Assembly (NCBI GenBank): GCA_003223395.1
Contig: QHUZ01000036.1
Coordinates: forward strand, 627 to 64,626
Direction: 5' to 3'
Length of the DNA stretch: 64,000 bases
Source of the DNA: Gemmatimonadota bacterium
GTDB taxonomy: Bacteria > Gemmatimonadota > Gemmatimonadetes > Gemmatimonadales > GWC2-71-9
Below are positions 1 to 64,000 of the stretch, one piece after another. Made by a program: the position numbers and the translations under genes. The first letter of the stretch is position 1. Each line of letters begins with the position of its first letter. A model generated the notes under the pieces. That model did not search any database. It saw only the letters and a list, made by a program, of their open reading frames with translations, and had not been told where the DNA came from.

Positions 1-425
1 GCGGTCATCAGCACCGACGAGGGCAGTGGATAGCGCCCGCCGGGCGCATAGCATCCGGCACGCTGCAGCGGCGCGATCCAGTGACCCGCCGCACCGCCGG
101 GGACGGTGAGGGTCACCACGCTCAACGCATGCCGCTGCGCCTCGGCGAATCGCCGAATCCGTTCGGCAACGCGCTCGAGGCGCGCGCGGTCGTCGGCCGG
201 CAAGCCCGCGCGGACGCGATCGAGGGCGCGCCGGTCGAGGAACAACGGTCCGCCCCCCGGGACGTCACCGAAGCGCTCGGCGTACTCGCGCAGCGCGGCT
301 TCGCCGCGCGCCCGCACCGCGTCGACGATTGGTGCCGCGACCGCCAACGCTTCCGGCGTCACGGCACCGCCGCGCCGACGTATCAGCTCGGTGACGGAGC
401 GATGCGGTATCAGGCGCGCGCTCAT
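1..425 (-). CDS. hisD: histidinol dehydrogenase, N-terminal part (gene runs off the window start)
   Basis: Not in the ORF track because there is no stop in the window. Reverse translation from ATG 425-423 reads [20 protein letters not shown]...RAGCYAPGGRYPLPSSVLMT, which is HisD-like. ATGA overlap with the hisA-IE stop at 422-424. Confidence 0.85.
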   Translation of the reverse strand, partial: MSARLIPHRSVTELIRRRGGAVTPEALAVAAPIVDAVRARGEAALREYAERFGDVPGGGPLFLDRRALDRVRAGLPADDRARLERVAERIRRFAEAQRHALSVVTLTVPGGAAGHWIAPLQRAGCYAPGGRYPLPSSVLMT

Positions 426-1681
426 GTTTTCCTGGCCATCGGCCGGCGGTTCACCGCGCGGTGCCGGCGCGCGAGCTCGGCACGCACTTCCGCCAATGTC
501 GCGCCGCTACGCGCCAGAGCAACGAGCGCCATGTAGAACACGTCGGCCGTCTCACGCACGACGTCTTCAGATGACCTCGCCTCGGCCAGCTCGTCCGCTT
601 CCTCGCGCAGCTTTGCCCCGAGCAACTCGGGGTCGGCCAGCAAGCGCGCGGTTCCCGATCCGGGGACGGGTCTGGCGACGCGGTCAGCGAGCGTCCGCTC
701 CAGATCGGCCAGATCGAACTCCGCGGGCCAGCACGAGCGGCGATTCAGATGGCAGAACCCGGCGCCCGCCTGGCGTACCGTGAAACGCAGCGCGTCGCGG
801 TCGCAGTCCAGGTCCACGCGCACGAGCTGCTGGGAGTTCCCCGAAGTCTCGCCCTTCACCCAGAGCGATTGGCGTGAGCGCGACCAATAGATCCCGCGCC
901 GCTCGGCGACTGCGCGCGCGAGCGATTCCCGCGTGCTCCAGACGAGGCCGAGCGTATGGCCTGCCTCGTCGCAGACCACGGTCGGCCATACGTCGCCCGC
1001 CAACGGCTTCACGAGCGGCGCGGCGACCGCGTCGCCGAGCGACAGCTTGCCCGTGTAGATCGCCATACCGATCTGCGCATCCGCACCGAGGCGATCGAGC
1101 TCGGCCACCTCCTCCGAGGTGGTAATCCCACCGGCGGCAGTCACGCGCGCTCCCTCGGCTGAGCGCACCACGGCTGCGACCGCGGCGCAGTCGAACCCTC
1201 TCATCTCTCCTTCCTTCTCCACCTGTGTGAAGAGGAAGCCGCCTACGACCGGCGCGAGCGCGCGGACCTGCTCGAGCACAGGGACGCCTGTCTTTCGGCG
1301 CCACCCGTCGACCACGACCTTGCCGCGTTTCGCGTCCACAGCCGCGATGACGCGCTCGCGCGGCAAGGCGCCACAGAACTTCGGTGTGGCGGCGGTCCCG
1401 ATCATGAGCTGGACAGCGCCGGCGTCGAGCCAGCGACGCGCTGTTTCGAGATCGCGGATGCCTCCACCGACGCGACAGGGCGCGCGACGCACCAGATCCC
1501 GGATCAACGCGGCGTTCGAACCCTGGCCGAGCGCGGCGTCCAAATCCACGACCGCCACGTCTCCTGCGACGGAGAACTCATTCAACCGTTCGCGGGGATC
1601 GCCGCCGTCCAGGACGAATTCGCTGCCGCGCCGCAGCTGCACCGCGCGTCCACCCATGATGTCGATGCTCGGTACGATCAT
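422..1681 (-). CDS. hisA-hisIE: fusion protein: ProFAR isomerase (HisA) + PR-AMP cyclohydrolase (HisI) + PR-ATP pyrophosphatase (HisE)
   Basis: Single 419-aa ORF. Residues 1-218 form a HisA barrel ([21 protein letters not shown]). Residues 232-318 are HisI ([17 protein letters not shown]...DCDRDAL). Residues 325-410 are HisE ([15 protein letters not shown]...[11 protein letters not shown]). Confidence 0.85.
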
Positions 1682-3060
1682 TGCCGCACCCGAAATCCCC
1701 GGACCGCGAGGTCCGCCTTGATGCCATCAACCGTGTCGTCGCCATCGTGAAAGACCGATGCCGCCAGGACAGCGTCGGCCCCTCCGGCGAAGGCCGCGGC
1801 GACATGCGCCCGCGTTCCGACGCCGCCTGAAGCGATCACTGGGACCCGAACCGCGTCGGACACCGCGCGTAGCAGGTCGAGATCGTGCCCCACCCGCGTG
1901 CCGTCGCGATCCCAACTCGTGAGCAAGATCTCGCCCGCGCCAAGATTCTCACCTTCACGGGCCCACGCCACCGCGTCGGGCCGTGCGATCTCGCGGCCCC
2001 CGATCACCAGCACTTGCCAGTTCTCCGCCGCGCGCCGCGCATCGATCGCGAGCACGACACATTGGCGGCCAAAGGCCTGCGCCAACTCGGTCAGTAGCTC
2101 AGGACGACGGACCGCGGCCGTGTTGACGCTCACTTTGTCGGCGCCGGCGGCGAGCAGCTGCCGCGCATCGTCCACGCTGCGAACGCCGCCGCCCACGGTC
2201 AGTGGAATCCGGATCGCCGCACGGACCCGCCGCACCGTCTCGACCTGCGTGTCGCGCCCCTCGGCGGAGGCTGCAACATCGAGGATCACGATCTCGTCGG
2301 CGCCCTGCGCTTCGTACCGCGCCGCCTGCTCAGCGGGGTCGCCGGCGTCGCGCAGATCCTGGAAGCGGATGCCTTTGACAACGCGGCCGTCTTTCACATC
2401 GAGGCACGGAATGATGCGCCGAAACAAACCAGGCGATCCGTTCCCGGGGATACCCTCGGAGACCGGCCGCCCCGTCAGCCAGCGCTCCAGCAGCGCGGCG
2501 CCATACGCGCCCGACAGCTCCGGGTGAAACTGGCATGCGACCGTGGGTCCGCGTTCGAGCGCGGCAATGAACGGAACACCGTGCGTTGTCCAAGCCGGTG
2601 TCCATCCGTCTGGACTCTCGCACAACGCGTAGGAGTTGGCGAAGGCCGCGACGCCGCTCGTCACACACCGCGCTCCCGGCTCAGCCGTGACGCTGTTCCA
2701 GCCGAGGTGTGGGATTCGCACGGAGGGTGGCAGACGTCGACACGTTCCCGCCACAACGCCGAGCCCTCGGACTCCCGGCGCCTCCTCACTCGCGTCGCAG
2801 AGCATCTGCATCCCGAGACACACGCCGAGCAGCGGCGTTCCGCGGAGAGCGACATCGCGAATGATGATATCGAGACCCCGGGCGCGGAGCGCCGCCATGC
2901 CCGCGCCAAACGCGCCGACGCCCGGCAGGACGAGGCGCGCCGCGGTCCGCACGACGTCGGGGTCGGCGGTGACGGCGATCGTCGCGTTCAGACGGCGGAA
3001 CGCGCCGGCGATCGAGGCGAGGTTTGCAACCCGCGAGTCCACAATCACGAGCTCACTCAC
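1678..3060 (-). CDS. hisHF: imidazole glycerol phosphate synthase, fused HisH (glutaminase) and HisF (cyclase) subunits
   Basis: The track ORF 1678..3393 is over-extended. GTG at 3060 (VSELVIVDS) sits 8 nt inside the hisB end. HisH motifs are GVCLGMQML and QFHPE. A linker [16 protein letters not shown] is followed by HisF motifs [16 protein letters not shown] and [11 protein letters not shown]. Confidence 0.85.
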
Positions 3061-3658
3061 GCGGCTTCCCCAGCGTCCCTTTGGTGGATGGCACGTCGTC
3101 GAACGGTGTGATCTGTACGGCCTGCCGCAGGGCGAGGGCAACGGCCTTGAACGCCGCTTCCGCGCGATGGTGGTCGTTGGCTCCCTTGATGACCTCGACG
3201 TGCAGCGTGAGTCGCGCTGCCGTCGCGAGCGAGCGCAACACGTGCGGCACATTCTCGCAGGACAGACCGCCAATCGATTCCCGGCGCAGACCCAATGACA
3301 CGTCAGCGTACGCGCGACCGGAAAGATCCACCACCGCCCGGGCGAGTGATTCATCGAGCGGCGCATAGGCCCACCCGAAGCGGGCAATGCCACGCCGCTC
3401 GCCCAGTGCGCGGTCGAGCGCCTCGCCCAGCGTCAACGCGCAATCCTCCGCGGTGTGGTGATCGTCGACTTGGAGATCGCCGCGCGCTTCGACGGTGAGA
3501 TCCAGGCGGGCGTGGCGGGCCAGTGACTCCAGCAAATGGTCGAGAAAGCCGACGCCGGTGCGGATTTCGGTCCGCCCCGACCCGTCGACGGTAACCTCGG
3601 CGCGGATGGACGTCTCCCGCGTGGTACGTTCCGCGTTGGCTGTCCGGTCAGGCTTCAT
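3053..3658 (-). CDS. hisB: imidazoleglycerol-phosphate dehydratase
   Basis: 201 aa with [21 protein letters not shown] and [12 protein letters not shown] motifs. ATGA overlap with the hisC stop. Confidence 0.95.
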
Positions 3659-4665
3659 AGCGCGGGAGCCTCCTGCCCGAGCACCGACTCGAGCGCAGCG
3701 CTCAGACGCGCATAATCAGCGGGGTCCCCGGGCAGCGTGATTCTCAGACTCGTCTCGAGACCCGCGCGACCAGGGAAGTCGCGAACGAGTACTCCGCGCG
3801 CGCGGAGTCCGTCGCGGACGAAAGTCGCGCTCCCCCCGAAGTCCGCAAGCACGAAGTTCGCCTGTGAGGCGCGTGCAGCGGCGCCACGTGACACCAGCAA
3901 ATCACGAAGCGTCGCTCGTTCTTCGCGAACTCGCGTGACGTGATCGCGCAGAGTTGCTTCGCCAGCCCGCAATCGTGCGAGTGCCAGAGCGAGTGAGGGA
4001 GCCGCCACAGGATATGGCGCGCCCGCAGATCGTACTACAGCGATCACACTCAGGCTGCCGATCGCGTAGCCCACGCGGCACCCCGCCAGACCCCAGGCCT
4101 TCGACATCGTTCGAACGACTATCACGTTCTCGAGATCGAGCAGTGCGGGAGTGAGATCCTCGTCGGCGTACTCGACGTATGCGTGATCGATCAGCACCAC
4201 GGCGTTCCGAGCTGCGGCTGCGATGCGGCGCACGTCCTGCCGCGATGCGACCGCGCCCGTGGGGTTGTTGGGGGTCACGACGACTACGACGCCTGTGCGG
4301 GCGTCGAGGCGGCCGAGGACGTCGTCGACCGGAAACCCATTCTCGGGCCACGGCACTCGCACAATCGGCGCCCCAGCGAGTGCGGCGAACCGCTCGAACA
4401 TGTCGAAAGTGGGCACGGGGAGCAGCACTGAGCGATCGGGACCTGCATACGCCCGGCAGATGCGATCGAGCGCTTCATCGGCACCGGCCGTGACGACCAC
4501 ACGGTCAGGCGTCACGTCGATCCGGTCAGCGAGCGCCGCTTCGAGCACCGACGAATCGGAGTAGCGTCGAAGCAGCTCCGGGTCCAGCGCCGCCAGCTCG
4601 GCGAGCAGGGCTCGCGGTGGTGGCGGGCCTTCGTTGCTGTCGAGACGCAGGAGGCGCGCGCTCAT
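3655..4665 (-). CDS. hisC: histidinol-phosphate aminotransferase
   Basis: In-frame ATG at 4665 (MSARLLRLDSNEGPPPP) gives an ATGA overlap with the hisG stop. PLP lysine motif TMSKAWGLAGCRVGY is present. The upstream 62 codons of the track ORF overlap hisG. Confidence 0.85.
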   Translation of the reverse strand: MSARLLRLDSNEGPPPPRALLAELAALDPELLRRYSDSSVLEAALADRIDVTPDRVVVTAGADEALDRICRAYAGPDRSVLLPVPTFDMFERFAALAGAPIVRVPWPENGFPVDDVLGRLDARTGVVVVVTPNNPTGAVASRQDVRRIAAAARNAVVLIDHAYVEYADEDLTPALLDLENVIVVRTMSKAWGLAGCRVGYAIGSLSVIAVVRSAGAPYPVAAPSLALALARLRAGEATLRDHVTRVREERATLRDLLVSRGAAARASQANFVLADFGGSATFVRDGLRARGVLVRDFPGRAGLETSLRITLPGDPADYARLSAALESVLGQEAPAL

Positions 4666-5555
4666 GGCACGATCTGCGAGAGTGTGGAGACGACAACGTC
4701 GGTGCCGCCGGCCGCTTTCACCGCCGGGATCACTTGCGGCAGCAGCTCGCGCGGCACCGCGGCCTTCACTGCGTATCCGGTGTCGCCAAACAGCCGTGAT
4801 ACTGTCGCTTGTCGCATGGACGGCAGGACGGCCACGACCGCGTCGAGACACGCCGCCGAGGCGTTCACCTCCAGCATCACGCGGCGCCGCGCCTCGAGCA
4901 CGGAGTTTATCAGCAACACCAGATCGTCGATGAAGCGTCGCCGCACCGGATCATCGAGGGCCGCACGGTGGGCATACAGTCGCGTGGACGAGCGCATCAA
5001 CACATCGACAATCGCGAGGCCGTTTGCCCCGAGCGTCGCACCGGTTGCGGTGTTGTCGACGATCACGTCGGCGTCCTCGGGCGGAAACACTTCGGTCGCA
5101 CCGTAGGACCGAACGAATTCGGCGCATAAGCCGCTCGCGCTGATCCAGCGCCGCGCCAGTCGATCGTACTCCGACGCAACGATCAGGCGACGCTTGGGCA
5201 GTTGCCCGCCCTCGAGCAGCGCGACCGGCGCGGCGGCGACCAGCTGCACCGGATCGAGCCCCGTGTCGAGCAACTCGACGACGTCCGCGCCGCCCGCGCT
5301 GCCCTCGAGCTCCGCCACCCAGTCCGCCCCGGCGAAGCCCACGTCGCGGCTGCCGAGGGCCAGCATCTCCACGATGTTCTGGGGCTTCAGCATCTTCGCT
5401 TCGGCGCCCGCCAACGACACATCGGGCCGATAGCCGCGGGCGCTTGGGCGCACGCGAATGCCCGCGTCGGCGAGAAGCGTCAGGACGGCCTGCTCCATGC
5501 GGCCTTTGGGAAGGCCGAGCCGGAACGGGACAGCGCGTGGGACAAATGTGGACAT
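4662..5555 (-). CDS. hisG: ATP phosphoribosyltransferase (long form)
   Basis: Start at ATG 5555 (MSTFVPRAVPFRLGLPKGRM) with GGAG 9 nt upstream. About 297 aa, including a C-terminal regulatory-domain-like region. Confidence 0.9.
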   Translation of the reverse strand: MSTFVPRAVPFRLGLPKGRMEQAVLTLLADAGIRVRPSARGYRPDVSLAGAEAKMLKPQNIVEMLALGSRDVGFAGADWVAELEGSAGGADVVELLDTGLDPVQLVAAAPVALLEGGQLPKRRLIVASEYDRLARRWISASGLCAEFVRSYGATEVFPPEDADVIVDNTATGATLGANGLAIVDVLMRSSTRLYAHRAALDDPVRRRFIDDLVLLINSVLEARRRVMLEVNASAACLDAVVAVLPSMRQATVSRLFGDTGYAVKAAVPRELLPQVIPAVKAAGGTDVVVSTLSQIVP

Positions 5556-5610
5556 CGATCGGCTCCATGTTGGCCGACCCGACTCCCCCAGGTCACTCGG
5601 GCGCCGCCCC

Positions 5611-5647
5611 AAAAGCACGACGCCGGCCCTGGGGGGGGCCGGCGTCG
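5611..5647 (-). terminator. intrinsic terminator of the his leader (attenuator stem-loop)
   Basis: Perfect 12-bp GC stem (5618-5629 and 5636-5647, 6-nt loop). On the minus strand it is followed by TGCTTTTGGGG. It lies between the leader ORF and hisG. Confidence 0.6.
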
Positions 5648-5677
5648 GTGATGACTCAAGACTCTACACGCCTCCGG

Positions 5678-5734
5678 CTATCCCCCGTGCTCCGAGTGAC
5701 CGTGATGATGCCGGTGCGAAGAAGTGCGCTTCAT
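5678..5734 (-). CDS. hisL: his operon leader peptide, MKRTSSHRHHHGHSEHGG
   Basis: 18-codon ORF (ATG 5734, TAG 5680-5678) with 6 His codons. It is located between a promoter-like element and a terminator upstream of hisG. Confidence 0.65.
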   Translation of the reverse strand: MKRTSSHRHHHGHSEHGG

Positions 5735-5741
5735 TGACCGT

Positions 5742-5770
5742 GATATAGCGCAGCGGCGAAACTGTGTCAA
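5742..5770 (-). promoter_or_regulatory. sigma70-like promoter of the his leader/operon
   Basis: On the minus strand: TTGACA (5770-5765), a 17-nt spacer, then TATATC (5747-5742). The leader ATG begins 7 nt after the -10. Confidence 0.5.
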
Positions 5771-6804
5771 TGCGCATCAGCTTCATACCTCACACGCGCG
5801 GGGGCCGCATACGCATGATCGCGCTCGCGGCCATCCTGCCGCTGCTGTTCCTTGCCATCTGGCTCTTCACCGTAAAGATGCCGGGGCCAGCTTTCGCCGG
5901 CCCGTTACCGCCGCTCACGCCAAATCAGGAGCTGATCCGAGCGGGACTCCAACGCCACGTCCAGGCGCTGGCCGGCGACATCGGTGTGCGCAGCGACGAG
6001 ACCTATTCCAACGTCCAGCGCGCGGCGGTGTACATCGAACGCCGCCTGAAAGATCTCGGGTTTACCGTGATGTCGCAGGAGTACACCGCCCGCGATCACA
6101 GCTATCGCAACATCGAAGCGACGCTCTCCGGCCTGCCGGGCCATGCGCACGAAGTCGTGATCCTCGGCGCACACTACGACACCGCCGAGGATGCGCCGGG
6201 CGCGGACGACAATGCGAGCGGCGTCGCGGGCGTCCTCGAGCTCGCGCGGATCTTCGCCCAGGAGCACCAGGCGCGCACGATCCGCTTCGTGTTCTTCCCC
6301 AATGAAGAGCCGCCGTCATTTCCGACGGCCGACATGGGCAGCCGCCAGTACGCGACGGCCGCGCGCGCGCGCAACGATCAAATCGTGGCGATGCTGTCGA
6401 TCGAATCGATCGGTTATTACGACATGGACAAAGGCAGCCAGCGCTACCCGTTCCCGCTGAACCTCGCGTATCCGAATGTGGGCGACTTCATCGGGTTCGT
6501 GTCGAATCTCAGATCGCGCTCACTGCTGCATCGCGCGATCGGCGCGTTTCGCGCGCATGCCACGCTGCCGACACAAGGCGCGGCCGCTCCAGCGTGGGTC
6601 CCGGGCGTCTGGTGGTCGGACCACTGGTCTTTTTGGAGGGTGGGTTATCCCGCGATCATGATCACCGACACCGCGCCGTACCGGAACCCATTCTACCACA
6701 CACCGCAGGACACGCCCGACAAGCTCGACTACGACCGCATGGCCCGCGTCGTGCACGGGCTCACGCACGTCGTGCGGGCCCTCGCCGCACCATCGGGGAC
6801 GTGA
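5764..6804 (+). CDS. M28 family metallopeptidase (aminopeptidase-like), membrane-anchored or secreted
   Basis: Motif HEVVILGAHYDTAEDAPGADDNASGVAGVLELARIF. N-terminal hydrophobic segment. Start is GTG 5764 or ATG 5770. Confidence 0.85.
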   Translation: MSMRISFIPHTRGGRIRMIALAAILPLLFLAIWLFTVKMPGPAFAGPLPPLTPNQELIRAGLQRHVQALAGDIGVRSDETYSNVQRAAVYIERRLKDLGFTVMSQEYTARDHSYRNIEATLSGLPGHAHEVVILGAHYDTAEDAPGADDNASGVAGVLELARIFAQEHQARTIRFVFFPNEEPPSFPTADMGSRQYATAARARNDQIVAMLSIESIGYYDMDKGSQRYPFPLNLAYPNVGDFIGFVSNLRSRSLLHRAIGAFRAHATLPTQGAAAPAWVPGVWWSDHWSFWRVGYPAIMITDTAPYRNPFYHTPQDTPDKLDYDRMARVVHGLTHVVRALAAPSGT

Positions 6805-7728
6805 TCACGGGGACATCGTGACCGGCGGCGTCGGGGCGGTCGGGGGGGTGGGGGGGGTCGGGGGGGTCGGCGGCACAGTCAACCGTTGCGCAGGATCTTG
6901 TCGATAGAATTCTCGCAACGCGTCATACAGCTCCGGTTGCTGCCGCCGGAGCTGGATCGGCTGCTCGAAGAACGTCTCGGTCGCGACCGCAAAGAATTCG
7001 GCCTTGTTCGTGGCGCCGTAGTAATCGAGAACGGTGTCCCGTCCACTGGCGGCGGCCGATACGAGATCGTCATAGTGCCGTGCGATGATCGCAGCCCAAT
7101 GCCGCACCGCGGACGGCGACTGCAGCGCGGGAGTGCCGTCGGCGACACCGTCCTGCTGATCCAGTTGGTGTGCGAACTCGTGCAACGTGACGTTCCGGCC
7201 ATCCAGGCTATCTACAGCCTGGGAGGCGACCGAGTCCCACGACAGAATCACGACACCATGCCGCCACGACTCACCCAGTCGAGCCTCGGTTGAGCCCAGA
7301 TCGTACTTGAACCAGGTAGGACTCCGCGGCCGGTACGTCCCTGGATACACCAGCACCGTGCGCAGCCCCGGATAGCACCCCGCATCCAGATGGAGCAGCA
7401 GCACACACGCCTGCGCGGCGATCATGACCTTCATTTCTTCGGTGACGTCCAACCCGTCGCATCCTTCAATGATTTTTTCTCGCAGGAACACCTGAACCAG
7501 ACGCAGCAGCTTCTCGCGTTCTGCGTCCGTGAGACGTCCGGCGACGGGGACCCGACGGCTGACGATCTCGCGCCAATGATCCGGGATGGGATCGGAAGCG
7601 AGCGTGGGCCGACGCCGCCACCGAACACCCATCAGCATGCGCCAGGTGAGGAAGTAGCTGCCGAAAATCAGTACGGCGGCGAGAACTGCGATTTCAAACG
7701 CCTCGAGGGCACTTCCGGAGCCCGTCAC
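6805..7728 (-). CDS. M90 (MtfA-like) zinc peptidase with N-terminal TM helix and C-terminal Pro-Thr repeat
   Basis: HEFAHQLD motif and YGATNKAEFFAVATETFF. C-terminus is PPTPPTPPTPPTAPTPP. GTGA overlap with the upstream cyclase gene. Confidence 0.75.
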   Translation of the reverse strand: MTGSGSALEAFEIAVLAAVLIFGSYFLTWRMLMGVRWRRRPTLASDPIPDHWREIVSRRVPVAGRLTDAEREKLLRLVQVFLREKIIEGCDGLDVTEEMKVMIAAQACVLLLHLDAGCYPGLRTVLVYPGTYRPRSPTWFKYDLGSTEARLGESWRHGVVILSWDSVASQAVDSLDGRNVTLHEFAHQLDQQDGVADGTPALQSPSAVRHWAAIIARHYDDLVSAAASGRDTVLDYYGATNKAEFFAVATETFFEQPIQLRRQQPELYDALREFYRQDPAQRLTVPPTPPTPPTPPTAPTPPVTMSP

Positions 7729-8393
7729 GAACCCAGCCGGGCGAATGCGCGCACCGGGAAGCTCCCCATTCCTCTCACGCGCGGCGGCACGGCAAAGAAC
7801 CGGAAGCCCGAGTCGGGGAGCGACGCCAGGTTGGTCAGGTGTTCGACGATCGCGACGCCGGCGCCGAGCAGGATCGTGTGGGCGGGGCGGGTGCCGTCCT
7901 TGTCGTCGTCGATGTTCAGCGAATCGATGCCCACCAGCATCGCGCCGCTCCTGGCGAGATACTCGGCAGCGTCTTTCGTGAGGAAGGGATGCTGGCCGCT
8001 CGAGTATGTCTCAGAACGCCAGTGCTTGTCCCAGCCGGTGTGCACGAGGACGGCCTTCCCTTTTACGTCGCCGCCCGTGAAGCGTGCGGCATCGATCGCA
8101 CGCTTCGCTCCGACATTCGCGCGCACGACAACACCGGTCAGATCGGCGACTGCTTCCAGCGCGTACCCCGCGACGTCGCGGCCGTCTTCGTAGCGATGGA
8201 ACGGGGCATCGATGTAGGTCCCGGTGTTCGCAAGCAGCTCGATCTTCCCGATCTGGAAAGTCGTGCCCGGCGCGTACCGTGCTTTCGACGCGTCGCGCGA
8301 GAGCCAATCGCTGATCGTCGGCGAGGGGAGACCGCGGTAGGTCACCATGCCGTGCTCGATTTCGTGACTCAGATCGACGAGACGCTCAGCCAT
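7725..8393 (-). CDS. cyclase family protein (kynurenine formamidase-like)
   Basis: Motifs GTYIDAPFHR, VLVHTGW and GIDSLNIDD. Confidence 0.8.
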   Translation of the reverse strand: MAERLVDLSHEIEHGMVTYRGLPSPTISDWLSRDASKARYAPGTTFQIGKIELLANTGTYIDAPFHRYEDGRDVAGYALEAVADLTGVVVRANVGAKRAIDAARFTGGDVKGKAVLVHTGWDKHWRSETYSSGQHPFLTKDAAEYLARSGAMLVGIDSLNIDDDKDGTRPAHTILLGAGVAIVEHLTNLASLPDSGFRFFAVPPRVRGMGSFPVRAFARLGS

Positions 8394-8778
8394 TGAACAC
8401 GCGCGCGAGTGCTTTCAACAGCTGCCCATCGGGCGATGCCCCATCCGGCGCCTCGGACAGCACCGTCACCAGCCGGCGACGCAGCAGCGGATCGCGCGTC
8501 GCCTGAGCGGCAAACTGTACCGTCAGCGGGATGAACCAGGGAGCCTGACGGGCGCCCGAGCCGGCACGCGCCACCGCAGCGTACTGCTCGAAGAGCGCGA
8601 GCAGGAAAGCACCCTTGGAGGGGAAATGGCGATAGATCGCGCCCTTGGTGAATCCAGCGGCGAGCGCGACCTCATCAAGCGTCGCGATCTCGAAGCCGCG
8701 CTCCGCGAACAACTCGAGCCCAGCCGAGACGAGCAGTGCCCGGGTTTCAGCCTTGCGCCGCTGGTGAATGATTCCCAC
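8386..8778 (-). CDS. TetR family transcriptional regulator (unusually short, 130 aa)
   Basis: N-terminal HTH ATLDEVALAAGFTKGAIYRHFPSKGAF. GTG start at 8778. Confidence 0.8.
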   Translation of the reverse strand: MGIIHQRRKAETRALLVSAGLELFAERGFEIATLDEVALAAGFTKGAIYRHFPSKGAFLLALFEQYAAVARAGSGARQAPWFIPLTVQFAAQATRDPLLRRRLVTVLSEAPDGASPDGQLLKALARVFNG

Positions 8779-8859
8779 GGGTATCTAGGATACTGGCTGG
8801 GACCTTTGGCGCAAGCATCCACGAGGCTAAACTAGATACCAGTGGGTATCGGAGATACC
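8774..8859. promoter_or_regulatory. candidate TetR operator array (GGTATC/GATACC hexamers)
   Basis: A 15-bp inverted repeat, cccacgggtatctag (8774-8788) and ctagataccagtggg (8832-8846), matches 14/15. There are also local palindromes GATACC-AGTG-GGTATC-GGA-GATACC (8835-8859). The array lies between the divergent TetR and ferredoxin genes. Confidence 0.45.
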
Positions 8860-8945
8860 GTTTGGTCCCTTGACTGAGCTAAGCGTCAGTCTAGGTTTGC
8901 GATTCGCCGCTTCATTGCGCGTCGGTTACGTACTCAGGAGAAGGA

Positions 8946-9218
8946 ATGCCGTACATCATTGCCGAGCCGTGCATCAACGTCAAAGACCGCTCCTGCGTGG
9001 ACGTCTGTCCGGTGGACTGCATCTACGAAGGGCCGGACATGCTGTACATCCATCCCGACGAGTGCATCGATTGCGGCGCCTGCGAGCCGGAGTGCCCGGT
9101 GACGGCGATCTTCCCCGAAGAGGACACTCCGCCGCAGTGGAAGGACTACATCGCGAAGAATCGCGACATCTTCCAGAGCGAGAACCCGCCCGGCAAGCCG
9201 CAGCGCAAAGGCTCCTAA
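8946..9218 (+). CDS. fdxA: ferredoxin (7Fe FdxA-type)
   Basis: Sequence [27 protein letters not shown]...[24 protein letters not shown] upstream. Confidence 0.9.
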
Positions 9219-9219
9219 C

Positions 9220-9966
9220 TCAGAGTTGAGCCAGGAAGGCGTTCACGGCGTCGTTCACCAGCTGCGGTTGTTCCAGCGGCGACAGGTGACCCGATCCCGG
9301 GATGACCGTGAACTGCGCACCCGGAATAGCGCGAGCCATTTCCTCCATTCCTTCCGCCGGCGCAATCTGATCGTCGTCGCCCGCAACCACCAGAATCGGA
9401 ATCCGAATTTGTCCAAGTAAGGGCGTCGAATCGGGGCGGTCTCGGAGCGCGCGCAGCGTGACGATCATTCCATACACCGGCTGTCGCTCGATCATTGTCG
9501 TCACCTCGCGCACCACCGCCGGTTGACGTTCGAGCGTGACCCGCGCGAGCAGCTTGGGCACAAGCTCCGCAGCGATCGCCCCGGGGCCCTCGCGTTCGGC
9601 TTTTGCGGCCATGATGTCGCGCGCGCGTTTTGCCTCCGGGGTGTCCGCAGTCGCTTTCGTGCTGCAGAGAATCGCTGCGCGCACGCGCGTCGGGAACGCG
9701 CGGAGCAACTCGAACGTGATGTAACCGCCCATCGATTGACCGCACACCACTACCTGGTCGACCTGCAGGTCATCGAGCATACGGACAAGACCGGTCGCCT
9801 GATCGGCGATCGAGTACGGACCAGCGCCAGCGGGAATATTCACCAGGCCCGCGCCCCAGACGTCCGGTACAACGCGTTCCCAGCGCGACAGCGCGGCGAT
9901 TTGGTGCCGCCACATCGCGCTGTCGAACGGGAACCCATGAATGAAGAGTACCGGGAGATCAATCAT
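9220..9966 (-). CDS. alpha/beta hydrolase
   Basis: Motifs HGFPFDSAMW and nucleophile elbow GQSMGG. Confidence 0.8.
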   Translation of the reverse strand: MIDLPVLFIHGFPFDSAMWRHQIAALSRWERVVPDVWGAGLVNIPAGAGPYSIADQATGLVRMLDDLQVDQVVVCGQSMGGYITFELLRAFPTRVRAAILCSTKATADTPEAKRARDIMAAKAEREGPGAIAAELVPKLLARVTLERQPAVVREVTTMIERQPVYGMIVTLRALRDRPDSTPLLGQIRIPILVVAGDDDQIAPAEGMEEMARAIPGAQFTVIPGSGHLSPLEQPQLVNDAVNAFLAQL

Positions 9967-10925
9967 GGCCAGGCAAAGGTATGCCAGAAAACGACTCGTT
10001 GAACGTTCGCGTCGGCACGTTGCAAAACGCTGAAGGCCTTTGCCCCATACGTCGGATCGAGACGCACGCCATGCTCGGCCGCTAACGCGCCGGCGCGCTC
10101 GCCCTCCTCGGTCGGATGACCATAACCCTTCCCCATCGCGTCCACCACGCGAATGCGGAGCGCGGAGCGCGGAACGCTGAACTCAATTCCTGCGCGACGG
10201 ATCAGCGCCGCTGTTTTGCGCGCGAGCCGCAACGTACGCCACCGATTGGCGACGATCCGCGGCGCGACACGTACCCCGACGACCGCGGTGGACCACCCGA
10301 GCCACGCGACACCGAGTGCGATGCCTGCGGCTGTTCCCCCGGTGCCCAACGGGACGACGATCGTGTCGGGCGGCGCATCGAGCTGCGTGCCCAGCTCGAG
10401 CGCGGCGAGGAACTGGCCGAGCACTGCGCGCGGGTCGGCGCCGCCACCGGGAATCCAATGCGGCGCTCCTCGCCCGAGGTGATGCGCCGCGCGCCACGCG
10501 CGCAGCACCGCCCACGGCAAAGTGAAGAGGGAGGATGCGGAGACGACCAGATTCGCCGTGGCCGCGGTGCACGCCGCGACGGCCCGACTCACGCCGGTGT
10601 CGGGCTGCGGAAATGTGGCGACGGCGGTGCGGTAGCCTTGAGTCTTTGCGGAACGCGCGGTCGCGAGGCAGTGACTCGACCCGGTGGCACCGACGGTCAC
10701 AAAAACCGACCGGGGCGGAACACCCGCGAGCAAAAACTCGAGACCGCGCACTTTGTTGCCGCCGGTCAGATCTTCACGTTTCAGCCACAGTGCCTGCAGT
10801 CCCAACGCGCGCGCGAGCGCCGGGTGCGCCTCGAGCGCCGCAGGCCAGGTCCCCAGACTGCACGGCGCGAACGCGGTGCGTATCTTTGTGGCCAACACTG
10901 CGGAGCGATTCATGCAAGTGACCAC
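9963..10925 (-). CDS. PLP-dependent enzyme, ACC deaminase / D-cysteine desulfhydrase family
   Basis: GGNKVRGLEFLL motif (PLP lysine) and fold-type II pattern. Start is GTG 10925 or ATG 10913. Confidence 0.75.
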   Translation of the reverse strand: MVTCMNRSAVLATKIRTAFAPCSLGTWPAALEAHPALARALGLQALWLKREDLTGGNKVRGLEFLLAGVPPRSVFVTVGATGSSHCLATARSAKTQGYRTAVATFPQPDTGVSRAVAACTAATANLVVSASSLFTLPWAVLRAWRAAHHLGRGAPHWIPGGGADPRAVLGQFLAALELGTQLDAPPDTIVVPLGTGGTAAGIALGVAWLGWSTAVVGVRVAPRIVANRWRTLRLARKTAALIRRAGIEFSVPRSALRIRVVDAMGKGYGHPTEEGERAGALAAEHGVRLDPTYGAKAFSVLQRADANVQRVVFWHTFAWP

Positions 10926-11082
10926 CGATTACATCCGTCATGCGGCGCGAGCCGCCCGCAAATGCGCGGGCGATCCGCTCGGCGGAGCCCCCCAGGCTCC
11001 CGATCCCGAATTCTACAAGACGTTAGCGAAGGCGCTGGAGCAAATCGCCGCCGGGATGGAGGCGCTAGGGAAGCAGGAGTGA
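10912..11082 (+). CDS. hypothetical small protein (56 aa)
   Basis: MQVTTDYIRHAARAARKCAGDPLGG...ALEQIAAGMEALGKQE. Mostly G/C at third codon positions. Its stop overlaps the rnd GTG (GTGA). Confidence 0.35.
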   Translation: MQVTTDYIRHAARAARKCAGDPLGGAPQAPDPEFYKTLAKALEQIAAGMEALGKQE

Positions 11083-12215
11083 AATACGTCGACACGCCGC
11101 AGGACCTGACGGCGTTCATCGCTGCCGTGCGCCGCGAGTCCGGGGGGCGGGTCGGCGTCGATACCGAAGCGGCGAGCTTCCATAGATACCGCGATCGCAT
11201 CTACCTGATGCAGGTCTCGAGCCCCACACAAACCGCGCTCATCGATCCGGTCGCCATCGCTGCCCCCGACCTCGGCCCGGTCGGGGTCTTACTCGCCGAC
11301 CCCCACCTCGAAAAAGTCTTCCACGACGCTGACTACGACCTCCGCGTGCTCGACCGGGACTACGGCTTTCACGCCGTCCGCCTGTTCGACACCCGGGTCG
11401 CGGCGCAGCTTGCCGGCGAGCCGGCGATTGGCCTGGCCGCACTGCTCGAGAAGTACGCCGGAGTGAAGCTCGATAAGCAACACCAGAAGGCGGACTGGTC
11501 GCTCAGGCCCCTGACCCCGCCGATGCTGGCGTACGCCGCCGCCGATACGCAGTACTTGTTGCCGCTGCGCGATGCCCTGGAGCAGCGGCTGCATGCGTTA
11601 GGGCGCCTCGGGTGGGCTCAAGAGGAGTTCAAGCAGCTCGAGGCGTTGCGCTGGACCGGCCCCGCGGCGGCCGGAGAAGAAGACACCTATTTGAGGCTAA
11701 AAGGCGCGAAGGGACTGGGCCCGCGCAGTCTGGCGGCGCTACAACTGTTGCATCGCTGGCGGGATAGTGTCGCTGAGCGGGAAGACAAGGCGCCGTTCCG
11801 AATCATCGGCAACGACTCGCTGGTCGCGGTCAGTCGCACGCTGCCCGCGAGCCGGGCCGATCTCTCCCACATCCGGGAGCTGCCCGGCTCGTTGGCGCGA
11901 CGTCATGGCCACGCGTTGCTCGACGCCGTGGCGCGCGCCAAGGCACTCAGCGACGGCGAGCTGCCTCGCCTCGAGCGCCGCCCGCGGCCGCACAAAGACG
12001 CCGGGTTCGATGCGCGTCTGGAGAAAGTCAAAGCCGTGCGCAACCGGGTGGCGTTGGAGTTAGGACTCGAGCCGGGCGTGTTGTGTGGCCGGACGACGCT
12101 GGAAGCGGTGGTGCGGGCCCGACCCGCGGACCGCGCCGCGCTCGAGCAGGTCGGGGAGCTGCGACGTTGGCAGATCGACGTGCTGGGCGACGCCTTGCTG
12201 GAAGCGCTGCGCTAG
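11079..12215 (+). CDS. rnd: ribonuclease D
   Basis: DEDD exonuclease motifs (GVDTEAASF, HDADYDLRVL, YAAADTQYL) plus a C-terminal HRDC-like region. The track ORF 10116..12215 is over-extended at the 5' end. Confidence 0.85.
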   Translation: MKYVDTPQDLTAFIAAVRRESGGRVGVDTEAASFHRYRDRIYLMQVSSPTQTALIDPVAIAAPDLGPVGVLLADPHLEKVFHDADYDLRVLDRDYGFHAVRLFDTRVAAQLAGEPAIGLAALLEKYAGVKLDKQHQKADWSLRPLTPPMLAYAAADTQYLLPLRDALEQRLHALGRLGWAQEEFKQLEALRWTGPAAAGEEDTYLRLKGAKGLGPRSLAALQLLHRWRDSVAEREDKAPFRIIGNDSLVAVSRTLPASRADLSHIRELPGSLARRHGHALLDAVARAKALSDGELPRLERRPRPHKDAGFDARLEKVKAVRNRVALELGLEPGVLCGRTTLEAVVRARPADRAALEQVGELRRWQIDVLGDALLEALR

Positions 12216-12508
12216 AACCCCATCATCGCGCGGATTTTCGGATCGATGCGCTCGGGGGTCCAGTACGGCTCCCACACGATATCGATGTCCACGTCCTTCA
12301 CGCCGTCGATGGCGCGAACGACTTTGTAGATGTCGTTCGTGATCATCGGCCCCGCCGGGCAGCCGGGCGAGGTCAACGTCATGTTGATGCGCACCAGACC
12401 GTCGTCCACTTCGACGTCGTAGACCAGGCCGAGGTCGACGATGTTCATGTCGAGCTCGGGATCCTTCACCTGGCGCAAAGCCTGTCGCACTGCTTCGGCA
12501 CTGAGCAC
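12212..12508 (-). CDS. Fe-S cluster assembly protein, DUF59/SufT family
   Basis: Sequence VKDPELDMNIVDLGLVYDV...TLTSPGCPAGP. Confidence 0.85.
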   Translation of the reverse strand: MLSAEAVRQALRQVKDPELDMNIVDLGLVYDVEVDDGLVRINMTLTSPGCPAGPMITNDIYKVVRAIDGVKDVDIDIVWEPYWTPERIDPKIRAMMGF

Positions 12509-12529
12509 TGCTCCCTCCTCCTGGCGAAC

Positions 12530-12928
12530 CTAGCGACCTGGAATACTCCGCACCAGACAGTGCCGCCGCATCGCAAGCTGGGCGTAGATCCGCCGGGCGA
12601 GTGGGAGCACACCGGGGATCCAAAACAGCGGCGCCAACCAGCGCTTACCAGAAAACAGCCGGAGCAGCTCCGGGATCGCATCCGCCCCTGGATATACTCG
12701 GCCGTCGGGTAGGACGAGATGCATGGCAGCAGCGAGAGCGGGGAGCGCGATTCCAAACCTGGCTACGGCGACTGCGTCCTGAAACGGGATATAGTGGAGA
12801 ACATGTTCCCGGTCCCAGCGCCGCAGCAGCGCCACCGCCTGCTGACAAATGCCACACTCGCCGTCGTAGATCAGCGTGGGGTGTTTCGGATTAGCGGCCA
12901 AGGGCGTCGATGGCGCGCGCTGCGGCAT
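12530..12928 (-). CDS. thiol-disulfide oxidoreductase DCC family (DUF393)
   Basis: LIYDGECGICQQAV motif. Confidence 0.8.
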   Translation of the reverse strand: MPQRAPSTPLAANPKHPTLIYDGECGICQQAVALLRRWDREHVLHYIPFQDAVAVARFGIALPALAAAMHLVLPDGRVYPGADAIPELLRLFSGKRWLAPLFWIPGVLPLARRIYAQLAMRRHCLVRSIPGR

Positions 12929-14129
12929 CGGCCACGCGCCCGCGGACTTCCTTCAGCTTGGTAAACGAGCCGCGTACTCTGGGGGCGTAGGCGCGGTTCG
13001 TGAGCAACAACACAAACAGGTCACGGTCGGGATCGATCCAAAGTGACGTCCCGGTCCAGCCGGTGTGTCCAAAGCTGTGCGGACCGAAGATCGTGCCGGC
13101 ACTCGACGTCTCCTCGCCGGTCGGCAGCGCCTCCCAGCCGAGGGTCCGCGCACTGACTCCACGGCGCGCGGGCACGGCAATCTGGGTGAACTGGTGAACC
13201 GTTTCCTTTTTTAGCAGCCGTGGGCGATCCGGTAGCGCGCCTTCATTCAACATGAATTGCGCAAAGCGGGCGAGCCCGCGTGCCGTGGCGAAGACGCCGG
13301 CGTTGCCAGAAACGCCGCCGAGCATTCCGGCACTTGGATCATTGACGACGCCGGCAATCGGATGCCCGCGCCAGAGGTTCGTCGGAGCGATCCGCGGCAC
13401 CAAACGCTTCGGCGGCCGGAACAGCATCTGCTGATCGAGGCCCAGGGGGGCGTAGATCGCGCGCGTCACGAATGCATCGAGGGTCTGACCGCTCACGTGC
13501 CGGACGATCTCCCCCAAGAGAATGGCGTTGAGATCGGAGTACACCATGCGCGTCCCGGGCGGCGCGACCGGCACCGTGGTCAGCACCATGCGCAACGCCG
13601 CCGCACTATCCGGCGCCTCGCGCAGCGGCAGCGTCGCGCGCAGACCCGACGTATGCGTCAGGAGATGCCGGACCGTGATGCCCGACGTGCCGGGACTCTT
13701 GAACTCGGCGAGGTAGTGAACCACCGGGCTATCGAGGGAGACTTTTCCCTGCTCGAGAAGCAACATGAGCGCGGGTGTCGTTGCCACGACTTTGGTCAGC
13801 GACGCGACATCCCAGAACGTGCTGTCGACGCTGACGGCCGGACTTGTCGGGCTCCATGTCAGGTGACCGTAGCCCTTGGCGAACAGGATCGTGTCGTGCC
13901 GGCCGACGACGAGCACCGCGCCCGGGTAGACGCCTTGCTGAATCCCACCCAGGACCGCGCTATCGAACGCGGGGGGAACAGCACCCTGCAGCAGCGTGAG
14001 AACGAGCGCTACGACCAAATGCCTGGTATCCGCCGGCTGCAGGAGGGACAGCGCCCGTCGGATCCGACGCGCTGCTGCTTGATGACGTAGCCGTAGCGTT
14101 CGATGAGCAGGTCCCCGCAATCGGGGCAA
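12891..14129 (-). CDS. serine hydrolase, beta-lactamase/transpeptidase-like
   Basis: SxxK motif ASLTKVVAT and class C-like body. The start is uncertain: ATG 14129 overlaps the upstream gene by 120 nt, and TTG 14018 is an alternative. Confidence 0.8.
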   Translation of the reverse strand: MPRLRGPAHRTLRLRHQAAARRIRRALSLLQPADTRHLVVALVLTLLQGAVPPAFDSAVLGGIQQGVYPGAVLVVGRHDTILFAKGYGHLTWSPTSPAVSVDSTFWDVASLTKVVATTPALMLLLEQGKVSLDSPVVHYLAEFKSPGTSGITVRHLLTHTSGLRATLPLREAPDSAAALRMVLTTVPVAPPGTRMVYSDLNAILLGEIVRHVSGQTLDAFVTRAIYAPLGLDQQMLFRPPKRLVPRIAPTNLWRGHPIAGVVNDPSAGMLGGVSGNAGVFATARGLARFAQFMLNEGALPDRPRLLKKETVHQFTQIAVPARRGVSARTLGWEALPTGEETSSAGTIFGPHSFGHTGWTGTSLWIDPDRDLFVLLLTNRAYAPRVRGSFTKLKEVRGRVADAAARAIDALGR

Positions 14130-15076
14130 TAGGTGTGCTCCCAGCGGCCGACGCGCCCCGGGAGATTTCCCGCGTAGACGAATCGCAGCCCCGCGCGCGC
14201 GCCGATTTCACAGGCGCGGAGCAATGTCGCGGCGGGCGTGTTTTCGGGGTCGGTCATCTTGTAATCCTTGTGGAACGCCGTGACGTGCCACGGAATCTCG
14301 GGCGACACCGACGCGATCAGCTCGGCTGCGCGCGTCAGCTGCGCATCATCGTCGTTGAAGCCGGGCACGATCAAGGTCACGATCTCGAGCCAGAAGCCCC
14401 GCTCGTGGACCATGCGGATGGCATCGACGACGTGCTGCAGGACGCCGCCCAGCTCGCGATAGCGTTTATCGTCCATCGCCTTCAGGTCGATCTTGTAGCA
14501 ATCGGTCCAGGGCCGGATGTAGTCCAGCACTTCGGGCGTGGCGTTGCCGTTCGAGATGAACGCGGTCTTCAGACCGGCGGGCCGGGCCGCCTTGAATACA
14601 TCGACCGCCCATTCGGCGGTGATCAGCGGCTCGTTGTACGACGAGCCCACCATGCGCGCCCCCTGCCGGCGGGCGAGGGCGACGAGCGCGTCGGGCGTGA
14701 CGTCGCTGGGCATGACGCCGGCGGCGTCGTCGCGCAGCGCCTGCGACGTGAGCCAGTTCTGGCAATAGCCGCAGTGAAAGTCGCAGCCGAGCATCCCGAA
14801 CGTCAGCGTGTCGCTGCCGGGGAGACAGTGAAAGAACGGTTTCTTCTCGGTGGGATCGCACTGCAGCGCGGCGACGTAGCCCGCGGGCGTGAAGAGCGTC
14901 CCTTCCTTATTGAATCGGACTTTGCAGATGCCGCGCCGGCCCGGCTTCACGAGACAGCGGTGGCCGCAGGCAAAGCAGCGGACCGCGCCGCCGTCCAGCT
15001 TTTCAATCAGCTCGGCTTCGCGAACACGGGTATCGAGCGTCTGCGCCAGCGATTGCGGAGGTGCGACGTGCTGCAA
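14009..15076 (-). CDS. AmmeMemoRadiSam-system-type radical SAM enzyme
   Basis: N-terminal VRCFACGHRC, DPTEKKPFFH, CX3CX2C motif GCDFHCGYCQNW, and a C-terminal YCPDCG...CPSC zinc-ribbon-like tail. TTG start. Confidence 0.8.
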   Translation of the reverse strand: MQHVAPPQSLAQTLDTRVREAELIEKLDGGAVRCFACGHRCLVKPGRRGICKVRFNKEGTLFTPAGYVAALQCDPTEKKPFFHCLPGSDTLTFGMLGCDFHCGYCQNWLTSQALRDDAAGVMPSDVTPDALVALARRQGARMVGSSYNEPLITAEWAVDVFKAARPAGLKTAFISNGNATPEVLDYIRPWTDCYKIDLKAMDDKRYRELGGVLQHVVDAIRMVHERGFWLEIVTLIVPGFNDDDAQLTRAAELIASVSPEIPWHVTAFHKDYKMTDPENTPAATLLRACEIGARAGLRFVYAGNLPGRVGRWEHTYCPDCGDLLIERYGYVIKQQRVGSDGRCPSCSRRIPGIWS

Positions 15077-15099
15077 AAACGAGGTGATGCCGCGAGGGC

Positions 15100-15930
15100 T
15101 CAGCGCAAATTCCCCGGCGTCAATTGATACAGCAGCATCACTGTCCGCACGTCACGGTCCGACAGGTCTCGGACCTTGGCGGTCGGGAACATGATGTCGG
15201 TCGAGTCCTTGGAGTGATCGAGCCCCAGCAGATGGCCGACTTCGTGCGTCGCGACGATGCGGATGTCGTCCGAGTCCATCGGCCGCCCCTTGGGATCGAA
15301 CGTGGCGAGCGTGATCGTCGCGCCTTGAATGTGCCCGTTCTCGTCCCAGGTGACGTCCGTTTGCCCCGTCCGCTCGATCTCGAACTGGATGCGCCACTTC
15401 ACCGTGACTTCCGCATTCGTCGAGTCGCCCTCGAAGTCGAACCGGACCGGGACACCAGCGTTGGTCCACAGGCCGAAGGCTCGCTTGATCGCCTCGATGA
15501 ATGCCGGCTGGAAGTTCGCGGCGTGCGTTGGGGCGAACCACACGTGGATCGGCGCGGTCGTGCGATTCTCCCAGCGGCGCAGCGTGGAGTCCCCGCCCGT
15601 CTCGAGCATCTCGCCCAGATAGGTGCTCGAACCGCTCGATCGGATGCGGCGCCGGGTCTCCGAGCGCGCCAGCAGCTCGATATAGGAGGGCTCCCGGCCG
15701 TTCGGACCGGCGGGGACGGTGGTGCCCTGGGAGGTCGTCGTCGGCGGGGTCGGTTGCGGGAGCGGGGACGGCGGTGCCGGCGGTGGCTCGGCGATGCGGA
15801 GCGGCGCGTCGGCATCGGGATCCCGCGCCGCGCTGCGACGGGGCGTGGGCTTAAACGCGTCCCAGACAATGAACAGGACGATCAGGACGACCGCGGCGGC
15901 GATCATGCCCGTGAGCCGACGTTCCACCAT
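15100..15930 (-). CDS. matrixin (M10) family zinc metalloprotease, membrane-anchored
   Basis: HEVGHLLGLDHS motif, N-terminal TM helix and a Pro-rich linker. Confidence 0.8.
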   Translation of the reverse strand: MVERRLTGMIAAAVVLIVLFIVWDAFKPTPRRSAARDPDADAPLRIAEPPPAPPSPLPQPTPPTTTSQGTTVPAGPNGREPSYIELLARSETRRRIRSSGSSTYLGEMLETGGDSTLRRWENRTTAPIHVWFAPTHAANFQPAFIEAIKRAFGLWTNAGVPVRFDFEGDSTNAEVTVKWRIQFEIERTGQTDVTWDENGHIQGATITLATFDPKGRPMDSDDIRIVATHEVGHLLGLDHSKDSTDIMFPTAKVRDLSDRDVRTVMLLYQLTPGNLR

Positions 15931-16020
15931 ACGCGCAATATGCGAAGATCCTAGGTCGCGCCGCTAGCTTTGCACTTCGCACGTCCCTATGATTGTGGCC
16001 CGCATGTGCTTGGATCGTAG

Positions 16021-18291
16021 GTGATCGCGCTACCCGCGAGGCAGCTCATCCGCTGGCGCGGGTGGGTCATCGGCGCGTGGGCGGTGCTCGCGCTCCTGTT
16101 CGTCCCGAAGGCCGCCCATGTGCAACGCGTGCTCGCCGTGCGCGGCATGAACGTCGAGCAAACGGAATCCGCTCGGGCTTCGCAGCTCATCCGCGAGTCG
16201 TTCCCCAATCCCATTGCGGAATACGTGGCGATCGTCGTCCACGGCCCCGTGCGCTACACGAACCCGCGATTCGCGGCCGTCCTCGATACCGTCTCGGCGG
16301 CGCTGGCGCAGCAGCCGTACATCAGTCAGGTCATCTCGGTCCGCAGCATCGGCGAGTCGACGTTTGTCAGCTCCGATCGTCGTACCACGTTTCTCATTGC
16401 CGCCCTCACGCCGGCCAGCACCAGCGACGTCGGCCGGACCGTGGTCCCCGAGCTGCGCGAGACCGTACAGGGCGCGCTCGCGCAACTGCCGAATGCGGAC
16501 GGGTTCGACGTGAAGGTCACGGGGAACCCGGCGCTCGATTACGACGTGCGCACGATCAGTGCCGCAGATACTCGGGATGCCGAGCGACGCGCGCTGCCGC
16601 TGACGCTCGCCGTGCTGGTGCTGGCGTTTGGTGCGCTGGTCGCCGCCACGCTGCCGATCATCGTCGGGGTGCTCGCGATCACGATCGCCCTCGGCATCGT
16701 CGCGGTCGCCGCGCAGTTCCAGACGATGTCCGTCTTCGTGCTCAACATCACCACGATGGTCGGTCTCGGCGTCGGGATCGACTACTCGCTGCTCATCGTC
16801 ACCCGCTTCCGAGAAGAGCTGAACCGCGGCCTGTCACCCGGCGATGCGGCGATCCGCACGATCCAAACCGCGGGCTCGGCGGTGGTGACCTCGGGACTGA
16901 CTGTCGTGGTCGGGTTCGCGGCGCTGATTCTGACGCCGCTCACCGAGACGCGCTCGGTGGGGGTCGGCGGGCTGATCGTCGTCGCGGTGGCGGTTCTGCT
17001 CGCGACGACGTTCTTGCCCGCGGCGCTCGCGATGCTCGGCCGCAACATCGACCGGCCCCGGTGGCTCGCGCGGATGCTCGCGTTCATTCATACGCCGCAA
17101 GGGTGGGAGCGCTGGGCGCGCTCGCTCGGGCACCATCCGTGGCGCGTCATACTCAGCGGCGGCCTCGTCGCTGCCCTGCTGACGTTTCCGCTGACGCAGA
17201 TCAAGATCGGGCTTCCCGCGCGCAACTGGTTTCCGCCGGATGCCGAATCGGGACAGGGGCTCGCGGCGCTGCGGGAGATGGGGGCGAGCGGCGTGATCCA
17301 GCCGCTCCGGGTCGTCGTACAACTCCCGTCCGGCGAGTCCGCGTTGTCGGGGCGCCGGCTCCCGGGACTCAAGGCGTTGAGCGACTCGATCGCGAAGGAC
17401 CCGCGCGTGCGCGAAGTGCGCGGCGTCGTGACGCTCCGGCCGGGCATGTCCACGCTGCAGCTGGCCATGTTTTACGGCGATCCGGAAGGGGTCCGCGAGC
17501 GCTATCCCGAATTCTTCAATGCATACCTGAGCGCCGATCGGCGAACGACGCTGATGGATGTGATCGCCACAGACTCGGTGTCGTTGACCGGGATGATGGA
17601 CCTGGCGCGTCACGTGCGCCAGACGATCACCCGGAGCACACGCCTGCGCGGCGTCGAGGTGGTCGTCGGAGGATTTGCCGCCTCGAGCCTGGACCTGCAG
17701 GAGAATCTGCTCGCCCGCTTCCCCGGCATCGTCGCGATGATCCTCGGCGTCACCGCGATCATGCTGTTGATCGCGTTCCGCTCGGTGCTCGTGCCACTGA
17801 AAGCGGTCGTCCTCAACTGCGTATCCGTCAGCGCGGCGTTCGGGATCACCGTCCTCGTGTTCCAGCACGGGTATGGAGCCAGCTTCTTTGGTCTCGAGGG
17901 ACCGACCGAAGCGATCTTCGTCGTCGTGCCGGTCCTCGTCTTCGCCACGGTGTTCGGGCTGTCCATGGATTATGAAGTGTTCTTGTTGACACGCGTGAAG
18001 GAGGTGTTCGACAGGACCGGGCGCAACGATCATGCGACCATGGAAGGTCTGTCCACGACGGCCTCAACGATCACCTTTGCGGCCCTGATCATGATCATCG
18101 TGTTCGGCAACTTCGCGTTCACGCGCGTGCTCGCCGTCCAGTTCATCGGGTTCGGGCTGGCGCTCGCCGTGCTGCTCGATGCCACGCTGATCCGCATGGT
18201 GCTCGTGCCCGCGATCATGCACATCGCGGGACGGTGGAATTGGTGGCCGGGGGTCCGAGCCCCCCGGCGCGATGTCGAAGAGGTTACGTAG
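16021..18291 (+). CDS. MMPL family (RND superfamily) transporter
   Basis: 756 aa with two 6-TM bundles containing GIDYSLLIVTRFREE and GLSMDYEVFLLTRVKE motifs. Confidence 0.85.
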   Translation: MIALPARQLIRWRGWVIGAWAVLALLFVPKAAHVQRVLAVRGMNVEQTESARASQLIRESFPNPIAEYVAIVVHGPVRYTNPRFAAVLDTVSAALAQQPYISQVISVRSIGESTFVSSDRRTTFLIAALTPASTSDVGRTVVPELRETVQGALAQLPNADGFDVKVTGNPALDYDVRTISAADTRDAERRALPLTLAVLVLAFGALVAATLPIIVGVLAITIALGIVAVAAQFQTMSVFVLNITTMVGLGVGIDYSLLIVTRFREELNRGLSPGDAAIRTIQTAGSAVVTSGLTVVVGFAALILTPLTETRSVGVGGLIVVAVAVLLATTFLPAALAMLGRNIDRPRWLARMLAFIHTPQGWERWARSLGHHPWRVILSGGLVAALLTFPLTQIKIGLPARNWFPPDAESGQGLAALREMGASGVIQPLRVVVQLPSGESALSGRRLPGLKALSDSIAKDPRVREVRGVVTLRPGMSTLQLAMFYGDPEGVRERYPEFFNAYLSADRRTTLMDVIATDSVSLTGMMDLARHVRQTITRSTRLRGVEVVVGGFAASSLDLQENLLARFPGIVAMILGVTAIMLLIAFRSVLVPLKAVVLNCVSVSAAFGITVLVFQHGYGASFFGLEGPTEAIFVVVPVLVFATVFGLSMDYEVFLLTRVKEVFDRTGRNDHATMEGLSTTASTITFAALIMIIVFGNFAFTRVLAVQFIGFGLALAVLLDATLIRMVLVPAIMHIAGRWNWWPGVRAPRRDVEEVT

Positions 18292-18520
18292 GATCCAGCA
18301 GGCGCAGCTTGTCCCCCCACACATCCCAGTGCCAGGCTTCCACGCGGATTCCCGTGTCCGGATCCTTGAGCGGCTTGTATTGGAGCCAACGGGCGTGAAA
18401 GCCGAGGGTGCGGCCCAGCTCGAGGAGCCGTTCCTTATCTGAGCTCACCAGGTGGACCATCGGCTCATCATGAATCTTGTGACGGTGAAGCCAAACGCCG
18501 CCGTTGAGGGCGAAGCGCAT
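18284..18520 (-). CDS. hypothetical protein, DUF4031-like
   Basis: MRFALNGGVWLHRH...HLVSSDKERLLELGRTLGF...WHWDVWG. Start is trimmed to ATG 18520 to avoid overlapping the pilin gene. Confidence 0.4.
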   Translation of the reverse strand: MRFALNGGVWLHRHKIHDEPMVHLVSSDKERLLELGRTLGFHARWLQYKPLKDPDTGIRVEAWHWDVWGDKLRLLDPT

Positions 18521-18558
18521 CCCCTCACGGCGGCGTTGGAATTCCCGATACGGCGGCG

Positions 18559-18936
18559 CTACGTGCAGGTAATCTTGCCCTCGGCGGTGGCCGGGGCGAC
18601 CGGCGCCGCGTTCCCCTGATACAGCACGCACTGCCGGGTCGTCTGCGCGTGGACGGCCTGTGCCGACCAGCCGCCAGGCGTCGCTTCCGTGACGCTCAGC
18701 GTCACGCCGGTCGATGCCCGGAAATTGTTGAGCGCCGCCAAACTCGTCGTGTAGTACGTGCTGTCGTAGAAGAAGGCTTCCTCCGCCGTCGCCAGATTCT
18801 TGAGGTCGGACTTCATCTGCGCGACGTACGCCTTCTGCTTCGTGGTGGAGAGCTTCGGGATCGCTATAACTGCTAGCAACCCGATGATCACCACCACGAT
18901 CAGTAACTCAATCAGGGTGAAACCACGTGCTTTCAC
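18559..18936 (-). CDS. type IV pilin-like protein (prepilin N-terminal cleavage/methylation domain)
   Basis: GTG 18936 is preceded by GGAGGG. The N-terminus is VKARG/FTLIELLIVVVIIGLLAVIAIP. Confidence 0.8.
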   Translation of the reverse strand: MKARGFTLIELLIVVVIIGLLAVIAIPKLSTTKQKAYVAQMKSDLKNLATAEEAFFYDSTYYTTSLAALNNFRASTGVTLSVTEATPGGWSAQAVHAQTTRQCVLYQGNAAPVAPATAEGKITCT

Positions 18937-18951
18937 TGCCTTACCCTCCGG

Positions 18952-18992
18952 GCGCGAAAGGGCGTCGATCCGAAAAGCCCGGATCGACGCCC
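18952..18992 (-). terminator. candidate intrinsic terminator downstream of polA
   Basis: Perfect 13-bp stem (18960-18972 and 18980-18992), followed on the minus strand by TTTCGCG. The U-tract is weak. Confidence 0.45.
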
Positions 18993-19032
18993 CTATTGTG
19001 GGCAACGCCCCCCATTCCTGCAAGAGGCGTGC

Positions 19033-21858
19033 TTAGCCCTTCGCGTCGATCCAATTCTTTCCAGCGCCTATAGTTACGACGAGCGGCACCCGCAAATTCG
19101 CTACTCCCTCCATCTCGCGTTTTACAAGGGCCGCGGCATCCGACCGCTCACGCTCAGGGGTCTCAAACACCAGCTCGTCATGCACTTGCAGGAGCATGCG
19201 GGTGCGCAGGTTCGCCTGCTTGAGCGCCGCGTGGATCCTGATCATCGCGATCTTGATGAGGTCAGCCGCCGATCCCTGCAGTGGGGAATTGGTTGCCGTA
19301 CGCTCGCCAAAGGAGCGGATACTGAAGTTGCGATCCCGGAGCTCGGGGATGTAGCGGCGCCGGCCGAACAGCGTCTCCACGAACCCCCGCTGGCGTGCCT
19401 CATCGATCGTCTTGTCGAGCCAGGCGCGCACACCGGAGAATCGCTCGAAGTAATGCTTGATGAAGGCCTTCGCCTCTTCGAGCGTGATGCCCAGCTGCCG
19501 GGACAACGCCAGTGCGCCCTGACCGTAGATCGTCGCAAAGTTGATGGTTTTGGCGCGCGCGCGCATCTCGCCCGTCACGTTTTCCTCCGGCACGCCGAAA
19601 ATGACCGCCGCCGTCTGGCGGTGGATGTCGCCGCCGCGCTGAAATGCCGCGACAAACGCCGGATCGTCCGAGAAATGCGCCAGCAGCCGCAGCTCGACCT
19701 GCGAGTAGTCGGCGATCAGGAGCAGGTGCTCGGGGGGCGCGACGAACGCGCGCCGGATCTCTCCGCCCCGGCGCGTGCGCACCGGAATGTTCTGGAGATT
19801 GGGATCGGAGGACGAGAGACGGCCGGTGGCCGCGCCAGTCTGATTGAAGCTCGTGTGGACGCGGCCGTCCGCCTGGATGTACCCGGGGAGCGCGTCGATG
19901 TAGGTGGACTTGAGCTTCGTGAGCTCGCGGTATTCGATCAGGAGGCGGGGGACTTCGTGACCCATGGTCGCGAGCTGCTCGAGCACTTCCACGTCGGTCG
20001 ACGCGCCCGTTTTGGTGCGCTTCTGCACGGGCAGCTTCAAGCGCTCGAACAGGACGGTCCGGAGCTGCGGCGTCGAGTTGATGTTGAACTCGCCGCCGGC
20101 GGCGCGATAAATGTCCAGCTCCAGCTGCGTCAGCTCTTTATTGAAGCCCCGCGACATCTCGCCGAGCAACACGCGATCGACGAGGATCCCGGTTGCCTCC
20201 ATGTCGACGAGCACCGGGACGAGGGGAATCTCGATTTCGTCGAGTAGCCGCACGAGGTGATGCGCCTCGATATCGGCACGGAACGTTGCCTCGAGCCGCA
20301 GGACCATTTCCGCCTGCGCGGCAGAGACGCGTGCTGCGTCCGCCGGTGGGACCTGGGGGAACGTTCGCTCCGTTGCCCCGCCCTTCCCTTTCCCCAACAA
20401 CTGCGCCGTCGTGGGGAGCTCGACCGAGAGATGCTCCCGCGCCAAATCGTTGATCGCGTGCGAGCGATTCCCAGGATCGAGGACGAAGCTCGCCAGCATC
20501 GAGTCGTAGGCGACGCCCGCGAATGGCACGCCGGCGCGCGAGAACGCGACCCAAGCGGCCTTGATGTCGTGCCCCGCCTTCCGCACGGTCGGATCGGCGA
20601 GCACCGCGCGCAGCGGTGCGAGCGCGTCACTCGAGAGCGGCGGAAGGTTGCGGGGCGGTGTGGCGTCGAATTCTCCTTCGCGCGGCTCGTGACCGAAGGA
20701 GAGATACCACGAGCGTCCAGGGGCCACCGCGAACGCGAGGCCGGTGAGCCCCGGCTCGGTCTGCAGCGCGACGAGTGGCGCAGCGCGTAACTCCTGGACC
20801 AGCGCGGGAAGATCGGCCGGATCGTCAACGATGCGCGGATCGGCGAGTTGTGCCGCCCGGGGGCCCGCGGCCGGCGCGGGAGGCGCGCTTGCCCCGGGCT
20901 CGACCGGCGGGGCGATTCCCACTGCAGCCAGATCGTCGAGCTTCGGGATCAGCGTCCGGAATTCGAGCTCGGTGAACAACGCGGCGAGCGTGTCGGTGTC
21001 GGGGGTGCGGACGCGCAGTTGCTCGAGATCCAGCTGCACCGGGACGTCGCGCTGCAGCGTCACCAGCTGCCGGGACAGCCGCGCGTTGTCCGCCTGCTGC
21101 AGTAGCGCTTCGCGCGGACGCTTGCCGGGGATGTCGGCCGCCCGGGCGAGAATCGCATCGAGATCGCCGTAGGTCTCGAGGAGCTGGACCGCGGTCTTGT
21201 CGCCAATGCCTTTCACGCCCGGAATGTTGTCGGAGCTATCGCCGACGAGCGCGAGATAATCCACGACGCGCTGGGGCGGCACGCCGAGCCGCTCGCTCGC
21301 GTTGGACTCGTCCACCCATTGCTCCTCGACCGCCGCCTGCCCGCCACGCCCCGGGTTGAGGAGCGCGATCCCAGCGCCGATCAGCTGATAGAAATCCTTG
21401 TCGCCCGACACGATGACCGCCTGCAACCCGTCGTGCGCCGCGCGCTCGGCGAGGGTCGCGACCACGTCGTCGGCTTCGTAGCCATTGATCGCGATGACGG
21501 GGATGTGAAAGGCGTCGAGGATTTGGCAGACGCGCTCGAGCGAGCGGTCGAAGTCCTGCTGCAGCTCCTCGCCCAACTTCTCGCGCGTCGCCTTGTACTC
21601 CGGGTACTGCTCCGAGCGGAAGGAAACGCCGCGGTCGTGCACCCAGCCGATGTACTCGGGCCGGTAGTTCTCGTAGAGGCGCAGCAGGAAGTTGGTGATG
21701 CCCCAGACCGCCGATGTGTTCTCGCCGCTCTTGGTGGTGAGCGGCCGCGCGATCATGGCGAAGAAGGCACGATAAATGAGCGCGTAACCGTCCACGAGGA
21801 AGACGCATTTCTTCCCGGCGGCAGTAGCGGGAATGGGCGGGGCGGGGCGCGGCGGCAT
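19033..21858 (-). CDS. polA: DNA polymerase I
   Basis: 941 aa with a 5'-3' exonuclease domain, a 3'-5' exonuclease-like domain and a pol A palm (RRxAKxxNFGxxYG-like RARAKTINFATIYG, QVHDELVFE). Confidence 0.97.
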   Translation of the reverse strand: MPPRPAPPIPATAAGKKCVFLVDGYALIYRAFFAMIARPLTTKSGENTSAVWGITNFLLRLYENYRPEYIGWVHDRGVSFRSEQYPEYKATREKLGEELQQDFDRSLERVCQILDAFHIPVIAINGYEADDVVATLAERAAHDGLQAVIVSGDKDFYQLIGAGIALLNPGRGGQAAVEEQWVDESNASERLGVPPQRVVDYLALVGDSSDNIPGVKGIGDKTAVQLLETYGDLDAILARAADIPGKRPREALLQQADNARLSRQLVTLQRDVPVQLDLEQLRVRTPDTDTLAALFTELEFRTLIPKLDDLAAVGIAPPVEPGASAPPAPAAGPRAAQLADPRIVDDPADLPALVQELRAAPLVALQTEPGLTGLAFAVAPGRSWYLSFGHEPREGEFDATPPRNLPPLSSDALAPLRAVLADPTVRKAGHDIKAAWVAFSRAGVPFAGVAYDSMLASFVLDPGNRSHAINDLAREHLSVELPTTAQLLGKGKGGATERTFPQVPPADAARVSAAQAEMVLRLEATFRADIEAHHLVRLLDEIEIPLVPVLVDMEATGILVDRVLLGEMSRGFNKELTQLELDIYRAAGGEFNINSTPQLRTVLFERLKLPVQKRTKTGASTDVEVLEQLATMGHEVPRLLIEYRELTKLKSTYIDALPGYIQADGRVHTSFNQTGAATGRLSSSDPNLQNIPVRTRRGGEIRRAFVAPPEHLLLIADYSQVELRLLAHFSDDPAFVAAFQRGGDIHRQTAAVIFGVPEENVTGEMRARAKTINFATIYGQGALALSRQLGITLEEAKAFIKHYFERFSGVRAWLDKTIDEARQRGFVETLFGRRRYIPELRDRNFSIRSFGERTATNSPLQGSAADLIKIAMIRIHAALKQANLRTRMLLQVHDELVFETPERERSDAAALVKREMEGVANLRVPLVVTIGAGKNWIDAKG

Positions 21859-21861
21859 GGC

Positions 21862-21897
21862 GGGAAAACTAAACCCCGCCCAAAAAATCGGGCGGGG
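21862..21897 (-). terminator. intrinsic terminator of cspA
   Basis: 8-bp GC stem ccccgccc/gggcgggg (21874-21881 and 21890-21897), followed on the minus strand by TTTAGTTTTCCC. Confidence 0.7.
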
Positions 21898-21920
21898 CGG
21901 AATCGGGTGAAGGGCGCGCT

Positions 21921-22121
21921 TTAGACGCGCACGACGTTCGTGGCGTGGAGCCCCTTGTCCCCCTGCTGCACTTCGAACTCCACCACCTGACCCTCGGCGA
22001 GCGTCTTAAAGCCGTCCATCTGAATCGCCGAGAAATGCACGAACACGTCTTCGCCGCCTTCCTGCTCAATGAAGCCGTACCCTTTGGCGTCATTGAACCA
22101 CTTCACCTTTCCCTTGATCAC
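21921..22121 (-). CDS. cspA: cold-shock protein (CspA family)
   Basis: GTG 22121 with AGGAGG upstream. Sequence (M)[32 protein letters not shown]. Confidence 0.95.
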
Positions 22122-22235
22122 AATCCGCCTCCTGCAGAGTCTGTTACTGGGCGCCCAACGTTGGATGCCTGCCCGGCCGTGGTGCCGGGCCGCGTAGAAA
22201 TGATCCGCGGTCCGGAAAGCTGTCAAGCGGGATTT

Positions 22236-24476
22236 CTACGGTTCGTACAACGCGCGATACAACTCGCGATTGCGCAACAGGCTGCGCACGTAACCCCGGG
22301 TTTCCGGATAGGGGATCAGCTCGATGAACCGATCGGGATCGGTCGCGCCCGCGCGGTCGAGCCAGCGGCGCACCGGCGACGGGCCGGCATTGTACGCCGC
22401 GATCGCGGCGTCCACGCGCCCGAATCGCTTGAGCAGCTCCGCGAGATGCGCCGCGCCGAGATGCAGGTTGAGGTCGGGAACGGTAATCCACTCCGGATAG
22501 AACGTGACGTCCAATCCACGCGCCATCAGCGAAGCGGTGCTCGGCAGCAGCTGCGCCAGGCCGCGCGCACCCGCGGGCGACAGCGCTTCGACGTCGAACA
22601 CACTCTCCTGACGGACCAGGGCCGCGAGGAGGAGCGCGTCGACGCCGAACTCCTGCGCCTCGGCTTCGACCGCCGCACGATTGGGCCAGGGGAAAATCGC
22701 GCGCAACACGCGCGTGTCGCCGGGCGCGAGGAGGGCCGCCTGCCAGCCGAGCCGGACACCGGCCGAGCCGTAGCCGCGCAAACCCAGCCCCTCGCTCCAC
22801 GCGAGCAGCGCGTCGAGATCGGCAGGGGGGCGCGCCAGCACGACGCGGACTTCCGCCTGGGCTTCGGTGTCGAGCCCGGCGAGCAGCAGCGTATCGATGC
22901 GCGCGAGACCGGCGGAAACGAAGGCCGGCGGGGTCGTGGTCACGACTGGTGCGGAAAAGGCCAGTGGTGGAAGGCCGGTTTCGCGCCGAGCGCGCATCCC
23001 GTAGTAGCCAAGCGAATCCTCGTGCGCCAGCGCCAACCAGATGCGCCTGGCCTGCTCCGCATCACCGCGAGCGTCCGCCATCTTGCCGAGCCAGAATCGT
23101 GCGGCGGTGCGCTGTGGGCCCGCTGCGTCGATCTCCGACTGATAGAGTGACGCGGCGCTATCGGGGTTGCTGGTGGCCTCGGCACGGGCGGCGAGCCGGA
23201 AGCGCGCGAGCGAGGCCCGCGCGTCAGCAGGATATCGCTTGATCAACTCGCCGTACCAGCGGCCGGCCTGCCCCCAGTCGTCCCCGCTGTCGTGCAGATC
23301 GCCCAGGATGTACAGCGCTCCGGGGGCCGCGCTGTCGGTTGGGTAGCGGTCGGCGAATCCGGAGAGCGCGGCAACCGCCGTGGAATCACCGAGCCGCACC
23401 AGCACGCGCCCGCGCCGGTACAGCGCGAGTGGCCGGGCCGCAGAGTCGCGCGCCGCCGCGGCGTACGCACGCACGGCGTCCCGCAGCAGTCCCGACGACA
23501 CGAGCAGCTCGCCATAGAGCAGAAGCGTGGCCGCCGTCGAGTCGCCGGCGCGCAGCGCGTGCTCGACATGGATCCGGGCATCGCGCACCGATGCGCGGCG
23601 ATTCAGCGCGCGCGCCATGGCGACGTGTTCGTCGGGGGCGTGCGGCGGTAACGGGCCGAGGGCCAGACCAACGCCGGCGGCGGCGTCATCGCTGAGCGGA
23701 TCACGCGTCAGCAAGCTGTACAGCAGCGTGCGGGCACGCGCCGAATCGCCCGTTGCGAGCGCGAGACGGGCCGCATCGAGCCCCTTCCCTGCCTTCGCAA
23801 ACGCTGCGAGCGCGCGCGTCGTATCGCCGGCCAGCAGCAGCGAGCGCGCCCGCGCGACCGGCACGTCGCGCGCGGCCGGCGCCGCCACGTCGACGACGAG
23901 CTGGCTCGCAGCCGCCGTGTCGCGCGTGACGCGTGCCTGCCGCACGCGGAGCCAGGTGTCGATGCTCGCCAACTTGCCGCCCGCCCGGGCCGCCGCGAAG
24001 GCGGCCGCCGCACTGTCGGCCTGTCCCGCCGCGTCGAACGCGAGGCCCGCCCGAACGGCCAGCAACGGCACACGCGCGGCGGGCGCGCGGGTGCGCGCCA
24101 TCTGGAAATGCGCCGCCGCCTCGGCGAAACGGTCGACGCCGAACTCCGCCTGCGCGAGCACGGCCAGCGCCTCACCGTCGAGATAATCGAGGAGCCACGG
24201 CTGGCCGGCCAGCAACGCGCGCGCATGCTCGTACCGCTTGGCCTGGACTTCTGCCTTGGCGCCTTCGACGATCAAAAAGGCGTTGGGGTTCGGGTCGCGC
24301 CGCGCCGCGGCGAGCAGCGTCTCGGCGGCATGCCAAGGACGCCCGGACAGGCGCAGCGAATCCGCGCGATAGGTTGCGGTATGATCCGGTGGAGCGGGGG
24401 TCTGGGCCCGGCTCGATGACGCCAGCAGCAGATCCCCAGCGAGCGCCGCGATCCAAAAGGCGCTGTGGCGTCTCAC
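22236..24476 (-). CDS. soluble lytic murein transglycosylase (Slt70-like: superhelical repeat domain + SLT domain)
   Basis: C-terminal SLT motifs (RQESVFD, GARGLAQLLPSTA, AAYNAGP). GTG 24476 (VRRHSAFWIAALAG, signal-like) gives a GTGA overlap with the upstream gene. The track ORF is over-extended. Confidence 0.8.
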   Translation of the reverse strand: MRRHSAFWIAALAGDLLLASSSRAQTPAPPDHTATYRADSLRLSGRPWHAAETLLAAARRDPNPNAFLIVEGAKAEVQAKRYEHARALLAGQPWLLDYLDGEALAVLAQAEFGVDRFAEAAAHFQMARTRAPAARVPLLAVRAGLAFDAAGQADSAAAAFAAARAGGKLASIDTWLRVRQARVTRDTAAASQLVVDVAAPAARDVPVARARSLLLAGDTTRALAAFAKAGKGLDAARLALATGDSARARTLLYSLLTRDPLSDDAAAGVGLALGPLPPHAPDEHVAMARALNRRASVRDARIHVEHALRAGDSTAATLLLYGELLVSSGLLRDAVRAYAAAARDSAARPLALYRRGRVLVRLGDSTAVAALSGFADRYPTDSAAPGALYILGDLHDSGDDWGQAGRWYGELIKRYPADARASLARFRLAARAEATSNPDSAASLYQSEIDAAGPQRTAARFWLGKMADARGDAEQARRIWLALAHEDSLGYYGMRARRETGLPPLAFSAPVVTTTPPAFVSAGLARIDTLLLAGLDTEAQAEVRVVLARPPADLDALLAWSEGLGLRGYGSAGVRLGWQAALLAPGDTRVLRAIFPWPNRAAVEAEAQEFGVDALLLAALVRQESVFDVEALSPAGARGLAQLLPSTASLMARGLDVTFYPEWITVPDLNLHLGAAHLAELLKRFGRVDAAIAAYNAGPSPVRRWLDRAGATDPDRFIELIPYPETRGYVRSLLRNRELYRALYEP

Positions 24477-25846
24477 GGTCGCGCTTGCCTCACGCGCATC
24501 AGCACGCGCTGGAACTCGGCGCGTGACGTCGGGGTCAGCCGATAGCGGCTGAACCCGGTTTGATCCTGGAAGTACAGGACGAGCCGTTCCGAGGCGTAGG
24601 TCCAGCGCAACACCCGCATGCCGCTGCGATCGATCCCGTTCGAGAGATCGAGCATCTCGTCGGGCTCGCCGAGGGTGATGAAGACCTCCCCCCGCTCCGT
24701 CTGCCACCCCGGCCCTCCTTCATCCGCGAATCGGATGTTGGCTTGCTGGACCCGCCGGAAGTAGTCATCGATGGCTTCATTTTCGGGAGTCATCGGGACC
24801 GGATCGGTGGCCTTCCAGAACTCGCGCCAGACGTCCGGGCGCCGGTCGGCCGGCGCCCGGCGGAGGGAATCCACCCACTCCTGGCGTGGGAAAAAGCGGA
24901 GCAAGCTCATCATCTCTTCAAAGTTCGTAATGACCCACTGATTCGAGAAGCTCACCAGGAAGCGCGTGCGCGTCGTATCGCCGCCCGCCAGCGGCAAGGT
25001 CTGCAGCTCGGCCTGGCCGACGGGCAGATTCGCGGGCACCACGACAATCGTCGCCGACGACACATCGGGACCGCCAGCCAGCCGGAGCGAGTCGCGCCAC
25101 AACTCGTGGCCGGCTCCATCCACCACACGAGCAACGATCGGCCCCGCCCCCGGTGGCGCCCCGTACCGCTCAACATAGAAGCGCATCGAATCGGGGCCGT
25201 ACGGCAGGGTCGCGCGCGGGTTGACGACCAGCTTGGGAATGGCGGTGCGCGCGGGGCGGCCTTCCGCCGTGTAGACCGCGATCGGTTTCGTCAGCGCCGG
25301 CCCGGCGAAGCGGGGCGCAGTGTCGGCGCGCTCGGCCCGCGCGAACGCGGGCCCATTGCGGTCGCGCACCATCGCGATGACGTAGTAGACGCCCGGCGGC
25401 AGCATCAAGAACTGTTGATAAATGACGCTCTCGTCTGTCCGCAGCGTCTCCTGGAAGTTGCGCACCCGCACCTGCTCATCGCTCCCGAGTTGCCGGACGG
25501 CTACCAGGCTCGTGCTGTCAGTGCGAAACGACACCTCCACGTGATACTCCGCGACGAACTCCGACCCACGCCGCTGGAACGTGAGCGTCTGGTTCGTGAG
25601 CGAGACCGAGAACAGCGTGAGCGTGGAGTCGGGCGTCGGTCCGGCGAGATAGCGCACCGACGCGATGAACGGCAACGCCCCGCCACCGACGAGTGCGCCC
25701 ATCGAGCGGTAGACCGACGACGCGTCGAACAGGCGCGGCGCGGCGCTGCCACGGCGCGGCGCGGTCCCGGGTCTTCCCGCTTGCTGCATCCCTCCGCAGC
25801 CCGCGACCAGAACCGCCAGCACCACGAGTGTCGCGCATCGCATCAC
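24473..25846 (-). CDS. GWxTD domain-containing lipoprotein
   Basis: Lipobox LVAGC. C-terminal GPGWQTERGEVFITLGEPDE. Confidence 0.8.
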   Translation of the reverse strand: MMRCATLVVLAVLVAGCGGMQQAGRPGTAPRRGSAAPRLFDASSVYRSMGALVGGGALPFIASVRYLAGPTPDSTLTLFSVSLTNQTLTFQRRGSEFVAEYHVEVSFRTDSTSLVAVRQLGSDEQVRVRNFQETLRTDESVIYQQFLMLPPGVYYVIAMVRDRNGPAFARAERADTAPRFAGPALTKPIAVYTAEGRPARTAIPKLVVNPRATLPYGPDSMRFYVERYGAPPGAGPIVARVVDGAGHELWRDSLRLAGGPDVSSATIVVVPANLPVGQAELQTLPLAGGDTTRTRFLVSFSNQWVITNFEEMMSLLRFFPRQEWVDSLRRAPADRRPDVWREFWKATDPVPMTPENEAIDDYFRRVQQANIRFADEGGPGWQTERGEVFITLGEPDEMLDLSNGIDRSGMRVLRWTYASERLVLYFQDQTGFSRYRLTPTSRAEFQRVLMRVRQARP

Positions 25847-25881
25847 TTGCCGAGCCTCAAATCGGGACGTTAGTTAACCGC

Positions 25882-26796
25882 ATGGCTCTTGAAAACCTGG
25901 CCGGCAGGTCCATCGCCGGCTACCGTCTCCTCGAGCGTATCGGCGAAGGAGGGACGGCGGAGGTCTATCGCGCCGAACATCCCGAGCGCGGCGCCTGTGC
26001 GTTCAAGGTATTGCGCGAGCGCCTCAGGGGCGACCCCGTCGTGGTCAAACGATTCCTGCGGGAAGCGGGATATGGGTCCCGCGTCGTGCATCCGGGTGTG
26101 GTTCGCACCTACGACTTCGGTGAAGCGGACAGCCTCTACTATCTCGCGCTCGAGTGGGCCACCGGTGAGCCGCTCGCCGATTTCCTACACCGCGAGAGCC
26201 CGCTCGCTCCGGCGGACACCGTCGCGCTGGTGCGCCAGCTCGCCGACGCGCTCGCCGCGGCGCACGCGGCCGGCATCATTCATCGCGACTTGAAACCCGA
26301 GAACATCATGTACGATCCGCGCACGCGGAGCGTGAAGCTGCTCGATTTCGGAATCGCGCGCGACGCGGAGCAACCGCTGGAAGAGCGCCTGACCAAGACC
26401 GGCTTTTTCGTCGGGACACTCCAGTACGTCGCGCCGGAAGCATTGTCGGGTGAGCTGGTGGACGGCCGCGCCGACATCTACAGCCTCGCGAAGATCACCT
26501 ACTACATGCTCACGGGGCGCCATCCGCACGACGGCCGCAGCCCGCGCGAGCTGTTTCAGCAACTCTTGAGCGGCAAGGCGACGCCGCTCTCCGAAGTGAG
26601 CGATCGCACGTTCCCGCCCGCGCTCGAGGCGGCCGTGATGAAGGGGCTGGCGCGGCACCCCGGCGAGCGCCAGCCAACGGTCAGCGCATTTGCCGCCGAT
26701 CTGGAAGCGGCACTCGCGAAAGCGAAAGACGGGGCCAAGGCCGGCGGGCTGCTCGGAGCCCTCAAAAACATTGTCGGCAAGCGGCGCAGTGAATAG
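25882..26796 (+). CDS. Ser/Thr protein kinase (kinase domain only)
   Basis: ATG 25882. Motifs GEGGTAEVY, HRDLKPEN, DFGIA and APE. Confidence 0.85.
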   Translation: MALENLAGRSIAGYRLLERIGEGGTAEVYRAEHPERGACAFKVLRERLRGDPVVVKRFLREAGYGSRVVHPGVVRTYDFGEADSLYYLALEWATGEPLADFLHRESPLAPADTVALVRQLADALAAAHAAGIIHRDLKPENIMYDPRTRSVKLLDFGIARDAEQPLEERLTKTGFFVGTLQYVAPEALSGELVDGRADIYSLAKITYYMLTGRHPHDGRSPRELFQQLLSGKATPLSEVSDRTFPPALEAAVMKGLARHPGERQPTVSAFAADLEAALAKAKDGAKAGGLLGALKNIVGKRRSE

Positions 26797-27367
26797 TAGT
26801 AGCGACTACTACTACCTCAGAGATACGCTTAAGGATCTCCTCCTGACGCGCTCGGTCCAGCGCGGCGATTTCGTCCTCGCGTCCGGCCGCCGGTCCTCGT
26901 TCTACGTCGACGCCCGCCGCACCACCATGTCCGGCGAGGGGCTCGCCGTTATCGGCGGGCTCGGGCTCGATCGCCTGGCGGTGCGCGGCTGGTCGCCCCG
27001 GGCCGTCGGCGGTCTCACCCTCGGCGCCGATCCCATCGCGTACGCCCTCGCCCTGACCGCAAAACGGCGCGGCCAGCTGCTGGACGCGTTTACCGTGCGC
27101 AAACAACCGAAGGACCACGGGACCGGCCAGCGCATTGAGGGCTGCTTCGCGTCCGGCTTCGCGGTCGTCGTCGTCGAGGACGTGCTCACCACGGGACGAT
27201 CGGCACGCGAGGCGATCAGCGCCGTCGAGAGCGAAGGCGGGCACGTGCTCGGCGTGCTGGCGGTGCTGGATCGCGACGAAGGCGGCCGCGCGGCGATCGA
27301 ACGGGACGGATATCTCGTCGAAGCGTTTCTGACCGCGGCGGATCTTGGCCTGGGACTCCCCACGTGA
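26789..27367 (+). CDS. pyrE: orotate phosphoribosyltransferase
   Basis: Motifs [16 protein letters not shown] and [17 protein letters not shown]. The only in-frame start near the expected N-terminus is GTG 26789. Confidence 0.85.
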
Positions 27368-29058
27368 CCGATCCTACGCGCCGGCTCTCGTTCGCGGCTC
27401 GGGCGCGCGGGTGGCACGACGACGCCACCGCGCTGGAACAGCGGTTCAAGGACCTCGAGACGTTCGAGCGCAGTCACCGCCGCCGGTGGTGGATTGCGGC
27501 GGCGCTCTTCGTGCTCGGTGTGCTGGGGCGACTGGGCGGCGTCAGCAGCACGCGGCTCGGCACGATCGTGCTGGTGGCAGGCGGCGCCGCCATCCTCAAC
27601 GCCATCGTCGGGCTCATCAATGAGCGCGGCTGGTATCGCTGGTGGTTCATCTATCTGCTGCCGTTGCTCGACGTCCTGCTCGTCAACGTCCTCGTCGTCT
27701 GGTTCGGTCACGGCGGCGTGGTCGCCGCGCTGTTCATTGCCGTACTGCCCTACGCGTTCGACCAGGGTCAGGCCGTCGGCGACTTCCTCGTGCTCGTCGC
27801 GTCGATCGCGTATTTGCTCGCGAGCTGGTTGCACGGCGCGCTCTATCCCGGCGGGTCCGGTCTCGACACCACGGCGTATCTCGAGACCGGCGTGTTCATC
27901 GTCGTCGCGATGGCGCTCAAGCGCATCCCCGCGACGCTCATCCAGCGCATCCGTCGCGCGCGCAGCGTGATGGGCGAAGCGGAGCAAGGCTACCTCGCCG
28001 TGCGGGCGGCCGCCGCGGAGGCCGACGAGCTCGGCTTCCTCGAGAAGAGCTTCAACCGCATGCTCGAAGAGATCGGGACGACGATTTCGTCGGTGCAACG
28101 CGAAGCGGACGAGGTCGCCGCGTTTGCCGAGGAGCTGGCCGCGGCGGCGCAGGAGCTGCACGCGACCACCGAATCCCTGACGCAGACATCGCAGCGGCTC
28201 GCCGGAGACCTCGGCAATCAACGCGGCCTGGCCGATGGCGCGCGCGGTGAAAGCGCCAAAGCCGCGGATCAGGCGGAATCGCTGCGCGTGCGGGCGGAGC
28301 TGATGCAGGTCGATGCGTCGCGGCTCGTCAGCACGGCCGAGCGGGGACGTGAACGCGTCGCGCGCGCGAGCGCGACGCTGCGCGCAGTGGGAGAAGAAGT
28401 ACGCGCGACGGCGTCGACGGTCGCGGGGCTCTCCGGGATGTCGGAACGGATCGGGGTCTTCGCGCAGACGATCGCCCGGATCGCGCGGCAGACGCACCTG
28501 CTCGCACTCAATGCGGCGATCGAAGCGGCGCGCGCCGAGGAGCGCGGCGAAGGCTTCGCCGTCGTCGCCGACGAGGTCCGCGCGCTCGCCGCCGAGGCAG
28601 GGAAGTCGGCGCGCGAAGTGGCGGAGCTGGTGAGCGACCTGCGCACGGGCATCGAGGCGGCCGCGCGCGCGATGCAGTCGGGCGAGGCCAAGGTGCGCGA
28701 CATCGGTGCCGTCGCGGCGGAAGCAGACGGCGCACTGCAGGAGCTGCATCAAGGCGTGCAGTTGATGGGCGACCTCGTCAACGCGACCGCAGAGGTCTCG
28801 CGCAGCCAGGCGCAGCGGCTCGCCGACCTTGCACAATCGCTACAGCAAGTCGCCAGCATCTCGACAGCATCATCCGACAGCGCCAACAGCACGGCGGCTG
28901 CCACGGAAGCCCAGATCACGTCGATGGGCGAGTTGACGGCAACATCGCAGCAGCTCGCGCAGCTCGCCGAGCGCCTGCGCGGCGGCATCGCCCGCTTCTC
29001 AGTACTGCGGCGCGATCAAGCCACGACCGAACACCAGGTCCGGCCCGCCGCCGACTAG
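27364..29058 (+). CDS. methyl-accepting chemotaxis protein with multi-TM N-terminal domain and HAMP
   Basis: Highly conserved signalling hairpin [38 protein letters not shown] overlap with pyrE. Confidence 0.85.
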
Positions 29059-29073
29059 GCCTCACCCCCTGTT

Positions 29074-29119
29074 CCCCTCTCCCCTTCGCTTCCCTCAGGC
29101 AGGCTGTTCCGGAGAGGGG
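29074..29119. terminator. candidate bidirectional stem-loop between convergent genes
   Basis: cccctctcc (29074-29082) and ggagagggg (29111-29119) form a 9-bp perfect inverted repeat with a 28-nt loop. There are no clear U-tracts. Confidence 0.35.
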
Positions 29120-29122
29120 GGA

Positions 29123-29995
29123 TCACCCCGCCCGGGAGACCGCTGCGACGCTCGGGCCTTGGTCCCACGACCCCGCGTTGAAGGGGTGGAGCGCGCGCAG
29201 GGCCTCCCGGTACGGGGTGATGAGCAGATCGATGTAGCGGGCCAGCGCCACGTCGAACGGAAAACGGAGGCGAAATTCTCCAGCCGTAACGCCGAGCACC
29301 GCGCGCAGATGACGGCCAAAACTCTGCGGCGACGAGTAATCCATCCGGTACGCCACGTCCGAGACCGACAGGCCGGGGTTCTGGAAGAGGAACGCGGCGT
29401 GCAGCAACCGCATGCCCGCGAGATAACTCTTCGGCGAGGGCAGCGCGGCACGATGGAAGCGCGACATCAACGTGCTGGGCCCCACGCGCAGATGGCGCGC
29501 CAACCCGCGGACGGTACTCAGCGCCGGCGCGAGCCGCGCCACGGCCTCGAAAAACAGCCGCGTTTCTTCCGACGCATCGCCCAGCGCGGGACCGAGGCGC
29601 GCGAGGATCCGGGCGGCAACCGGCGAGGCGGGATGCCCCACGAGATCGCGCAGGCGGCGCCAGCCGTCGGGCTCGGTGCAATCGATGGCGCTGCGCACAC
29701 CGGTCGCGCCCAGGCGCAGCAGCGTCTCTGTCGCCTCCCGATCGTGCCGCGAGACGAGTGCGACGGCGGGAATGGCGGGGAACTCGCGCACAAAGCGCGC
29801 GACGCCGGGCAGCGCCTCGCCGTGGCAGCGGTGCACGGAGATGATCACGGCATCCACGCGCCGGCGGCGCGCGACGTACAGCGCCTCACGCAGGGAATCG
29901 GCATGCAGAGTGTCGAAGCAGCCGTCACCCGCCGCGTCGATGCGCGGGCGCTCAGGCGGCGGGAGAACCGTGCATACCGTGACCATGCGCATCAT
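29123..29995 (-). CDS. AraC family transcriptional regulator with N-terminal receiver-like domain
   Basis: C-terminal AraC HTH (SVSDVAYRMDYSSPQSFGRHLRAVLGVTAGEFR). The N-terminal CheY-like fold lacks an obvious phospho-acceptor Asp. Confidence 0.75.
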   Translation of the reverse strand: MMRMVTVCTVLPPPERPRIDAAGDGCFDTLHADSLREALYVARRRRVDAVIISVHRCHGEALPGVARFVREFPAIPAVALVSRHDREATETLLRLGATGVRSAIDCTEPDGWRRLRDLVGHPASPVAARILARLGPALGDASEETRLFFEAVARLAPALSTVRGLARHLRVGPSTLMSRFHRAALPSPKSYLAGMRLLHAAFLFQNPGLSVSDVAYRMDYSSPQSFGRHLRAVLGVTAGEFRLRFPFDVALARYIDLLITPYREALRALHPFNAGSWDQGPSVAAVSRAG

Positions 29996-30101
29996 GGTAC
30001 CGCAGGCGGTTCAACGGTCGATCATCGGGACCGCATAAAGCCGAGCCAGTACGGCGGGTGAATTTCCGACGCCGCCTGTGCCAAAAAATGCCGGCGCGAT
30101 T

Positions 30102-31844
30102 CTAGCGCGACTGCACCGCTGCCACCCACGCGTGGATGCGCGCGTCAAGCACATCGAGCGGCACTGCCCCGGCGCCCAGCACCTGGTCGTGGAACGCGCG
30201 CACGTCGAACCGGTCGCCTAAGGTCCGCGCCGCGTAGACGCGCAGCTCCTTGATCTTGAGCTCGCCGATCTTGTAAGCGAGCGCCTGCCCCGGCCAGACG
30301 ATGTAGCGATCGACTTCCACCGTGATGTCGTGTTCCGTCTTGGCAGCGTTTTCCTTGAAGTAGTCGATCGCCTGCTGGCGAGTCCATCCCATCGTGTGTA
30401 TCCCGGTGTCGATGACCAGGCGAATCGCACGCCACATTTCGTAGGTGAGCTGGCCGAACTTGCTGTACGGATCGGCATAAAGGCCGAGCTCTCCCCCCAG
30501 GCTCTCGCTGTACAGTCCCCAGCCCTCGACAAACGCGGTATAGCCGCCGAAGCGGCGGAACTCGGGCACGCCCTCGAGCTCCTGTGCCAGCGCGATCTGG
30601 AGGTGGTGACCGGGCACGGCTTCATGGAGCGAGAGCGCTTCCATCTCCCACTTGGGACGAGCCGGGAGATTGTAGGTGTTGACGAAATACGTCCCGGCGC
30701 GATGTCCGAGCGGGCTGCCCGGCTGGTAGTACGCAGTGGTCTGGGAGCGCTCTGAATAAGATGGAATGGGAGCGACGCCATACGGAAGGCGGGGCAGGGT
30801 GCCAAAGAGCCTGGGGAGCTCGGGATCGATGCGCTTCATGAGCTCGCGGGACGCGCGGATCAAGTCGTCGGCATTCGTCCAATAGAAGCGCGGATCGGTC
30901 CGCAGGAACTGCACGAATTCGGCGAAGCTGCCCTTGAATCCGCTCGCGGTGATGACGCTGTCCATGGCGGCGCGAATGCGCTTCACCTCCGCCAGGCCAA
31001 TGGCGTGAATCTGCTCGGGGGTAAGGTCGGTCGTGGTGGACGCCCGTGCGCGGACCTGGTACCAGGCGATCCCATTGGGGAGATCGCGGATCCCGGTCGT
31101 GGTGCGCGCCCCCGGGACGTATCGCTCCCGCAGGAAGGTGCTCAACTTCCGAAACGCCGGTGCGACCGAGTCGCGATACGCGGCGAGCGCCGCCGCGCGC
31201 AACCGCTGCTGGTCTGCGGGAAGCACGCCCGCGGGAAAATGCGCAAAGGCGCTCAGCAAGGGACTCGTGAGGGGATCATCCACCACGAGGTCCTGCGCTT
31301 GCGACGGGACGTCGCGCAGCGTGATCTGTGGCGGGGTGATTCCGGACGTGAGCCCGCGCTCGAGCAGCACGATCGTCTGGTTGACCAGGACGGGCACGGC
31401 CCGCAGCCGCGCCAGAATGTCCTCATAGTCCCGCACCGTACCGGCCGGCATTTTCGCGATCGTGCTGGGGACATCCTGCTGCACGCCGTCGAGCTGGTTG
31501 ATCGCCAGCAACTCACCGGGGAAGCGGCTTTCCTCGATGGCGGTGGTCAGATTACGGCGGAACAGATCGTAGTTCAGCTGATCGGTGGGGCCGAGTTTCG
31601 CGCGATCGATGGTGCGGAGGACGTTCAAGGGATCGTTCAGCTCGCGCTTGCGCCGCGCAATCGCCTCGAGCGAGTTGTCGGTCCACCGCCCATTCTGGCC
31701 GGGATAGCCCACCGAGGTCGCGAACTCTGGAAACTCGCGCATCGTGTATTCCCAGCGTTGCGCGAACAGCTGATGGAGGCGGACACTGTCCGAGCCCGTC
31801 TGCGCGAGGATGGTGACCGGTAGCAGGAGCATGAACGCCGACAC
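30102..31844 (-). CDS. DUF885 family protein (putative metallopeptidase), secreted
   Basis: HEAVPGHHLQ motif, signal-like N-terminus, GTG start. Confidence 0.8.
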   Translation of the reverse strand: MSAFMLLLPVTILAQTGSDSVRLHQLFAQRWEYTMREFPEFATSVGYPGQNGRWTDNSLEAIARRKRELNDPLNVLRTIDRAKLGPTDQLNYDLFRRNLTTAIEESRFPGELLAINQLDGVQQDVPSTIAKMPAGTVRDYEDILARLRAVPVLVNQTIVLLERGLTSGITPPQITLRDVPSQAQDLVVDDPLTSPLLSAFAHFPAGVLPADQQRLRAAALAAYRDSVAPAFRKLSTFLRERYVPGARTTTGIRDLPNGIAWYQVRARASTTTDLTPEQIHAIGLAEVKRIRAAMDSVITASGFKGSFAEFVQFLRTDPRFYWTNADDLIRASRELMKRIDPELPRLFGTLPRLPYGVAPIPSYSERSQTTAYYQPGSPLGHRAGTYFVNTYNLPARPKWEMEALSLHEAVPGHHLQIALAQELEGVPEFRRFGGYTAFVEGWGLYSESLGGELGLYADPYSKFGQLTYEMWRAIRLVIDTGIHTMGWTRQQAIDYFKENAAKTEHDITVEVDRYIVWPGQALAYKIGELKIKELRVYAARTLGDRFDVRAFHDQVLGAGAVPLDVLDARIHAWVAAVQSR

Positions 31845-31909
31845 GCGAGAGACTCCTTGTGAACGGGTGAGCAGAATGCGAAGCTACCCGCGCGCACTGG
31901 AGGGCGCCA

Positions 31910-32416
31910 TTGACCTCAAGACGCCTGCTCATCGGACTGTCATCGCTGGTCGTCATGCTCACCATCGCGGGTGCGGTGAGCTTCGTGCGCTACGCGCACC
32001 GGCACACGCCCGACCCGCAGCTCGCCGCGGTTGCGCCGTTCGATATCTTCGTGACCGGCCTCGAACCGTGGCGCGTGCGACTTGCCCAGGGGCTGACGGC
32101 GCAGCTCGACAGCTTGCCGCCGCTGGCCGCCGTCTCCCAGGACGTCGTGCGGGAGCGGTGGCAGGGGCAGTCCAGCCCCGCGCTCGCGGCGATGGATCTC
32201 GCGCGCCGCACGAGCGCCGGCCTCGCGATCTATGGCCGCCTCGACCCGGTTGCGACGAGCCGCGACTCGGTTCGGGTGCAGATGATCCTCGTCGCGTCGG
32301 GCGACGGGCGCGTGCTCCTCACGAGCGACCGGCCCTGGGCCGTCGCCGACCTGGAATGGCTACCCCGGGCGCTCGCAGAGCAGGTGCGCCAGAACTATCG
32401 TTATCCACGTGACTAA
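31910..32416 (+). CDS. membrane-anchored hypothetical protein resembling the extracytoplasmic domain of the downstream kinase
   Basis: TTG start, one TM helix, then AVAPFDI...GLTAQLDSL...GLAIYGRL...VRVQMILV. This parallels residues ~335-460 of the kinase at 32409. 8-nt overlap with that kinase. Confidence 0.6.
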   Translation: MTSRRLLIGLSSLVVMLTIAGAVSFVRYAHRHTPDPQLAAVAPFDIFVTGLEPWRVRLAQGLTAQLDSLPPLAAVSQDVVRERWQGQSSPALAAMDLARRTSAGLAIYGRLDPVATSRDSVRVQMILVASGDGRVLLTSDRPWAVADLEWLPRALAEQVRQNYRYPRD

Positions 32417-34892
32417 TCCGTTTGCAGAATTGAACGCCGCGCTCCCCGGTCATTACGTGATCGATCGGGAGCTGGGTCGCGGCGGGATGGCGTTGGTGTA
32501 CCTCGCGCGCGACACGCGCCACGAGCGCTTCGTCGCGCTCAAGACGTTGCGGCCCGAGATCGCCATCGCGCTCGGCCGCGAACGGTTCCTGCGCGAGATC
32601 AGACTCGCTGCGCGCCTGCAGCATCCCAACATCCTGCCGGTCTACGATTCGGGCGATGCGGGCGGCACGCTCTACTACGTCATGCCGTTCGTCGAAGGTG
32701 AATCCCTACGCGACCGGCTCGACCGCGAGCCACAGCTGCCGGTGGACGATGCGCTGCAGATCGCGCGCGAAGTCGCCGACGCGCTCGCGTATGCGCACGA
32801 CCACGACGTCGTGCATCGCGACATCAAGCCCGAGAACATCATGCTGTCGGGCGGTCATGCGATCGTCGCCGATTTCGGCATCGCGCGCGCCGTCAGCGCC
32901 GCGGGCGGCGACAAGCTGACGCAGACCGGACTCGCCATCGGGACACCCGCGTACATGCCGCCCGAGCAAGCCTCGGGCTCGGGACAGGTGGATCGCCGCA
33001 GCGACATCTACAGTCTCGCGTGCGTGCTGTACGAGACGCTCGCGGGCCAGCCGCCGTTCACCGGCCCGACCGCGCAAGCGATCATGGCGCGGCACTCGCT
33101 CGACGCGGTGCCGCGGCTCAAGATCGTGCGCGACGCGATTCCGGACGAACTCGAAGTCGTGATCGAGCGCGCGCTCGAAAAAGTGCCCGCCGATCGGTAT
33201 CAAACATCGGGAGAATTCGCCAAAGCACTCACCAACGCGAGCACCGGCCAGGTCTCGCGGGTCACCGCGGCACGGCGGACCCACTCGCGGAAGCCGTGGC
33301 GCCGTCCGATTCCCGTGGCGATCGGCGTCACGCTCCTGGTCGGGGCCGCGGCCCTGGCGATCGCGCTCGCACCACGTGGAAACGGAGGCAGCGCCGCACC
33401 GGGCATCGATTTGCGTCGCGTCGCGGTGCTCTACTTCCAGGATCTGAGTCCCGACAGCACGCTCGGCTATCTTGCCGACGGACTCACCGAAGGACTGATC
33501 GATCAGTTGTCGCAAGTCCGCACGCTCGACGTCATTTCACGCAACGGCGTGCTGCCCTTCCGTAACTCCGATCTGCAGCCTGACAGCATCGCGCGAGCGG
33601 TTGGCGCCGGAACACTGGTCGAAGGCAGTCTCGAGCCGGTGCGCGATCGCGTCCGAGTCACGGTGCGACTGGTGGACGGGGCGACCGGCGGCGATCTGCT
33701 GGCGCGCGCCAGCTTCGAAGCATCGGCCGGCAATCTTCTCGTGATCCGCGATACGCTCGCGACTCAAGTCGCACGCGTATTGCGCGAGCGGCTCGGGCAA
33801 GAAGTGCGACTGCGCGAGGAGCGGGCCGGTACGAGAAGCACGGCCGCGTGGACGCTCGTGCAGCAGGCCGAGCGGATCCGCAAGGATGGGGAAGCACTGG
33901 TGCCGGCGGGAAAGATGGACGCCGCCAATGCGCTGTTCGGCCGCGTCGATTCCCTGCTGACGGCAGCCGAGCGCGCCGACCCGCGGTGGGTCGACCCGAT
34001 CGTGCTGCGCGGTCAGCTCGTCGAACGACGCGTCCGGCTCACCCGCAACGCGGCCCTGATAGACGAAGGGCTTGCACACGCCGGCCGCGCGCTCACCCTC
34101 GCACCGCAAGACCCACCCGCCCTGGAATTGCGCGGCACACTGCGCTATCGGCGCTGGCAATTGGCTCGCCCGTCCGATCCGCAACAGGCGAGCGCGCTGC
34201 TCGACGATGCGCGCGGCGATCTCGAGCGCGCGACCAATATCGATCCGACGCTGGCGGGCGCGTATGCCACGTTGAGCAGCCTGTATTACCAGACCAAGGA
34301 TTTGCCGGGGGCCGCGTTGGCGGCCCGGCGGGCGTACGAGGAGGACGCGTATCTCAGTAATGCATCGGATATTCTCTACCGGTTGTTTTTCACGTCGTAC
34401 GATCTCGACCAGCAGCGCCAGGCGCAGCACTGGTGCCAGGAGGGGACGCGTCGCTTTCCGCGGGATTTCCGCTTCCTGGAGTGCCAGCTTTACATGATGA
34501 CTCGCGGGGAGCAACCGGACGTTCCTCGTGCCTGGCGACTGCTCGCGGGAATCGATTCCCTCGTGCCGGCCCCCCGGCGGCCGGTCTTCCATCTGCGCGA
34601 GCAGATGATGGTCGCGGCCACCATCGCCCGCGCCGGCCTGAAAGACAGCGCGCATGCCGTGATTGAGCGCTCGCGGGGGACACCAGAGCTCGATCCCGAG
34701 CACGATCTGGTCGCCCTGGAGGCGTTCGTCCGTACGCTCCTGGGCGAGCAAGATGAGGCTATCCGTTTGCTACAGCGCTACGTAGCCGCTAACCCCGAGC
34801 ACTCTTTCCAGGTAGGGGGCGACGTCTTCTGGTGGTGGTGGGACCTCCGGGAGCGTCCGGGCTTCCAGGCGCTCGCTCGACCCCATTCGTGA
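32409..34892 (+). CDS. Ser/Thr protein kinase with TM helix, TolB-N-like periplasmic domain and TPR-like C-terminal region
   Basis: Motifs GRGGMALVY, HRDIKPEN, DFGIA, PPEQ. TM helix around residue 305. VAVLYFQDLS...GLTEGLIDQL. Confidence 0.85.
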   Translation: MTNPFAELNAALPGHYVIDRELGRGGMALVYLARDTRHERFVALKTLRPEIAIALGRERFLREIRLAARLQHPNILPVYDSGDAGGTLYYVMPFVEGESLRDRLDREPQLPVDDALQIAREVADALAYAHDHDVVHRDIKPENIMLSGGHAIVADFGIARAVSAAGGDKLTQTGLAIGTPAYMPPEQASGSGQVDRRSDIYSLACVLYETLAGQPPFTGPTAQAIMARHSLDAVPRLKIVRDAIPDELEVVIERALEKVPADRYQTSGEFAKALTNASTGQVSRVTAARRTHSRKPWRRPIPVAIGVTLLVGAAALAIALAPRGNGGSAAPGIDLRRVAVLYFQDLSPDSTLGYLADGLTEGLIDQLSQVRTLDVISRNGVLPFRNSDLQPDSIARAVGAGTLVEGSLEPVRDRVRVTVRLVDGATGGDLLARASFEASAGNLLVIRDTLATQVARVLRERLGQEVRLREERAGTRSTAAWTLVQQAERIRKDGEALVPAGKMDAANALFGRVDSLLTAAERADPRWVDPIVLRGQLVERRVRLTRNAALIDEGLAHAGRALTLAPQDPPALELRGTLRYRRWQLARPSDPQQASALLDDARGDLERATNIDPTLAGAYATLSSLYYQTKDLPGAALAARRAYEEDAYLSNASDILYRLFFTSYDLDQQRQAQHWCQEGTRRFPRDFRFLECQLYMMTRGEQPDVPRAWRLLAGIDSLVPAPRRPVFHLREQMMVAATIARAGLKDSAHAVIERSRGTPELDPEHDLVALEAFVRTLLGEQDEAIRLLQRYVAANPEHSFQVGGDVFWWWWDLRERPGFQALARPHS

Positions 34893-35055
34893 CGTAGCTC
34901 ACAAAACCCGTGACCTACCTCACTTCTTGACGGGTCGCCATTTTGGCGCCCTTTTTACTCCGCACCGCGAAAACCGTAGTCAAGCAGGCCGTCGCAACCG
35001 TCCCAGATTCGCGCCCAGCTGGGGGTTGTACTAGGCCCCAACTGGGAGTCGCCCT

Positions 35056-36231
35056 ATGAATCGAATCGCCTTGCTGTCTCTCGTTCTTGTCGGAATCGTC
35101 GGCTGTCGCGCAGATCGGGCGTTACCGCCAGGACCGTCGGCGGAAATCCAGGACGCAACGCACCTCAATGGTAACTCGTTTTTCTTTTGGCTCCCACCGA
35201 CCGTAAACCAGCACGCTCCATCAAGCCAAGTCTTCTCGAGCAAACTCCGCCCGGTGATCACAATCGTCGACCAAGGACCTGCCGGCGCAGCCTCGGCCAA
35301 CTGCCATGCCGGCAGCACGCTGCGCACGTTCTCCGGGTCCGACATCACGGTGAGCAACGCGGCCTACCATGCGAACTGGCGCACCGACCAGGATGCCCTC
35401 TACCCGGAGTGCACGTATCGCATCACGGTAAACGTCGGGCCGAGACTGAATTCTCCAGAGCTGGGTTATGCGGACGTCGATGTCGTAAGCAGTGGTCGGC
35501 AGCTAAAGAACGTCGATACCGACGAATTTATTCCCCTGCTCGATGATCGGACGTTGCCGATCACGTTTTTCATCGGAGTGGGAGCGACCTGCAGCCGAGA
35601 CGGGGGCTCGGACTGCGGGGAGGGGGTGGCAAAGCCGGGTGAGAACACGCTCATTGTCACCAACAGCGGCAACGCGGGTGTGTTCATTCCCGCGGGTGCG
35701 GTCGATGGTGAAACCACCATCACCATCCAGTCAGTCGACCAGCGATTTAATGAGGGCCAAGAATGCATTCCGCGGTTGGCCGACCAATTCCCCGGCACGC
35801 CAAAGACACTCGATAACGGCTGTTACGACTTCCGCGCCGACCCGCCGCTCGCTGACGTCAACGACAATGGCGGCACCTTTAATGCAGGGTTCAACGCGAC
35901 CGTCGGGATCTGCCCGCCGACCGCCGCAATGAACCTGGATCATGGGACGCTCGATCGGATTCAGCTCTTCCGGATCGATGATCTTGGCGAGGGAAATGCC
36001 GTCGCGCTCGCCGACGTCCAGGCCCCGTTCCTGCGTTGCGACCCTCACTACTCACCATCGTTTGGATCGCGCGGCTCGCTCTTTGGGGACTTGGCGCGAG
36101 CGTTGGCGGGTATCGTCAGTCCGCGCCCGCTCTACGCGGGCACCCGGCGCATGATGTTTGATGTGGGCGCCGGCGGCAGCACGGATGGCTTCAGCCGTTT
36201 CGGGTGGGCTCTGCCGTTCAGCATCCAGTAG
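35056..36231 (+). CDS. Cys-rich lipoprotein of unknown function (paralog 1)
   Basis: Lipobox LVGIVGC. No recognisable domain. About half of the positions are identical by eye to the next gene. Confidence 0.7.
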   Translation: MNRIALLSLVLVGIVGCRADRALPPGPSAEIQDATHLNGNSFFFWLPPTVNQHAPSSQVFSSKLRPVITIVDQGPAGAASANCHAGSTLRTFSGSDITVSNAAYHANWRTDQDALYPECTYRITVNVGPRLNSPELGYADVDVVSSGRQLKNVDTDEFIPLLDDRTLPITFFIGVGATCSRDGGSDCGEGVAKPGENTLIVTNSGNAGVFIPAGAVDGETTITIQSVDQRFNEGQECIPRLADQFPGTPKTLDNGCYDFRADPPLADVNDNGGTFNAGFNATVGICPPTAAMNLDHGTLDRIQLFRIDDLGEGNAVALADVQAPFLRCDPHYSPSFGSRGSLFGDLARALAGIVSPRPLYAGTRRMMFDVGAGGSTDGFSRFGWALPFSIQ

Positions 36232-36240
36232 GACAATTCA

Positions 36241-36271
36241 GGGCGGCTCTTTGGAGCCGCCCTTCCTTTAC
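36241..36271 (+). terminator. intrinsic terminator
   Basis: gggcggctc-tttg-gagccgccc followed by ttcctttacc. Confidence 0.7.
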
Positions 36272-36394
36272 CTCATTCCTTGGATGTAGCTCCAACGTCC
36301 GGTCCTCAATCCATCTCTCGTCTGATGGTTTTTCCCCGCGCGGTATTTATTCATCTATTTCCATGTTGCGACTGAGCCCTTTCTCGACGCGGAC

Positions 36395-37999
36395 ATGAAG
36401 TATCCAGGATTCGTAGTCGTCGTTGTGCTTGGAGCCGTGGCGTGTCACGGCGACCGCAGCTACTCGGCAGGCCCGTCCTATCTGATCCAGGATGGCGGCC
36501 ACGCCGGTGGCAATGCGTTTTTCTTCTGGCTCCCGCCGGTCATGAACCAGCAGCAGGCAGCCGGGCAGGTGTTCTCCCGGCAGCTGACTCCGACCATCAC
36601 GATCAGTAATCTCTGCACCGGCGACGTCATCCGCAGGTTCGCGGGCTCCGACGTGCAAGTCGAGGACGGTCAATATCACGCCAACTGGCATACCCCCGAC
36701 GACAACCTCGACCCCGCGTGCACGTACCGCATCGCCATTCAGGCCGGTGCGCGACAGCTCGGGGTGGCCGATGTGGACGTCGCCGATAATGGCTCGGAAC
36801 TCAAGAACGTCGACACAGACGAGTTCATCTCGCTGCTCGACGACCGCACACTCCCGATCAAGTTCTTCATCGGAGTCGGCTCACAATGCGAGCGCTCCGA
36901 TTCGGATTGCGGCGAAGGCACCGCGCAGCCGGGGGCAACCACAACCATCGTCACGGAAAATGGCCAGGCCGGGGTCGTCATCCCGGCAGGCGCGGTGGAC
37001 CAACCGGTTACGATCATCATCGAGTCCGCGGACGATCGCCCCTGCATTGCAGGCTTGCTCGAGCCGGTGTACTCGGGAAGCATCGGGGCGATCGGCAATT
37101 CGTGCTACGATTTCCATACGGAGCCGCCGCTGGCCGAGATCAACGCAAGCGGGAAGTTCAACACCAACGTCACGGTCGGGATCTGCGCGGACGTCGGGAA
37201 TCTCGATCATGCGACGCGGGACTTGCTCCAGATTTTCCAGCTCCACGCCGGAACACAGCTCTTCGCGCTGAATAACGTGCCCGCTCCGTTCCTGCACTGC
37301 GATCCGGCGTATCAACTCCTCGGCTCGCGTCCCCCCCCCTCCCGGTTGGGGAACCTGCTGGCACGACTCGGCTCCCTCTTCATGCCGCGACCGCTCTTCG
37401 CCAAGACAACCGCCGCGTTTGATGTCGGCGCCGGCGGGAGTACGGACGTCTTCAGCCGCTTTACCTGGGCGCTGCCGAGCGAACTCAACCTGAATTTCGA
37501 TCAAGCGCCGGATCTGGGCGCGATCTTGCCCGGAGCTGTCGTCAACACGGTCTACGCCCGGCTCGGCGTCACGTTCAGCCGCAGCAATACGCTCGGCCTC
37601 TGCCCGGGTACCGCGGTCTATGCCAACGACTACGGCTTACTCGCACCCCAGTCCGGTCAAAACAACATCAGCGTCTGCCCCCTGGGGATCGCCTCGGACT
37701 TCAGTGAATACGGATACGGGACCATCACGGCGACATTCGTCAAACCGGCCGTCCGGGCGTGCATTTCGGCGACACCGACGGGATTTCACAACCTCTTCCC
37801 GGGTGGCGTGGCGTTCCTCGAGGCCCTCGACGCCAACGGCAATGTCATCGGCAGGACCGAATCGACGACCCAGCGAGCCCCTCAGCGGCTCTGCGTCCAG
37901 GGCGACGGCATCGCCGCGGTGCGGTTCGCGGGCGAGGGTGGGGCATTCGCCATCTTCGACGACCTCCAGTGGACGCGCGCGTTGCCGGCCATTCCGTAG
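36395..37999 (+). CDS. Cys-rich lipoprotein of unknown function (paralog 2, with ~150-aa C-terminal extension)
   Basis: Lipobox-like LGAVAC. Shares FFFWLPP, YHANW, CTYRI, KNVDTDEF..LLDDRTLPI.FFIGVG, SDCGEG, CYDF, VGIC and FDVGAGGSTD.FSRF.WALP with paralog 1. Confidence 0.7.
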   Translation: MKYPGFVVVVVLGAVACHGDRSYSAGPSYLIQDGGHAGGNAFFFWLPPVMNQQQAAGQVFSRQLTPTITISNLCTGDVIRRFAGSDVQVEDGQYHANWHTPDDNLDPACTYRIAIQAGARQLGVADVDVADNGSELKNVDTDEFISLLDDRTLPIKFFIGVGSQCERSDSDCGEGTAQPGATTTIVTENGQAGVVIPAGAVDQPVTIIIESADDRPCIAGLLEPVYSGSIGAIGNSCYDFHTEPPLAEINASGKFNTNVTVGICADVGNLDHATRDLLQIFQLHAGTQLFALNNVPAPFLHCDPAYQLLGSRPPPSRLGNLLARLGSLFMPRPLFAKTTAAFDVGAGGSTDVFSRFTWALPSELNLNFDQAPDLGAILPGAVVNTVYARLGVTFSRSNTLGLCPGTAVYANDYGLLAPQSGQNNISVCPLGIASDFSEYGYGTITATFVKPAVRACISATPTGFHNLFPGGVAFLEALDANGNVIGRTESTTQRAPQRLCVQGDGIAAVRFAGEGGAFAIFDDLQWTRALPAIP

Positions 38000-38017
38000 G
38001 CGACGCGTAACGACGAA

Positions 38018-38052
38018 GGGGCGGCTCCGCGCGGGCCGCCCTTCCTTTTTCT
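38018..38052 (+). terminator. intrinsic terminator
   Basis: gggcggc...gccgccc stem followed by ttcctttttct. The sequence is related to the terminator at 36241. Confidence 0.65.
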
Positions 38053-38078
38053 GGCTGCGGGCCTCCTATTCTGCCGCG

Positions 38079-38754
38079 ATGGCTCGCGAACTGATCGGAC
38101 GGGTGCGCCAGGCGCTGGGCGACCGCTACAACGTCATCACGGCGGTGGGCCGCGGATTACCTGCTCTGGTTCGTGATGCCCTTCGTCGCCGGAGAAACCC
38201 TGCGCCAGGTGATGCGGCGCGAGCGCACGCTCCCGATCGACCGCGCAGTGCGCGTCGCCACGGACGTGCTCGACGCGCTCGGCCACGCGCATGACCACGG
38301 CCTCGCGCACCGCGACATCAAACCCGACAATATCGTCCTCTCGGCGGACGGCGGCGGCGCCATTCTCGTGGACTTCGGAATTGCGCGCGCGATCGCCAGC
38401 TCGGGCGAAGACCGGGTGACGCGCAGCGGATTCGTCGTAGGCACCGAGGAATACATGAGCCCCGAGCAGGCGGGCGGCTCTCCCGATATCGACGGCCGGA
38501 CCGACATCTATTCCCTCGGCGTCGTGCTGTTCGAGGCGCTCGCCGGCCGGCCGCCGTTCGCCGCCGCGAGCGCCGCCGCGGTGCTCGACATGCAACAGCA
38601 CGCGCCGCCGCCCGATCTCCGGAAGCTGCGGCGTGACACGCCGCGGGCGCTCAGCGATACCGTGATGAAGTCACTTTCCAAAGCACGCGAAGCGCGCTGG
38701 CAAACCGCCGCCGATATGCGGCAAGCATTGCTCCCCTACGCCGCGGCGACGTGA
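38079..38754 (+). pseudogene. Ser/Thr kinase remnant with internal deletion of the N-lobe plus a frameshift
   Basis: ATG 38079 encodes MARELIGRVRQALGDRYNVITAVGRG (kinase N-terminus up to the Gly-loop). The reading then jumps to frame +1, YLLWFVMPFVAGETL...HRDIKPDN...DFGIA...SPEQ (track ORF 38173..38754). Confidence 0.6.
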
Positions 38755-39947
38755 TGCTCCGCACCGTGGTACTCCTGTCCCTGCTGAGCGCGCCGCTCGG
38801 CGCCCAAGCGCGACCCCGCGCCCGCGACCTCGGCGTCCCCTTCGACGGCACGCCCGGTCCTCTCAACGCAATCACCGACGTGGCGGGCGTGACGGTCGGG
38901 CACAGCACGATCATCACAGGCCAGGGCCCGCTCGTGGTAGGGCAGGGTCCCGTGCGCACCGGAGTCACGGCCATCTTTCCCCGCGGCGCGACGAACGGCG
39001 ATCCGGTGTTCGGCGGCTGGTTCACGCTGAACGGCAACGGCGAGATGACCGGCACCACCTGGCTCGAGGAGTCGGGGTTTCTCGCCGGCCCCGTGATGAT
39101 CACGAACACGCACAGTGTGGGAGTGGTGCGCGACGCCGTCATCGAATGGCTCGTGCGCAAGGGATTCGAGTTCGACTGGTCGCTGCCGATCGTGGCCGAG
39201 ACGTGGGATGGCGCGCTCAACGACATCAACGGCTTTCACGTGACGAAAGCGCACGCATTCGCGGCGCTGGACAGTGCACGGGGCGGGCCCGTCGCCGAAG
39301 GCAACGTCGGCGGCGGGACCGGCATGATCTGCAATCAGTTCAAGGGCGGGATCGGTACGGCCTCACGACGGCTCCCCGCCGACCGTGGCGGGTATACCGT
39401 CGGCGTGCTGGTCCAATGCAACTACGGCTCCCGCGCACGGCTCTCCATCGCCGGCGTTCCGGTTGGTCAGGAGATCTCCGATCTGCTCCCCTGCTATGAT
39501 TCGATTCCCGGTGTCGCACGAGGCGGAGGGGGAGGGGGACGACGCTGCGCGGACGGCGAGAAAGGCTCGATCATCATCGTTGTGGCTACCGATGCACCCT
39601 TACTGCCGCACCAACTCAAGCGGATCGCGAAACGCGCAGCGCTCGGCGTTGGCCGGCTCGGCGGGACGGGGGGCAATCCCTCCGGCGACATATTCGTCGC
39701 CTTCTCGACCGCCAATCCTGGCGCCGCGAAGCCCGATGCCAACATGACGGTCACGATGTTGCCGAACGAGCGCATCGACCCCCTGTTCGCCGCCACCATC
39801 CAGGCAACAGAGGAAGCGATCGTCAACGCCATGGTGGCCGCCGAGACGATGACGGGGGTCAACGGCCTGCGGGTGTACGCGCTCCCGCATGACCGGCTGC
39901 GTGCCGCGCTGCGCAAATACAACCGTCTGGTCGAGCCGCGACGGTGA
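38751..39947 (+). CDS. P1/S58 family peptidase (DmpA-like aminopeptidase)
   Basis: Signal peptide followed by ITDVAGVTVGHSTI, VRTGVTAIFP and NGNGEMTGT. Confidence 0.8.
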   Translation: MMLRTVVLLSLLSAPLGAQARPRARDLGVPFDGTPGPLNAITDVAGVTVGHSTIITGQGPLVVGQGPVRTGVTAIFPRGATNGDPVFGGWFTLNGNGEMTGTTWLEESGFLAGPVMITNTHSVGVVRDAVIEWLVRKGFEFDWSLPIVAETWDGALNDINGFHVTKAHAFAALDSARGGPVAEGNVGGGTGMICNQFKGGIGTASRRLPADRGGYTVGVLVQCNYGSRARLSIAGVPVGQEISDLLPCYDSIPGVARGGGGGGRRCADGEKGSIIIVVATDAPLLPHQLKRIAKRAALGVGRLGGTGGNPSGDIFVAFSTANPGAAKPDANMTVTMLPNERIDPLFAATIQATEEAIVNAMVAAETMTGVNGLRVYALPHDRLRAALRKYNRLVEPRR

Positions 39948-41761
39948 GGAGCCTATACCTCTTCCTGCTGTTGCTCGTTGCAGCGTGCCAGACGGAGGCG
40001 CATCGCCTTCTCGTCGTTGACCTGACACTCGCCGATCCGCTGACGCTCGAAACCACCGCCGCGCCCTGGCATGCGGCGGGCTACCGCGTGGAGTATCGCC
40101 GCTTCTATCCGCATCTCACCCGGGAGGATCTCACCCGCTATCGCACCGTGCTCGTCCTCGGTGGCCGCCAGCCTGAGAGTTTGTCCGACGCGCTCACGAT
40201 CGGCGATCTCGCGATTCTCAACGAGTGGGTGCGCCGTGACGGCGTCGTGGTGCTCGCGTACGCCGAAGACGCGGGAGCACTCGACCGCTGGATCATCAAC
40301 CAGTGGCTCGCGTCGCAGGGCGCCGGCATCGCCATCGGAGGGGGATCTGGACCTAGCCGGGCGCAGCTGCTCGACGCGACGCCACTGCCCCATTCGGCGC
40401 TGGACAACGCGGGCTTCGCCGCATTCCCCGCCGGTCGCAATTATCCCTTGCAGATCCGCGACAAGAACCAGACCCTGGCGCGCGGCGGCAGCTCGGCGGT
40501 CGTCGCGGCGAGCCGGGTGAACGATGGCCTGATCGTCGTGGCCAGCCGCAGCCTGTTGGCGTCGGCCGATGCCGACCCGGGGGGGCGCGCGCGCGACTTT
40601 CTCGTCGCGCTCGCCCGCTGGACCCGCCGCCCCGCCGAGTGGGCCGGCATCGGCGCCGCGACCCGTCCCGCCCTGCTGCAACTTGCCGGCGGGCCGGCGC
40701 AGGTCGCTGTCCACGCACCCCCGCGCGCCCCACCAGCGGGGGCCGCCGCGATCGTGCTGCCGCAACCGGTCTCCGCCGCCCGCGCGGATCCTGTCGTGGC
40801 CCCCGGTTGGATCAACCGGCAGGGTATGCGCGTGTTGTGGAGCCGCTTCACGCTCCCGGCACTCGATTCGTTGCTCGGATTCGTGGAAGTCGCCGCACTC
40901 AACGCGCTCGCGACGCGGATTCCCGAGCAGGCGATCCTCGATACCGCGAGTACGCGCACGCTCTGGAAGATCGCCGCCGACCGGTTGCAGGCGACGAGCA
41001 TCCGCTGGTTCCCCGCGGTCTCGTTGGCCGCGATCCCGTCGCAGGGTGCCGATGAAGTGGACCTGCATGGGAAGCTCACACCGGTCGCCTGTGGGCTCGA
41101 TTCGCTGTACTGGCGCGGCGCGCTGCGGCCTTCCTACCGCGTCATGAGCCGGCTCGGTGGCGCGCGGCCCGAAGTGATCGGCGGTGTCGCGCTCGATCTC
41201 GACAGCGCGATGACGTTGTACCGCGGCAGCGGCTTCTGTGACGCGGACTATAGCGTGGGATTGACGTCACTGGGTTTGGGCCGCGACGAAGTGGAACGGC
41301 TCGCCGCACTGCCACCGGTGGTTCGCTACGACACGTTGCTCGAGCGCGGCTTGCTGGGCGGTTACTACGAGGGGCTCGAAACCGCGGTCGCCGAGCGCGC
41401 CATCGTGTTGCGGAGCGAGCTGCGACGGCTGCATCCCGATGTGCGCTTCGCGTTCCACGCGAGCGATGCGCCAGCCGACTGGTTCACGCTCGGGTTGCTG
41501 CGCGGCTTCTCCAGTCCCGACGCGCCCGTGCTGCTGTGGCTCAAGGAGCGCCGCGGCGGAGGCCGCGCGCTGGTGCGACGCTATCGGGAGCGCGGCGTGT
41601 ACGCGCTCTCGGCGTTGGGATTGGAGCCGGACCGCGCGCTGTTCGCGCAGAGCGAATGGCCGCGGTTGCGATTCGCTGCATTCAGCGACCATGCGGGGTT
41701 TTGGCTCGATGGCGCGGCGACCGACAGTTTGGGTCGCGTGATCCGGCGCTTCACCAAGTAA
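39944..41761 (+). CDS. hypothetical lipoprotein (605 aa)
   Basis: Lipobox LLLVAAC. No domain recognised. GTGA overlap with the DmpA-like gene. Confidence 0.6.
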   Translation: MRSLYLFLLLLVAACQTEAHRLLVVDLTLADPLTLETTAAPWHAAGYRVEYRRFYPHLTREDLTRYRTVLVLGGRQPESLSDALTIGDLAILNEWVRRDGVVVLAYAEDAGALDRWIINQWLASQGAGIAIGGGSGPSRAQLLDATPLPHSALDNAGFAAFPAGRNYPLQIRDKNQTLARGGSSAVVAASRVNDGLIVVASRSLLASADADPGGRARDFLVALARWTRRPAEWAGIGAATRPALLQLAGGPAQVAVHAPPRAPPAGAAAIVLPQPVSAARADPVVAPGWINRQGMRVLWSRFTLPALDSLLGFVEVAALNALATRIPEQAILDTASTRTLWKIAADRLQATSIRWFPAVSLAAIPSQGADEVDLHGKLTPVACGLDSLYWRGALRPSYRVMSRLGGARPEVIGGVALDLDSAMTLYRGSGFCDADYSVGLTSLGLGRDEVERLAALPPVVRYDTLLERGLLGGYYEGLETAVAERAIVLRSELRRLHPDVRFAFHASDAPADWFTLGLLRGFSSPDAPVLLWLKERRGGGRALVRRYRERGVYALSALGLEPDRALFAQSEWPRLRFAAFSDHAGFWLDGAATDSLGRVIRRFTK

Positions 41762-41803
41762 GCCTTGCCCCTTGGCCCGGGAGGCCGGTAATTTCCTCCC
41801 TTG

Positions 41804-42175
41804 GAGGTGGTGGGGCCGATGGTCGCGGGTGGCTGGCTTGAGGGGCCATTCGAGGAAAGTCCGAGCTCCACAGGGCAGACCGCCAGGTAACGCCTGGGCG
41901 CCGCAAGGCGACGGAACAGGGCCACAGAGAACAGACCGCCCTTGTATCCAAAGGGTAAGGGTGAAACGGTGGGGTAAGAGCCCACCGCGTGCCTGGCAAC
42001 AGGCACGGCACGGCAACCCCCGGTCGGAGCAAGGCCAAATAAGCAGCGAGACCCGGCCCGGGTCGTTCGAGCTGCGGGTAGGCCGCACGAGATGGCTGGC
42101 GACAGCCATCCCAGAGAGATGACCATCTGCTCGTACCAACGAGTAAACAGAACTCGGCTTATGGTCTCACCACTT
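41804..42175 (+). ncRNA. rnpB: RNase P RNA, bacterial type A
   Basis: Universal blocks GAGGAAAGTCCGAGCTCCACAGGGCAG, GGTAAGGGTGAAACGGTGGGGTAAGAGCCCACC, AGCAAGGCCAAATA and ACAGAACTCGGCTTAT. P1 pairs 41806-41817 with 42163-42173. P2 is GATGGTC/GACCATC. Confidence 0.9.
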
Positions 42176-42183
42176 CCTCCTCT

Positions 42184-42402
42184 GTGACCACACAGCCGCC
42201 CGGCTCAGCGAAATCCGTTCCCTATCCTCCCCACTGGGAGAATGTCGCCGACCTCCGGGTCTTCCGGGCCACGGCCGGAGAGTGGGAGAAGCTCATCGGG
42301 TGGCGGACCGACATGCGGAAACGGGGATGGAAATTGCTCAAGGTCACGAGCGAAGAGACCGAGGTGGTCGCCATCTTCGGACGTACCAAGACCAAGGAAT
42401 AG
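42184..42402 (+). CDS. hypothetical small protein (72 aa)
   Basis: GTG start. Strong G/C third-position bias. Its stop lies 2 nt before the next gene's ATG. Confidence 0.45.
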   Translation: MTTQPPGSAKSVPYPPHWENVADLRVFRATAGEWEKLIGWRTDMRKRGWKLLKVTSEETEVVAIFGRTKTKE

Positions 42403-42404
42403 CG

Positions 42405-43301
42405 ATGCGTCGTGTGCTTCTCGTGGCGGCGGCATTCACCGCGCTCAGCTGCACGCCAAAGAATCCGGCGTCCGGTCCTACGCCCGCGAACCCGCCCGGT
42501 GCTCCCCCGGCCCCCCCGCCCCCCCCGCCGCCCCCGCCCCTTCCTGCGCCGCCGCCGGCCGCACAAAGATTGCGCGTGGGACCGAGTGTGCTGCACTACA
42601 TGGCGCATCAAACACTCCATGCAGAACAAGAGCTCCAAGGTCAGACGCAAGTCATCATTCGCGGAACGCGATTGTTTTTCGCGGCGACCATCGTCGGCCC
42701 CGCCGATAGCCTGGGGTACCGGCTGACGTTCACCATTGATTCGATTGCTCTCGATTCCGGCACGACCGTTCCGCCGACAGTCGACCTGTCGGCTGCGCGA
42801 GGCTTGGTCTACGATGGCAGGCTCACCCCCGCCGGGGTGTCGAGGCTCACGCTCGTGTCCGACTCTACGCGCGCGGCTCCGTTTGTGCAGCTCTTGGGCC
42901 TCCTGCAAACCTTCTACCCTCGTCTCCCAGCAGCAGGGCTGATCGCCGGTGCCGAGTGGACCGACACCACCACGAGCGATGATCGAGTCGTGATCGACGT
43001 AAAGCGGCAGTCGATCCATCGTTCTCGGGCGGCGACGTGGGAAGACCGAGCGGGAATTCGCGCGCTGCGACTCGAGGTGACCTCGACATACGGTGTCGCA
43101 GGTTCCGGCAGCCAATTGAATCAGCCCGTGGAGGTCACGGGATCGGGAACAGGAACGGCGCACTACTTTATCGGCGTCGACGGACGGTACCTGGGCGGCG
43201 AAGGGACGGATAGCTCGACGATCACGGTCAAATTCCCCTACCAATCTGCTGTTATCCCGGCGACTCGGATCCTCCGCTCAACGACCATCCTGTTGCCGTG
43301 A
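42405..43301 (+). CDS. lipoprotein with poly-proline linker, unknown function
   Basis: ATG 42405. MRRVLLVAAAFTALSC lipobox. GAPPAPPPPPPPPPLPAPPP linker, then a beta-rich body. Confidence 0.65.
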   Translation: MRRVLLVAAAFTALSCTPKNPASGPTPANPPGAPPAPPPPPPPPPLPAPPPAAQRLRVGPSVLHYMAHQTLHAEQELQGQTQVIIRGTRLFFAATIVGPADSLGYRLTFTIDSIALDSGTTVPPTVDLSAARGLVYDGRLTPAGVSRLTLVSDSTRAAPFVQLLGLLQTFYPRLPAAGLIAGAEWTDTTTSDDRVVIDVKRQSIHRSRAATWEDRAGIRALRLEVTSTYGVAGSGSQLNQPVEVTGSGTGTAHYFIGVDGRYLGGEGTDSSTITVKFPYQSAVIPATRILRSTTILLP

Positions 43302-44140
43302 CAGTCTCCCGGACTGCCGCGCTTGGGTGTTGGCTTGTGTTCACCGTCGGGCCGTTGGGCCGGCCGGCCGTCGCGCAGTCCGTCGCCCCCAACCTCGCGA
43401 CCGGCTACCTCTTTCCGACCGACGTCCGTGATGCGCGCGCCATCTGGGTGAATCCCGCCGGCCTCGGCCTGACGCGGGAAGCATCGGTATACGCGGAACT
43501 GGGCGTCGGCGATCCCGGCTCGCGTGGGAGGCTGCGGCAGATCAATGCCGGGTTCAATTCGCGTGGTCTGTCGCTGGGCTATCAGCGTGACTTCCTCGAC
43601 GACGGCGTGCGCGGCACGACACTTCGCCTGGGACTCGCGGGTGGAGCGCGGGGGCTCGCGGCGGGTTTCGCCATCGCGCGGTACGGCGGGAGCGGTGCGC
43701 ACGCGACCGGCTGGGATCTCGGTGTGACCTATGCGGCCCTGCCGCAGCTCACCGTCGGCCTCGTGGCGGCGAACCTGGGCCAGCCGATCGTGCGCGGTCT
43801 GCGGCAGCGCTCCAACTTCATTCCGGGCCTGACCTGGCACCCCGGTCCGGTTCCGGCCATCGCGTTCTCGACCGCCGCCCACATCTCGACCGATTCGGTT
43901 CTGTCGTACGCCTTTGGCCTCAGCTGGCGCACCACGGGCACGTCACGCTGGCCCATCGAGATCCTCGCCAGGATGGACACGGACAAGGGGCTGCGCCGCA
44001 GCGCGTTCGCGCTCGGCGTGTCGATCGGAGGAGAGAATCGCTTCGGCGCCGTCATTGCGTCGCCGGGCGATGTGTCGCGCATCGACGCCGCGAGCGTGTA
44101 CGGGCTCGTGACGCGGGAGCCCACCACCCGGCGCCGCTAG
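43298..44140 (+). CDS. putative outer-membrane beta-barrel-like protein
   Basis: Signal peptide ...AVAQS, WVNPAGLG motif and alternating beta-strand pattern. GTGA overlap with the upstream lipoprotein gene. Confidence 0.5.
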   Translation: MTVSRTAALGCWLVFTVGPLGRPAVAQSVAPNLATGYLFPTDVRDARAIWVNPAGLGLTREASVYAELGVGDPGSRGRLRQINAGFNSRGLSLGYQRDFLDDGVRGTTLRLGLAGGARGLAAGFAIARYGGSGAHATGWDLGVTYAALPQLTVGLVAANLGQPIVRGLRQRSNFIPGLTWHPGPVPAIAFSTAAHISTDSVLSYAFGLSWRTTGTSRWPIEILARMDTDKGLRRSAFALGVSIGGENRFGAVIASPGDVSRIDAASVYGLVTREPTTRRR

Positions 44141-45573
44141 GAGGACCGTCGTGTGCGCGTGCGCGCGCGCACGCGCGGACGACTCTTTGCCGCCGAATCT
44201 CCCGCCTCACGCTCGTTGAGCTGTCCACTCAGCAGGATCAGGTCCCGGAACGACAGATTGCGAAACACCGTGTCGCTGAGCGCTCGCGCGTAGGTTCCCC
44301 GGATCACCAGCCGAAATATGAGTCCCCCGCGCAGGTCGAAGCCCATCTGGGTGCGGACGCTGTCGCGCGAGTAGGAACGCACGCCGTGCGGCGTGAGGAC
44401 GACGGTGCGGTGGCGGGTGAGCAGCAACAGCGTCGTGTCTTCCTGGCCGGCGGGTTGATAGGCGTACAGCGCGACGTCACCCGGAGCCAACGCGCGGCGC
44501 GCGCGCATGGCACGCGTGAGGCTGTCGGGAACCGGGGGCCGGATCGCGACCTTGGGTGCCTTGCTGAACACCGTGTAGGCGACGACCGCGGCGCCGGCGA
44601 CGAACGCGATCGACAGCAGGCAGCCCGCCACGCCCAGGCCGAGCAGCGACTTGTAGAACATCGCCGTGAGGCGGCGCCGGAACGGGACCCGCACGCGATC
44701 GCGCGCCGCCGTCGGCAACGCGTTGACCAGCCCGCGGCTGACCTCGCTGGCCATCTGAAAGCGTTTCTTGCGATCCTTCTCGAGCATCCGCTCCAGCACC
44801 ACGGCCATCTCTTCCGAGACGTCGGGGCGCTCGCGGCGAATCGGGGCCGGCGGTTGCGTGAGCTGCTTGGCGAGAATCGACGCCGACGACGAACCGTCGA
44901 ACGGCGGTGACCCGGAGAGCATCTGGTAGAGGACGATGCCTAACGAGTAGATGTCCGACCGGCCGTCCAGCTGGTCGCCCGCGGCCTGCTCGGGACTCAT
45001 GTACTGCGGCGTCCCGATGATCATCCCTTCGCTGGTGAGCTGGGCGCTCCCCGGACTGGCCGCCTGTGCTGCCTGGGCGGCCTTCGCAATCCCGAAGTCG
45101 GTCACGAGCACGTGGCCGCTCTTGTCGAGCAGCACGTTGTCGGGCTTGATGTCGCGGTGCACGATGTCGTGGCTGTGGGCGTACGCGAGCGCGTCGGCGA
45201 CCTGGCGCGCGATACGCGCGGCATCGCCGATCGACAGCTTCTGATGGCGTTCCAGGAGGTCGCCCAGCGAGGGGCCGTCGATGCACCGCATGATGATGTA
45301 GAAGACTTCCTCCTGCCGGCCGACCTTGTAGATCGGTACGATATGCGGATGCTCGAGTCGTGCGACGGTCTGCGCTTCGCGCAGAAAGCGCTCGGCGACG
45401 GTCGGGGAGGGGGCGAGCTCGACGTCGAGGACCTTCACCGCGACGTCGCGATTCAAGGCGTTGTCGCGGGCGCGGAAGACGGCCGCAAAGCCCCCCTGAC
45501 CCAGGAGCGGGCCAACAGTAAATTCCTGTCCGAGCGCTTGTTGCAGGCGCTTCTGGAGGGCTGCGAGGTCCAT
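44137..45573 (-). CDS. Ser/Thr protein kinase with C-terminal TM helix and uncharacterised extracytoplasmic domain
   Basis: Motifs GQGGFAAVF, HRDIKPDN, DFGIA and SPEQ. TM helix around residue 300. Confidence 0.85.
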   Translation of the reverse strand: MDLAALQKRLQQALGQEFTVGPLLGQGGFAAVFRARDNALNRDVAVKVLDVELAPSPTVAERFLREAQTVARLEHPHIVPIYKVGRQEEVFYIIMRCIDGPSLGDLLERHQKLSIGDAARIARQVADALAYAHSHDIVHRDIKPDNVLLDKSGHVLVTDFGIAKAAQAAQAASPGSAQLTSEGMIIGTPQYMSPEQAAGDQLDGRSDIYSLGIVLYQMLSGSPPFDGSSSASILAKQLTQPPAPIRRERPDVSEEMAVVLERMLEKDRKKRFQMASEVSRGLVNALPTAARDRVRVPFRRRLTAMFYKSLLGLGVAGCLLSIAFVAGAAVVAYTVFSKAPKVAIRPPVPDSLTRAMRARRALAPGDVALYAYQPAGQEDTTLLLLTRHRTVVLTPHGVRSYSRDSVRTQMGFDLRGGLIFRLVIRGTYARALSDTVFRNLSFRDLILLSGQLNEREAGDSAAKSRPRVRARTRTRRSS

Positions 45574-46426
45574 GGCGGTGGGAAAAGATAGGATTGCACG
45601 ACGGGTTGTGCTATGGACAGCCGCACTCTTTCTGGTGTGGCTGTTCGGCGTTTGGCCGCCACCGATCTGGTGGCGAACTCACGACCCCCGTTGCACGGCG
45701 ATGATGCGGTTACGTGCCGAGGTGCAGACGTGCCGTCGTGCGCCCGGGGAGTCACACGTCGGCATGTCGGCACGAGGGCGCGAGGATTCGCGACTGCTCG
45801 AGCGGATGGTCATCATCGCCGAGGATTCGCGATTCAAAACGCATCACGGGATCGATTTCATTGAAATGCGAGACGCGTGGGCCGCGGGCGGTCACCGCGG
45901 CGCGAGCACGATCACGCAGCAGCTCGCGAAGAACCTCTATCTCTCTCCGTCGCGCTCGATCTTCCGCAAACTGAAAGAAGCCGTGACGGCGGTGCGGCTC
46001 GAGTTGGCGCTCAGCAAGGACCGCATCATGGAGCTGTATCTGGAGAATGCGGAATTAGGGGCTGGGGTTTGGGGAATGGAGACCGCGAGCAGAGCCTACT
46101 TCGGCGTGGCCGTCTCGGCGCTGAGCGCAAATCAGGCCGCGCAACTGGCGGCCACGCTCCCCCAACCCCGAACCTCCAACCCCGCGTTCCGGCCCGCACG
46201 CATGCTTGCCCGGCGAGACTTGATTCTGGCGCGATACTTCGGTGGTGCGACTCCGGTGCCGCCCGCAGAGGAAGACTCGATTCCGATTCCGGTTATTCCG
46301 CCGATCGAGCCGCCAATTCTACCGCCGATACTGGACTCGCTCGTCATTCCGGATACGGTCGCGATCCCAGATACAACAAAGGACCACCCAGACTCGGGTG
46401 GTCCTCGCTTAGTCTACAAGCCGTAG
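45572..46426 (+). CDS. mtgA: monofunctional peptidoglycan glycosyltransferase (GT51)
   Basis: Motifs EDSRFKTHHGID, GASTITQQLAKN and RKLKEAVTAVRLE. Confidence 0.85.
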   Translation: MAVGKDRIARRVVLWTAALFLVWLFGVWPPPIWWRTHDPRCTAMMRLRAEVQTCRRAPGESHVGMSARGREDSRLLERMVIIAEDSRFKTHHGIDFIEMRDAWAAGGHRGASTITQQLAKNLYLSPSRSIFRKLKEAVTAVRLELALSKDRIMELYLENAELGAGVWGMETASRAYFGVAVSALSANQAAQLAATLPQPRTSNPAFRPARMLARRDLILARYFGGATPVPPAEEDSIPIPVIPPIEPPILPPILDSLVIPDTVAIPDTTKDHPDSGGPRLVYKP

Positions 46427-47521
46427 CGGCATCACGAGCGCCATGTAGGAGGCCGGATCGTTCCAGCCGACGGGGTCGATCGTCGCGGCGCGCTCGGGCG
46501 CCTTGAACGTAAAGCGCACTTCGTCGGTCGGCATGTACTTGAGGATCTCCAGCAAGTACATCGCGTTGAAGCCGATCTCGAGCGGCTCGCCCTCGTACGT
46601 CACCGCCAGCTCGTCCTGCGCCTCACCCAGGTCCGGTGTCTGGACCGAGAACTTCACGTTGCCGCCCGAGAACGCGAGGCGAATGCGATGCGTCTGGTCA
46701 CTCGCGACGACGCTCATGCGGCGCAGCGCCGCGGCCATCGCGGCCTTATCGACGGTCGCCTGCTTGTCGTTCTCGCGCGGGATCACCTGCTCGTAGTTCG
46801 GATACGGCCCTTCGATCAGCCGCGAAAAGACCAGCGTGCCGCCGGCGCGGAAGCCGATATGATTGTCACTCTTGGCGAGCTCGATCTCGGCATCGCCGGG
46901 ATAGAGTCGGCGGACCTGCTCGAGCGCTTTGGGTGGAACGATCAGATCGGCGGTGGAGCCGCCAGTCGCGGGCACGTCCATCTTGGCGAGCCGGTGACCG
47001 TTCGTCGCCACCATGCGCATCCGGTCAGGACGCAGCTCCCAGAGGACGCCGTTGAGAATCGGCCGGCTCTCTTCGGTCGATGCCGCGAACGCGACGTGGC
47101 CGACCAGCTTGTGCACCACGCCGGCCGCCGCCTTCCACGCCTTCTCGAACTTCACCGCCGGGAACGAGGGGAATTCTTCGCGTGGCAGGCCGAGCAGTTT
47201 GAACTTCGAGCGTCCTGACTCGATCGAGACGCGTGCCTCGCCGGCGGCGGTTACACGCACCGGACCCGACGGCAGCTCGCGGGCGATGTCCACCAGCTTC
47301 TTCGCGGGTAGCGTCACCGCGCCATCCGCATCCACCTCGGCAGGGACCGTGGTGCTCACCGCGATGTCGAGATCCGTGCCGGAAAGGCGCAACCCGCCGC
47401 CCTGCTTCGAGGCCTCGACCAGGACGTTGGCCAGCACGGGTAGCGTGGTCTTGGCGGGAATGGCTGCCGCCACGGCGGCGAGGCCTTCCTGCAGCTGTTC
47501 TCGCGTGATCGTGAACTTCAT
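46409..47521 (-). CDS. dnaN: DNA polymerase III beta subunit (sliding clamp)
   Basis: 370 aa. MKFTITREQL..., three-domain clamp pattern, C-terminal MPLRL. Confidence 0.97.
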   Translation of the reverse strand: MKFTITREQLQEGLAAVAAAIPAKTTLPVLANVLVEASKQGGGLRLSGTDLDIAVSTTVPAEVDADGAVTLPAKKLVDIARELPSGPVRVTAAGEARVSIESGRSKFKLLGLPREEFPSFPAVKFEKAWKAAAGVVHKLVGHVAFAASTEESRPILNGVLWELRPDRMRMVATNGHRLAKMDVPATGGSTADLIVPPKALEQVRRLYPGDAEIELAKSDNHIGFRAGGTLVFSRLIEGPYPNYEQVIPRENDKQATVDKAAMAAALRRMSVVASDQTHRIRLAFSGGNVKFSVQTPDLGEAQDELAVTYEGEPLEIGFNAMYLLEILKYMPTDEVRFTFKAPERAATIDPVGWNDPASYMALVMPLRLVD

Positions 47522-47761
47522 GCCGGGCGCGTCTTCTCCAAATGGGGAAAGTCTTTACTACTGCTTCTCTATATAGAAATACTAGTAGTAGTAGTAGACA
47601 CCGGGGATATGTGGGCGATGCCGCTAAAGCGCAACCAGTGCATCACCTGCAATCCGTCTCGCAATGTTGGCGCGCTGTTGGGACTGTTGGCGCTTTGCGG
47701 AAATCTGCGTCGTTGTCCCCACAACCCACATCCCACGATGTTTCCCACGCCGCCTTGTTAG
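47522..47761. other. putative replication origin (oriC) in the dnaA-dnaN spacer
   Basis: The 50-nt stretch 47551-47600 has 16 G/C of 50, in a GC-rich genome. It contains nested palindromes and (TAG)5. It is followed by TGTTGG(CGC) repeats and four CCCAC(A/G) motifs, including TTGTCCCCACA. Confidence 0.5.
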
Positions 47762-49153
47762 TTACAATGCGGACAATTCCTGCCGTGCCATCTCCACACG
47801 CTCTTTGAACGTCCGGTCACGCATCATCTGTCGCTCCACTTTGTCCACGCTGTGAATCACCGTGGAGTGGTCCCGGCCGCCGAATGCCTGCCCGATCTCA
47901 ACCAGCTGCATGCCCAGCATGTCGCGCGCCAGGTACATCGCCACCTGGCGGGGGATGGTGAGCGTCTTGGTCCGTGCCTTCGAGCGGAGCCCCTCGGGGG
48001 TCACGCCCCAGCGTCGCGCCACGACTTCCTGCACGCGGTCGATGCTGGGCGCCGACTGGCTGCCGCTCCCGTATCCGGCGCCTTCGTCACCTTGGCGGAT
48101 CTTGTCGGAGAGCGCGTCGCGCGCCAGCTCGATGGTGACCTCGCGGTTCTTCAGCGACGCGAACAGCAGCAGCTTGATGATACAGCCCTCGAGCTCGCGC
48201 ACGCTCGACCGGATGTGCTCGGCGATGAAGCGCAGCACGTCGTCCGGGATCGTGAGCTCGAGATGATCTTGCTCGGCCTTCTTCCGGAGAATGGCGATCC
48301 GGTGCTCGAGATCGGGATGTCCGATGTCCGCGACCATGCCCCACTCGAACCGCGAGATCAGCCGGTCCTCGAGCCCGGGAATTTCCTTGGGCGGCCGGTC
48401 CGAGGTCAGCACGATCTGTTTGTGGGCCTCGAACAGCGCGTTGAAGGTGTGGAAGAACTCCTCCTGCGTCATTTCCTTGCCTTCCAGGAAATGCACGTCG
48501 TCCACGAGGAGCAGATCCACGTCGTTGCGGTAGCGGCGCCGGAACTCGGACATGGTACGCGCGTGAATCGATTCGATCACGTCGTTGATGAACTGTTCGG
48601 CCCCGAAGTACTGCAGCCGGGTCTCGGGGTTTTTCTCGAGCACCGCGTGCGCGATGGCCTGCATCAGGTGCGTCTTGCCGAGTCCCGTCGCGCCGTAAAT
48701 GAAGAGCGGGTTGTACGTCTTGCCCGGCGCCTCGGCGACGGCATGTGCCGCGGCCGCCGCGAGCTCGTTGGACTTGCCGATCACGAACGTCTGGAAACTG
48801 TAGCGTTCGTTGAGCGGTGTGGTCCCGATGTTGGTGGCTGTTGCGACGCCCGCGCTTTCACGCGGCGCGACGAAGAAATCCATTTGGGGGCGCCGCTGCC
48901 GGTCTTCCTGGACGCGGAAGACGACGGTCGTCGGCCTTCCCAACACGCGCTCGGCCACGCGCGCCAATAGCACCGCGTGTTTGGACTCGTTCCACTCCGC
49001 GGCGAACTGATCGGGTGCGCCGAGGATCAGGCGGCCCTCGTCGAGTGCGATGGGCTCCGATGGCTCGAGCCACGTGCGCACCGTCGCCTCGGGAAGTTCA
49101 CGTCGAGCTTCGTCGAGGAGACGCTTCCAAGCTTCGTTGACCGATTGCTCCAT
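47762..49153 (-). CDS. dnaA: chromosomal replication initiator protein DnaA
   Basis: Walker [11 protein letters not shown], box VII and C-terminal DNA-binding domain ([13 protein letters not shown]). Confidence 0.97.
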
Positions 49154-49213
49154 TACGATTTTCTGATTTTAGGAAGGACGTCCAGCAAGGGCGGCCCGAA
49201 AGTACGGGCCCGA

Positions 49214-49222
49214 TGTGGAAAA
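49214..49222. promoter_or_regulatory. DnaA box in the dnaA/rpmH divergent promoter region
   Basis: TGTGGAAAA matches the TGTGGATAA consensus at 8/9. It lies 61 nt upstream of the dnaA start, next to the GTCAAccTTGAC palindrome. Confidence 0.5.
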
Positions 49223-49282
49223 GTCAACCTTGACCGTCGCATCGCACGTCGGGTAACTTTCCCGGCCTTACACGAGGAATTT

Positions 49283-49444
49283 ATGGGTCCGACATATCGG
49301 CCGCGGAATCGGCGGCGTATCAATAAGCATGGTTTCCGCGCGCGGATGAAAACCGTTTGGGGCCGCGCGACGTTATCCCGCCGGCGCAAGAAGGGTCGCA
49401 AGCGTCTCACCGTCCGTATTCCATCCAAACACCGGAGCCGGTAA
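49283..49444 (+). CDS. rpmH: 50S ribosomal protein L34
   Basis: [44 protein letters not shown]. It is the in-frame 3' part of track ORF 48977..49444. Confidence 0.95.
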
Positions 49445-49468
49445 ACGCGCGAACGGTACCCGCGCCGC

Positions 49469-49789
49469 GTGCGCATCACGCGCGGCGCGGAGCTCACCGC
49501 CTGCTGGGAAGCGGGTGGGAGTCGCCGCCGTCGCACACCGCATCTCGATCTGGCCTGGCGTCACAGCACTTTGGGTCACGCGCGTCTTGGACTCATCGTC
49601 CCGCGACATCAGTCGACGGCTGTAGCGCGCAATCGGCTGCGTCGCCGGTTGCGTGAGATCCTGCGCCGCGACGTGCTGCGACACCTTCCCGCCGTCGATC
49701 TCGTGATTCGCGCGAAGCGCTCCGCCTACACCGCCTCGTTTGCAGTGCTGCGCGCCGAATTGACGGGAGCGGTGGAGACGCTGACGTGA
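49469..49789 (+). CDS. rnpA: ribonuclease P protein component
   Basis: Synteny after rpmH. Basic protein with the [10 protein letters not shown] motif. Confidence 0.9.
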
Positions 49790-50013
49790 CGCTGCAACGA
49801 CTGCCGCGTCTGGCCGTAATGACTCTCATTCGCGGCTACCAGCTCACGCTGTCGCATCTGATGCTCACGCAATGCCGGTTCGAGCCGTCGTGCTCGCGCT
49901 ACACGTACGAAGCAGTCGAGCGCTATGGAGCGCTGAAAGGCAGCTGGCTTGGAATCCGACGCATCCTCAAGTGTCATCCGTTCCACGCGGGCGGATATGA
50001 TCCCGTTCCGTGA
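49786..50013 (+). CDS. yidD: membrane protein insertion efficiency factor YidD
   Basis: Sequence [19 protein letters not shown]...[13 protein letters not shown]. Confidence 0.9.
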
Positions 50014-50040
50014 CATGGCAGCGAGACACCGGGCGTAGCC

Positions 50041-51723
50041 GTGGATAAACGCAATCTGCTGATCGCGTTCGTGCTCATGATGATCGTGGCCGTCGCGCCA
50101 TCGCTCATCTGGCCGCCCAAGAAGCCGGTCGGACGGCCGGACGGCCGGACGGCCGACTCCGCGCAGGTTACGCCCAGGGTCGCGGACTCGAACGTCACCG
50201 CCGCTGCGCCGTCCGGCCGTCCGGCCGTCCGACCGTCCGTCGACACAGGTCGCGTCGTTTGGGTGACATCCCCTCTGTATCGCCTGGGCTTCAGCTCAAA
50301 GGGCGCCCGTCTCGTCTCCGCAGAGCTGGTGCAATACCAATCGTTTGCTCCGGGCGATTCCGGCAAGTCGGCGCAGCTCGTGACTCCGGGCGACGCGTTT
50401 CTGCGCCACCGCCTGGTCCTTCCGAGCGGCGACACCGTCTCGCTCGACGATTGGGATTTCCAGCCTAGCCCTGACGCGCCGGGGATCCTGGTAAATGCCG
50501 GGCAGGGCCCAAAGCCGTTGCGCTTCGAAGCCGAGAAGGCCGGCTCGCATGTGACGCTCGAGTACCGCTTCCTGCCCGAGGAGTATCGCTTCGAGGTGAA
50601 CGGCTCGGTGACGGGACTGGGCAGCGGCGGCGCCATCCTGCTGCTCGACCTGGCCGATGGACTTCGTTCCGCCGAGAAGGATTCGGTGGATGACTATCGC
50701 CACTACTCCGTGGTGACGAAGGCGTCCAAGACCGAGCGCACCGACTTCTCCAGCATCAAGCCGGGTGAGCGTGCCGTGCTCAACGGCCCGTTCGAGTGGG
50801 TCGGGGTGAAATCGAAGTACTTCTTCGTTGCCGCGCTCGCGTTGGAGGAAGGGCAGCCCACGTTTGCGGGCGCGATCGCGATCGGCGGTCCGCGCAGCGG
50901 CAAGCAGGCAACGCGCGCCACCGTGCTGGTCACGATGCCGGTGCAGCCTGCCGGCACGTTCCGGTACCAGGTGTTCACCGGTCCGCTCGATTCGCGTCAC
51001 CTGGCGCGGCTCGGCCACGGTCTCGACGATGCCAATCCGTACGGCGGCATCTTCCGGCCGATCATTCAGCCCGTGTCGCAGATCGTGCTCACGGTGCTGT
51101 TGTGGATGCACGAGCGCCTGAATCTGGCCTACGGCTGGGTGCTGATTCTCTTCGGCATCGTCGTCCGCATCCTGCTCTGGCCGCTCAACCAGAAGGCGAT
51201 GGAGTCGGGCATCCGCATGCAGGCGGTCGCCCCGCTCATCAAGGAGACGCAGGACAAGTACAAGAACGAGCCTGAGCGGCTGCAGCGCGAGATGCTGCGC
51301 ATCTACAAGGAGCACAAGGTCAATCCGCTCGGCGGCTGCCTGCCCATGCTGCTCCCGATGCCCGTGTTGCTCGCGCTGTTCTTCGTGTTCGCGAACACGA
51401 TCGCGTTCCGCGGTGTGCCATTCCTGTGGCTGTCGGATTTGTCGCGCCCCGATCCGTTCAAGATCATTCCCATCCTGATGGGTCTGTCGATGTTCGTGCT
51501 GTCCAAGGTCGGCCAGATCGGTGTGCCGCCGAACCCGCAGACCAAGATGATGGTCTACTTCATGCCGATCGTCATGACGCTCTTGTTCCTGAACTTTGCG
51601 TCGGGCTTGAACCTCTACTACGCGGCACAGAATCTCTTCAGCATTCCGCAGCAATACATGATCGCGAAGCGCCGCCTGCGCGAAGCGCCTGTGTCGACTC
51701 CCAAGCCTCCGCCAAAGACCTAG
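50041..51723 (+). CDS. yidC: membrane protein insertase YidC
   Basis: 560 aa with N-terminal TM helix, periplasmic domain and C-terminal 5-TM 60-kDa IMP core (KVNPLGGCLPMLLPMP). Confidence 0.95.
   Translation: MDKRNLLIAFVLMMIVAVAPSLIWPPKKPVGRPDGRTADSAQVTPRVADSNVTAAAPSGRPAVRPSVDTGRVVWVTSPLYRLGFSSKGARLVSAELVQYQSFAPGDSGKSAQLVTPGDAFLRHRLVLPSGDTVSLDDWDFQPSPDAPGILVNAGQGPKPLRFEAEKAGSHVTLEYRFLPEEYRFEVNGSVTGLGSGGAILLLDLADGLRSAEKDSVDDYRHYSVVTKASKTERTDFSSIKPGERAVLNGPFEWVGVKSKYFFVAALALEEGQPTFAGAIAIGGPRSGKQATRATVLVTMPVQPAGTFRYQVFTGPLDSRHLARLGHGLDDANPYGGIFRPIIQPVSQIVLTVLLWMHERLNLAYGWVLILFGIVVRILLWPLNQKAMESGIRMQAVAPLIKETQDKYKNEPERLQREMLRIYKEHKVNPLGGCLPMLLPMPVLLALFFVFANTIAFRGVPFLWLSDLSRPDPFKIIPILMGLSMFVLSKVGQIGVPPNPQTKMMVYFMPIVMTLLFLNFASGLNLYYAAQNLFSIPQQYMIAKRRLREAPVSTPKPPPKT
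50126..50235. repeat. perfect 28-bp inverted repeat built from 8-mer tandem units, inside yidC
   Basis: 50126-50153 (cggtcggacggccggacggccggacggc) is the exact reverse complement of 50208-50235 (gccgtccggccgtccggccgtccgaccg). The spacer is 54 nt. Confidence 0.9.
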
Positions 51724-51724
51724 A

Positions 51725-53035
51725 CTGCTCTCCGACCCCATCGTCGCGCTGGCGACGCCGCCGGGTCGCGGAGCGCTTGCCCTGATTCGCCTGTCGGGCG
51801 CCGGATCGTTCGCCATTGCCGCCCGCTGCCTCGAACCGTTTCATCCGACACCGCCGCGCACCGTGTTCCGCGCGCGACTGTCACATCCCGACTCCCGCGA
51901 GCCGGTAGACGACTGTCTGGCCGCCTGTTTCCCGGCTCCGCATTCCTACACGGGCGACGACCTCGTCGAGATCTCGACGCACGGCGGCCTGGTGGTACCG
52001 GCCGCGGCACTCGCCGCATTCGCCGCCGCCGGGGCGCGCCCAGCGCAGCCGGGCGAGTTCACCCGTCGCGCCGTGCTCAACGGCAAGATGGACTTGCTCC
52101 AGGCCGAGGCCACCGCGGATCTCATCGATGCGGGATCGCCGGCGCAGCGGCGCCGGGCGCTGCACCAGCTCGAGCGTGGCCTGTCCGACCGCCTTGTCGC
52201 ACTCCGCAGCGAAATCCTCGAGCTCGAGGCGCTGATCGCGTACGACATAGACTTTCCGGAGGAGGATGAGGGCCCCGTGTCACCGCAACGCGTGCGTGGT
52301 GCGTGGGAGGTGGTGCGTGGGCGTGTCGCCGATCTGCTTCGCACCGCCCCCGAAGGCGAGCGGCTGCGCGAAGGCGCGTTGCTGGTAATTGCGGGGCGAC
52401 CGAACGCGGGCAAGTCGTCGCTCTTCAACGCACTGCTCGGCACGGAGCGCGCGATCGTCACCGAAATTCCGGGCACGACGCGCGACGCGATCGAAGCCTA
52501 CACCGTGATCGAGGGCTTCCCGTTTCGGATTGTCGATACAGCAGGCTTGCGCGACTCGGGCGAGCGCATCGAGCAGCTCGGCATCGAGGTCAGCAAGAAG
52601 TACCTCGCCGCGGCCGATCTGGTGCTTTTTTGCGAAGAGCGCGACGACCCGTCGCGGGCCGCGTTCCTTGCGCAGGTTAGCGCTCCCGTCGTGGTCGTTC
52701 GCACGAAAGCCGACGTGACGGGCGACGGCGTGTCCGCGGTTACGGGGCGAGGCTTGCCCGAGCTGCGCCGCCGGCTTGCAGAAGTCGCGTTCGGCAAACT
52801 GCTCGCGCTGGGTGACGTCGAGCCCGTCGTCACGCGCGCGCGGCATCGGAGCGCGTTGGAGCGGGCCCTCGTCGAGCTGGATGCGTTTTGGACGGCGCGC
52901 ACGGGCGGCGTGGATGCAGCCGCGACGGCGACCCATCTCCGCGCGGCGGTGCTGGCGCTCGACGAGCTGATTGGCGCGGTTACGCCAGAGGATGTACTCG
53001 ACCGCGTGTTCGCGGCATTTTGCGTGGGGAAGTGA
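51725..53035 (+). CDS. mnmE: tRNA modification GTPase MnmE (start codon non-canonical or uncertain)
   Basis: The conserved N-terminus LSDPIVALATPPGRGALALIRLSG is encoded in frame upstream of the first ATG/GTG/TTG (51863). G-domain GRPNAGKSSLFNAL and C-terminal FCVGK are present. Confidence 0.85.
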   Translation: MLSDPIVALATPPGRGALALIRLSGAGSFAIAARCLEPFHPTPPRTVFRARLSHPDSREPVDDCLAACFPAPHSYTGDDLVEISTHGGLVVPAAALAAFAAAGARPAQPGEFTRRAVLNGKMDLLQAEATADLIDAGSPAQRRRALHQLERGLSDRLVALRSEILELEALIAYDIDFPEEDEGPVSPQRVRGAWEVVRGRVADLLRTAPEGERLREGALLVIAGRPNAGKSSLFNALLGTERAIVTEIPGTTRDAIEAYTVIEGFPFRIVDTAGLRDSGERIEQLGIEVSKKYLAAADLVLFCEERDDPSRAAFLAQVSAPVVVVRTKADVTGDGVSAVTGRGLPELRRRLAEVAFGKLLALGDVEPVVTRARHRSALERALVELDAFWTARTGGVDAAATATHLRAAVLALDELIGAVTPEDVLDRVFAAFCVGK

Positions 53036-54341
53036 GCGCTTCGATCATCGTGCGCGCCTTCGCGAGCGTTTCCTCGTACTCCGCGGCCGGCTCGGAATCC
53101 CATACGATCCCGGCGCCCGCGTGAAAGGTCGCGCTCCCATCCCGTAGCACGATCGTCCGGATCGGAATATTGAAGTCCATCGCGCCGGTGGCAGAGACGT
53201 AGCCGATCGCCCCGCAGTAGAGGCCACGCGGCGCCCGCTCCAGTTCCGCGATGATCTGCATGGCACGAATCTTCGGCGCACCCGTCACCGATCCGCCGGG
53301 GAACGCCGCGCGCAACAAGTCGAACGCGTCGGCTCCATCCCTCAGCTCACCCGTTACCGTCGAGACCAGATGGTGGACCGTGGGGTGCGCCTCGAGCGCG
53401 AACAGCTTCGGGACGCGCACTGATCCTGGGCGGCAGACTTTTCCGAGATCGTTGCGCAGCAGATCCACGATCATGACGTTCTCGGCGCGGTCCTTTTCGC
53501 TCTCCAGGAGCTCGCGCGCCAACCCGGCGTCCGTGACCGCGGTCGTCCCGCGCGGACGCGTTCCCTTGATGGGCCGCGCTTCCGCCGCGCGCGTCATGGC
53601 GTCGAGTCGCAGGAACCGCTCCGGCGAGATGCTCGCGACCTGGGCGCCACCGTACTCGAGATAGGCGCCGAAGGGGGCGGGGTTGCGGGCGCGCAAGCGG
53701 CGATACAGCGCGAGCGCGGAGCCCACGAACGGCGCGTGAAAGCGCTGCGAGAGGTTGACCTGATAGACGTCGCCCGCGGCGATGTACTCACGAATGCGCG
53801 CGACGCCGGCCTCGAACTCAGCGCGCGACACGTTGGAACGCGGCTGCTCGGGCGTCGGGGCGGGATGATCCGGAATGGCGGGCGGCTGGGCCAGGAGCCG
53901 GTCGCGGACCCAGGCCGTGCGTGCGGCTGACCGCTCCCCGTTGCCGGTCGTGATGAGCCAGGCCTTCGCCTCCAGATGATCCCACGCGATCACCCAGTCG
54001 TAGAGGGCGAGCGCGACGTCCGGCAGGTCTGGCGTCAGCCGGTCCGCGGGTGGCCGGACGACCTGCTCCTGCTCGGCACCCCAGTCGTAGCCGATGTAGC
54101 CGGCAATGCCGCCCTGGAACGGTGGTAGGCCGGCGACTGGCGGATGCCGGTGGGTGCGCAACATGTCGCGCGCCGCTTCCGGTGTGCGCGCGACGGCGAC
54201 CGGGTCGGCGGCGAGGAACGAGTACCGGCTCAGCGCGCCTTGCGCCGAGCTATCGAGAAACAGGAGGTAAGGGAGTCCGCTGAAACGAACGCAGGTGCCG
54301 AAAGGGTCGGGAGCGGGAACGAGTGGTAGAACGTGCGTCAC
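52980..54341 (-). CDS. pabB: aminodeoxychorismate synthase component I (chorismate-utilising enzyme family)
   Basis: GTG 54341 gives a GTGA overlap with the upstream gene. Motifs GSVTGAPKIRAMQII, GLYCGAIGY and GAGIVWDS. Confidence 0.75.
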   Translation of the reverse strand: MTHVLPLVPAPDPFGTCVRFSGLPYLLFLDSSAQGALSRYSFLAADPVAVARTPEAARDMLRTHRHPPVAGLPPFQGGIAGYIGYDWGAEQEQVVRPPADRLTPDLPDVALALYDWVIAWDHLEAKAWLITTGNGERSAARTAWVRDRLLAQPPAIPDHPAPTPEQPRSNVSRAEFEAGVARIREYIAAGDVYQVNLSQRFHAPFVGSALALYRRLRARNPAPFGAYLEYGGAQVASISPERFLRLDAMTRAAEARPIKGTRPRGTTAVTDAGLARELLESEKDRAENVMIVDLLRNDLGKVCRPGSVRVPKLFALEAHPTVHHLVSTVTGELRDGADAFDLLRAAFPGGSVTGAPKIRAMQIIAELERAPRGLYCGAIGYVSATGAMDFNIPIRTIVLRDGSATFHAGAGIVWDSEPAAEYEETLAKARTMIEALTSPRKMPRTRGRVHPLA

Positions 54342-54685
54342 GATCCCACGAACTTCTTCGTCGTCCCGCGCAGCGCACTGCCGGCCGGCGGCCGCCAGAG
54401 CGCGGTCTGCTCGATCACCTTTGCGAGCTCCATGTCGCTCGCCGTGACGCCGCCGGCGCTGTGCGTCCAGAGCTTCACCTGCACCTTCCCCCAGCTCACG
54501 GCGAGATCGGGATGATGGTCGGCAGCTTCGGCGAAGAACCCGATCGCGTTGACGAGCATCAGGGTCGTGGGCCAGCCATCGGTCTGGTACTCGCGCACGA
54601 TGGCGCCATCGTCGAGCCGCCACCCGGGCAGGCTCTTCAAACGATCGCCGATTTCGGCGGGCGAAAGCTTAGTCGAGGGTTTCAC
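54338..54685 (-). CDS. 4a-hydroxytetrahydrobiopterin dehydratase (PCD)
   Basis: Sequence LPGWRL...FFAEAADHHPDLAVSWGKVQVKLWTHSAGG. Confidence 0.85.
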   Translation of the reverse strand: MKPSTKLSPAEIGDRLKSLPGWRLDDGAIVREYQTDGWPTTLMLVNAIGFFAEAADHHPDLAVSWGKVQVKLWTHSAGGVTASDMELAKVIEQTALWRPPAGSALRGTTKKFVGS

Positions 54686-55163
54686 GGTAGCTCGCTGACT
54701 GGCCGAAGTTCTCCTCCACCTCCACCTCGATCGCTGTGAGGTGCACGGAGCCGAGCTCGGCGCGGACGCGGCCGGCGAGATACTGCGACAGCATCTCGAC
54801 GGTCGTATTCGGGATGGGCAGGATCACGCAATCGCGTGCGGGGAAGACGTAGCGGGGCTGGCCATCAAATGCCACGCGCACGCTGCCGTTCTCCTCGACG
54901 ATCGTGAGCTTGGGATTGTCGCGCGGCAAGAGGACGCGGTGATCGAGCTCGTCGGTGAGGCGCCGCATCAACTTCTTCACGGCGGCAAAATCGAGGACAA
55001 ACCAGCTGTCCTTCTCGAGCCCGCCCTCCACAATGACGCCGGCGCGATAGTTATGGCCGTGCAGCGTTTCGCAGCGGTGGCCGGCGAAGGTAATGAAATG
55101 CGCCGCCGCGAAGACGAGGTCTTCCTTGGTGATCGCTACCTTGAATTCGCCGCGCGTCGCCAT
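54669..55163 (-). CDS. 6-pyruvoyl-tetrahydropterin synthase / QueD family protein
   Basis: FAAAHFI...CETLHGHNY, i.e. the Cx3HGH motif. Confidence 0.8.
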   Translation of the reverse strand: MATRGEFKVAITKEDLVFAAAHFITFAGHRCETLHGHNYRAGVIVEGGLEKDSWFVLDFAAVKKLMRRLTDELDHRVLLPRDNPKLTIVEENGSVRVAFDGQPRYVFPARDCVILPIPNTTVEMLSQYLAGRVRAELGSVHLTAIEVEVEENFGQSASYRETLD

Positions 55164-55172
55164 TCCGGTAAT

Positions 55173-55403
55173 CTACTCGGGCGGACTCGCCTCGCCTGTC
55201 GACAGCCGCCACACCTCATCCGCCAGCCATTCCAGCCGCTGCTGGGCATAGTCGAGTTCCGCCGGCGTCATGGTCTTGGCGCGCCGAGCGATTTCCCGCG
55301 TATGGCTGAGGAGTTCGTCCAGGACCTCCCGCAGCGGCCGATTGTGGCGGCGCTCCGGGACACGCGACATCGGGGAAGCGGGCTTCTTGCCGCGGGGGCT
55401 CAC
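55173..55403 (-). CDS. hypothetical small protein (76 aa)
   Basis: 4-nt overlap with the upstream DUF2268-like gene. No recognisable domain. Confidence 0.45.
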   Translation of the reverse strand: MSPRGKKPASPMSRVPERRHNRPLREVLDELLSHTREIARRAKTMTPAELDYAQQRLEWLADEVWRLSTGEASPPE

Positions 55404-56350
55404 GCCGTTTGGATACCCGAGGCCCGATCATCTGCCTGCCGCAGCTCTTCGACCGCGGCCCGTACCGTGGACGGGGCGCCATGCTCGGCGAAGTAATTCT
55501 CGACCAGGCGGAGACCGAGGTAATAGCCGGAGCGCTCGGGGAGCACCTTCCCTGCCAGCAGCCGGGCCGCCGGGCTCATGCCGCCGGACAGGTAGCGCAG
55601 CCGCAGACCCAGGCCCGTCGAGTCGAGGTCGGTGGCGGACGCCCGCCGCAGGAAGGCGTCGAGCTCGCGCAGCCGGCGGTATTGGCGGCGGTTGTAACCG
55701 AAGTACTCCCACGGCTCGAAGCCGGGCGCGACCGCCTGGGATGCGGCGATCGCGGCGCCCTCGTTGACGACGAGCTCGCGCAACGTCGCGCGCGAGCCGA
55801 TTTCCCAGCTGTCGTAGTACCCGCCTCCACCCAACTCCCCGACGAGACGGCGCATCGCGGCGCGGCTCGAGGGAGAGGTGTACCGCAGCGCGTGGGCGAC
55901 TTCATGCGCGATCCACAGCGGCAGCAGCTCGGGCGCGAGCCCCATGCCGTACGTCTGCGCGTTGGCGCGACCGGTGAAATGCTCCAGGCAGACGAACGCG
56001 ATGCCGCGCCCGCCCACCACCAGCTCGCCGGCATTGGCGGCGCCGACGCCGACCATGAGGTAGAGGTCCACCGGACAATCGGCCTCGAGCATGTCGGTCG
56101 CGCGGCGCAGCGCGTCTTCGGCCACGGCGACCACATCCACGTCTTCGAGCAAACGTTTGAGATCGGCGCGCTCCGCACGCAGCGCCGTCGCGATGATCGG
56201 CTCGGCGTGGGGCGACTCCGGATCGAGCACATAATTCTGCCAATACGCGCTCAACACGGGACGATGGCGATCGAGATACTCGTGGTACGCCGCGGAGGGA
56301 TCTGGCGCGGCCAGCGTTGCGAGGAACTCCGGAACGAGATTGACGAGCAT
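55400..56350 (-). CDS. DUF2268-like putative zinc-dependent protease
   Basis: HEVAH motif (WIAHEVAHALRY). Confidence 0.65.
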   Translation of the reverse strand: MLVNLVPEFLATLAAPDPSAAYHEYLDRHRPVLSAYWQNYVLDPESPHAEPIIATALRAERADLKRLLEDVDVVAVAEDALRRATDMLEADCPVDLYLMVGVGAANAGELVVGGRGIAFVCLEHFTGRANAQTYGMGLAPELLPLWIAHEVAHALRYTSPSSRAAMRRLVGELGGGGYYDSWEIGSRATLRELVVNEGAAIAASQAVAPGFEPWEYFGYNRRQYRRLRELDAFLRRASATDLDSTGLGLRLRYLSGGMSPAARLLAGKVLPERSGYYLGLRLVENYFAEHGAPSTVRAAVEELRQADDRASGIQTA

Positions 56351-56425
56351 TGCGCTGGTTGCCGCCCAATTTGGGAAGGCACTCAGCGGATATCAATGTC
56401 GCCTGTTATCGACTCTGACTTGACA

Positions 56426-57277
56426 CTACGCCTTTGGTGGCGTACGCAACCGGCGGCTGATTTCGGTGAGAAACTTGCGCTCGGCCGGTGTCAGACTGTC
56501 GACGCCGCTCGCGATGATCTTGTCGAGCACGCGATCGATCTCGGCGTTGGCGCGGGCGTCGGGGTTACTGCGCGATTTCGGCGCTCGAGCGGAGGGAGGG
56601 ATCGCCCCGCTGCGGCTGACACGCGGCGGCTGCGACACCAGCACACTCGATTCCGACCGTTGCCGCCCACTCCGCTCGCCGCGTGTCGCGCGCCAGTCCT
56701 GCCCTTTCAGAAAGAGCAGCGCAGTACCCACACCGCCGAGGTGGGCGAGGTGCGCGATGCCGTCAGTCACACCGAGCAGCGCGATCACGAGATCGAGCCC
56801 GACCAGGAACGTGACGAGCCATTTCGCCGGAATCGGATCCGGCAGCGGAAAGACGAACAGCGGATGATCGGGCCAGTACCAGGCGAACGCCACGGCGACG
56901 CCCAACACGGCGCCCGATGCGCCGAGTACCTGCGGGACCACCACGGCCTGCGTCAGTGGGAACGACGCGACCGCGCCACCGAGGCCGCACAGCAGGTAGA
57001 AGAGAATAAACAGTCGGCCGCCCATGTGTTCTTCCACGGATGAGCCGAACACGAACAGCATGAGCATGTTGAACGCGAGGTGCAGAATCCCCGCGTGCAT
57101 GAACATGTACGTGATGAACGTCCAGGGTTGCTTCCAGGCGTCCAGGGGAGCAAACGCCAGTGCCTTCGTGAGCGTCCCGTCGACGAACAGCGTGTTCTGG
57201 ACGAGAAACACGAGTAGGTTGGCGACGAGCAGTCGCCTCACCCATGGAGTCAAACCGTACATCCGCTGCGGGCCCAT
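56426..57277 (-). CDS. rhomboid family intramembrane serine protease
   Basis: GASGAVLGV (catalytic Ser) and AHLAHLGG (catalytic His). Multi-TM. Confidence 0.85.
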   Translation of the reverse strand: MGPQRMYGLTPWVRRLLVANLLVFLVQNTLFVDGTLTKALAFAPLDAWKQPWTFITYMFMHAGILHLAFNMLMLFVFGSSVEEHMGGRLFILFYLLCGLGGAVASFPLTQAVVVPQVLGASGAVLGVAVAFAWYWPDHPLFVFPLPDPIPAKWLVTFLVGLDLVIALLGVTDGIAHLAHLGGVGTALLFLKGQDWRATRGERSGRQRSESSVLVSQPPRVSRSGAIPPSARAPKSRSNPDARANAEIDRVLDKIIASGVDSLTPAERKFLTEISRRLRTPPKA

Positions 57278-57324
57278 CGATTCTCCTACGTGTCCTTTAG
57301 GGCGTCTGGTTTTAATCCCCCCTA

Positions 57325-58332
57325 TCAGGCCCTGTTGTTCCGGGCCAGGCTTGCGATACGGTCACACAGCTCGGGAAAGGGGATCCCCGCCGCCTGCGCG
57401 GCCTGAGGGAACAGACTTGTGCGGGTCATTCCCGGCAGGGAGTTCGCTTCAAGACAGAAGATGTCCCCCTCGGGACTCACCCGGAAGTCGATCCGTGAGT
57501 AGCCGCTGAGCTTCAAAGCGCGGTGCGCCATCAGCGCATACTCCTGCAATTGTCGGGCTAGCATCGTATCGATCTTCGCGGGGAAGGTCTCTTCCGACAT
57601 TCCGGGTGTGTATTTCGTCACATAGTCGAACAACTCGTGCTTGGAAACGATCTCGCCGACAGGCAGCGGCACGTCTCCCAGGATGCCTACCGTCAGCTCA
57701 CGACCCGCAATGAACTGTTCAGCCATCACCTCATCGTCATAGCGTTCCGCCAGTTTGACCGCATTGTCCAAGTCCTGGGCTTTCTTGACCAGGGTCAGTC
57801 CAACGGACGAGCCCTGCTTGGACGGTTTGACGATCACCGGCCACCCGAGCGCAGTGGTCACGTCTTCCGCCCCAACCGGGGCCATGAACCAGGCGGGCAC
57901 CGGCACACCAGCCGCGCGGAACAACCGTTTGGACAGGTCCTTGTCCATCGCCAGCGCGCTGGCGAGCGGTCCGCTGCCCGTATACGGCACCCCGATCACG
58001 TCGAGCACGGCTTGCAGGGTGCCGCCTTCCAGGGCGCCACCGTGCACCGCGAGGAAGAGCACCTCGGCATTCCGCACCGCCTCGAGCTCACCAAGCTGCT
58101 CCGACAGCATCCGCCGCTCGCGTTCGGCCAAGGCGTCCACGCTCGGCGGTGTGAGGCCGACGTCGCCACCGAGCAGCTCACGCTCGCCGCGCTCGTCCAG
58201 GGGGCCGCCGGCGAGGTCTACGACCTGGACGTCGTGCTTGCGGCTGCGGAGCGCGGCGACGATCTGGGAGGCGCTTGCGAATGCGACGGCGCGCTCCGCC
58301 GTGGCGCCACCGGTGAGCACCGCGATTCGCAT
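57325..58332 (-). CDS. ddl: D-alanine--D-alanine ligase
   Basis: ATP-grasp pattern with FLAVHGGALEGGTLQ, VIVKPSKQGSSVG and LEANSLPGMT. Confidence 0.95.
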   Translation of the reverse strand: MRIAVLTGGATAERAVAFASASQIVAALRSRKHDVQVVDLAGGPLDERGERELLGGDVGLTPPSVDALAERERRMLSEQLGELEAVRNAEVLFLAVHGGALEGGTLQAVLDVIGVPYTGSGPLASALAMDKDLSKRLFRAAGVPVPAWFMAPVGAEDVTTALGWPVIVKPSKQGSSVGLTLVKKAQDLDNAVKLAERYDDEVMAEQFIAGRELTVGILGDVPLPVGEIVSKHELFDYVTKYTPGMSEETFPAKIDTMLARQLQEYALMAHRALKLSGYSRIDFRVSPEGDIFCLEANSLPGMTRTSLFPQAAQAAGIPFPELCDRIASLARNNRA

Positions 58333-59717
58333 CAGCGGATGCCCGCCAGCTGGTGCAGCAGATCGTAGCGCGTGACGATGCCCATGACCTTGCCGTTGCG
58401 TCGCACCAGCGCGGCCGGCGTCGTGCGCGACAGCAGGGTGGTGAGCAGCGCGACGGGCGACTCGCTGTCTACGACCGGAAACGGCGGGTCCATGACGTCC
58501 CGTATCGCGCTGTCGAGAATCTTCGGCTGGCCGATCGCGCGGGCCATCAGCGCCTGCTCGGAAATGGCGCCCACGCCGTCAGCGCCGTCCAGCACGGGCA
58601 GCTGGGACACGTTGTAAGTCGACATGAGATTGAGCGCCTGGCGCACGGACGCCTCGGGCGCCACATGGATCAGCGCCGGCGCGTCGCCCGTCTTAGCGGC
58701 CACGAGCCGGCCCACCGTCAGCCGCTCGTCGTCGATCAACTGGTTCTCGCGCAGCCATTCCTCGTTGTAGACCTTGCTGAGGTACCGCTCGCCGGTATCC
58801 GCGAGCACGGTGACGACGAGCGCCTTGGGATCGTCGATCTGGCGCGCTACGTCCAGCGCCGCGACGACATTGACGCCCGTCGATCCGCCCACGAACAGCC
58901 CCTCTTCCCTGGACAGGCGGCGTGCCATCTGCATCGCGTCCTTGTCGCTCACGACCACCCATTCGTCGATGACGTCCCAGTGCAGCGACGTCGGAATCTT
59001 GTCGCCGCCGATACCTTCGACTTTGTATGGCGCCCCATCGTGCTGCTGGCGGGTCTTCGCGTAGTCCGTATAGATCGATCCGACGGGATCGCCCGCGACG
59101 ACACGAATCTTGGGGTTCTGCTCTTTCAGGTATTTCCCGGCGCCGCTCACGGTACCACCGGTACCCGGTGCGCAGACGAAATGCGTGACCTTGCCCTCGG
59201 TCTGCTCCCAGATCTCCGGTCCCGTCGTGTGATAGTGCACGTCGGGGTTCACCGGGTTGTAGTGCTGGTCGGCGAAAATCGCGTTCTCGTGCGCCGCCGC
59301 GATGGCGCGGCCTTTCATGATGTAGTTGTCGGGGTGGTCGGGCGGCACGGCGGTGGGGGTGATGATGACCTCGGCACCAAGGGCGCGCAGCAGCCGAGCC
59401 TTCTCCTGCGACATCTTGTCCGGCATGGTGAAGATGCAGCGGTAGCCTTTCACCGCCGCCGCGAGCGCCAACCCCACGCCGGTATTGCCCGACGTCGCTT
59501 CGACGATCAAACCGCCGGGCTTGAGTTTCCCCGCGCGCTCCGCCGCCTCGATCATCGCCAGTCCGATGCGGTCCTTGACCGACCCACCGGGATTGAAGAA
59601 CTCCGCCTTCGCAAATACCGGCGTGCGGATCCCGCGCGCGACCTTGTTGATCCGGATCAGTGGGGTCCAGCCGATCGTCTCGAGGACGTTGGCGTACGGC
59701 TTAATGTGCTGTGGCAC
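58332..59717 (-). CDS. cystathionine beta-synthase (PLP domain + tandem CBS domains)
   Basis: Motifs NPGGSVKDR, SGNTG and GTGGT, with a C-terminal CBS pair. Confidence 0.9.
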   Translation of the reverse strand: MPQHIKPYANVLETIGWTPLIRINKVARGIRTPVFAKAEFFNPGGSVKDRIGLAMIEAAERAGKLKPGGLIVEATSGNTGVGLALAAAVKGYRCIFTMPDKMSQEKARLLRALGAEVIITPTAVPPDHPDNYIMKGRAIAAAHENAIFADQHYNPVNPDVHYHTTGPEIWEQTEGKVTHFVCAPGTGGTVSGAGKYLKEQNPKIRVVAGDPVGSIYTDYAKTRQQHDGAPYKVEGIGGDKIPTSLHWDVIDEWVVVSDKDAMQMARRLSREEGLFVGGSTGVNVVAALDVARQIDDPKALVVTVLADTGERYLSKVYNEEWLRENQLIDDERLTVGRLVAAKTGDAPALIHVAPEASVRQALNLMSTYNVSQLPVLDGADGVGAISEQALMARAIGQPKILDSAIRDVMDPPFPVVDSESPVALLTTLLSRTTPAALVRRNGKVMGIVTRYDLLHQLAGIR

Positions 59718-60306
59718 TCGTGTCCGGGCGCGCCTTGGTGGTATCCGCAGGTGGATGGGTGGTATCGGCTGGCGCGGGGCGAACCCGAGTCGTATCTGCC
59801 CGCGTGGTGTCGGGCTGGACGACCGGCGGACGGGGTCTGGGTCTCGCGGGTGGCGCGGGGGGCGGCGTCGGCGCGAGGGTCGGTGGCAGCGTCACGGTGC
59901 CCGTGCGCGTCGTACCCACCTGGCGGAATTCCACGGGCTGCAGGAACGCGGTCGCCACCGCGACGCCGTGCCGCTTCGCTGGCGCAAACCGCAGCGCCGT
60001 CGAGCCGGCGAGCGCGGCTGAGTCGAGCACCGGATAGCCGCTCGGTTCCGCAACACGCGTGGATTCCGGGATGAGCTTGCCGGTGGAATCGACGAACAGC
60101 CGCAGCGTCACGTCGCCTTCGACTTTCCGATCGAACAGCGCCGCCGGATACGCGATTGGGGCGTCGGGATTGAGCGCGACCGGCGCTTCCGACTCGGGTG
60201 GCGGCGCGGCCTGGCTCGTCTGCCCATCGGGCTGCCGCGATCCGCCGCGGCAGGCCGTCAGTCCGAACGCCACGAGCAACAGCGATCGCACGTCAGGAGC
60301 CTCCAT
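59701..60306 (-). CDS. TonB C-terminal-domain lipoprotein with Pro-rich ADTT-repeat tail
   Basis: Lipobox FGLTAC. YPAALFDRKVEGDVTLRLFVDSTGK...VLDSAALAGSTALRFAPA. Tail is PPPAPPARPRPRPP...ADTTR/H/K repeats. Confidence 0.7.
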   Translation of the reverse strand: MEAPDVRSLLLVAFGLTACRGGSRQPDGQTSQAAPPPESEAPVALNPDAPIAYPAALFDRKVEGDVTLRLFVDSTGKLIPESTRVAEPSGYPVLDSAALAGSTALRFAPAKRHGVAVATAFLQPVEFRQVGTTRTGTVTLPPTLAPTPPPAPPARPRPRPPVVQPDTTRADTTRVRPAPADTTHPPADTTKARPDTSATAH

Positions 60307-62902
60307 CTTTGCGGCGCTTTTGCCACGTCGCGAGCCGATTCAGGGCGTCGAGCGGCGACAGCGAGTTGACGTCGAGGCCGTCGAGCTCAAGAAGCAGGGG
60401 ATCGGGGCTCGGGGTTGGGGCCTGGCCGAATAACCCGAGCTGACTCGCATCGAGTGGTGCGGGAGCCGGTTGCTTTGCGACATGATGCCCGGCTTCGAGC
60501 AGCTTGAGCACCTGCCACGCTCGCGTGACGACCGGGGCGGGCAGCCCCGCGAGCCGGCCGACGTGAATTCCATAGGAGCGGTCGGCGCCGCCCGGCTCGA
60601 GCCGGTGCAGGAATACGATTTCCTCGCCGACCTCACGCACCGCGACGTTGAAGTTGCGGACGTGCTCGAGCTCCTCGGTGAGCTGGGTCAGCTCGTGATA
60701 GTGAGTCGCAAAGATCGTTTTGCATCCGATGCTGTTGTGCAGGCATTCGGTGACGGCCCACGCGATCGCCACGCCGTCGTAGGTCGACGTGCCACGGCCG
60801 ATCTCATCGAGCAGCACCAGGCTGCGCGCGGTCGCCGCATGCAGGATCGCGCTCGTCTCGCTCATCTCGACCATGAACGTCGATTGGCCGCGCACCAGGT
60901 TGTCGGACGCGCCGACCCGGGTGAAGAGGCGATCGACGACGCCGATGCTGGCGCGGCGGCAGGGGACGAACGAACCGATCTGCGCGAGCACGACGCAGAG
61001 GCCAACCTGGCGGAGCAGCGTGGACTTTCCGGCCATGTTGGGCCCGGTGAGCAGCACGACGCGGCCCGCCTCGTCGAGCGTCACGTCGTTGGGAATGAAC
61101 GCCTCGCGCGCCATCATCCGCTCCACGACCGGATGCCGGCTGCCCTCGAGCTGCAGCGCGAAGTCGCTCGTCACCTCCGGCCGCACGTACCGCTCGCGCT
61201 CGGCGACGTCGGCCAGTGCGGCCCATGCGTCGAGCCGAGCCAGGAGACTTGCCGTCGTCTGGACGCGGGTGACGACGCCCGCGACGCGCCGCCGCAGCTG
61301 GTCCAACACGTCTGCCTCACGCGCGGCGATGCGCTCCTCGGCGCCGAGGACTTTGGCTTCGTACTCTTTCAAGTCGGGCGTGACGTAGCGCTCTGCACCG
61401 GTCAGGGTCTGGCGCCGCTCGTAATCGGGCGGGATGCGGTCGCGATGGGTGTGGGTGACCTCGATGTAATACCCGAAGACTTTGTTGAATCCGACCTTGA
61501 GCGACGCAATGCCGGTGCGCTCCCGCTCGCGCGCCTGCAGCTGGGCGATGTACTGCTTGCCGCCGTCGCGTGTCGCCTTCAGATCGTCGAGATCGCGGTC
61601 ATATCCGGGTTTGATCGCATCCCCGTCATCGAGCTGCGCCGGCGGGTGTTCGACGAGCGCGCGCGACAGCTCCTCGCCGATGTCGGTGAGCAGGTCGAGC
61701 TCGTGCGCCGTCGCTTCGAGCAAGGCAGAGCGCTCGCGGCCGTCGAACCCGTCGACTGCCCCGGCAACGTCTGGCAGCCGCAGGATCGAGTCGCGGAGCG
61801 CGCCCATCTCGCGCGGCGTCGCCCGGCCCAGGGCTGCCCGTCCCGCCAGCCGCTCGAGATCGCGCACCCCGTCGAGTGCCTCGCGCAGGCGCGCGCGGCC
61901 GCGGCCATCGCCGACGAGCACCTGGACGGCGTCGAGTCGCGCGTTGATCGCGGCGGGGTCCACCAGCGGCGCCAACAGCCAGCGGCGCAGCAACCGGCCG
62001 CCCATCGGGGTCAGCGTGCGATCGATGACGCCCAGCAGCGTCGCGGCGTCGGCGTCTGCGCCGCCTCCGGAACGCAGCGGCTCGACGAGCTCGAGATTGC
62101 GGCGCGTCATCTCGTCGAGCGGCAGCACGTCGCCGCGCCGCACGATCGTGGGGTGTGCCAGGTGCGGCAGGCCGCCCGGCTTCAGCTCGCGCGCGTAGCG
62201 CAGCAGCGCGCCGGCGGCGCCGATCGCCGGGCCGTCGTCGACACCAACGCCCAGCCCATCCAGCGAGGCGATGCCGTACGTGCGCGTCAGATCTTCACGC
62301 GCGAGCTCGGGGTCGAATTCCCACGCTTCGCGCACCGTGACCGTCGCCCGCGGCGAGGTAACCGCTGTTTCCGCGGGCAACACGAGCTCTCGCGCCTCGT
62401 AGCGGGCGAGTGCGGTGTCGATCTCCGCAGTGGGTACGACTTCGAGAATCAGCTCGCCGGTGGTGATATCGAGGGTAGCGAGCCCCGCGACTGTGCCGCG
62501 GGGATCCACCGCCACAACGTAGTTATTGCGATTCCTCACGAGCCAGTCGTCGGTCAGCACCGTGCCGGGCGTGACCGTCTCGACCACCGCTCTGCGGACA
62601 ACGCCCTTGGCCAGTTTGGGATCTTCGATCTGCTCACAGATCGCGACGCGGTGGCCCTTGGCGATCAGCCGCCGCAGGTACTCCGTGGCGGCCTTCACGG
62701 GGACGCCTGCGAGTGGGATTTCTGCTGCGGCGCCGTTATTCCGCGAGGTAAGCGTCAGCCCCAGCTCGCGCGCGGCGAGCTTGGCATCGTCCTCGAACAT
62801 CTCGTAGAAGTCGCCCATCCGAAAAAACAGGATGGTCTGCGGGTGACGGGCTTTGATGTCACGATACTGCTGCATCAGTGGCGTTTCGGTCACTGCTGTC
62901 AC
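60293..62902 (-). CDS. mutS: DNA mismatch repair protein MutS
   Basis: 869 aa. TPLMQQY, GDFYEMF and Walker A GPNMAGKST. Confidence 0.97.
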   Translation of the reverse strand: MTAVTETPLMQQYRDIKARHPQTILFFRMGDFYEMFEDDAKLAARELGLTLTSRNNGAAAEIPLAGVPVKAATEYLRRLIAKGHRVAICEQIEDPKLAKGVVRRAVVETVTPGTVLTDDWLVRNRNNYVVAVDPRGTVAGLATLDITTGELILEVVPTAEIDTALARYEARELVLPAETAVTSPRATVTVREAWEFDPELAREDLTRTYGIASLDGLGVGVDDGPAIGAAGALLRYARELKPGGLPHLAHPTIVRRGDVLPLDEMTRRNLELVEPLRSGGGADADAATLLGVIDRTLTPMGGRLLRRWLLAPLVDPAAINARLDAVQVLVGDGRGRARLREALDGVRDLERLAGRAALGRATPREMGALRDSILRLPDVAGAVDGFDGRERSALLEATAHELDLLTDIGEELSRALVEHPPAQLDDGDAIKPGYDRDLDDLKATRDGGKQYIAQLQARERERTGIASLKVGFNKVFGYYIEVTHTHRDRIPPDYERRQTLTGAERYVTPDLKEYEAKVLGAEERIAAREADVLDQLRRRVAGVVTRVQTTASLLARLDAWAALADVAERERYVRPEVTSDFALQLEGSRHPVVERMMAREAFIPNDVTLDEAGRVVLLTGPNMAGKSTLLRQVGLCVVLAQIGSFVPCRRASIGVVDRLFTRVGASDNLVRGQSTFMVEMSETSAILHAATARSLVLLDEIGRGTSTYDGVAIAWAVTECLHNSIGCKTIFATHYHELTQLTEELEHVRNFNVAVREVGEEIVFLHRLEPGGADRSYGIHVGRLAGLPAPVVTRAWQVLKLLEAGHHVAKQPAPAPLDASQLGLFGQAPTPSPDPLLLELDGLDVNSLSPLDALNRLATWQKRRKDGGS

Positions 62903-63768
62903 GGCTCATCCACCACGAAGGGCTGCCCGCCGACCCTTTGCTTCAGGCGTGTCTGCGCGCGCTGCGCTTCCTCGCGCGTGGCGTAGCGGCCGACGCGGAC
63001 TTTGAAGAAGCCGGTCGAATCCCGCACGACGCGCGCTTCGAACCCCATCACCTTCAGGCGCGTGAGCATGTCATCGACTTGCGCGGCACTCTTCACGGCG
63101 AGCACCTGCACCGCGTAGGCGCGTGACGCCGCCGGAGGCTGAACCTTCGCGCCGGTATCAGTAGGTGGCGCCGTCGTTGTGTTGGTCGTTGTCGCAGTCG
63201 CCGGAGGGCTGCAGCGCGCCGCGTAGAAGCTGACCTGATTCTTGAATTCGACGTCGTCACCCGCGCCGTCCTGCGCTTGCCGGATCAGCTCACACCCGCG
63301 CGCCTCGTTTTTCAGCTCGAAGTACGCGCGGCCACCGTAGAAGCTCGCGCGCGGCCGCAGCGGCGAGTCCGGGTAATCACGATTCAATCGTTCGGCGGCC
63401 TGGACGGTTTGCGCGGGATCGTGTTGGGCGAAGTAGAGCTGCGTGAGCAGCAGGAGCGCGTCATCGGCCCACGGACCGGCGCCGTATTCCACGACGATGC
63501 GATTGAGATTGGAGGCCACCGTCGGCGCATCCGGCGCCATCTTCGCGGCCGCGAGGAGTGCTTGCGGAAACACCGAATCGCCGGGCGAGAGCGTCGCGAG
63601 CAACCGGCGCACGATGGCGCGGCCGGAATCGACCTGGCCCGACTGCGCCAAACGGAGCGCTTCGATGAGGCGAGCGTCTGTCTGGGCGGAAAGAGGGAAT
63701 GTTGGAATGATGGAAAGAAGTACGACAAACACTCCTACATTCCATCGTTCCATCATTCCGAGTTTCAA
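62899..63768 (-). CDS. SPOR domain protein with TPR-like N-terminal region
   Basis: C-terminal SPOR domain (YAVQVLAVKS...FKVRVGRYATREEAQRAQTRL). Confidence 0.8.
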   Translation of the reverse strand: MKLGMMERWNVGVFVVLLSIIPTFPLSAQTDARLIEALRLAQSGQVDSGRAIVRRLLATLSPGDSVFPQALLAAAKMAPDAPTVASNLNRIVVEYGAGPWADDALLLLTQLYFAQHDPAQTVQAAERLNRDYPDSPLRPRASFYGGRAYFELKNEARGCELIRQAQDGAGDDVEFKNQVSFYAARCSPPATATTTNTTTAPPTDTGAKVQPPAASRAYAVQVLAVKSAAQVDDMLTRLKVMGFEARVVRDSTGFFKVRVGRYATREEAQRAQTRLKQRVGGQPFVVDEP

Positions 63769-64000
63769 GCCGCCTCCCGATTCAGCTTCGCGAATCCCAG
63801 GACCAATTGCGTGATGATCCCTCGGTCGTCGCTCACGGTTGCCGTCTTCAATGCGTTATCGGCCGCGAGCGCGGCGCGGAGGGCCCGGCCCAGCTCACGG
63901 GTGGTCCAGAGTCCGCTCCACGCGGTCCAGCGAGCAGCTTCCTCTTTATAGCTGCGCATACCATACGGACGGACGCTCTGCATCTGCCGGTAGATCGTGT
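63765..64000 (-). CDS. C-terminal part of a gene running off the window end, possibly DNA polymerase III delta subunit
   Basis: The open frame continues to the window edge. The tail ...LGRALRAALAADNALKTATVSDDRGIITQLVLGF resembles a HolA C-terminus. Weak call. Confidence 0.35.
   Translation of the reverse strand, partial: TIYRQMQSVRPYGMRSYKEEAARWTAWSGLWTTRELGRALRAALAADNALKTATVSDDRGIITQLVLGFAKLNREAA

Follow-up and report, generated by a model that had tools for sequence, protein, structure and literature searches.

Cyanobacterial STRR are heptamer repeats. G-rich repeats of four units are dispersed in the genomes of Xanthomonas (GGGAATC) and Nostoc (GGGGA(C/T)T), as described by Rehm et al. 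(2015, PMC4692102), and Aklujkar et al. (2009, PMC2700814) list, for Geobacter metallireducens, four copies of GGACCGG at 49 inter- and intragenic sites, as well as groups of four GTTGCTYN octamers that form 24 opposite-strand pairs. The S23p intervening sequences of 23S rRNA (Coxiella, Leptospira) consist of a small PF05635 ORF between inverted repeats that form a stem of ~28 bp, and they are regarded as selfish elements tolerated inside an essential gene product (PMC4990558). It has also been reported that Rickettsia palindromic elements (RPE), which are in-frame palindromic repeats, occur in many unrelated housekeeping genes and encode a peptide compatible with the fold of the host protein (PMC10969869). 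Here we describe a perfect inverted repeat translated inside yidC, found in a window of 64,000 nucleotides (the whole stretch of DNA that was analysed) from an uncultured Gemmatimonadales MAG (G000, the source genome below; 123 contigs, 97.6% complete), and compare it with these systems.

A Perfect Inverted Repeat in the TM1–P1 Linker of YidC

Positions 50126–50153 and 50208–50235 are reverse complements at 28 of 28 nucleotides, with 54 nt between the arms. TRF detects a period-8 tandem array over the full extent of each arm (3.8 copies in the left arm and 4.0 in the right; Table 1), in agreement with the first-pass annotation, which had described a perfect 28-bp inverted repeat made of tandem 8-mers. 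The same annotation held the repeat to be far beyond chance in 64 kb, and we calculate that chance would supply ~1e-9 such repeats (28 nt without mismatch, loop no longer than 100 nt) in 64 kb at 66% GC. Folded as RNA, the region reaches −91 kcal/mol (z = −5.3 against dinucleotide shuffles); an extremely stable stem-loop had been predicted from the sequence. The left arm is translated as P-V-G-R-P-D-G-R-T-A (yidC codons 29–38) and the right arm as A-P-S-G-R-P-A-V-R-P-S (codons 56–66). The sequence of the 54-nt spacer is unique, with partial conservation in some relatives.

Table 1. Coordinates of the yidC repeat and of other short-unit repeats in the window
Feature	Position	Strand	Description
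yidC	50041..51723	+	Host gene, 560 aa; Pfam; AlphaFold2 model
Left (G-rich) arm	50126..50155	+	CGGTC followed by three copies of GGACGGCC; 28-nt stem part (50126–50153) is CGGTCGGACGGCCGGACGGCCGGACGGC
Spacer (hairpin loop)	50154..50207	+	54 nt, encodes DSAQVTPRVADSNVTAAA
Right (C-rich) arm	50208..50239	+	Four units of GGCCGTCC type, reverse complement of the left arm
Heptamer array (GTGCGTG)	52292..52325	+	~5 copies, in frame in the neighbouring mnmE
Second hairpin in the window	63688..63759	.	(GGAATGAT)n, loop, (ATCATTCC)n; intergenic, architecture as in the yidC hairpin but other dialect

Pfam assigns residues 75–345 of the 560-aa ORF to YidC_periplas and residues 364–542 to 60KD_IMP, and the protein is laid out as TM1 (residues 3–23), a linker (25–66), the periplasmic beta-sandwich (from residue 72) and the insertase core (364–542). 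The arms, the first of which starts past the TM1 helix and 85 nt from the beginning of the ORF, occupy codons 29–38 and 56–65; both the identification of the gene and the placement of the repeat in codons 29–65 had been correctly made from the sequence. Residues 25–66 have pLDDT values below 50 in the AlphaFold2 model and form the disordered TM1–P1 linker. It had been asked whether the roughly 37 codons concerned are an insertion relative to orthologs. They bring no net gain, because the corresponding linkers of other genera, which are free of arrays, are equally long or longer, and a net insertion in YidC is therefore ruled out. An assembly artefact, which might be suspected in a short-read MAG of 123 contigs, is extremely unlikely, since a single short read exceeds the 110 nt of the element and the same architecture recurs at this site in independent MAGs from related species; the yidC ORF, moreover, is open and in frame. 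Separately, the heptamer array in the neighbouring mnmE is a member of a different dispersed family of short units, which has ACCACGC as its canonical unit and 11–13 copies.

A Dispersed Family of Four-Unit Arrays

The hairpin belongs to a dispersed family of repeats that these soil bacteria tolerate in flexible linkers of their proteins, and it is specific neither to yidC nor to the origin. The 16-mer GGACGGCCGGACGGCC, with at most one mismatch allowed, has 67 matches in the source genome compared to one for its reversed control, and ~40 arrays of at least three units are spread over many contigs, either singly or in convergent pairs (seven convergent, no divergent). The proximity of the yidC repeat to a putative oriC, to which attention had been drawn earlier, is irrelevant because copies occur on so many contigs. 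The arrays align to a 32-nt module of four units, NGACGGTC GGACGGYC NGACGGCC GGACGGYC, which the left arm in yidC matches, and the module is position-specific: of the 40 arrays, 23 have T at position 7 of unit 1, but only one has it at that position of unit 3. The G-rich arm leads in 55 of 64 inverted pairs. The spacers of the seven pairs, 20–66 nt long, are unrelated to each other. With two GG runs per unit, any quadruplex would be limited to two tetrads. The single 8-mer GGACGGCC is found 416 times where a maximal-order Markov model expects 413, and this lack of enrichment rejects an uptake sequence (DUS/USS) or a Chi-like motif.

About 70% of the arrays of the GGACGGCC dialect (28/40) are located in coding sequence, and the remainder are intergenic. 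The array-bearing coding sequences include RadA, Era, DnaX, TatD and signal peptides, where the arrays keep the reading frame and occupy linkers or loops. Pfam domains flank the array on both sides in RadA, Era, DnaX and Mrp, and in phosphoglucomutase, TatD, Iso_dh and a heptosyltransferase it lies within a matched Pfam domain. None of the six frames of the arrays contains a stop codon, and the encoded peptide, of Gly, Arg, Pro, Ser, Thr and Ala, is flexible. The first-pass annotation had allowed that the arms might turn out to be one of many unrelated low-complexity GRP-coding repeats; GRP-coding copies are indeed many, but they are kin at the DNA level rather than unrelated. A location in essential genes (yidC, era, radA, dnaX) argues against a phase-variable contingency locus.

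Among the identities suggested from the sequence was a REP/MITE-like element tolerated in frame, and the family is indeed dispersed and in frame, but it is neither a REP nor a MITE in the formal sense. No target-site duplications were seen at the element ends and there is no shared internal sequence, which rejects a MITE. The source genome has two clear Y1_Tnp genes and a weak third match; the clear ones, C116:13559-14095 and C91:7922-8479, have different palindromes or repeats of a conventional REP-like kind on their flanks, and a REP/RAYT link was rejected on these grounds. Rfam 15 returned no family at gathering score, the match to mir-341 being a chance hairpin match (27 bits, with a gathering score of 90).

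Dialect Turnover at Orthologous Sites

The arrays at the yidC, radA and era sites vary across the genus both in 8-mer dialect and in the peptide that they encode. The units found at these sites in relatives are GGGCGGTT, GGATCGGC/CCATCCGC, GGACGGTC, GGAAGGTT and others. For the two dialects tested genome-wide, GGACGGCC and GGGCGGTT, the 16-mer counts are 67 and 1 in the source genome and 1 and 52 in G041. One array at the era site has the opposite orientation at the same position and with the same length, and in six species the era site is array-free with no obvious consequence. The YidC peptide differs between species (GRPDGRTA versus VGRLSGSAD in one arm, PSGRPAVRPS versus PTAQPPNRPT in the other) while the 8-nt periodicity of the DNA is kept, and this indicates that the arrays evolve at the DNA level and not at the peptide level. 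Selection on the protein for a repetitive Gly/Arg/Pro linker, with the DNA symmetry as a by-product, could point to the flexibility of the linker and, only loosely, to the positive-inside rule, as an Arg-rich stretch follows the TM helix. We regard it as very improbable, because the peptide is replaced completely from species to species under an unchanged periodicity and because the same DNA also occurs between genes, on the opposite strand and in different frames.

A functional structure in the yidC mRNA would be a second way to account for the hairpin. It might slow ribosomes after TM1, or serve as an RNase III cleavage site under sparse translation, and so tune insertase synthesis. The length, perfection and folding energy of the stem are what one would look for in such a structure, other hairpins of the family extend over the start codons and signal-peptide codons of genes for secreted proteins, and the 28-bp terminal stem of the Coxiella S23p intervening sequences is cut by RNase III (PMC4990558). 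The inverted array pair is also retained at the yidC site, though in only about half of the species. Against this, the closest relatives, G017 and L029, have lost arm complementarity (inverted-repeat scores of 8–9, with 9 in the closest relative compared to 28 in the source genome; z = −0.7), G015 has no left arm, and a fold with z at or below −2.4 (mononucleotide shuffles) is seen at the site in only 12 of 26 species. On the 26-species alignment, 65.5% of cells pair in the stem of the source genome compared to 66.3% in shuffles, there is no covariation beyond controls (450 of the 500 shuffles score at least as high), and RNAalifold predicts 0 consensus pairs. Most gene-borne members of the family are single arms, unable to form a hairpin, and the same type of element occurs in cytoplasmic proteins, for which membrane targeting is irrelevant. 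We therefore consider a regulatory structure quite unlikely, and the earlier proposal that ribosome or RNAP pausing controls insertase synthesis finds no comparative support, with the hairpin degraded in the closest relatives and covariation no greater than in shuffles. The perfect 28-bp RNA stem is still a plausible RNase III substrate, and it could affect expression in the source species.

Association with S23p Genes

S23p (PF05635) is a pentameric four-helix-bundle protein, and the DGR accessory protein Avd shares the fold of this family. The source genome has 13 PF05635 matches, and by eye 11 of these have flanking inverted arrays, each with a unit of its own. Under a strict TRF criterion the number is five of 13, compared to only one of 1,063 other small genes. 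Arrays flank S23p likewise in G011 and G040. The GGAATGAT dialect of the second hairpin in the window (63688..63759) elsewhere flanks an S23p gene (C69:19298/19781). The dialect of the GGACGGYC module, as in the yidC arms, is here called fam1. Intact S23p genes lie between (NGACGGYC)4 and its complement in G006, G032, G038, G050 and G001 (G006 and G032 were screened for fam1 only), and the yidC arms share architecture and type with the arms that flank S23p genes. S23p orthologues 62%–70% identical carry other dialects, including the one that G002 has in its own yidC and radA; S23p protein and arm dialect co-vary.

The arrays could be cis sites for a DNA- or RNA-binding factor, with the cognate S23p pentamer as the most plausible candidate; they would be actively installed or rewritten at fixed places, and the yidC copy would be maintained. 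The co-variation of S23p and dialect, arm size fixed at four units, the fixed polarity of the pairs, the change of dialects at fixed orthologous sites and the flipped era array are all consistent with binding sites of this kind. However, the source genome has ~40 arrays and yet no cognate gene: in this 97.6% complete assembly we found no close orthologue of the fam1-type S23p, the best match being 52% identical and equipped with GGAATGAT arms. The 8-mer is not over-represented outside arrays, and absence of the array at era has no obvious consequence in the six species mentioned. On balance, dedicated binding sites appear to be an unlikely explanation of the yidC copy.

Counts of GGACGGCC 16-mers average 77.6 in genomes with fam1-flanked S23p and 29.5 in the others, in a comparison that ignores kinship and includes many incomplete MAGs. 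A close orthologue of the fam1-type S23p was not detected in the dialect-rich G018, G040, G008 and G009. A clean presence/absence rule between fam1-type S23p and array number was rejected, there being only a trend, with G000, G018 and G040 as exceptions. When S23p copy number is set against array density across families, G027 has two S23p genes and few arrays in a 368-kb sample. That the yidC arms of the source genome are perfect though the cognate S23p is absent would normally suggest recent homogenisation or selection.

Origin and Maintenance of the yidC Copy

We think it probable that the inverted repeat in yidC represents a lineage-wide repeat cassette, in a copy that lacks the gene and lies in frame, and that it is likely a neutral passenger. 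An arm of the cassette is one module of four 8-nt units (~32 nt in all), and the G-rich arm precedes its complement; full-length cassettes hold a small S23p gene between the arms, and short versions, as in yidC, a spacer only. The yidC copy has probably been in the disordered TM1–P1 linker since before the radiation of the genus, and it may have survived there because the arrays are free of stop codons and encode a flexible peptide in a segment of YidC that probably has no structural role. The arms would have been kept alike, and would have drifted jointly to new dialects, through homogenisation at the DNA level rather than because YidC or its expression is under selection. This might come about by slippage inside an arm, by conversion of one arm by the other, or by exchange, either with other copies or with the S23p cassette. 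For yidC this result is deflationary, as the hairpin is read as a passenger and not as a dedicated insertase regulator.

A more speculative and, in our estimate, rather doubtful extension would make S23p the cognate protein of the tandem-unit arms, so that S23p cassettes and gene-less hairpins together would constitute a RAYT/REPIN-like replicator inherited vertically within the Gemmatimonadales. Such a replicator might, on an equally tentative footing, keep or rewrite four-unit arrays at fixed positions, including those in yidC, radA and era, and possibly also operate in Xanthomonas, Nostoc, Geobacter and Bacteroidota. If true, it would give a function to the long-orphan S23p family and to the 23S rRNA intervening sequences. 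Two puzzles, the role of S23p and 23S rRNA intervening-sequence proteins and the identity of what makes or maintains STRR-like repeats, become testable jointly. On the practical side, arrays of this kind lengthen ORFs without adding stop codons and introduce low-complexity inserts, and in high-GC MAGs both gene calling and alignment are misled by them.

Comparison with Known Systems

We found nothing specific in the literature on Gemmatimonadetes repeats and STRR. The four-unit repeats of Xanthomonas, Nostoc and Geobacter are reported without explanation in the two papers cited above. As described there, they resemble the arrays studied here in their 7–8-nt units and strong preference for four units (the yidC arms have 3.8–4.0 copies), in being scattered over both strands as dozens to hundreds of copies, some of them single and others in inverted pairs, in being often flush with stop codons, and in a unit sequence that is species-specific. 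The Xanthomonas repeats are given in the same text as mainly intergenic and under-represented in ORFs, whereas 28 of 40 arrays are coding here, in frame and in essential genes among others. In the present family, four-unit repeats are translated inside housekeeping proteins and signal peptides, arrays keep their sites as their sequence undergoes concerted replacement, and arms are held in common with S23p genes whose sequence tracks arm dialect; neither dialect turnover at fixed orthologous sites nor an association with S23p genes is reported in the accessible parts of Rehm et al. and Aklujkar et al.

The 23S rRNA intervening sequences are similar in having S23p between inverted repeats, a stem of ~28 bp and an essential gene product as host. 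They lie in helix 45 of the rRNA and are excised from RNA by RNase III, whereas the yidC copy is translated and is without an ORF of its own; their stems, unlike the yidC arms, are not described as tandem-unit arrays. With RPE the arrays share in-frame insertion in ORFs. RPE, however, are ~100–150 bp long with conserved internal sequence and peptide, whereas here the arms alone are shared, the spacers are unrelated and the peptide varies, and the tandem 8-mer structure of the arms and the frequency of single arms set the arrays apart from RPE. Unlike a REP, a single arm is a direct tandem array and not a palindrome, and 70% of the arrays are coding rather than mainly extragenic; unlike a RAYT, the flanked gene is S23p, which is without a known nuclease or transposase motif. 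The family nevertheless resembles REP/REPIN-RAYT systems in its species-specific short repeat, its singlets and inverted doublets, its vertical persistence at fixed sites, and a small, putatively cognate gene that is flanked by the repeat and co-varies with it.

The inverted repeat in yidC

The perfect 28-bp inverted repeat claimed by the first-pass annotation in yidC is confirmed: positions 50126-50153 match the reverse complement of 50208-50235 at 28/28 nt, with 54 nt in between, far above the chance expectation of ~1e-9 for such a repeat with a short loop in 64 kb of the same composition. The arms are period-8 tandem arrays of GGACGGCC / GGCCGTCC units (3.8 and 4.0 copies), and the region folds as RNA at -91 kcal/mol (z = -5.3). 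The host ORF is identified as YidC by Pfam (YidC_periplas, residues 75-345; 60KD_IMP, 364-542), with yidD upstream and mnmE downstream, and our home-made codon-usage gene caller, built for this genome (G000), scores it at +0.38 per codon, compared to -0.10 for its long antisense ORF.

An AlphaFold2 model of YidC (35 orthologues as input; mean pLDDT 76.9) places the TM1 helix at residues 3-23 and the start of the periplasmic beta-sandwich at residue 72; residues 25-66 have pLDDT < 50 and no secondary structure. Protein alignment finds an array-free linker of equal or greater length in other Gemmatimonadales genera, and the yidC element therefore fills a pre-existing variable linker. The suspicion that its ~37 codons are an insertion was not borne out, as there is no net gain relative to these orthologues.

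A genome-wide family of four-unit arrays

The arms proved to be one copy among many, and not an element of yidC only. In G000 (3.41 Mb, 123 contigs, 65.9% GC; the window is contig C78), the 16-mer GGACGGCCGGACGGCC has 67 matches with at most one mismatch, versus one for a reversed control, and about 40 arrays of at least three units are scattered across many contigs. These are not free-running microsatellites: aligned, they fit a single four-unit module, NGACGGTC GGACGGYC NGACGGCC GGACGGYC, in which base preferences depend on position (T at position 7 in 23/40 arrays for unit 1 versus 1/40 for unit 3). On its own, the 8-mer shows no excess (416 observed, 413 expected), and the repeating entity is the array, not the octamer.

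Arrays of the yidC dialect (the unit sequence of an array) form convergent pairs at seven loci; the G-rich arm leads in every one, and no pair has the reverse polarity. A second octamer family, (GGAAYGAT)n, has 14 convergent pairs and none reversed, and several 7-mer and 10-mer families share the design; over all families the G-rich arm comes first in 55 of 64 inverted same-unit pairs.

The window holds further arrays (see table). The AT-rich dialect of the hairpin at 63688-63759 occurs in 14 convergent pairs genome-wide, most beginning 0-3 nt past a stop codon, and also flanks a gene of the S23p family at C69:19429-19713. The mnmE heptamer array is part of a dispersed 7-mer family, ACCACGC, with 11-13 arrays in the genome.

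Arrays within coding sequence

By the home-made caller, 28 of 40 arrays lie within coding sequence, and Pfam confirms the hosts as real genes, in that domains flank the array or a matched domain encloses it. Arrays can be translated in many genes because (GGACGGCC)n and its complement have zero stop codons in all frames, reading GRPDGRTA or GRPAVRPS in cyclic permutation. In signal peptides and lipoprotein leaders, several arrays supply the charged N-terminal region or the residues that follow the hydrophobic core.

In the secreted and lipoprotein genes of the table, the charged N-terminus (M-T-V-GRSDGRTA) comes from the G-rich arm, the hydrophobic core from the spacer, and the stretch up to an A-A-Q cleavage site or directly past the lipobox Cys from the C-rich arm; the start codon sometimes belongs to a TGACGGYC unit. 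A stable stem in these genes would bury the initiation region.

Features of the window and of its genome (G000; C, contig)
Feature	Location	Strand	Detail
yidC ORF	window 50041..51723	+	560 aa; both arms inside, codons 29-38 and 56-65
Second tandem-octamer hairpin	window 63688-63759		(GGAATGAT)n, 22-nt loop, (ATCATTCC)n; between two minus-strand genes
Heptamer array (GTGCGTG), about 5 copies	window 52292-52325		in frame in mnmE; peptide RVRGAWEVVRGRV
Short array GGACGGCAGGACGGCC, two units	window 4818-4833		akin to yidC dialect
Degenerate CCGTCGGG array, 3.8 copies	window 43344-43373		akin to yidC dialect
RadA	array residues 40-48		Pfam: Zn ribbon 8-35, ATPase from 61
Era	array residues 126-136		Pfam: GTPase 6-121, KH 195-271
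DnaX	paired arms 383-413		Pfam: domain III 238-365, C-terminal domain 419-496
Mrp/ApbC	array residues 88-96		Pfam: FeS_assembly_P 7-75, ParA 114-353
Phosphoglucomutase	array residues 217-225		Pfam: within domain III (209-315)
TatD	array residues 191-198		Pfam: within domain (7-256)
Iso_dh enzyme	array residues 103-111		Pfam: within domain (1-326)
Heptosyltransferase	array residues 212-223		Pfam: within domain (70-295)
Secreted/lipoprotein genes with arms	C79:115612-116745, C70:38442-39950, C109:32126-32157, C4:30754-32370		
RAYT-like Y1_Tnp gene	C116:13559-14095		flanked by conventional REP-like palindrome GACCCCGGGC...GCCCGGGGTC
RAYT-like Y1_Tnp gene	C91:7922-8479		flanked by repeated block, about 85 nt

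Dialect replacement at fixed sites

Within the genus, YidC is 61-89% identical and arrays occupy the same linker, with a unit that varies by species: GGACGGCC in G000 and the relatives G004, G006 and G011; GGGCGGTT / AACCGCCC in G010, G012 and G014; GGCGGACR / TCCGCCCG in G007; and GGATCGCC with CCCATCCG in other same-genus relatives. The peptides encoded in different species are unrelated. The era G4-G5 loop follows the same pattern of a persistent site with differing arrays, and is array-free and 18 nt shorter in six species. In G017 (locus L086) the era array is flipped, with CGACGGCC units and the peptide GRTARRPDG at the same site and length as in the others; G000 (L078) and all species other than G017 have GGCCGTCC units and the peptide RPSGRPAVRPS. 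Array dialects in the radA linker are clade-specific. Genome-wide counts of GGACGGCC / GGGCGGTT are 67/1 in G000, 1/52 in G041 and 53/38 in G011 (controls 0-3), an up to 50-fold difference among species for the two dialects compared. Judged from these sequence comparisons, the position of an array persists across species and its sequence is replaced.

G020, from another family of the order, shares the architecture but uses other units, e.g. (AGGGGTT)n...(CCCTAAC)n; in a 368-kb sample of G027, from a third family, arrays are at background levels only. Hairpin arms on G020 contig C1 resemble telomere repeats (L141-L160; e.g. 53954-54017 and 316672-316765). Among the G020 octamer families are GCACGGGG, CGGACGCA and GTGATGAA, one of which flanks an S23p gene at C1:128721-129026.

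Test for selection on the yidC hairpin

RNAalifold predicts zero consensus pairs at the yidC linker across 26 species. Imposing the G000 stem on the 26-species alignment gives 65.5% paired cells versus 66.3% in shuffles, and its covariation score is matched or exceeded by 450 of 500 shuffles. Folding of the linker is significantly more stable than that of shuffles (z <= -2.4) in 12 of 26 species; arm complementarity is lost in the closest relatives (G017 and L029, YidC 88-89% identical), and the left arm is absent from G015 yidC. Folding in 12 of 26 species, no covariation beyond shuffles and loss in the closest relatives therefore describe a hairpin that is frequent at the site but dispensable. 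The perfection of the G000 hairpin is best read as recent homogenisation. By analogy with the Coxiella intervening sequence, whose stem RNase III cuts (PMC4990558), a perfect 28-bp stem could plausibly be cut by this enzyme, and a species-specific effect on yidC mRNA is possible.

Within the limits of a home-made gene caller, incomplete MAGs and correlations without phylogenetic correction, the yidC element is a translated, probably neutral member of a lineage-wide family of tandem-octamer hairpins, lodged in the disordered linker of YidC, rather than a device specific to yidC or the origin. The interpretation first proposed is only partly right: a REP/MITE-like element tolerated in frame comes close, and a pausing structure controlling insertase synthesis finds no comparative support.

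Association with S23p genes

S23p (PF05635), a small gene found between inverted arrays in full-length cassettes, has 13 matches in G000. By inspection, inverted tandem arrays flank 11 of the 13, and one more is truncated by a contig end; a strict automatic criterion gives 5/13, versus 1/1063 other small genes. The flanking units differ per paralogue (GGAGTCA, GGTGTCA, GGAATGAT, AGGGCGGCGA, AAGACGCC and others), and several are those of gene-less hairpin families in G000. Array flanking of S23p is also seen in G011 and G040.

A screen limited to the GGACGGYC-type dialect of the yidC arms (fam1) found, in G006 and G032, intact S23p genes bordered by the exact module present in yidC; upstream of the G006 gene, TGACGGCC YGACGGCC GGRCGGCC GGACGGTC occurs three times, and a single inverted copy lies downstream. 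Intact S23p genes in G038, G050 and G001 likewise have fam1 arms, as does a truncated remnant in G011. Orthologues 62-70% identical to the fam1-type S23p carry GGGCGGAT in G012, G042 and G046. The G002 orthologue carries GGGCGGAC, the dialect of that genome's own yidC and radA arrays, and other dialects accompany orthologues in G036 (GGATGGCC) and G016 (GACGGGCA). Genomes with fam1-flanked S23p have a mean of 77.6 GGACGGCC 16-mers versus 29.5 in the other 36 (one-sided Mann-Whitney p = 0.0075, without phylogenetic correction and with incomplete MAGs included).

A simple dependence of arrays on S23p is spoken against by G000, in which no close orthologue of the fam1-type gene was found (best match 52%), and by several other array-rich genomes in which a close orthologue was likewise not found. 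The S23p connection is the best lead on what may spread and homogenise the arrays. Among solved structures, the nearest homologue of the fam1-type protein is XCC0516 of Xanthomonas campestris (PDB 2GSC, five chains deposited; E = 6e-19). Xanthomonas is also the genus where GGGAATC heptamer arrays were described.

Comparison with known repeat systems

Several known classes were rejected. For REP/RAYT, the Y1_Tnp genes of G000 carry other palindromes or repeats, and the flanks of both the C116 and C91 genes are unrelated to the octamer arrays. The yidC element failed the MITE test and the Rfam family test, and its 8-mer, at 416 copies versus 413 expected, is not enriched as an uptake sequence would be.

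Palindromic repeats in frame within housekeeping genes are known as Rickettsia RPEs (PMC10969869), and selfish intervening sequences of 23S rRNA are known in which 28-bp terminal stems enclose an S23p ORF (PMC4990558). Rehm et al. 2015 (PMC4692102) describe GGGAATC repeats in Xanthomonas and GGGGAYT in Nostoc, with four units preferred, G-quadruplex formation in vitro and repeats under-represented in ORFs. For Geobacter metallireducens, Aklujkar et al. 2009 (PMC2700814) list 49 elements, both within and between genes, that consist of four GGACCGG heptamers. They also list 24 opposite-strand pairs of four GTTGCTYN octamers, and propose unknown regulators. The present arrays share with these repeats their four short units, dispersal, occurrence singly or in inverted pairs, and frequent location at stop codons. 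The four-unit dispersed architecture is already published, though for other lineages and in other forms. In the consulted passages of these papers, three features of the present arrays appear to be missing: a translated fraction this high, dialects being replaced at fixed orthologous sites, and co-variation of S23p with its arms.
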